The translations under genes were made by a program, and so were the position numbers. Under the pieces are notes generated by a model. That model did not search any database. It was not told where the DNA came from and was given only the letters and a program-made list of their open reading frames with translations. From Zootoca vivipara (Eukaryota): a stretch of DNA of 64,000 nucleotides. Location: positions 33,170,001-33,234,000 of the forward strand of contig NC_083288.1 in the NCBI RefSeq assembly GCF_963506605.1, in the 5' to 3' direction. This document shows, piece after piece, positions 1 through 64,000 of this stretch (position 1 is its first letter; the number at the start of each line of letters is the position of its first letter).

Positions 1-12300: not shown

Positions 12301-15300
12301 GCCGATCAGAAGGTCGGTGGTTCGAATCCCCATGGCAGGGTGAGCTCCCGTTGTTCGGTCCCAGCTCCTGCCCACCTAGCAGTTCAAAAGCATGTCAAAG
12401 TGTAAGTAGATAAATAGGTACCGCTCCGGCGGGAAGGTAAACGGTGTTTCCGTGCACTGCTCTGATTCACCAGAAGCGGCTTAGTCATGCTGGCCATCTG
12501 ACCCGGAAGCTGTCTGTGGACAAATGCCGGCTCCCTCAGCCTATAGAGCGAGATAAGCGCCGCAACCCCAGAGTCGTCCGCAACTGGACCTAAAGGTTAG
12601 GGGTACCATTACCTTTAGACCTGCTTTATCTCTACCACATAACAACTACATCAAGCATTCCCAAACTGCGTCCCTCCAGATGTTTGTAGTCCCTCCCATG
12701 ATCCCTAGCTAACAGGACCAGTGGTCAGGGATGATGGGAATTGTAGCCCAAAACATCTGGAGGGCTGAAGTTTGGGGACTACATGAAGTCTGGAGAAGGA
12801 AACACACTTGCATTCAATTACATCAAACATCCATACAGCCTCCCACTCCCATTCCACCACTGGAGATGGTCCTGGGGGGAGCCCCCAATTTCCCCACCCA
12901 TCTGCCCAAATCACTAGGCCCTACTCCCTCCCAAGAAGGTTAGCAATGGGAGCAATTAGCGAACAACACTGAGAGTGTGGAAGCAGTGGTTTAAAACAGC
13001 AGCAGAAGTTAGAGTAGAGCAGGAGTGGAAGGACATGGGGAAATGGCAGTTTTAAACAACACCAGAGGTTTGAATAAAGTAGGGATGGAGGAAACCGTGT
13101 GGGGAATTCATAGTTTCAAACAGTGGTCGAGAATTGAATAGAGTGAGCAGAGGGTGACACTGAGGTAGGGAGAGTGGCAGTTTAAAACTGCCTCTGAGTA
13201 CAGAGGAAAGAGTTGGCAACAGCTCTGTGAGGTTAGCTTCTGTGTTGTTGTCCTAGCCCTCACTGAAGAATTCAAACTTAGGCTTCTGTTTCTCCCAAAA
13301 TCTTTAATGAGGCAGGGCAATACAAGTTAAAGGGCACAGCAGGCAAATTACATGGCTGAGCAAAAGCTGAGATGCCGATCCAAGAAGCGGCACACCTTCT
13401 GTCTCGTCCAATTGAAGAGTGGAGTGGACACAACCCTCAGTGTGGCAAACAATAGCTCAAGTTTAGGAGATGCCTGAATAGAAGTGCTCAGTGACACAGG
13501 GTCAGAACACCTCTCTGTCAACCTGCTTGGACCCTCCCCAAGATTCAGCTCCTGACTCTCTTCATCCCTAGTCCCCTCCTCTGGCTCAGAGAGTTCTTGG
13601 GACCCCGATTTCACCACCACCTGCTTGGACCCTTCCCTATGTCATCTAGCTCCAAACCCTTGATCTCCTCCCACTCCTCAGGAACTAACCATCCCCTCCA
13701 TGACATATCTACATCTCTTTACATAGTACACATCTCTGCTACTTCTCTTTGTTAAAACTGGGATTTTTTATTTTAAAAAAACCCTCTGTGTTACTCCATC
13801 CTTGTTTTAGTTAAACCTCTGCCATTGTTTAAAACCACAATTTTCATCTCAGATGGTCTCCACCACCATCCCCCTCACACTTCTGCCATTGTTTGAGTAC
13901 AGTGAGAAGGAAAAGACGAGGAACAAAAACTAGCCCTTCCTCAGCTGCTTCATGTGACAGAATAAAGGATGAATAGCCCTCAAAAGTTTCACACAATGTA
14001 TTTCACTCCTGATACCATGTGTTGTCTTCAACATGCCATTCCAGATTCAGTGTAGTAATTTCAAAGACATATTTTATTAACAAGAGGAAAAAAATGTTGG
14101 CATCTGTCTGTCTCAGGAGACAATGGAGGAATGAGCCTTTGGGGGTGAAGTCAAAGTAGACACCCATAGATAGATCCATAGGTAGGTAGGTAGGTAGGTA
14201 GGTAGGTAGGTAGGATGAATCAGAGGGGATTCTAAACCCAATAAATTAATAAATGTCAGAACCTTGTTAGTATTAAGATTCCAGGCCAGTGGAAAAATAC
14301 AGGTTAAGCTTCCTTTCCAAGCCAACGCCTCACCAGGGACAGAGGTGTTAACATGACAAAAGGGGTTGATGGCCCATCTAGGAGGAATCATTGGGCCTGA
14401 GCAGACAGAGGTTGGCAATGTGACAGGGTGTGCATGTGAGGTGACAGGAAAAGAGTGCCTTTAGCAAGGTGTGCTGGGAATGAGAAGGGGGAAACAAAGA
14501 CAGAGATCCATCTCTGGCAGGCTGGCTGAAGGGAGGCTGGGGGAGATGCAGGGAACAAGCCATTCTTGAGATGACCATCCTGTAAAACCTGAACTCCCTC
14601 CAAGCAAACACAGGTGTAAATATGTGAATAATATTTCCTAAAGCTACGACAGTCTCTTCCACTTCTTTATTCTCAAAGGAACACAGATCCCGGGTGAGCG
14701 TCTGGAACCCTCCTAGAATCTTGACACAGTTGAATAGAAATTGGGGGTGGCGCAACTTTTGTAGCGATAGATAGACAGACACAACATTGATCAACAGAAT
14801 TTAGCCTTCTCTAGCAGAATAAGCCAACGTACTTGCTCTTAAGAACCTACAGTAACATATATCCACGTAAAGTGTTGGCATAAAAGAGGCTGCAGAATGG
14901 GGAAGATGAGGAGGCATGCAAATGGGGTTGATCTGTGTACAAGGGAGAGCTGAGAAAAGTAGGGAGAGTGGAAGAGAAAATGGAAAGTGCCTAGGGGGTT
15001 GCAAAAAAGGAGAGAGAAGGATGGCATGGAAATGGGGTTGAAACGGAATGCCAGGGCATGAAAGGGTCTAAAGAATAGGAGCTGGTGGTGGCTTCATAGT
15101 TGGACAAAAAATGAAAAGGGTGTTCAGTATTTGCAATGCGGGAGAGGTAGAAGATGCAGGAGATTAACCTGCAAGTGGATTGTGTGCTGGTGGGGTTGCA
15201 CAAAAGAAAGAGGAAGATATGGATATGGGGTGAAGGTGAAAACGGGGTGCAAAGTGGGGCTGTAGAATAGAAGGGAGAAGTGGCTTGGGAATTGAGGCTG

Positions 15301-15773
15301 GGAAGTTCAAGAGCATGGGGTGTGAAGGGGAAGCTCTACGGGGTGAATCTGGAGGAATGACAAGGGGCTGGTTAGCGGAGTCAGCAAGGGCGCAGTATCT
15401 AGCATGGAACATCATTTGCACAGGGACATGATTCCACAGAATGGAAAACACAGTCCTATACAATCACTTGTCTTCAAAGCAGATGTGGGGGAGGAAAATT
15501 ATCTACTTTCTAACCAACAAAGTCCTAGTCTCACCTCCTTTCTTATATTCTGAAGGAAAACTCTGGAGTAGTAGCTTCCCTGTTATCACCTATGTCTCTT
15601 CCCAAATAGCCCAGATACCCCAATGGAAACTACCATCCACATTAGTTTTTTCCAGAGAAAGAGAATCTTAGATACATTCGTGCGCACGCGCGCACACACA
15701 CACACACACTAAATGGCTTACCGTGTATCAGGGGTAGCATAGAGAGGCAGAAAAGGGAGAGGAAGATTCTCAT
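1075..15773 (-). CDS. Gene A: trypsin-like serine protease (PRSS27/PRSS33/prostasin-like), 3'-partial. Exons 15773-15722, 5224-5198, 5036-4874, 2727-2456, 1244-1075; final GDSGGP exon lies left of the window
   Basis: Manual splicing with GT-AG sites and phases 1,1,2,1,0 gives [36 protein letters not shown]|IVGG...WPWQ...TAAHC...GDIALVQL...ILPACLP...CWVTGWG...[16 protein letters not shown]. Confidence 0.9.
2456..2727 (-). CDS. Gene A exon 4 (catalytic Asp in GDIAL; CWVTGWG)
   Basis: ORF 2442..2747; ACAG acceptor, GTGAG donor, 272 nt. Confidence 0.95.
3012..3546 (+). mobile_element. Rex1/Babar-like LINE, 3' fragment
   Basis: HFLRVLRK...[18 protein letters not shown]...LRRVVKTA peptide resembles the Rex-Babar RT C-terminus; ends AATAAA + (TTCTA)n. 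Confidence 0.7.
3563..3900 (+). mobile_element. Sauria SINE
   Basis: GGGACGC..GGTGGCGCTGTGG head, B-box GGTTCGAATCCC; ~12-bp TSD TAGTG(T/A)GAATGT. Confidence 0.85.
4874..5036 (-). CDS. Gene A exon 3 (activation site R|IVGG, catalytic His in TAAHC)
   Basis: ORF 4870..5067; CCAG acceptor, GTGAGT donor, 163 nt. Confidence 0.95.
5198..5224 (-). CDS. Gene A micro-exon 2 (27 nt, GAVENGTQT)
   Basis: Polypyrimidine tract + TAG acceptor, CAG|GTAAGA donor, frame-preserving. Confidence 0.8.
5450..6900 (-). mobile_element. Old degraded L1-like ORF2 remnants
   Basis: Strand-biased A-rich minus strand with broken L1-like peptides (e.g. [14 protein letters not shown]); boundaries approximate. Confidence 0.45.
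7658..7860 (-). mobile_element. BovB (RTE) LINE 3' fragment
   Basis: [24 protein letters not shown] peptide, (CAA)n tail, 12-bp TSD AGCAATAAGGTT (7646-7657 / 7861-7872). Confidence 0.9.
8372..8730 (+). mobile_element. Sauria SINE flanked by an 86-bp direct repeat
   Basis: Full SINE with (ACCTTT)n tail; identical flanks 8286-8371 and 8731-8816. Confidence 0.9.
9295..10219 (-). mobile_element. L2 LINE 3' fragment with (ATT)n tail
   Basis: ORF 9943..10197 [24 protein letters not shown]; same family as 55168-55891 and 61405-61760. Confidence 0.85.
10585..10944 (+). mobile_element. Degraded L1 ORF2 3' end
   Basis: [25 protein letters not shown] resembles the C-terminus of the young L1 at 26241-28771. 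Confidence 0.6.
10947..11283 (+). mobile_element. Tigger-like MITE family X, two internal ~149-bp units
   Basis: TA|CAGTCATACCTC...GAGGTACCACTG|TA. Confidence 0.85.
12256..12616 (+). mobile_element. Sauria SINE
   Basis: Homologous to the copy at 8372. Confidence 0.85.
12660..12775. repeat. Representative of an abundant short palindromic squamate repeat (CCAGATGTT...ACTACAACTCCCATCA...TGATGGGAGTTGTAGT...AACATCTGG)
   Basis: Other copies near 1700, 2830, 18895, 22610, 31800, 37245, 41790, 42700, 46065, 63840. Confidence 0.75.
14178..14213 (+). repeat. (TAGG)n microsatellite
   Basis: Seen directly. Confidence 0.9.
15722..15773 (-). CDS. Gene A exon 1 (signal peptide [17 protein letters not shown])
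   Basis: ATG, hydrophobic stretch, phase-1 donor G|GTAAGC; resembles gene B exon 1 (MLPL motif). Confidence 0.8.
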
Positions 15774-16815
15774 AGTGCAGAAAGGCCCTGCCTCACCTCC
15801 AGGGGAGCAGGGCAATCTGAAACCTACAGCCCTCCAGGTTTGCTTCTGCCTCTGCGAGAACTTAGGTGTGCACGAAACAGGCAGGCACTTCCTGGCAGCC
15901 TCCTGGGAGAATGTGACCCAACCTGTCTGCCCACCCACTACGCTTTCTGTCCCCTCCAGGTAACCACGCCTTACTGGCCTTTTGCCCCCTCCCAGCTTGG
16001 TCAGGTTTTGCTGTGATATTCATATGAGTTTGGTCAACTTAGATTCCTAGATATGAGGCCCTCTTCCAAGAAACAAGGTGCTTCTCCAAGCAGAGTGGCA
16101 GGGGCGAAGGCGAGGGAGGGAGGGAGGGAGAAATCCATCTTGTGCTATGTTGTCCTGAATAAACAAAACAGGATACCTGTTAGCGAGCCTTTTTCTGGAT
16201 ACAAGCTTGGTGCCAGTTCTTTGTGGAATAAATGAAAAACCTCAGCAACTTACATTGCGAGGAAATTCCATTTTCTCAATGGTAGAACTGCTAAACGGTG
16301 TTGTTGTGAACCAAGGAAGGCCTCCTCAAGAGGGAGCATGCAGGCCCTGATTCACAGGGGCAAATTTGCCAGAATTTAGGGCAAAACGACCCTCCAGGTG
16401 ACCTTTTAATTGTGCATATTGTGCATTATATTCATGCCTGCCTAAGTGATCATGCTTTCAATAATATTTGCTCCTGCAAAACTTTTTTGGGGGGAAGGGG
16501 GACATTCTACTGTTTCATTTCCAATCAAGGTATATCCTGTAATTACCTGCTGAAATCCTGCAACATTTTGTAACATACATGTTCTCTGATGGGGGGGGTG
16601 AGTATTCCATTTTTGTTGCGCGATAGCACCACCAGGCAGCAATAATGTGGTAGCTTTGGGGAAGCATCCCAGAACTAATAAAGCAGAATAAATCTGCCAT
16701 GAATGCACTTGTGTCAAGAACATGTTTTATTGCAGGTGCATTGCCTGCAATAAAGCCACAGCCACAGCCCTGCTCAGACCTGCTCTGCACCATCCTCAGG
16801 TGCTTTCTTTTGCCT

Positions 16816-16920
16816 GGTAGAGCATGAGACTCTTAATCTCAGGGTTTTGTGGGTTCAAGCCCCACAAAAGATTGGGCAAAAAGATTCCTGCATTGCTGGT
16901 GGTCGGACCAGATGACCCTC
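16816..16920 (+). mobile_element. tRNA-Lys(CTT)-derived SINE fragment with CR1-like tail
   Basis: GGTAGAGCATGAGACTCTTAATCTCAGGG..GGGTTCAAGCCCCAC matches vertebrate tRNA-Lys-CTT minus its 5' acceptor stem; followed by GATTCCTGCATTGC...GATGACCCT. Confidence 0.7.
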
Positions 16921-17652
16921 TGTGTCAAGGGGAACACACACTGCTTTCAGCCCCCTCGCAAAGATAAGGTGAAAGCTCAATCCCAAACTCACTGAAATAT
17001 TAAGTAATTTGAAAGCAACCTGTGATGAGGCAAATAAACAGAGGCCTTTATTGCAACAAAGAAATATTTCCAAAAATTGGGTGACAGATTTCAGCGCAGT
17101 GTTAACACATATACACACAAACTTTCCATTATCCCTTCCGCTCCCCCCCCCCCAAAAAAAGAAAACTTAGCTCTTTGGATTTCAAACCTCACAAGGAGAG
17201 GGTGGCAAGTGTGGCAGGAAGATTCAAGGACAATCAAAATTATGTTTTGAGAATGATTCCTGTTCCATTGGAAGATGCCCAGAGTGGTTGGGGCAACCCA
17301 GTCACATGAGCGGGGTACAAGTGATTTATTATTGTTATTATTATTCATTGTTTTGCATTTTCTGGATGTCCCATGATTATATTCTAAAGTAGTTGTGTTC
17401 TATGTTATAAATCAAGCACTGCTAGAAGTTGTCTTTTTTTGTTTTCCAATGTATTGCTTATCAATTTAAAAAATGGTGTGACATGAGAAAAATTTTATTC
17501 TGAAAGTGTGGCCCAGAGAAAAAAAGTTTGAGAACCACTAGCTTATCCAGACCAGCATTCTTTTACTCACAATAGCTAACCAGAAGCCCATGCAAGACCC
17601 ACAAACAGGGGGTGAGTCCCCTTCCTGGCTTCTGAGATTTCCCCTGGGATAG

Positions 17653-18624
17653 TTTATCAATGACTTGGATGATGGGCTTGAGGGAATCCTGAGCAAGTTT
17701 ACAGATGACACCAAATTGGGAGGGGTGGCTAACACTCCAGAGGACAGGATCACACTTCAGAATGACCTTAACAGATTAGACAACTGGGCCAAACTGGGCC
17801 CAGCAACTGGGCCAAAGCAAACAAGATGAATTTTAACAAGGAGAAATGTAAAGTACTACACTTGGGCAAAAAAATGAAAGGCACAAATACAGGATGGGAG
17901 ACACCTGGCTTGAGAGCAGTACATGTGAAAAGGATCTAGGAGTTTTGGTTGACCACAAACTTGACATGAGTCAGCAGTGTGATGCAGCAGCTAAAAAAGC
18001 CAATGCAGTTCTGGGCTGCATCAATAGGAGTATAGCATCTAGATCAAGGGAAGTAATAGTACCACTGTATTCTGCTCTGGTCAGACCTCACCTGGAGTAT
18101 TGTGTCCAGTTCTGGGCACCACAGTTCAAGAAGGATACTGATAAGCTGGAACGTGTCCAGAAGAGGGCAACCAAAATGGTCAAAGGCCTGGAAACGATGC
18201 CTTATGAGGAACGGCTTAGGGAGCTGGGTATGTTTAGCCTGGAGAAGAGAAGGTTAAGGGGTGATATGATAACCATGTTCAAATATATAAAAGGATGTCA
18301 TATAAAGGAGGGAGAAAGGTTGTTTTCTGCTGCTCCAGAGAAGCGGACACGGAGCAACGGATTCAAACTACAAGAAAGAAAATTCCACCTAAACATTAGG
18401 AAGAACTTCCTGACAGTAAGAGCTGTTCGGCAGTGGAATTTGCTGCCAAGGAGTGTGGTGGAGTCTCCTTCTTTGGAGGTCTTTAAGCAGAGGCTTGACA
18501 GCCATCTGTCAGGAATGCTTTGATGGTGTTTCCTGCTTGGCAGGGGGTTGGACTGGATGGCCCTTGTGGTCTCTTCCAACTCTATGATTCTATGATTCTA
18601 TTCTATGATTCTATGATTCTATGA
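17653..18624 (+). mobile_element. CR1 LINE 3' fragment (young)
   Basis: ORF 17894..18523 ([28 protein letters not shown]); (ATTCTATG)n tail. Confidence 0.95.
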
Positions 18625-19073
18625 TAGACAACACATGCTTTCACATTTGTCTTCACTGCTATTTGGACTAGAAACCTGATTATATTATTACTTTTCAAAT
18701 GAGAGGATCTTGTCACAATGCCAGAAGGCGGAAGGCGAAGAATTCTAGGGCGCTTTGGTAATCTCTTGTCCAGGAACCAGAAGAATTATGGCACCTACCC
18801 TTCACTTACTGTGGGACAGAAATGCTTTGCCCTTCTGATCTTCAAACTGCAACCCAAATCACCCTTCAAGCAGGAAACCAGGTGTGGGAAACATTTGGCC
18901 CTCCAGGTGCTACTGAACTACAACTCCCATCAGTCACAGTGAGTATGGCCAGCGGGAGTCATAATTCAGCAACATCTTTAGGCCCAAAGGTTCCCCACCA
19001 CCTGGGGCTGCCTACAATGTGCCCAAATTCAGCACTGATTCTACAGCGGCAAGCTGGCAATGAACTCCTCACC

Positions 19074-30648
<11,575 letters not shown>

Positions 30649-31910
30649 GATGTAGACCTTGTCCCTCTTGTCTGGCGACCTCAATGTAGGGAAGGACAGG
30701 ACGAGCAGATATCTCCAGGCAGACAATCAGGTTTACGAAGGAGCCTAAGAAGCTGTTATACGCAACAGAAAGGGAACTAATGTTCACAAAAAAACAACAA
30801 CAGGAAGAACCCAGGAGTCCAACCAAGGGTAGAAAACTCCAGAGTATCAGCAAATTCACTCTTTCTGTTGCTTCTCCCTAAAAAACATGGCGAACCAGCT
30901 TGGAATATAGAGAGTCTAAAGTCCACTGGACAACATTGTTTTAACTCACTTGTGATCCCACCACAGATCTATGAAATTTTATGAGCTAAATCTCCTTCTG
31001 AGAATTCAGGCACGCTGGCTCTTAGCTTTTACAAACACTAGGCATCCGGGGGTCCTGCTGCAATCTAACCCACTAGAGGTCCCCTTCTAGGACTGGCTGC
31101 AGAACCAAATTCCCACTGTAACTGAGTGATAGCTGGAGAAAAAAGAACCCAGAAGTCCCGCCTGTTACCCAAAGCCCTCTAGATCCCACCCACATTGTAC
31201 ACCACATAACCACCACACGTGTTCTGCTCCCTAGACCTCTCCTCCACCTGTCATTCAGCCATATAAATATTGCAGTGGGGAACAGAACGAGAAGAGGTAA
31301 CAATGAGTTTACAGAAGAAGAGCCTTGTCGCCACCTGGATTAGACTTAATAGCGGGGAGAATGATTCGGCGGCTCAAGAGGGAAAGTACACTTGAAAAGC
31401 CTGGGGGTTTGGGTGGATTCCCGTTGGCAGAATTATGAGTGGGGATTTGTGGGTGGCAGGGGGTGAGATGGTCTAAATATGAACCATGGGTGTGCTTGTT
31501 TTTATGGGCCTACATTGCTGTGCTCTGTGCCAGGGGCGGTGTGTACAATGATCCTTGCATCTCACATCAGGAGCCAGTTCTCACCAGTCTAAGCCCCCTC
31601 CTTGTATAAACATTAAACAATTCAGCGTCAGGATAAATGCTAACCTTTCTTCTGCTTAGCAGTCATTAAAAAGTTATTAGGTAAAGGAAAGGAACATCAA
31701 CTAGCTGTTTCCACCTACTGCAGATTTCAGGGCTCGGGATACTCAATTTGATCAGGACCAGAAAGGGCAAAGGATTAAAGCAGCCCTCCCTGACTAGGAA
31801 CTCTCCAAATGCCATGGACCACAATTCCCATTGGCTCCTGACACAATGACCAATGGTCAGAGATGATGGCAGCTCTAGTCGAAAACATCTGACGGGCACC
31901 AAGTTAAAGG

Positions 31911-32000
31911 CATAGCTGCCAAGTTATCCCTTTTTTTAAGGGAAATTCCCTTATGCTGAATAGGCTTCCTCATGAGAAAAGGGAAAACTTGGCAGCTATG
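31911..32000. mobile_element. 90-bp hAT MITE (same family as 23322)
   Basis: TIR CATAGCTGCCAAGTT; TSD GTTAAAGG. Confidence 0.9.
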
Positions 32001-32166
32001 GTTAAAGGTTGGATGAAAAGCTTCCCACACCACAGTCTCCATCCTGCTCAGACATACTCTGTCTTGTGACCCAAAGTTAATGTCTCTTTAAAATTGCCCA
32101 GTGCCTCTCATCCTCCACTCTGCCCAAGCTGGCCAACTTCTGGCCAACTTCCTACTGCACACTCTT

Positions 32167-33225
32167 TGTTAAGTTGTGGGTAAGCATAGCAGACGACACA
32201 GCAATCTCTCCAAAGCAGCTCTTTATTTGGAAGCTAGAACAGAACTGAACTGCATTGCCGAGCTAGCCTGCTTTTATAGAGGCTGGCTCAAACAATGTAT
32301 CAAACATAATTCAAAGTTCCCTCCTAAAGTTCCCTCCTAAAACAACTGTCAAGGACCTGAGGACTTGAGGACCTGAGGGAAAACTATATACACTAATACA
32401 TAACACCCCTCCCCACCGAGAAAAGGCATTAGTTACATTCGTAATGGTTTCAATTAGGTACAAGAGCATAACAGTTTCAAGGTACATAGCTTCTATTTAC
32501 AATGCAACGTTTCAAATGCAGTTACTGACATAGTCCCATAAGTAGGATGGCCGCTTGGTGACCCTGGTGGAACGCCGAGGGCCAGTACCAGTGTCCAGGG
32601 GGTTGGCCGATTCCTGCTGAGACTGTGGCGCCACCGATGTTGGTGGTGAGTCCAAGTTTCCTGTCTCCGTAACTGCTGAAGGAACCGCCATGTGCGGACT
32701 GGGCGGATGGTCAGGCACAGCAGTGGCACTAGACTCTGGGGGGCCCTGCTGAACCTCTGACGTGGCTTGGCTAGGATCCACATCCGCCGCTTGTGAGGGT
32801 GGTGTAGATTGAACCTCGCCTTCTGTTAGAACTGGCTTCTTAGTGGAGTGTGGGCTGCTGGCCTTGCGGATCTCCTGGGCGGAGAGTTCAGCAGCTTCTG
32901 CAGCTGCGGCTGCGGCCTCCTCCATGGCCTTCTGTAGCGTGAGGTCCGGCTTGGCGAGGAGGCGCTGCTGCAGACGGATGTTCCGGATTCCGCAGACGAC
33001 TCGATCCATCAGGGCGTCGTCAAGGTCCCGGAACTCACAATGTAGGGCGGCCTTCCTGAGAGCAGCGAGGTAATTGCTGATGGACTCCCTCTCGGCCTGG
33101 TTCCTGTGGTAGAAGGCATGGCGGGCAGCAATTTTAGACAGCTTGGGCGCGTAGTGGGTACGGAGCTTCTCTTGGAGCGTGTCCCATGGCGCTGCCTCAA
33201 CGGCTAGAGGTGCAAATTCCTCCAT
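32167..33225 (-). mobile_element. Internally deleted Ty3/Gypsy LTR retrotransposon: gag fragment, integrase C-tail, PPT and 3' LTR (32167-32405)
   Basis: LTR bounded by TGTTA...TAACA with TATA and AATAAA on the minus strand; purine tract 32406-32417; gag motifs RHAFYHRNQ..ESI..YLAALRK.A.HCEF, DRVVCGI..IRLQQRLL; RRSTRVTKRPSYLWDYV. Confidence 0.85.
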
Positions 33226-33525
33226 AGCCAGAGACAGGAGGGGAGGGAGATAAGGTTCCTGCAACAGTAAGAGTAACAAATGTGTTACAAGATAAGGGAA
33301 TCGTGAGAGCTGTGTGCAACGGGTGTATAATCTTGCTTATGCATGCATTTTGCTATAGCACTGATATATATGTTGTTTGTCACAATCTATAAAAAGGAGC
33401 GCCTGCCTATATTTGGGGCTCAGTCTTTGAGAAATATCTCACTGAAGCCGCAGCACAGCTTAATAAGCAAGACCTTCCTCAAAGAACTCATGTCTGTCTT
33501 CATTGACTAGAAGAAACTTGCAACA
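33226..33525 (+). mobile_element. Probable LTR fragment of a second retroelement
   Basis: TATAAAAA at 33388, AATAAG, ends ...GCAACA; 5' end unclear. Confidence 0.45.
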
Positions 33526-35139
33526 GGTATATTGGGCAAAATTGCATATAAACATGTATTTTAAGAGAAATTCTTACAAAAATGCTGGTGAATTTTCCTG
33601 AGGGCATTTTTTAAAAAAATGCAAGCTGATGTAAAAAATGTGGAGAACTGAACTTAATACTGGAAAAGTGAGAAACTGACAGAAACCAAAATGTACAGAT
33701 TTGCCCAAACCTAGAGGACAAGGAAACTGGAGGTAAGTTCAATAAATTCCTTGAATTGGCCTCATTAAGGTGAGCGCGAGAAAGATGCTGCAGGTTTCTG
33801 AAAAACTGTCTCAACCAGAAGTTCCCAGGCATGACTTCTTTAAAAAAAATGAGTCACACCAGCGAGTGACACATCATGTTGTCACAATTTTTTAAAAAAT
33901 AAAATAAAATACATATATCGCCTATTGAAGGGTTTTTTAAAAAAATAATAATACTGTACTCTTATTATCTTGACTCTACAGTAAGGCTCCTTACAACTGA
34001 CTAAGAGGTAATACCATAAAAAGTAGGTCAGTGAAAATGAGGAGATTACAGGCACACCAGTTTAATCTCTGTGCTGGTATGTTTTATCAGCTGAACTGTA
34101 CTAGCCATCGCACTTGACAATTTCAGTATTAAATTTCCATTAAACTATTCTTAAAGCACATTTAAGACATATGGCTTCCGTCAAAGAATTCTGGGACCTA
34201 TCGTTTACTGCTCACAGAGCAACAATTCCCAGCTCCCATGATCCTTTGCAGGAGCTCCATGCTTTAAAAGTACAGTGTGGGCATGAGCTATGTGCCCCAT
34301 ATTTTCCATTTCTTTTGCCTGCAATTCCCTTGCAGTTGAGCCATACAGTGCTATCATAGGAGTCCCCCAAAAAGTGGGACTCTTAATAGAGGTTGGATTT
34401 TGGTTGGTTTTTTATTGGTGGTGGTTGTTGTTGTTATTGTTGTTGTTTTCCATTATCACTATTAAAAAAAGAAGAAGAACTCTCTGTACCAGGTCTCTTT
34501 GCTAATCCCCTCCAAATATTTCCAACTTTTAACTATCAGCATTTGTGCTGCAGCTAGAAGGTGTTGGACCAGAGTATTGTCGCAGCAGTCTTTATTCAGT
34601 CCGTCCCAGCCACCCCACAGAAAAGACTCACTGTTTTGTAATTAAATTAATTTCAGAAAAATCAGGTCCCAAAATTTGGCCCACCATAACTGGTAGTATA
34701 GGCTTTTCCTGGATCTACAGCACAAACATTGAGAAGAGAGATTCAGGATAAAACAGGAAATCTCAGTCGTGGTAAGGTGACCTTTAAACAGTGTTTGTAG
34801 TTTAATTATTTCACAACATTTATATTGCCCTTGGCTATAATAAACCCAAGGGCTACAAAAGGATTTACAAAAATAAAATAAAAATTAAGAAGTGTTTTTT
34901 TTTAATGGTTTCCTGTATATGAGCTTAGATAAAACAGAGAGAAGAATTTACCACATATTATTCCATCTGGCTAAATCATGCTTGGTATGTAGATCAACCT
35001 CCCAGCTTGTTTCCATCCTGACAAAGTCTCTGTCTAAGGCTATTAATTTTTTTATATTACTGTGACACCCGGACCCTTGCTATGTTCAAAGGCTGACAAG
35101 GACCTAACAGCTTGTTGTTTGATTGTATCTTTAGTTATA

Positions 35140-35311
35140 CAGTCATACCTCAGTTTAAGTACGCCTCGGCTTGAGTACTTTCAGTTTAAGTACTCCGTGG
35201 ACCCGTCTGGAACGGATTAATCCACTTTCCATTACTTTCAATGGGAAAGTTCGCTTCAGGTTAAGTACAGACTTCTGGAACCAATTGTGTACTTAAACCG
35301 AGGTACCACTG
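35140..35311 (+). mobile_element. Tigger-like MITE family X, single unit
   Basis: Termini and TA flanks. Confidence 0.85.
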
Positions 35312-35355
35312 TACAGTAAAAGCCTCCCAAATCTCTTGGGCTTTTACGTTGGGTT

Positions 35356-35390
<35 letters not shown>

Positions 35391-36369
35391 AAAAAGCATT
35401 AAGGCAAATATGGAATTTTCTACCTCTGGTGCTAAAATAATTTGACCAGCTCTGGGCACTATGCACATTGATGTGGGGCAGCCGTTAACCCATCTATGTT
35501 TGCCTCTTAATTGAATGATTGTAAGTCAATAAGCACAACTGAGAACTTTGAGAACCTCAAGCAATAAAAACTGTAGAAAATCTGCTGATTTCTTTTCATA
35601 TGAAGACTTAGGAACCTCTGGCCTTCATTACCCCTAGCTTCAATGGAGAGTATGTCAATCTATTTCAGCCAGAGCAGGAACAAAATAATAAGGAATAATG
35701 TTTGTTTATAAAATATCCCAATACATATTTTACGAAATAGAGTATTTTCCCATATTAGTATTTATAGAAACTGTTCAATTTGGGGTTTTGTTGGGGTAAA
35801 CAGTATTGAATCTAGCAGGTTAGTACTAGATGCATTATATAACATGCATTATTACTCAGAATAGGCAGGAAATTTGATTCCGTTCACATTTAAAATCTAC
35901 ATTCTGTAGACACCATTCAACTCTCAGGTGGTTATTTAACCTACTTTTGGGGCTCTTTTTTTAAAAAGTCTTTTCCTTCAGGGAAGGGAGGCATGGTGTA
36001 TACACAGAGGCATTCCGCCTTAGTTTCTCTTCTTCTTTTTCAAATCCTACCTTCGCAAAAACATCACTCTGTGCAAGTTGAGTCACAGCCTTCACAGACA
36101 GCTGTTTTAAACAATTTAAAAATCAAAAGATGGTATCGAACCTTTGATGAAACCAGGAAGCTAATGTGTTTATTTTGAGTGATTAAGACATAATGCTATC
36201 TCACAGAAAGAATGCACTGGGGAGATTTGTGTAGAGGATTTTTTTTCTCTTTAAAAGCAGGAGCAAATTGTCAAATACACGGCTCTTATTGAACGGACCC
36301 AGAAAGAACCAGGTAGGAACAGCAATGGATGCTTGTATATTTGAAGATGAGAGATGGGTAGAGCTCTGA

Positions 36370-37080
36370 GATGGTACCAAGGGCCAAAGTAAGAGTTGTT
36401 CCGCAGCTGAGCTGACAGAGGAACAGACTCCCTCAGAAGGCGGTGTACTCTCCTGCATTTGAGGTTTTTAAGCAGAGGTTGGATGGCCCTCTTACGCTGA
36501 GATTCCTGCAATGGAGGAGGTTGGACTGGATGACGCTTGGGGCGCCTTGCAACTCTACAATTCTATGATTCTAATATTACATGGGAGGTCTATGCTTGGA
36601 TCTCCCCACATCATTTTCTTCTTCTAAAAGCAGTTGCTGCATGGGTGGGAAGGTGGAGCCCAACCGTTTCCCCCTCCACCAGTTCTAGAACAGGTGCCCA
36701 GAGGAGAACAACGAGGATAGTGAGATGTTTGGAAACCAAATCCTGAGGAATGGTTGACAGTGCTTGGTATGTTTAGCCTGGAGAAGAGAAGATTCAGGGG
36801 AGCCATGGTGGTGTTCTTCAAATGTCTGAAGGGTTATCGTGCAGAAGTTGGACCAGATTTGTTCTCTGCTGAGGAGGAGGACAAGCCTAGAACCAATGGG
36901 TGGAAATTGCAACTTCTTAAGAGTAAGATCTGTTCTACAGTGGAGCAGAATTCCTCGGGAGGGATCGGGCTCCTCTTTGCTGGAGGTTTCATACAGGAAT
37001 GAGTGACAGCCTTTATGCTTTGGAGTAGGGGGTTAGACTACATGACCATCACGGTCCCTTCCGACACTAACATTCTGTGG
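36370..37080 (+). mobile_element. Two degraded CR1 3' fragments
   Basis: [13 protein letters not shown] peptide; TTCTATGATTCTA tail. Confidence 0.7.
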
Positions 37081-38537
37081 TACCCCTTTGTAAATCACTC
37101 CTCCCTTCCTAAGCTGCTCTTAGCTGGAGAGGGTCAAATGTATCTCTGCTATATAGATTTATTAAATATACACAAGGGTATCCAATCCCATGTTTCCCAG
37201 GTAATGTCTGCTTAGGTCCTAGAACAGGAGTTGAGAGTCTTTGGCCCTCCAGATGTTGCTGAACTACAACTCCCATCAGTCAATGGCCAGGGATGGTGGA
37301 AGTTGTTATTCAGCATCATCTGGTTGGCCAAAGCTTCAGCACTCCTGCCCTAGCAGGACATTCAGAGGAATGGGAGGGTAGTCTAAGAGGTTCCAACAGG
37401 GTTGTGCTTAACAGATGTGTGCACTAATTCCAGAATCAACTCCTACCACTTCAAAGCGTGAGCCAAAAAACTATTTGTATAAAGGTGAAACAACATCTTC
37501 GGATTGTGTATTAAACCACAGACTTGCTCCACAGCCAAGAAAGGGGTTGTAAAGCAGTTCCATAGAGCTTTATTGCTCTTATGGTCAGAGGAGTGTTAAG
37601 ATATGGATCATGGGCTCTACTGCAGCTGGGGGGGGGGAGGAGTATCTTCTGCTTTAAGCAAAGGGCTGGCAACTCTCTTTCCTTGTATCTACCCTTGAAA
37701 AAACAGTGCCTCTAGCTTTTGCCTTTGGGGATATTAACAGTTTTATAGTGAGTTGCTAGCTTTGTAATCTTTGAGTGTTCACGTTCCTCCCCAGGTAAAC
37801 TCACTTTCAGAGGCAACCTGTTTATTTGAGCATTCATCCTGATATATCTGAACAAAGTTTGTGAGGAGGAGATTAAATGACACCTGCTACTTATTAAGCA
37901 TGCATTCTAAATTTGTTTCTGGGGAGGTTAGACAATGTTGCATTCCCAGGGCATTTCTATCCTGTTACTTTCTTTATCACCAGGAAAATGTTATCCCATT
38001 GCATTCCTTACTGCAAAAAGGCTCAGTTTTGGGAAGGAAGTGACTCTTTGTACAAGGCCTCCAAATCCACTTTAATTGCACAACTTAAATTTGCCAGCAT
38101 AAAATTGAATGCCACCCTGTAGGTTCCATGGGGTAGAAACATGCCGCCTTGCACTTTGTAAAATTGTCGTGCATATTGATAACACTAAATAAGTATTATC
38201 ATAATCAACCATAACTGGAACAATGTCGTCAACATCATCATCCTGCTGTGCTGTCACCTGAGCTATACCAGCAAGTCTAGCAACACAACATCTGGTGAAG
38301 ATAGAAGATCCCGGATACAAGGGGAGATCAAGGATTTGCCATCCTGCTGATATCAAGAGGATGCAGGGGAAATACTTTTTTTGCCATTGATATTACATTT
38401 TGCCATTGATATTACATTAATATTACAGATAACAAAAGAATTGAGACAGAAGCAGAGGATTTGTTGCTTGGATTTGGAGCAGAACCACTCAGGGTCCACT
38501 TCAGAGCAGGATTACAGAAGCAGCGACCGCCGTGTCA

Positions 38538-38592
38538 ATGGTGCCCTTCTCGTTAGCTGTGTGGCTGCTTCTACTGCCTGTGCTGCTACAAG
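38538..38592 (+). CDS. Gene C exon 1 (signal peptide)
   Basis: ATG...CAAG|GTGAGT, 55 nt. Confidence 0.85.
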
Positions 38593-39960
38593 GTGAGTGA
38601 TGGCATGGGGCAGGGGTGCCAACTTGAAAATATTGGGGACCCGGGTAAGCCCCGCCCTGCATAATCAATCACAAGACTCAGTGCACAGACACCATTTGAA
38701 TGGCAATGCCCCTCAACTTGGGAAGCGAGGTGGCCCCCTCAATATTTTATGGGGGGGCTGAAGGGACCCCAATCCCTAGGATGTGGAGAGACAATGGAGG
38801 GAAGGTAATTGAGGATGAGAGAATCAGTTGCTTCTCAGGGGAGTTAAAATGGGAGTGGGAGATCCATTAAGCTAAAAAAGGAGGTGCATGGTTTATAAGT
38901 GCAAACAAAGGAGCTTCTCACACACTGGGCTTTCAAGTGGAACTCATATTCCTTTCCGCTAAGGAGACAAATGTATGGCAGCAGATAGTGGCCTTGTTCT
39001 CGTGTAATGTTAAAGGTAAATGTAAAGGCACCCCTGACCGTTAGGTCCAGTTGCGGACGACTCTGGGGTTGTGGCGTTCATCTTGCTTTACTGGCCGAGG
39101 GAACCAGAGCAGCGCATGGAAATGCCGTTTACCTTCCCGCCAGAGCAGAACCTATTTATCTACTTGCACTTTGAGGTGCTTTTGAACTGCTAGGTTGGCA
39201 GGAGCAGGGAGCGAGCCACGGGAGCTCACCCAGTCACAGGGATTCGAACCTTCTGATCGGCAAGCTCTAGGCTCTGTGTTTTAACCCACAGCGCCACCTG
39301 CGTCCCCATGTAATGTTAAACTATGGTTTACTAACTATGGTTTGTTAGCAAATTGTGGTTTGTTGTTGGCTTAACTCGTTTCGCATTACTTGTGAACCTG
39401 GATAGCGATTCTTGGTTGAAAAATGACAGGATTGCTTAACCAAAGCTGGTCCTCACTCCCCCACCTCCTTCTACTCTAAGGTGTGCTCATTTGCCTTGCC
39501 TCTTTGACAAATTGGACTAACAGGATTTGAAATCCAATTCTCTGTTTTCATTAATGTTCTAGTTGTTCTGGCCCATCTTTCACTGTGTTAAAGCTGAATT
39601 GATGTATATATGTGTGTGGAAGGGGGGTTTTTTTGGCTCATAGTAGTACTTGGCAACAGACAATTAGCCTTCACTGGGCCAAGGTTGGCCCAAGACATGT
39701 AACCACCTGAGGCAAAGAACAAGATGGTGCCCCCTCCTTATTCCACATAAAGAAACCAACTGAAGTGGCAACTAAATTTTATTTCAACATTGGCCATAGG
39801 ATCACATCCTTCCACTGTATCTGAGGAAGCAGATCAGATTTAGTCCTGTGGCACAGAGGAAAATGGTGGGCTGGGAGGTGGGACCTCAGGTAAATGAGTT
39901 GAGGGCTATTGACCCCTAGTATGTACCACACGAGGCTGACATTTGATAACTATTCAAAAC

Positions 39961-40001
<41 letters not shown>

Positions 40002-43000
40002 TATAAAATACTTCAGGATAGAGTCTTGGTATTAGAAGCATGCTCCAGAGCTAAAGTCCCGATAAGTCTCTGTTCAAATTAAGCCCTGCAATAAGCTCTA
40101 CCAGTCTAGCTAGGAAAATATACTCATAGCATATGTGTCACAATACAGAGCTGTATTCTTTTTATTAAAAAAAACATTAGTAAGAGATTGTAACCTGAGC
40201 CTCTTCCTCTTTCTCTTACATAGGCACCTATTTTTCAGTATTTGTGCTTCAGTGTCTCTGATATGAAAAACTGAAATGTTTTCCCTTCATTTTTGTTTTC
40301 TACAGATGCTGCCAGTTCTGAAGCAGGTAGGAACCCCTGTATATTTTGACCTTCCTACTCAAAATTTCAGGCTCATGGATGGGCTGAACCAAAGGGGAGT
40401 CTCATCAAATTATAGGGCTGCTACAAACCTAATGATCATGCAGACCTATTGTTAAACAGGAGCCTCCAGGCAGATTTAAAAGTATACTTAATAAATAAAT
40501 AAACTGAATATTGCTTCAATTGCTTCAATATATGGTGAGCCAGCCTAGCTGCAGTTAGAGGCATTATGGCTCTAAATTTGATTGGCTGGAAACCATTATC
40601 AATAACTAGAAATGTTCTTTAAAAGATCACATACAAATATTTGTTTTTTTTTGTTTCAGACAAGGCTTTTTTATGTTTGATTGTTTCTGGGTGTGCTTCA
40701 GTGCTGGTGTTATTGCGACCTATCTTTTTAAACCTTCTTTCCTTCTTCCACAGTTTGTGAAGCGCAAGCTCAACGAATTATTGGGGGCCGACCAGCTCCC
40801 TCTGATGGGTTGTCATGGCCCTGGCAAGTCAGCATTTTCTATCAGGGCAAACATATTTGTGGAGGCGCCCTCATAGCCGAGAAGTGGGTCCTGTCTGCAG
40901 CTCACTGCTTCCCTAAGTAAGTTTCTGGTGTACTTGGCTGTGAAGGCATCGTTCAGTTTCATCCTAGAGGCAGCTGCAAGGCCAAACTAATATTTTATGC
41001 CTAACACAGAAGGCATCAATGTGACACCCACAGGCACCAGTGTCCCTGCCAGTACGCCCTATGGCATCCACAAAAGGTATCAGCAAATAGCATCTCTTAC
41101 AGATGTGGCAGCCATTTTGTTTTGTACCTCACAGCCCAGAGCAGCCATTTTGTGACTAGCACCTAAACACTTTCTCAACATTCCCAATGTGCCCATTGGC
41201 TCAGAATGACTGCCCATGGCTGGCCTAACAGCAACTCAGTGCCTTGGCCTTGCCAAAGCAGAGCCTGGCAGAGCAATGAATAATAAAGTTAAAGGAAGCA
41301 GATAGCTGGCAGAAGTTATAGAGTAGGGCTGGGTGGATCTTTTTCAGCCTGGAAGTGGTTGGGGCCAGAGACAAATGTCAGTGGAGCAACAGCAGCAGCT
41401 CTCACCTTTGTACAATAGGCTACTTTCAAGCCATGCAGCTCTGGATGTGTACTGCATATTTTAAAACATGCAAATGGAGACAGGCATGCACAGAGTAGTT
41501 CTGTCTATGCCTGAGCAGTAAATTGTTCAAACTCCAGAGCCAGACTCAAATCACAAACTTTATAGGCTCAAGTTGAATGCCATTAAAGGTAAAAGGTAAA
41601 ATCCAGTCAAATTCGACTATGGGGTGTGGCGCTCATCTCCACTTTTGTACTATTGTGTCACCTGATGTCTGCTGACCACCTGCTTTGGGAGGGGACTGAA
41701 ATAACAAAACACATCAGAAATGGTGCCAGTAGCTCCCTCTTGGTGGTAAAGAGAGCAAGGTGACTTGCCAATGGTCAGGGATGTAAACCAACGGCCCTGC
41801 AGATATTGCTGGCTTCCTACTCCCATCAGCCCCATCCCATGTGCTCTGTGACCAGAGACGTTGTGAGTTTAAGTCCAGCATCTGGAGGGCCAAAGGTCCT
41901 CCATCCCTACCCTATAAGCTAGTTGCAAGAAATGGCAAGAACTTGTGCTTATGCACAATTTATAAAAAAAAAAAACCAGAGGGAAAGCAAAAATGAATGG
42001 GTGCCAATAACTTGTCTGGAGACATGGAAGGGCCAACCTGGGATCTTCTGCTTGGAAAGAGATATGGCATTTTCTCCACTGGGTTGCTATGGCCCTAGTC
42101 TCCCCTTTAAACTAGACATGTTGACATGAGACTGAATTACAAGGTCTAAGGGCACTCACCTCTTGGAAACCACTTTGGCAAAGATCTTGTTGCATTTTGC
42201 TCATGTTTTTTCACTTACAGCTTTAAGATGCAAACTAAGCATTATGTTGTGGTGCTGGGTGCCTATCAGCTCCTGAACACTTCAAGTAACACAGTAACAT
42301 CTGATATCCAACGGATTATCCTCCATCCCAGCTATGACAGCTATGACACCCCCCCCCCCAGAGGGGATATTGCTTTAGTAGAGCTGAAGTCCCCTGTGAG
42401 TTTCACTGCCTACATTCGCCCCATCTGCTTGCCAGAGGCCTCTGTACAGTTCTCAATGGAAGAAAGCTGTGTTGTGACTGGATGGGGAGAGATTCAACCT
42501 GGAGGTGAGGAGATGGAGAGGTGCTTTTGGGGGTTCTCCTTCAGGCTCTGTTTACTTTCATGCCAGCAATGTACACTGCACTTTTATAGGGCAAGCTGCC
42601 TCAGGTGGAAGATGCTGGATGATGTGGTTGAAATGCTGGAGGGTGGAGGTGGGTATGATTTGCAGCCAGGCGGGTATGGTTTGCAGCTAGGAATTGTGCA
42701 CTGTAATTCCCATCATCCTTGACCATTGACAATAATGTCTTGGGCTGATGGGAGTTATATTCCCCAACATCTGGAGGGATTCACAACCTCCAATCAGCCC
42801 AGTGTTGAGCCCTAATGGATCTTAGATGGTGAAGTATTGCAGAGACATGGGGCCACTGTGAAAAGATCCTACCCCAAGGGTTATAAATACAGTCATACCT
42901 CGGTTTAAGTACGCTTTGGTTTGCATACTTTCAGTTTAAGTACTCCGCGGACCGTCTGGAACGGATTAATCCACTTTCCATTACTTTCAATGGGAAAGTT

Positions 43001-46000
43001 TGCTTCAGGTTAAGTACCGACTTCCGGAACCAATTGTGTATTTAAACCGAGGTACCACTGTACCTGCAAACCATGAATAGTTAGGGCCTCAGGCTGGGTA
43101 TGAGGAGAGAGAGATCAAAAGCAAGACAAGACCATGGATTACTTTGATGATGAAGACAAAGAGTTTGTGCTGGACCTGACCTGAGAGTGAACAGGAAGGC
43201 AGTAAAGGGAGCTAAGCAGAGAATGCAACTCACACCGACCACCGCTATGTTATCTGGTGCAGTCATTACATACCCAACAAGTGTCCTGGGAAAAACCAGT
43301 ACTTCCTGTTTTTTCCTGCGAGAGCACATTTTGGGTGCCGTAATCTTGCACGATTTCGCGCCATGATCTCTCCATGAAAGAAGTGCTTTTTCAGGTCCAT
43401 GATATCATGCAGTGCCCCAAAACATGCATTTTGGGCTGTCAGGCTATTGTGTGACAGTACAGCCCTTTATAAAACATGTCTTTTGGGCTCTGTGATCTCA
43501 CACAGGTCACGTGACTCGCACAGGAGCACATCTGGGAAGACACGTATCCCAGTTTTAGGACTCAACATGTGGGAGGGTATGGCATTGCAGCAGTGGGGTG
43601 GTATCTACAGGCCTGAATTTGAGCCAGGCCAGGCCAGAGCTCAACTTCTGGGCTGCCTTGTAATGGTAGAAAAATGGCCTTCAGAGCCATGCATTAGAAA
43701 GAATGTCTGTGAGACAGAGTGCCTTTTGATAGTGTANNNNNNNNNNNNNNNNNNNNNNNNNNNNNNNNNNNNNNNNNNNNNNNNNNNNNNNNNNNNNNNN
43801 NNNNNNNNNNNNNNNNNNNNNNNNNNNNNNNNNNNNNNNNNNNNNNNNNNNNNNNNNNNNNNNNNNGAAAACTAGCAAATATATTTATGACATAAGCTTT
43901 TGTGGAATTGTCCACAGAAGCTTATGCCACAACTAGTGTATTTCAGCCCGTTCAATAACGGGCGCTAGAACATCCTGGGGTTTGGAGAAGCGCTTGCGCA
44001 GCGCTTCTCCGAACCCTGGGACCTGTCCTTGCTGTCGGCGGCAGGGGGACAGGAACGGAGGAGGAGAAAGCGCTGCTTTCTCCTCCTCCGTTCCTCTCTC
44101 CCAGCCGCCGACAGCAAGGAGACATCCTGGGGTTTGGAGAAGCGCTTGCGCAGCGCTTCTCCGAACCCTGGGACCTGTCCTTACTGTCGGCGGCAGGGGG
44201 ACAGGAACGGAGGAGGAGAAAGCGCTGCTTTCTCCTCCTCCGTTCCTCTCTCCCAGCCGCCGACAGCAAGGAGACATCCTGGGGTTCGGAGAAGCGCTTG
44301 TGCAGCGCTTCTCCGAACCCTGGGACCTGTCCTTGCTGTCGGCGGCAGGGGGACAGGAACGGAGGAGGAGAAAGTGCTGCTTTCTCCTCCTCCGTTCCTC
44401 TCTCCCAGCCGCCGACAGCAAGGAGACATCCTGGGGTTCGGAGAAGCGCTTGTGCAGCGCTTCTCCGAACCCTGGGACCTGTCCTTGCTGTCGGCGGCAG
44501 GGGGACAGGAACGGAGGAGGAGAAAGCGCTGCTTTCTCCTCCTCCGTTCCTCTCTCCCAGCCGCCGACAGCAAGGAGACATCCTGGGGTTCGGAGAAGCG
44601 CTTGCGCAGCGCTTCTCCGAACCCTGGGACCTGTCCTTACTGTCGGCGGCAGGAGGACAGGAATGAAGAAGGAGAAAGCGCTGCTTTCTTCTCCTCCGTT
44701 CCTCTCCCGCAGCCGCCGACAGCAAGGAGACATCCCAGGGTTCGGAGAAGCGCTTGCGCAGCGCTTCTCCGAACCCTGGGACCTGTCCTTGTTGTCGCCG
44801 GCAGGACAGGAACGAAGGAGGAGAAAGCGCTGCTTTCTCCTCCTTCCTTCCTCTCCCGCAGCCGCCGACAGGAAGGACGCGGGACACAAACCCCTACTTC
44901 GTCGCCGCTGCTTCATGGCCTCCTGCCGCTCCTCTCACGGGCCAGGGAGGGTTGTGAGGAGGAGGTCTCCGCCGGCCTCCACCCTCGCTTCCCTGACGTT
45001 CTGGCCAGGAGCGGCGGTTGGAGGAGGCAGGGGGGGGGAGAGAGTGCGCGCGTGCAGTCTCTGCTGTCCAATCCCTGTGTCGCTGGGGCACATGCGCAGT
45101 GACCCAGGGACACACGGGACAGCTTGGACGCAGGGACAACTTGCAAATTATTATATAGGATAAATGTGCTTCAAGACTCATTGCTGCTTTTATTAACCAC
45201 AAAGTAACTACAGCTGAATAATAGGACAGATGAGGAGGCAAGGTCTGAAATCCAAGCATGTAACTTTCCAGCACACCTTCTCCCCTTGGAAAACAGATGG
45301 AGCCAAGGGTAAGGGATGGTGGAAGTTATAGTTGAACAACTTCCAGAGGGTCACAAGTTCCTCGTTCTCCAAGTTAGAGTTTCACAACAGTCTGGAAGCT
45401 AACAGTGCTGCCGCTTTTCTCACCAGTAGATGGTGAAAGTGAACCCTCTTATACAATTCTATAAGCAGAGAGGAAGGAAAAGGCAATCAGCTGGCCACTT
45501 AATCATATCTTATTATTGTCCCTGGTTTTTTATCAGGAATTGATGTTAAAATGCAGGTTTCTTTCTCTTAATGCTGTAAAGTTTCGCACATGTCTGGGCA
45601 GTGCTTTGTGAAATCTCAGAAACCAGTGGTCAGGGGAGATGGACACAGTCACTATTTGCTTTTGCCTTCCTCTTGCAGAATGGACAATGTAAAATAGGCA
45701 GCTATTAGAGTATACATTGGGGTAAGAGATATAATTGGGATGGGTGGCTATCCACCTGATCACATCCCTAATGATACATTTGCTTCCTCTTACAGTGGCA
45801 TTGCCACCCCCACTAACCCTCCAGGAAGTGAAAGTGCCACTCATAGACCGAGAAAAATGCAATTCTCTCTTCAATGCTGCCCAACGTGAACCACCACTCT
45901 ATAATCCAGTCGGCCCTGGTATGATCTGTGCTGGCTACCAAGAAGGTGGCAAAGATTCCTGCCAGGTAGGATGCTCCATAATTGTGGTTGGCTGTGGTGG

Positions 46001-47516
46001 ACAGCAGCACCCCAGTAAAGGAGGGGACGGGCTCCAAAGGTCTAGCTCAGGTATGGAGAACCTGTGGCCCTCCAGACATTGTCATCCCCCCCGATCATTG
46101 GCTCTGCTGGCTGGGGCTGATGGGAGTTGGAGTCCAACAACAGCTGGGAGGCCACAGATTTTTCCATCCTTTGTCTTGGTTTTATTCACAGGGCCAGCAG
46201 TTCAGAAACGTAGCCTTCTCAGAAGATGAGTACAGGCCTACTCACTCTTAAATAGACATGACATAAAAATGAAATGTTTTAGCAGTGGGGTGGTAGACAT
46301 ACAGGGCCGTCTCAAGCATGTCGGGCGCCCTGGCGCCGTGGTGCGGAGATTGCTCCGGTGCCCCCGCCCCGCTCCGTTTCTTGCTGTGGCTGGTGGGTGG
46401 CCGTAGCTTGCAGCACGGTTCCCGTGCCGCTCCGCCGTGCGGCGCCCCCCTACCAGGCCGGCGCCCCACACCACCCAGACTACCCCTAGAGCCGGCCCTC
46501 TAGACATAGGTGGCAAGGCATTACATGCAAGCTAGTGAGCAGGCTGGCAGAGGAGAGACAGGGTGCTCCATCTCTAATCTATGTCCACCATAGAAGCCAA
46601 GAGGTCTGCTGGAGGAGGCAATCTCCATGCTCCAGGCCCTGCATTAAAATGCAGTGGGCTGCTGCGATAAGGACTGAGCTGTTTGTCTCTCCTCTCCTGG
46701 CCCGCAGCAAGCATACATTTTTGCAAGCCCACAGCAAGCTAACATACATTTTTGCAGGCCAGTAACATTTGAAGACTTCTTTACAAGGCTGCATTATATA
46801 TTCATTAAACTGAAACTGAAAGTCTGGACCAGGGATAGAAGGATCTGTCGATTTCAGCTTTCAACATTTTAATGTGAATTTCTCCCAATAAGCGCAATTT
46901 CATATGCAGCTTTGACTAATATACATGCCTGTGCAAGCAATATTTTAATAATATATGCATCTTTGTTAACATTGTTTAGTTGGAGAACTGAATCACAAAA
47001 TTCAGATATGTGTGGATTTCAACAGATAGCTGGGTTTCAGTTCCCATATTGTTTTGGAAAATTCATATTTGGTCGTTTCAGCCTTATGCATAGTTTCTCC
47101 TCCATACCTTAGCCATTTCTTCACTACCTTAATCTAGCTGAACTATACATGAGGACAGGACCAGATCTGTAAAGGAAATAAGCATAATCTGTTTTGAAAC
47201 CAGTCTCCCAAACCTGCTTCCTGTAACCATGGACTGACTCCTATCTCTCTTTCCACAGGGTGACTCTGGGGGACCCTTGGCTTGCCCATATGATGGACAT
47301 TGGGTCCTGGCTGGGGTCGTGAGCTGGGGGATAGGCTGTGGCCGCCCTGGTCTCCCTGGTGTCTATTCTTCAGTCCCTTTTTATGCCACTTGGATCTCCC
47401 AGCATATACCCAGTATGACCTTTGCGATGCGTGGGAATGGTGGGGTGAATGGCAGAGAACAGAATTCCCCTGCTGTGATACTTCTCCTAGTGTTTTTTGC
47501 TTTGACCCTTCTATGA
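38538..47516 (+). CDS. Gene C: complete trypsin-like serine protease (PRSS27/PRSS33-like), 316 aa, predicted GPI-anchored. Exons 38538-38592, 40306-40326, 40754-40916, 42221-42504, 45796-45965, 47259-47516
   Basis: Spliced CDS 951 nt, open; [33 protein letters not shown]|IIGG...SAAHC...GDIAL...DSCQ|GDSGGP...SWG...PGVY...[17 protein letters not shown]. Confidence 0.93.
39011..39307 (-). mobile_element. Sauria SINE
   Basis: Reverse complement of the family; TSD TGTAATGTTAAA. Confidence 0.85.
39961..40000 (+). repeat. (ACTT)n microsatellite
   Basis: Seen directly. Confidence 0.9.
40306..40326 (+). CDS. Gene C micro-exon 2 (21 nt, DAASSEA)
   Basis: TTTTCTACAG acceptor, GCAG|GTAGG donor. Confidence 0.82.
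40754..40916 (+). CDS. Gene C exon 3 (R|IIGG...WPWQVS...CGGALI...SAAHC)
   Basis: Translated by hand (this frame is not in the ORF track); CCACAG acceptor, GTAAGT donor, 163 nt. Confidence 0.93.
42221..42504 (+). CDS. Gene C exon 4 (GDIAL, IRPICLP, CVVTGWG)
   Basis: ORF 42228..42722; TTACAG acceptor, GTGAGG donor. Confidence 0.95.
42890..43060 (+). mobile_element. Tigger-like MITE family X, single unit
   Basis: Termini and TA flanks. Confidence 0.85.
43737..43866. other. Assembly gap (130 N) in gene C intron 4
   Basis: Run of N. Confidence 1.
43933..45160 (-). mobile_element. Non-autonomous Helitron carrying a minisatellite array
   Basis: Minus strand A|TCCTATATAATAA ... GCCCGTT-ATTG-AACGGGC hairpin, 9 nt, CTAG|T; no TSD. 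Confidence 0.88.
43971..44875. repeat. Tandem array of six 152-bp GC-rich palindromic units
   Basis: Unit starts at 43971, 44123, 44275, 44427, 44579, 44731. Confidence 0.95.
45796..45965 (+). CDS. Gene C exon 5 ([10 protein letters not shown]...[15 protein letters not shown])
   Basis: ORF 45735..46229; 170 nt. Confidence 0.95.
46302..46500 (+). mobile_element. GC-rich hAT MITE
   Basis: CAGGGCCGTCTC...GAGCCGGCCCTC; 8-bp TSD TAGACATA. Confidence 0.85.
47259..47516 (+). CDS. Gene C exon 6 (GDSGGP, GPI-like tail, TGA)
   Basis: CCACAG|GGTGACTCT; ORF 47277..47516. Confidence 0.95.
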
Positions 47517-47809
47517 GATGCTCCTCTCTCTGCCTCCAGGCTATCTACTAACGATGTGGAATTTGGGTACAGCTGCATTTAAATTGCTTTACTGATCAGT
47601 AGTGATTTAAGTCCTATATGCTCTGACAACTTATTCAACCACGGGGTCTGGTTTGGGGGCATAACAGGAACACAGGCCACCCTCGCCTTATAGCAAAGCA
47701 GACTATCAGTTCATCTAGTTTAGGATTTTATACCCTGCCTGGCAGTAGCTCTCCAAGGTTCTAACAGGAGCCTTTCCCAGCCCTACGGGGAGATGCTGGG
47801 AATTGAACC

Positions 47810-48186
47810 CAGCGGTGGAGCAAGCCAATCGGGCGACTGGGGTGGCACGTGTGCCCTGCAGGGCCAGCCACCCGTGGGGGTTGGGGTCAGCCGCCCACGG
47901 GGCAGGGCCAGCCAGGACAGCATGCTCCATGGGGCCTCCGAGGAGTCTGCCTGCCTCCTCCCCCTCAGCTGCCCTACAGCCGAGAGGGAGGAGGCGGGCA
48001 TACTGTTTGGGGCAGCACAGAGCCTGTGGGCATCCAAGCCACCGTGTCACTCCCAGGAGAGACATGCGGCTCGGGCATGCTGCAGGCCCTGTGTTGATTG
48101 CCCCCTGGCATTTTATCACACAAAAAAAACCAGTGGTGACACCCAGGGCGGCCCACCCCCACCACACACCCCTTCTGCTGCCCCTG
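47810..48186. mobile_element. hAT MITE inserted into a SINE in the probable 3' UTR of gene C
   Basis: CAGCGGTGGAGC...GCTGCCCCTG; 8-bp TSD ATTGAACC. Confidence 0.85.
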
Positions 48187-48269
48187 ATTGAACCTAAGAC
48201 CTTTTAGATGCAAAGCTCAATATTCTTTAAATCTGTTGAAAGAGTTAAGCGATGTGGTAAGAAGCCACC

Positions 48270-48275
48270 AATAAA
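48270..48275 (+). terminator. Candidate polyadenylation signal of gene C
   Basis: First AATAAA I found after the stop, followed by T/GT-rich sequence. Confidence 0.45.
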
Positions 48276-48934
48276 TATGGCGCCCGGAATAGCCAGGTTG
48301 TAATTTATCTTCAGTTCAACGTTATAATGTTAATTCAGATAATTTTATACTTCTGCTTGTTTGTACTTGATCAAAGAATTGTTATATGGTATTCATAAAT
48401 ATTTGTGAATGTTTTCTTGCTATTGCTCTGTATATACAGTTGCTGTATATTTTGCTTTGCTGAACATGTTGAAAGAAGTACCCAGAAATACCCGGGATTA
48501 TTAAAATGAGCAATTGGACCAACTTTCTGTGGTGGGGGGTGCGCACACATATCTTTGAGGAAGTACCTTCTTTTGGCACTTTCTACATCATACCCTAGAG
48601 AGCATTCAAAATATCTCATAGCCCACTTTTGGTCCACAGGCCACAGTTTGGGAATCCACAGTTTAGGAGAATGTGGAACATCACCTTAAGGAGTAAACTG
48701 ACACTTTTAAGATGCCTGTCTAAAAAGAAGACTGTTAAATTCATTGGGAAATGGACATTGAGTAGTTTTCTGGGCACATCCACACCACATGTTTGAGACA
48801 CTCTTATACCACTTTAACAGATATGGGTTCTTCCTCAAGTACAGAGAGAACTGTAGTTTATTAACGTTGCTGACATCACAAAACTACATTCCCCAGTCCC
48901 CTTACCAAGCTATGGTTCCCAGGATTCTCCATTA

Positions 48935-49106
48935 CAGTGATACCTTGGGTTAAGTACACAATTGGTTCCGGAAGTCTGTACTTAACCTGAAGCGAACTTT
49001 CCCATTGAAAGTAATGGAAAGTGGAATAATCCGTTCCAGACAGGTCTGTGGAGTACTTAAGCTGAAAGTACTCAAACCGAAGCGTACTTAAACCAAGGTA
49101 TGACTG
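48935..49106 (-). mobile_element. Tigger-like MITE family X, single unit
   Basis: Reverse complement of the family; TA flanks. Confidence 0.85.
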
Positions 49107-49507
49107 TACTGTTAAAATGGCGGAAGAGTGCTTTAAATGCATAGAGTGAGTGTGACTGTTTCAAAATAAGGATATCCTTGGGATTTCTTCTCAGTGTTAC
49201 TTGTAAGCATAGCGCCTCCTTGTTGAGGTTTTATTGTAAAAATTACACATTAATGTAAATAAAAAGAAAAAGGAAGCATATTTGTATTTTACTATTTCCT
49301 ATACATTGTATATTACACATCAAATCCATTCCTGTGTGATTGATCTCAGTTGTTTGTGGCATACTCCTTTATGTTGGGCTGGCAAGTGGGCATATTACCA
49401 GCCCTTGCAATAAAGCTGAGTATCAATTGTTAGAGAGAGAAATACCAAAAGAAGGAAAGGAGAATGTGAAAGAAAGTAACTGGCTGTTTTGCTTTGGGGT
49501 GGAATAT

Positions 49508-49870
49508 AAAGGTAAAGGTAAAGGTACCCCTGACCATTAGGTCCAGTCGCAGATGACTCTGGGGTTGCGCGCTCATCTCACTCTATAGGCTGAGGGAGCT
49601 GGCGTTTGTCTGCAGACAGCTTCCGGTTCATGTAGCCAGCATGACTAAGCCACTTCTGGCGAACCAGAGCAGCACGCGGAAACACCGTTTACCTTCCCAC
49701 CGGAGCGGTACCTATTTATCTACTTGCACTGCATGCTTTTGAACTGCGAGGTGGGCATGACCTGGGACCAAACAACGGGAGCTCACCCCGTCATGGGGAT
49801 TCAAACCGCCGACCTTCCGATCTGCAAGCCCTAGGCTCTGTGGTTTAGACTGCAGCGCCACCCACGTCCC
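49508..49870 (-). mobile_element. Sauria SINE
   Basis: (AAAGGT)n tail; ~15-bp TSD TTGGGGTGGA(A/G)TATA. Confidence 0.85.
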
Positions 49871-51092
49871 TTGGGGTGGAGTATACTGCCTTTTTATTTT
49901 CATATGCATACAATTATCTGCTTAGTGGGGGATTCTCGGAGGTATGTAAAAATCCCTACTTTGTCTGTGGTTAGTCTATTTCACTGATAGTCTTGATGCC
50001 ACCAAGTTCACAATTTGCACATACAATTCATACACTAAAGATGTACCTCTTTGCCCTGGCCTCTGATACCTAAATATATTTTCAGGACCCACCTTGTTCT
50101 TCTGATTGTTAATAGCTTTAACTGACTTTAATATTGTATCTCTGTATTGTTGTTGTAAGCCATCGTGGGACCTTTCCATGAAGGGTCCGATCAATCAATA
50201 TATTTCTGCACTCTTGAGGAATCCTCTAATTATTGATTGATTTGTTAAATTTTGATTGCTGCCCTTTAATTGAGTTACTGATTTGGATACTCCCGTAGAA
50301 AAGTAGGGTTCAGTCATGCACTGAAGTGAACCATAAGTGCAGCATTATCCTCCTTTCAATTTCTTTGCTCTACCAAACAGAGACTAGATTAATTTTTCTT
50401 CCTGTTTGCCATACTGAGTATACAGTACAAAAGTATCAATAAAGCTTTTGTCCGGTGTTGCTGAAGCTGATTATTTATTTATACATATTTACTCACTCAA
50501 AAAACCTATGCAAATACGGCTAATGGTCGAAGAAAGGCTATTAGTTGTTCTGCAGAGTGTAAGCTGTGTGCATGTGTATTCTTTTTCTTGGTTGAATAAC
50601 ACTGCAATCCTACTTTGACTTATCTGGGAATAAGTACTCATGGCAGAGTAAGATGGGTGTGGGGTGGCTAGAGCTCAGTGGATGCTGGTCCTTTAGGCCA
50701 AATGGGCCATTGCCCCACCAACCTCAATCTGCCCTCAGGAAGCCCACATATGCCTATCATTTTGCTTCCAACCAGTCCATGGGGTGTCACTGGCTCTCAG
50801 CTTCCTCTTCCTCCTATAGAACTCAGCAGAGAGCAGAGGACAACTTTAGAATTAGTTGGCTCTGTTAGTCATTGACTCAGGCTCCACAGACTGTTTGGGC
50901 TCCCTGCCTCCTATCTCATTAGTCCCCAGCCCCCACTGCTGCGCATGCTTAATCTTCTGTCCTACCCTGTGCTATTTTTCTAGAAAAAGAGGTGCTGAAA
51001 CTCACCATGAACTCCTCCCTTGAGAGGTGGTGGAACTGAGTTATTGTGAGTTTCAGCTGCAAAAAAAAAAAGCCCTGGTGCTTTTTTGTGAG

Positions 51093-51423
51093 TGCTGTGG
51101 GTTAAACCACTGAGCCTAGGGCTTGCCAATCAGACGGTCGGTGGTTCGAATCCCCGCGACGTTGTTCAGTCCCAGCTCCTGCCAACCTAGCAGTTCGAAA
51201 GCACGTCAAAGTGCAAGTAGATAAATAGGTATCGCTACAGCGGGAAGGTAAACTGTGTTTTCGTGTGCTGCTCTGGTTCGCCAGAAGCGGCTTTGGCATG
51301 CTGGCCACATGACCCGGAAGCTGTACGCTGGCTCCCTCGGCCAATAATGCGAGATGAGTGCCACAACCCCAGAGTCGGTCACGACTAGACCTAATAGTCA
51401 GGGGTCCCTTTACCTTTACCTTT
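51093..51423 (+). mobile_element. Sauria SINE (5' truncated)
   Basis: Homology to the 8372 copy; (ACCTTT)n tail. Confidence 0.85.
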
Positions 51424-51472
51424 ATTCACTGGTATTGTGAACCATTCCAGCCAGATGGGTGGGGTGTAAATA

Positions 51473-51516
<44 letters not shown>

Positions 51517-51805
51517 CCTTTCCTTCCTGCCTGCCCATGGCAGCCATTTTGTGCTGGCAGCCTGTCTTGCTGAAGGCAAGGTGGTTCTTTTAAAATGAGA
51601 TTCAGAAGCAATACAAAATTCACAAGTGAGTGAGAAGATTAAAGATTTTATTCTAAAACAGCAAGCAATGTACCAAGCAAGCACTTCCACCTGCCACTTG
51701 GAAGCCCTCAAGAAGCGGCAAAGCGACTCCCCCAGGTAGCCTCGGTTTGCACGGCCCTGCAGCCGATCAGTCCGTGCATGAGCTTCAAAGAAACTGCCCA
51801 AGCTG

Positions 51806-53917
51806 GGCTTCCGGTCCGTCGCGCTGGTGAAGTAGGATGCAGGGACTTCGCGCTCCGAAGTCCCTGGATTCGTGGAAGGGGGGAAGTCCGCAGAGCGAGC
51901 GGACTCCCCGAAAAAACACCGGGTAGAGAGTCCCGGTGACATAGCACCCAGCTGCCTGCTCCAAACGCGATTCCTCCGCTGCCCGAGAGCTCCGTAGAGC
52001 AATCGAGAGCCAGCGGAGTGGAGTCACGGGAGCCATTTTTGGGTCTCATCTTACCTCCTTGAAGTGAAGCTCCGAGTCCTCAGCCTGCAAGCGGCGGATT
52101 CTTCCAAGAAAATAAAAGACGTTTACAAAGTAAGTCAAATTTTTATTTGGACTTTAAAAATTTCAATTTTGAAGATAGGAAGAGATTTCAAAACAACGGA
52201 AGCCGATCTCTTCCAAATGGTCAATCGGGAGGCGCATTAAATATCCTCAAGCCGAAGGGAGAAAAGTTTTTTCTAGATTGTGGACCCGAGAGAAAGAAAG
52301 ACTTTTCAAAACCTTCCCAGCCCCCGGTGTCGATACCCCTTGAGGTTCAGCAGTAACAAGGGGGAAGACGTTTTGACAGCTGTCAAAAGCTGTCAAATTG
52401 CTAAAAGGATTAAGAAAATCGATTTTATTGTTGTGGATTATAAAAACCGATTGAAGAGGATTCAGAAGTAATTTAATGGGAATTTAAATTTGAACTGTGA
52501 TGAAGCTAGACAAAGGAGAAGATCAGCCAAGATGGAGCCGACAACGTGGTAGAGAGGAACTTTCCAGTACCCTTTGGCCCTTATCTCTGGTCTGCCTGTG
52601 GTTAAGTGAAGTATGAAAACAAAGTTTTCTCGAGCCTTCCAGGAGGCTGTGCTGAACTATCTACAAATATGGGAAGATATTTACAAGGAACGGCAATGTT
52701 TGAATCCAACAGCAATGGAGAATGAGGTGCAACATCAAGATTTAGAGGACAATTTTGAGACTGAGACTGTGTGTGAGGAGCAACAATTTGATAATTTGGA
52801 GACTGATTGGGACCAAAAAAAATGTGTTGGATGATGAAAAACAAAGATTTGAACAAGGAGACGAGGCCGACAAGGAGAAGCAAAGTGAAGAGAAGATTGA
52901 TGGAAATGAAAATCCTGGAGGGATTGAAATGTGGAGTGGAGTTAGTGAGGGGGGGGATAGGCAGGAAGAGGGGGGAGCAAAGGCCTGGAAGTGGAAGTGG
53001 GAAAGAACTGGTGTGGGGTGAAAACTTTAGTTTAAGGTTACTTTTCTGGTGGATGAATGACGGTTTCTGATCTTGGCCTGCTAAAGGATATGCTGATCCA
53101 ATTGGGGGAAGGGACATTGGGAGGGGGGAAGGAGAGAGTTTTAAAAGTTTAGGGTTAAGAGTTTTCTGGAGGGAGCAGAAGAATGGCTGAGGAAATATGT
53201 TAGAGTTTGTTTTTAATATTCTTGGTGACCAGACAGATGTTTGGGTAGAGAACTGCCTGGCTCCCTCTTTTTACTCTTTGCACCCAGTGGCAGGGGGTGT
53301 TTTGAGGGGAGAGGGAGGGGTGGAAGGAAACCCAGACACAAAAATGGAACCTTTTGACTGCTGAACCCCTCGGGTTACCCTAGTGGCAGGAGGGGACTCG
53401 GAGGGGGGCAGCATGAAGAAGGAGGAGGATTAAGTTAATATGATAAGAATAAGATTTTGAATTAGAATAGAAAACCCACCATAATCAATTGAAGAAGTTA
53501 GGAAATCCAGGAGGAAGAGAATCGGGGAAGCCGCAAACAAACTGTTATGAGAATAAGATACGGAATTTATATTTTTTCCTTTTCCTTTTTCTTTTTTCTT
53601 GTTTTTTTTCTTTTTTTTCCTATCTGTTGTTTTGTTGTTAAGTAAAGTGATACATTGAAGAATTAGCTGGGGGATAAACCAAACCTCAGAGATCCTCCGC
53701 CTCTGTCCTCTCAGTGGCAGGGAGGGATGAGGGGGGAGGAGGGAGGGGGGAGGTCAAACCCAGCTTAAAATGGACCCCTTTGTTTCCCAATGCCCATGGG
53801 TATCACTGGTGGCAGAAGTGGTCTTGTGGGTGGAGGGAAAATGAAGGGACTGAGCTTATTTTGTATGTTTTGTATGTTTTGTCTTTACAAAAATTAATAA
53901 AAATTATTATTAAAAAA
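51806..53917 (+). mobile_element. 2.1-kb non-autonomous L1-type retroelement
   Basis: CpG-rich 5' end GGCTTCCGGT, AATAAA + A-tail, 19-bp TSD AAAGAAACTGCCCAAGCTG (51787-51805 / 53918-53936); no RT. Confidence 0.8.
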
Positions 53918-54555
53918 AAAGAAACTGCCCAAGCTGTCCGATTTTATAGATAGCCTGTGTGGCTTCCAAGACTAGTGACATGCAAATCATCCCTTAGCCA
54001 CCCCCTCCCAGTGCCTCACTTTCTCAAAACATGTCAAACATGTAAGAAGGTACCCAGCACTTGTTAGGTATACATTCTTTAAAGAAACAGATAAGGTTCC
54101 TTTAAAGTTTCTTCAATGTGTGGGAGTGCCATCTTAATTGGAGTCAGCTGAAGATGAAGTTAAAAGGAGGAGCTATGAGTTTGCAATTTGAGGCGCGAAG
54201 AAAGCACACACACTTTATACTGTGCTGAAGAGATATGGAAAGCATGTAAATAGTTTGTATATATTTATAATAGAAATGCTTGTGCAACCTGTCAAGCAAT
54301 AAAGAAGCTCTTGACTATGACTACTGTTCTTGTTGTCTGCCACCAGGGAAATATTCTGCTATAAACAGTAAGATGAGGTTTTGCTGAGGTGCCACCACAC
54401 AAGCAGAAGGTGCAGCGGAAGTGGGTGGGTGGTAACCTCCAATAGCACTATCCTCCACAACTGATAAGGCAGCTGTGGGGGGCTGGGGAGGACTTCACCT
54501 CCTCCCAATATTCGCAAAACATTTAAGACTGTTCTCAAAACATTCATACAGTCAT

Positions 54556-54976
54556 TTCTTGTTGTTGTTGTTTAGTCGATTAGTCGTTTAGTCGTGTCCG
54601 ACTCTTCGTGACCCCATGGACCAGAGCACACCAGGCACTCCTGTCTTCCACTGCCTCCCGCATTTTGGTCAAACTCATGTTCGTAGCTTCGAGAACACTG
54701 TCCAACCATCTCGTCCTCTGTCGTCCCCTTCTCCTTGTGCCCTCCATCTTTCCCAACATCAGGGTCTTTTCCAGGGAGTCTTCTCTTCTCATGAGGTGGC
54801 CAAAGTATTGGAGCCTCAGCTTCACGATCTGTCCTTCCAGTGAGCACTCAGGGCTGATTTCCTTCAAAATGGATAGGTTTGATCTTCTTCCATGGGACTC
54901 TCAAGAGTCTCCTCCAGCACCATAATTCAATTCTTCAGCGATCAGCCATCTTTATGGTACAGCTCTCACTTCCATA
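54556..54976 (-). mobile_element. BovB (RTE) LINE 3' fragment
   Basis: ORF 54580..54867 [24 protein letters not shown]; (CAA)n tail; TSD CATACAGTCAT. Confidence 0.9.
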
Positions 54977-54980
54977 CATA

Positions 54981-56026
54981 CAGTCATACCTCGGTTTAAG
55001 TACGTATCGGTTTGAGTACTTTCAGTTTAAGTACTCCACAGACCTGTCTGGAACTGATTAATCCACTTTCCATTACTTTCAATGGGAAAGTTTGCTTCAG
55101 GTTAAGTACGCTTCAGGTTAAGTACGGACTTCCAGAACCAATTACACTCATACTTCGGGTTAAGTAGACAGGGCGGCGGTCTACCAGCTCCCATCTGGTA
55201 CACAGGCTGAGACCCTACCTGCCCACAGACTGTCTCACCAGAGTGGTGCATGCTCTAGTTATCTCCCGCTTGGACTACTGCAATGCGCTCTACGTGGGGC
55301 TACCTTTGAAGGTGACCCGGAAACTGCAATTAATCCAGAATGCGGCAGCTAGACTGGTGACTGGGAGCGGCCGCCGAGACCACATAACACCGGTCCTAAG
55401 AGACCTACATTGGCTCCCAGTACATTTCCGAGCACAATTCAAAGTGTTGGTGCTGACCTTTAAAGCCCTAAATGGCCTCGGTCCTATATATCTGAAGGAG
55501 CGTCTCCACCCCCATTGTTCAGCCCGGACACTGAGATCCAGTGCCGAGGGCCTTCTGGCGGTTCCCTCATTGCGAGAAGCAAAGCTACAGGGAACCAGGC
55601 AGAGGGCCTTCTTGGTGGTGGTGCCCGCCCTGTGGAACGCCCTCCCATCGGAGGTCAATGAGATAAAAAAACTACCTGACATTTAGAAAACACCTAAAGG
55701 CAGCCCTGTTTAGGGAGGTTTTTAATCTGTGATATTTTAATGTACTGTATTTTGGTATTTGTTGGAAGCTGCCCAGAGTGGCGGGGGAAACCCAGCCAGA
55801 TGGGTGGGGTATAAAAGAAGACGAAGACGAAGACGAAGACGAAGACGAAGACGAAGAAGAAGAAGAAGAAGAAGAAGAAGAAGAAGAAGAAGGCTTCAGG
55901 TTGAGTACTCCACGGACCCGTCTGGAACGGATTAATCCAATTTCCATTACTTTCATTGGGAAAGTTCGCTTCAGGTTAAGTACAGACTTCCAGAACCAAT
56001 TGTGTACTTAAACCGAGGTACCACTG
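54981..56026 (+). mobile_element. Tigger-like MITE family X, two units, interrupted by L2
   Basis: Termini and TA flanks. Confidence 0.8.
55168..55891 (+). mobile_element. L2 LINE 3' fragment with (GAAGAC)6(GAA)13 tail
   Basis: ORF 55243..55686 [16 protein letters not shown]...HITPVLRDLHWLP. Confidence 0.9.
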
Positions 56027-57844
56027 TAATGGCATTCCATAGAGGGGTGGGGGAGGAACAGAGGCAGAAAGGGCTCCATGTCAGACCAATAATTCCTCAG
56101 TACATTTTGTCTTCCAGGTGCATTTCCCATTCGCAGCCATGACACTTTTATCAATCAAGCACTGCCTAAACCTCATAAGCTAGCCTGCTGCCCTTGTAAA
56201 AAGTCAAGGATACTTCCCCATCACCATTATTGAGTAAGATTCAAGTGTCTGTCCAGTTAGTTTCTGCCCATGGGATAAGGTACCATCTTCTCCTTTCCCT
56301 CACGCTGCAATATGTCCCGGGCCAGTCCTGGTATTGAAAGCCACCAAAGAAGTCCAGGAGAACAAGCAGGGTCTCGTTTTCAGACCTTTTTGTGATTTCA
56401 ATGGATTCACATTGAGTAATGATTAACAGTCGACCACACCTGATATTCAGCCCAGTTATGGCCTGTATGGATTGCTTGAGACATTTCCTTCTCTATGGTC
56501 TGTCTCTGCTCTCTTGGAATTGACTCTACTGTTGCAACCTTCTCACTTTGCATACAAAGTCACACCCTTTATGGCATGTGTGTGACAAAGAAAGTGGGGG
56601 GAACCAGGAAACTAATATGTTTGTTCTGAATGACGGAACATAGTGCTACTTCATATGAAGAATGCACTTGGTGCCTTTATAAAGGGCGATCTCTCCTCCC
56701 CTCTAAAACTAACTGCTTCTGCTAGAAGTACAGAGTCTTTTCTGGCCAGCTCTGAAAAAGCTAGGTAAGAATGATAAATACTAGGAAAGGATGTTTGTAT
56801 ATTTGAAACGCAATGGCAGAGTCATGTGAGAGGGCCAAACTAGATGCTACGCAGGAGATCTATGACTCCATGCATAATTTCCTCCCAAACTGATTCCCCA
56901 GATCAAATCCACAGTGCATTGAAGTTGCAATTACCTACAGAGAGTGAACATAGGAACACAATTTGGGTTAAATGGCAAGATCCAGTACTGGCTGGCTGAA
57001 ATATATTGTTCCTGGCAATCATGAAATTAAGAGCTGTGGTTATATGCATTTGTCTTTTAAATGTTTTAGACCTTTATTCGTTGTTTTTAGATCCTTTAAA
57101 ATGTTTTACATTGTTATTAAAATTTTAAATATATATTTACTTTATTTTTTTATTTGTATTGTATTTTCATTATACTGTATTAACATTGTTGTTACATTTG
57201 GCTGTTTGCTGCCCTGGTCCCTTTTAAAAGAACTAATAAAAGCATGCATAGATAGAAACTTTATTTTCATTAGCCACTAGCCACAGCAATGAGAAAAAAT
57301 ATACTGGGGATAGAACTAAATAGTTAGGTATACAAAATACATCCTGGAGGTCTACATCAATACAAATGACAGAACTGATACATGATCTTTTGATACCCAC
57401 AGATAAAACATGTGAACCAATAGGCTTTCTTTTGATTTTTTTTCCCCTAAGCTGAGGAATGTTAGAAAGTTAATCAAATAATAGATCTTATTCTAATTGC
57501 CCCTGCTAAAAAAAATTGCAGTTTTTGCTGTCGCCTGGTTATCTTGATCTACCAGGAGAAAGACACAGTAGCAGTGCTTGAGCGACCTGGTTTGGGTAGT
57601 AGTAGAGGGGTAATAACCTCACTCCTCAAATCTTTATAGAGAGTACAATCTAGCAGTAATAAATACATAAGCAGATTGTTGGCACCTGTCTGTCTCCAGA
57701 GACAATGAAGTGCGCCTCCAGGCCTGAAGTCAAGCCACTGCAATAGCAGCACCAAAGTGACCTCCCTGGGGCGCAAGCCTTGGCCGTGTGGATAGGGGCC
57801 CTGGGCTGTCTCTCAAGACAGATGGAGGCCAACAGCTACACTGT

Positions 57845-57978
57845 TCTAGTTACAGGTAGGTAGCCGTGTTGGTCTGCCGTAGTCAAAACAAAATTTTAAA
57901 AAATCCTTCCAGTAGCACCTTAGAGAAAAACTTTTGTCATTAGTATGAGCTTTCGTGTGCATGCACACTTCTTCAAAT
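57845..57978. mobile_element. Probable Penelope-like element terminal fragment
   Basis: GGTAGCCGTGTTGGTCTG...CCAGTAGCACCTTAGAG...TGAGCTTTCGTG motif, recognised from reptile Penelope-like repeats. Confidence 0.5.
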
Positions 57979-58655
57979 ACACTGTTGTTATTTTGCAGGC
58001 TGGATTCAATTGCATAAGCAGCAAATTCAGGTTGTACATAATAAACCCGCTTCCCCCCAAACTGGATGTTTTTGTGATAAGGAGAATGAAAGGAAAACGT
58101 GGGGTGACATTTGCTTCTCACAATGCCGTCTAACCTCCCAGCCAAAAGAATTAGGATTATTTCTCCACAAACAGGTTGTCTGTAAGTGACCATAGCTGGG
58201 GGCAAGTATGAAGAAGAAGGTCTCCACCTTCATTTCCATGTTTGTGGACTTAATGTGCAAGATAAAAGGTGGATGGGGGCTTCTGGGGAGTCTCATCTTC
58301 TCTCCTCTTCTCCCTATTCCCTACAAGCGGGGGGTGGGGGGCTGGTTCAGATGTGGATATCAATGGGGAAAGTGTATGCATGCCTTGCCTCCACCTATGA
58401 GCAACCAGCACACCTGTGGGCGTTCTCAGGGTGTTGGCAGAGGTTTGGGATGCTGCGGCTTCTGAGATCCAGTGATTGCAAGGACTTCTCTAGACTCAGC
58501 AACAGACAGTCCAATGACAGGAGCATTGCCTTTTCATTGTTGATATTGTGTTTCAATAGTACGGCTCCTAGAGGACATTCAGATTGAAATAAAACATCTG
58601 TTGTCTGGAATTGACTGGAGCTGAACCACTCAGAGAAGACTTCAGAAGGACAGCA

Positions 58656-58713
58656 ATGCCTATTGTTACTTCCGCACTGACCGTGTGGCTTCTGCAGCTG
58701 ACCATGCTACAAG
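58656..58713 (+). CDS. Gene D exon 1 (signal peptide)
   Basis: Homologous to gene C exon 1 (VWLL...LQ); CAAG|GTGACT. Confidence 0.8.
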
Positions 58714-61402
58714 GTGACTGATGGAGTTGGGGAAGTGCTTGGAGAACAGTTACTTCAAGGTTTCATTTCTTTAAAAAATTAAAAGTTGCAAGGGATCCTG
58801 GGAAATCATACCTTCTCTGTGCCCATATTTTTCCAGGGACAGTCCCAGATTTACAGAAGCTGTACCTGTTTCTGATTTGATCCTGGAATGTTCCACTTTT
58901 CCTTAGGACGTCTGTTCTTCCCAACCTAGATAGTTCCAGGGTAAAGCCATAACATTAAAAGAACAAAAGTCCTGGTGAGCCCAGATTCAAATGTAGTTCT
59001 GAATACACCCTGAGAACCATGTTTCAAAATGAACTCCTGGCACAATTGTCAAAGGCAGTGGCGGAGCGTTTTGGGGGTGGGGTGCGCAGTGACGTGGCGC
59101 GCATTTGGGGGGCAGAGCGCATCATGCGCAATGACGTAGCAGCGCATTTTGGGGCGGGACGCGCCGTGCGCAGGGTGCACATTTTGGAGTGGGGTAGGCA
59201 GCGGCGATGGCGCCCCTGGGACGCACCGCCCCCACTGCCCCTATCTTCCTACCCCGCTGGTCAAAGGTGTTGATTTTTCAACCAATTGGGAAAAGATTGG
59301 CTGCATTCACAGACAATCATCTGTCAGGTTATTAAGCTGACATATGCACATGATGCCTTTTGCCCGCAACCACCCCACATAGCCTATTTCCTCCTCCCTT
59401 CACCACAAGCTGTGATTAAAGTAGGAAGCTTCTAAGGATGCTTCATGTTTCATGTTTTGTCCAAACCAGCAAACTGTGGTTACCAAATTCAGAACTAGCC
59501 AGGCAATTAAACCAATATCAACCCACTTTTTTATAAACTGGTTTGTTTAAAAGTGACTAAACATACTACCCTGGTTCTCAGAACATGGGATATTAGAGTT
59601 AACCAGAGGCTTCTTGCTTTGAGTATGGCATGCCCAAAGAGAGGAGTGAAGGGGCTCTGTTCACAAGCAAAGAATTTGTGCATACCTTGGCTTGTTAAAT
59701 CGAGACATGTTTGTCTGAAGTGGGCCAGTGTAAACAGGTTCCCTTCCCCCTCGTTCATACATACAATCCTACACTGTGTCTTTCTTCTATAATGACTCTT
59801 ACCTGGGGTATCTTCTTTCTTTGTTTCCCTCAGGTGCTACAAGCTCAAAAGCAGGTAAGAGTTGTTTGATACATTGGAAGGAGTTTTGCACAGGAATCTC
59901 TGTGGAGGAAGCTAAAGAAAAGGCCTCCTAAAAACCAGAGGTCTTCTAATCCAACATCCTCACCTTAGACAGGATACTCCTTGATATGCCACATTGATAT
60001 GAGGAAGATAAACCCACATCAAGCTGATGTTGCCCCACCACAAGTAAAGAGTAGAGCAAACAAGGTGTCGCATTCTAGATGTGGTTGCATGGTCTTCAGT
60101 AAGAATTGATTTTAGGTGTCCAACTTCCTTAAGCCATGGTGCCAAGCTGCACGCTGTAATGCCAGGGTGAAGGAAATATTCAGTCCTCAAGATTCTCCTC
60201 AGTTCATGCTCCCTCCAAAGGCTCCACTCCTTTCCCAGTGTCACCCACCCCCACCAGCCAGCCATTCATATTGCCCTTGGGCTCTTCTGCCTGCTTGGAA
60301 TGTGTCCTTCAACTGTGCTGCTACCTTTTTCTTATCTGGATGGAGAGATGTCAGTGCAGGGATGCAGAAGCCTCTGGACTTTTGCGTGGCTGGAATGTGC
60401 TCTACTTTACAAAAGTTAACAGTCTCAATTCCTTTGCCCACTAAGCTGTGGAAGAAAGGCCCACCCATCAAGCATCTCATATAAAGAATCTTGAAATGAC
60501 TCTTGTCATCTTAATCTCTGACCCATGGAAACCAAACACCCCAAGGTTTTACATGGTTCTACTTCTAGCTGTGGTGATGGAAGACGTATGGGAGAAAGGG
60601 ATGCCCAAACTGAGAGCTAGGAGTCCAGGACTCAAGGATTCCACTACCACATATACTGTATGAGTAAGGATGGGTGAGAATTTAAATTTGGTTCACATTT
60701 AAAGGTAATTAAAGGCACTTTCTGAAGCAGCATATGTAAAGCAAAATACAGCCATCCTTCAAACTTCACCCTTTTCCTAATTTTGCACAGCAGAAATAAA
60801 ACTGCTATAAATGTGCTAAGAAATAAAAAAAAGTCAATTTCACTTACCAGATGAAATGCAAATTAAACCCAGGAGAATCAATGACAATAAATATGGTTTT
60901 AAAATCTGCAAAAAAAAACCACCCTACTTGTAAACGAATTCAAATTTAGACATTTTGTTTCCTCGTGTTCTCCACCTCTTCTGCTACATTACTTCCGTTA
61001 TGTGTATGCTGCAAACCGTAATGGCAAACCCTCTTATTTCCTCTTCCACAGAGAGTGGGCAGCCGATAAATGCTCCACGAATAGTTGGGGGACAACCAGC
61101 CTCTGATGGGTCATGGCCCTGGCAAGTCAGCATTTCACTGTTTTCTTATCCTATTTGTGGGGGCTCCCTCATAGCTGAGCAGTGGGTCCTGACAGCAGCT
61201 CACTGCTTCTTCTTTGGGTGAGTATCATTCAGTATGTATTGCTTTGAAGCCATTATAAAGCTTCACCTTACAAGACCAGACTAATTTCAGCTGCCTACCA
61301 GCCAGCTTCCTGTTGTCTTAGGCCTCAGCTGCACCATACATTTAAAACACTATCATACCACTTTAAACAGCCATGGCTTCCCCCGCAGAAACCTGGGGGC
61401 TG

Positions 61403-61433
<31 letters not shown>

Positions 61434-63222
61434 TTATTTATACCCCCCCCCATCTGGCTGGGTTTCCCCAGCCACTCTGGGCGGCTTCCAGAAGGATATT
61501 AAAATACAATAATCTATTAAACATTAAAAGCTTCCCTAAACAGGGCTGCCTTCAGATGTCTTCTAAAAGTCTGGTAGTTGTTGTTCTCTTTGACATCTGG
61601 TGAGAAGGTGTTCCACAGGGCGGGTGCCACTACCGAGAAGGCCCTCTTGCCTGGTTCCCTGTAACTTGGCTTCTCGCAGCGAGTGAACCACCAGAAGGCC
61701 CTCGGCACTGGATCTCAGTGTCCGGGCAGAATGATGGGGGTGGAGACGCTCCTTCAGGTAGTTTGCTGAGAGCTGTTAAGAAAGTCCTATTCCTCACACA
61801 GAACTACAGTTCTCAGAGTGGTTTCAAAATCCATCCTTCTTCCCAGGGAATTGAACTCTTGGAATTGTAGCTCTTTGTGGGGTATACAGTTAGCATGAGC
61901 CACAGGAAATCAAACGTCAGCCAAATCTTTTGCCCTTGTATTCACAGAGTCGGGCCCATGTTCCAATACGATGTCCTCCTAGGTGCCCATCAGCTCTCAA
62001 ACCTCTCTGATAATGCTGTAGCATCTGCCGCGGAACAGATTATCCTCCATCCTGGCTACAATGGCAGCATTGACCACACAGCAGATATTGCTTTAATCAA
62101 GCTGAAGTCGCCTGTGAACTTCACTGACTACATCCTCCCCATCCGCCTGCCAGGGTCCTCTACAAGCTTCTCTTCAGGAGAATACTGCTGGGTAACTGGA
62201 TGGGGAGATATTCAAACTGGAGGTGAGGGGTTTTCTTTGTAGCACTTTTTCAGACTCTGTGACTCATCCAAATGAACAGTTCTGGGATGTGGCAGTGGGG
62301 GGGGGCGTGTCCACAGGGGCGATTGCCCTGGGCGCAAAACTGTTAAGGACACAACATTTCAACATCCAGTGCTGCCTCAATACACCTGTGCACTTCCATC
62401 ACTGGGCTCTGTTGAAAACGGTTTCTCCATGCAAACCAGGAAGTGACCTCTCCAGACAACAGAACGACTCTTCTTTTCTTATCTCTGTTGCTGTGATCAC
62501 CTGGGCGACGCGGATGCCATTAAGTGGTTGAATGCACGTGCGTACTCCATCCATTTCCCTCACGGAAGTAACATAGAAAAAATGCATACCAAAATGAAAT
62601 TTGCACAAAAATGCTGGTGAATTTTCATGAGGATTTTTAATAAATAATTGCAAAATGAACATTTCCCCTCCCCCCCAAGGCCAATCCTACCACTAGGCAG
62701 AGTGGTACAGGTGACTCAGGTGCTGAACTGTACTCAGAACTGTAGGTGTCATGTGATCTGCCTTGCGCTCTCAAACTAGCCCGGTGCCCTCAAGTACAGT
62801 GGAAGCTTCTGTCCCACTGCCTGTGTTAAAGAAAACACCAGTATTGTTCATGGAATCTCAGGGGGAGGGAATTTTGTATTTTGCCTCAGACAGCAAAATG
62901 TATTGGGCTGTTAGGTTTCCCTAGAAATAAATACGGGAGGAGATGTTGTCCCAAAGTGTGGCAGCTACATATCTACAGTGTGCTCAGTGAAAATTATGTC
63001 CTACTGAATGCCTCTGCATTCCATGAATACTTTCCCTTTCTCTCTCTTCTAGTGCCTTTACCTGCCCCACAGACTCTCCAGCAAGTGAAGGTGCCGCTCA
63101 TAAGCCGAGAAGTATGCAATGCTCTCTTTAACAGTGTCTCAGCGCAGGGCTCAAGGAAGGATCCTGTCAAGCAGGATATGATCTGTGCTGGTTACCCAGA
63201 AGGTGGGAAAGATTCTTGCCAG
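58656..63222 (+). CDS. Gene D: trypsin-like serine protease (PRSS27/PRSS33-like), 3'-partial. Exons 58656-58713, 59834-59854, 61052-61217, 61948-62222, 63053-63222; final exon lies right of the window
   Basis: Open spliced frame [36 protein letters not shown]|IVGG...TAAHC...ADIAL...ILPIRLP...CWVTGWG...[16 protein letters not shown]. Confidence 0.9.
59056..59259. mobile_element. GC-rich hAT MITE in gene D intron 1
   Basis: CAGTGGCGGAG...CCCCGCTG; 8-bp TSD GTCAAAGG. Confidence 0.85.
59834..59854 (+). CDS. Gene D micro-exon 2 (21 nt, GATSSKA)
   Basis: TTTCCCTCAG acceptor, GCAG|GTAAGA donor; similar to gene C DAASSEA. Confidence 0.85.
61052..61217 (+). CDS. Gene D exon 3 (R|IVGG, TAAHC)
   Basis: ORF 60955..61221; canonical splice sites. 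Confidence 0.95.
61405..61760 (-). mobile_element. L2 3' fragment with (ATT)n tail
   Basis: Closely similar to 9295-9665. Confidence 0.85.
61948..62222 (+). CDS. Gene D exon 4 ([15 protein letters not shown])
   Basis: ORF 61877..62242; canonical splice sites. Confidence 0.95.
63053..63222 (+). CDS. Gene D exon 5 ([10 protein letters not shown]...KDSCQ)
   Basis: ORF 62881..63270; 170 nt. Confidence 0.95.
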
Positions 63223-63339
63223 GTAGGTTGCTCCATGACCTGTCCTTCATACAGCCACCAGAGAACGTAGACAAAGGCAGACACTGGCATGATCGCATTG
63301 TAAAAAGAAAAATACCGCATATCTTTAGGAAGAAAATTT

Positions 63340-63585
63340 TGCAAGAAAAGAGATTCTGCCTGAACACCAGGAAAAACTTCCTGGTGGTAAGAGCTGTTCA
63401 ACAGTGGAACAGACCCCCTTTGAAAGTGGTGGGCTCTCCTTCCTCTGAGGTTTTTAAGCAGAGGTTGGGTGGCCATCTGCCAAGAAGGCTTTAGCGGAGA
63501 TTCCTGCATTGCTGCGGATTGGACTAGATGACTCTTGGGGTCCCTTCCAACTCCACAATTCTATAAATCTACGATTCTATGAATG
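63340..63585 (+). mobile_element. CR1 3' fragment
   Basis: RKNFLVVRAVQQWNR peptide; degenerate TTCTATGA tail. Confidence 0.75.
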
Positions 63586-64000
63586 ATTGCGTTGTGTGCG
63601 TTGTTCCTTCCTAAATTTGGTCTAGCTAATTTTGTTCTACCATTGGGAGATGGCACCTTGCAGCTTTTCAGATTCACCTATTTCCCCAAGAGTTCTTGTT
63701 GTTTTGTTTAAAAAATATTTCTGTGCTGCTTGTTTTAGCAACAAAACCTAAAAATATAAAAGTTTCATATAAAAAAGTTTCCCATACATACCAACTCAGA
63801 AACAAGTCCTCTTCTGTTTGGTGGGGTTCATCTCAGGTCCCTGACCATGGGTCATGCTGGCTGTAATTGTTAGGATGTAGAGACCAACAACATCAGGTTC
63901 CCCATCTCTTATTATAAACCTTATTTCAGCCCCCCTCGGCTGATCAGTATTTGGAATCTGTTGCTAGAGTTTTCCACCATGGATTCCATGTTTTCTCCCA

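Follow-up and report, generated by a model that had tools for sequence, protein, structure and literature searches.

Near-perfect hairpin arrays in a young Helitron family of Zootoca vivipara, a probable by-product of transposition

An element carrying an array of near-perfect hairpins lies in an intron of a serine protease gene of Zootoca vivipara, within the window analysed here (64,000 nucleotides of NC_083288.1, from 33,170,001 to 33,234,000; plain positions below are those of the window). We think it probable that this is a young Heli1Xen1-a Helitron, likely mobilised by RepHel, and that its array arose as a by-product of copying in which the peeled-off strand folded back and slipped, rather than as an RNA device of the host. 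Taken singly, the copy is nothing out of the ordinary: a young transposon that landed in an intron. Its family amounts to about two thousand copies, many of them with strings of unrelated hairpins, and it is this family-wide pattern, not the single insertion, that is useful.

The Helitron and its insertion site

The element occupies 43933–45160 on the minus strand (1,228 bp) and is almost certainly a non-autonomous Helitron of the canonical Helitron1 type. Its 5′ end, TCCTATATAATAAT, starts with TC at 45160 and its 3′ end, GCCCGTTATTGAACGGGC followed by 9 nt and CTAG, lies at 43933, both read on the minus strand; an A precedes the insertion point, a T follows it, and a target duplication is absent. 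Canonical Helitron ends on this strand had been proposed in the sequence-only reading, and the TC start, the hairpin-CTAG end and the A|T site agree with them. The left terminal sequence (45057–45160) comprises the TC start, an AT-rich head and an imperfect hairpin, and over 104 bp shares 91% identity with the autonomous element described below. It is followed, on the same strand, by a GC-rich unique interior (44878–45056), in which similarity to the autonomous 5′ region (72%) is confined to the first ~50 nt, by the tandem array (43970–44877) and by the right terminal sequence (43933–43973). The latter carries a terminator-type hairpin with a 7-bp stem (43946–43963), 9 nt before CTAG, and is 86% identical to the autonomous element over 41 bp. 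The Helitron's own open frames (4 among 148 ORFs) had no Pfam match above cut-off, so we consider it non-coding. A Helentron or HINE (DINE-like) class was also considered for the element and rejected: among the 20 inverted pairs listed, none was a subterminal inverted repeat linking both ends.

Tandem Repeats Finder recovered the six tandem units read earlier from the letters (period 152, 6.0 copies, 96% match, 43970–44877). Each unit combines a hairpin H2 (46-bp stem, 3-nt loop) with a hairpin H1 (17-bp stem, 5-nt loop). Folding of a single unit gave two long hairpins on either strand, as anticipated, with −131 kcal/mol (z −15) on the plus strand and −129 kcal/mol (z −18) on the minus strand; 0 of 200 shuffles folded as well in either case. 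The units are not uniform. A perfect 17-bp H1 stem, as first described, is present in four of six (for instance at 44282–44320, from the inverted-repeat and unit analysis) while two carry one mismatch, and the TGCGC loop is likewise found in four, TGTGC replacing it in two. The first description of H2 holds for two units only; two others have an additional mismatch and the remaining two, closest to the Helitron's 5′ end, are degenerate. In the H2 at 44482–44576, 43 of 46 pairs are Watson-Crick by unit comparison.

The Helitron is antisense in an intron (42505–45795) of gene C (exons located within 40754–47516, plus strand), which codes for a trypsin-family serine protease with an intact catalytic triad and a hydrophobic C-terminus; we take it to be prostasin/PRSS27-like. 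We located four catalytic-domain exons, the 5′ exons of the gene being outside that set. All are on the plus strand: 40754–40916, with the IIGG start and the catalytic His, and 42221–42504, with the catalytic Asp, both of the trypsin-family domain and upstream of the Helitron; 45796–45965, downstream of it and transcribed at low depth; and the last coding exon, 47259–47516, with the GDSGG Ser and the hydrophobic tail. A contig from what is presumably an RNA run has the intron between the last two spliced out. The earlier placement of the array inside an intron of this gene is therefore correct, between exons 42221–42504 and 45796–45965, and its proposed number, intron 4, would fit a prostasin-type exon layout.

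The insertion cut an older interspersed repeat, presumably Penelope-like, whose palindromic end forms the target flank at 43882–43932 and which resumes at 45161–45190. A paralogue of this repeat (L120) has both flanks contiguous, at ~77–80% identity. In X3 and X5, contigs cross from the flank into the Helitron. Those of X6 (another sample with the same organism code) and X14 (a second organism) extend 106 and 120 letters beyond the junction and are unlike the Helitron there, the letters themselves not being displayed. This suggests an empty allele and a polymorphic insertion: individual X6 and the related species X14 appear to lack it, and the gene C copy is probably a recent, polymorphic passenger insertion. 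Two other repeats of the window were seen on the way. A 274-aa frame at 32515–33336 (minus strand), whose Retrotrans_gag match is weak and below cut-off (E 0.002), is probably the remnant of an LTR element, and a short interspersed repeat with 15–16-bp internal motifs, which we assume to be MITE-like and common in lacertids, recurs at 10955–11258, 24758–24794, 42890–43062 and 54991–55126.

Copies in the genome and their autonomous partner

Searching the genome with the family 5′ end yielded 2,323 matches (control 3), and 268 exact 31-nt 3′ ends (control 0) and 1,714 exact H2 cores were counted as well; copies do share these termini, as a Helitron origin had implied. We cut out 68 full copies, the window copy included, after dropping four of 72 3′ ends with no 5′ end within 3.2 kb (L037, L043, L097, L117). 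An A precedes the insertion in 66 of the 68 and a T follows it in all 68; in the 36 copies of an unselected sample (see below) the figures are 36/36 and 35/36. Flanks differ between the 68 copies, and the site is followed on its 3′ side by 12 AT-rich bases, the same target bias as described for Helraiser insertions (PMC4778049). Dispersed copies, shared ends and A|T sites strongly support the proposed Helitron with a mobile internal array.

Several side observations were made on these loci. The 3′ target of the 68 copies is similar to the left end of the element itself (T..TATATAAT); some copies lie beside or inside the 5′ end of another family copy, autonomous ones included (L033, L036/L074, L068, L090, L109). 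Others have long interiors without the array (L049, L035/L044/L046/L095, L105, L128/L147/L154). The interior of L049 is GC-rich DNA resembling a captured first exon, and hairpin arms of the L128 type contain a CAAGATGGCGGC motif that we take to be typical of housekeeping 5′ UTRs; capture of gene fragments by L049 and the L128-type copies is possible.

A genome search for Helitron_like_N gave 24 matches, eight of them in long open frames. The eight corresponding autonomous copies have an intact RepHel ORF of 1,648 aa with Helitron_like_N (E 7e-65) and PIF1 (E 1e-59) domains, and are found (within L059–L074) at G000:C1:119235k-119242k, C3:101614k-101620k, C6:24170k-24176k, C10:57318k-57325k, C6:18179k-18186k, C2:115240k-115246k, C1:43679k-43686k and C1:43696k-43703k. 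Five autonomous copies of 6,580 bp differ by 0–2 nt from one of the eight, and the family is thus probably still active. Because the window Helitron shares both its termini with these copies, we consider RepHel its putative mobiliser: judged from sequence, it was likely moved in trans by the intact copies of the same genome.

RepHel has a fully identical counterpart (100%) among Zootoca vivipara proteins; its identity is 79–80% to proteins of Erpetoichthys and Polypterus and 73% to that of Hemicordylus. Its start and both termini match Heli1Xen1 sequences of X. laevis when compared by eye, and the terminal patterns TC-TATATAA and CCCGTT…AACGGG-CTAG are present in the window family, which is for this reason very likely a member of Heli1Xen1-a. 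According to the available text of PMC12001565, Heli1Xen1 moved between frogs, lacertids, cordylids and polypterids by horizontal transfer; its group a, delimited by RepHel identity of ~95% and shared by Lacertidae and Xenopus, would have entered Zootoca under 1 Mya.

Array dynamics and origin of the hairpins

The suspected variation in unit number is extensive, from 0 to 14.5 units among the 68 full copies. Even among the 13 copies, that of the window counted, whose 5′ 283 nt are at least 98.6% identical to those of the window copy, the range is from 3 to 14.5 units. Identical orders of unit variants recur at different loci, which differ by whole units or blocks. Arrays are thus transposed whole, and their growth or shrinkage takes place within the element. 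Accordingly, a two-hairpin module beside the right end would duplicate in tandem, gain or lose whole units and be transposed as such; the in-register patterns are observed, and from them we infer slippage or unequal exchange.

These counts also bear on whether the 152-bp unit is a satellite DNA escaping from its carrier, as with DINE- or HINE-borne repeats. Its size and variable copy number do resemble the arrays of oyster Cg_HINE (140–180 bp; available text of PMC7492417). However, the longest array seen had 14.5 units, and the first 100 of the 1,714 H2 cores formed short clusters of at most 11, in assemblies that can collapse long arrays. Neither among these 100 cores nor in the 68 and 36 copies did we find a long free array outside the element. 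The arrays seen were all short and those cut out lay inside Helitron ends, contrary to the earlier suggestion of satellite seeding, and we hold such an escape to be very unlikely.

Two simple sources or roles of the hairpins were rejected. H1 and H2 are not derivatives of the autonomous element, which BLAST matched at the ends only. Nor is H1 a premature terminator, in spite of standing at a similar distance before an internal CTAG. This CTAG is followed by CG in 207 cases and by a base other than C in 60, of which 54 have A. Six of seven CTAG+A sites inspected continue into the true end, the seventh being a rearranged copy; so do all the CTAG+T (5/5) and CTAG+G (1/1) sites. This agrees with Helraiser, whose terminator depends on its loop. 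Internal hairpins would therefore let transposition proceed, as shown for H1, and ride along as passengers in roughly neutral decay, consistent with the lack of covariation and strand bias reported below.

We then asked how general such interiors are, using an unselected sample of 39 loci that takes in, whatever their interior, the 40 family 5′ ends listed first on contig 1; 36 had a 3′ end, and L139, L144 and L153 were dropped. The first 300 nt of each interior were folded against 12 shuffles per copy. Strong folding (z < −3) was observed in 22 of the 36 copies and was missing in the other 14, while the autonomous 5′ region gave z values of +0.8, −0.7 and +2.8. Long hairpins cover 0.24 of the elements against 0.02 of flanks of equal length (present in 4 of 36) and 0.004 of 30 kb of the window. 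The 152-bp array is present in only seven of these copies. Three others (L141, L146, L155) have tandem units of 129–131 bp and one (L130) units of 118 bp, all made of hairpin pairs and unrelated to the 152-bp unit, and the interiors of L135 and L151 are strings of at least eight hairpins. An arm of the second array (129–131 bp) has 1,513 exact matches in the genome, up to two per hairpin.

Fold-backs of the element's own sequence were observed as well: L079 and L047 contain an inverted copy of autonomous nt ~124–150, a segment of the element's 5′ region, L112 an inverted copy of its own 3′ end, and L121 (G000:C2:3041897-3043560) an inverted block within the array. In L163–L165, too, the array or the 3′ end is internally inverted or folded back. 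These self-copies argue against the alternative that ready-made hairpins were captured from other palindromic elements or CpG-island DNA and then amplified, as does the rarity of hairpins in flanks and window. Capture would account for the GC- and CpG-rich interiors, unrelated to the autonomous element past ~150–180 nt, and has a precedent in the 5′ gene fragments that Heli1Xen1 takes up in X. laevis (available text of PMC12001565); we nevertheless find it improbable.

In the by-product account, which we prefer, RepHel would nick the TC end, peel off one strand, stop at the 3′ hairpin-CTAG and insert between A and T with an AT-rich 3′ side. This course is established for Helraiser; the target pattern is what we observed here and the mobiliser is suggested by the shared termini. 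Non-autonomous derivatives would have acquired a GC-rich interior and copied it back on itself into near-perfect inverted duplications. The duplications are observed, and their timing during transposition is what we propose: fold-back priming or template switching may have occurred while the peeled strand was copied, and the resulting hairpins would promote slippage into tandem arrays. For Helraiser, copying does follow the peeling off of one strand, and the peeled strand has been proposed to undergo lagging-strand synthesis (available text of PMC5876387). The same source indicates that the peeled strand quickly becomes double-stranded, and this narrows the single-stranded window for fold-back. 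Also against the by-product account, a source locus with a single, unpaired arm was not found, inverted duplications could equally arise in chromosomal replication or repair, and 14 of the 36 sampled copies lack strong folding in the 300 nt examined.

The main rival is selection at the level of the element, in which self-pairing interiors would raise transposition, by easier strand displacement or by shielding and compacting the peeled strand, and hairpin-rich derivatives would be repeatedly favoured. The three unrelated tandem units (152, ~129–131 and ~118 bp), each a hairpin pair, the multi-hairpin strings of L135 and L151 and the abundance of the second array's arm all point in this direction. 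Hairpin-rich copies look younger than hairpin-poor ones: they have closer relatives, and CpG o/e correlates with hairpin cover (rho 0.42, p 0.011, n=36), a relation confounded by CpG decay and by a nearest-neighbour pool enriched for the H1/H2 subfamily. Another hairpin, H5, shows double changes at three positions among 10 copies; like the younger age of hairpin-rich copies, these fit positive selection or arm-to-arm correction.

Variation within H1 and H2 speaks against such selection. In a covariation set of 309 units from 59 elements (98 distinct), the 48 shared stem variants comprise 17 A.C, 15 G.T, 14 other mismatches and only two compensatory changes. Covariation is thus almost nil in the stems and strand-biased G.U is lacking, G.T being in no excess over A.C on the transferred strand. 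Similarly, paired and unpaired sites vary about equally (84 variant types over 126 sites versus 19 over 22). Selection on RNA or on single-strand folding of H1/H2 was not detected in the 309 units; it is their youth that makes the stems look perfect. We consider selection on the element unlikely on balance, the capture, satellite and RNA readings being weaker rivals still.

A device of the host RNA, with the intronic hairpins as substrates of small-RNA processing or ADAR editing or as modifiers of gene C splicing, is in our view the least likely of all. In its favour, the hairpins are very stable on the pre-mRNA strand, gene C is transcribed (exon depth about 4–8 on the expected strand in three RNA runs, with about 6 in 100 of each read), and reads from family copies are present in RNA runs. 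RNA depth in the unique bins of the intron was zero in the three runs, which is uninformative at such expression. Against it, this is one of hundreds of dispersed copies, apparently absent from another individual and a related species, and covariation and strand bias are lacking. The A-to-G check did not support the suggested ADAR editing either: in X21, the changes were A>G 10, T>C 16, C>T 12 and G>A 17, with no excess of A>G/T>C, in reads of low depth. This result is weak because other copies supply most of the reads on the element and further repeats are present in the stretch. A known microRNA or structured RNA family was rejected, Rfam giving only generic miRNA-hairpin matches; among those listed (150 of 176), all were below the gathering score (best 80.9 versus 168 and 65.6 versus 86 bits). 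An RNA-level role of the array in the host is thus unsupported, and the hairpins probably do nothing for gene C; incidental editing or siRNA production from them is possible.

Comparison with known systems

DINE-TR1 is a non-autonomous rolling-circle element with central tandem repeats, and DINE-1 is said to be another. Cg_HINE and Pearl similarly are non-coding rolling-circle carriers of internal arrays of ~140–180 bp in variable number; the available text of PMC7492417 does not present their units as near-perfect hairpin pairs, which those of the window element are. Further examples in Drosophila and bats are cited in PMC12001565, as available, along with Heli2Xen of Xenopus, which has an internal minisatellite of 166 bp. 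As far as these sources go, Cg_HINE, Pearl, DINE and Heli2Xen are Helentron/Helitron2 elements with subterminal inverted repeats, whereas the window element is a canonical Helitron1. Minisatellite-laden Helitrons are therefore already known, and the recurring hairpin-array architecture is a new variation on them. Our literature search on hairpin-rich or fold-back Helitron interiors, with subscription journals mostly outside its coverage, returned no description.

Heli1Xen1-a as presented in PMC12001565 agrees with the window family in its TATATAAA-type left end, its CCCGTTA…TAACGGG right hairpin, its many non-autonomous copies and its occurrence in Lacertidae. It differs in that, in the available text, minisatellites are tied to Heli2Xen and not to Heli1Xen1; the hairpin of its main text is that of the right end only, internal hairpin arrays being undescribed in it. 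The sequence supplement of that paper may hold these lizard copies unremarked.

Helraiser/Helibat shares with the family the TC/CTAG ends, the A|T target with an AT-rich 3′ side, the 3′ hairpin terminator whose loop matters, one-strand transfer and cross-mobilisation of non-autonomous elements (available text of PMC4778049 and PMC5876387). Helraiser is a reconstruction, whereas the Zootoca family has near-identical intact copies in a living genome. The Helitron mechanism has so far been studied chiefly on this reconstructed bat element. Here one genome combines intact RepHel copies, probably polymorphic insertions and both hairpin-rich and hairpin-free non-autonomous subfamilies, which opens two questions to experiment. 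One is whether inverted duplications and internal minisatellites are made by rolling-circle transposition as such, the other whether mobility depends on how the transferred strand folds. More than a thousand strong hairpins dispersed through a vertebrate genome are also raw material for small RNAs or editing sites, which does not imply their use.

More speculatively, and in our opinion rather doubtfully, a living Helitron of a vertebrate may be a hairpin factory, turning captured GC-rich DNA into inverted duplications on the transposing strand, with self-paired interiors favoured by better transposition and at least three independent arrays as the outcome. If true, well over a thousand dispersed stems of ~20–46 bp would have been produced in a short evolutionary time, giving a standing source of new double-stranded RNA and a eukaryotic parallel to REPIN/BIME arrays. 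REP, REPIN and BIME are bacterial hairpin arrays beside RAYT HUH transposases, and the likeness, by analogy only, lies in non-autonomous tandem modules of hairpin pairs tied to an HUH single-strand transposase. There the hairpin is the recognised end, whereas in the lizard Helitron the hairpins are internal cargo.
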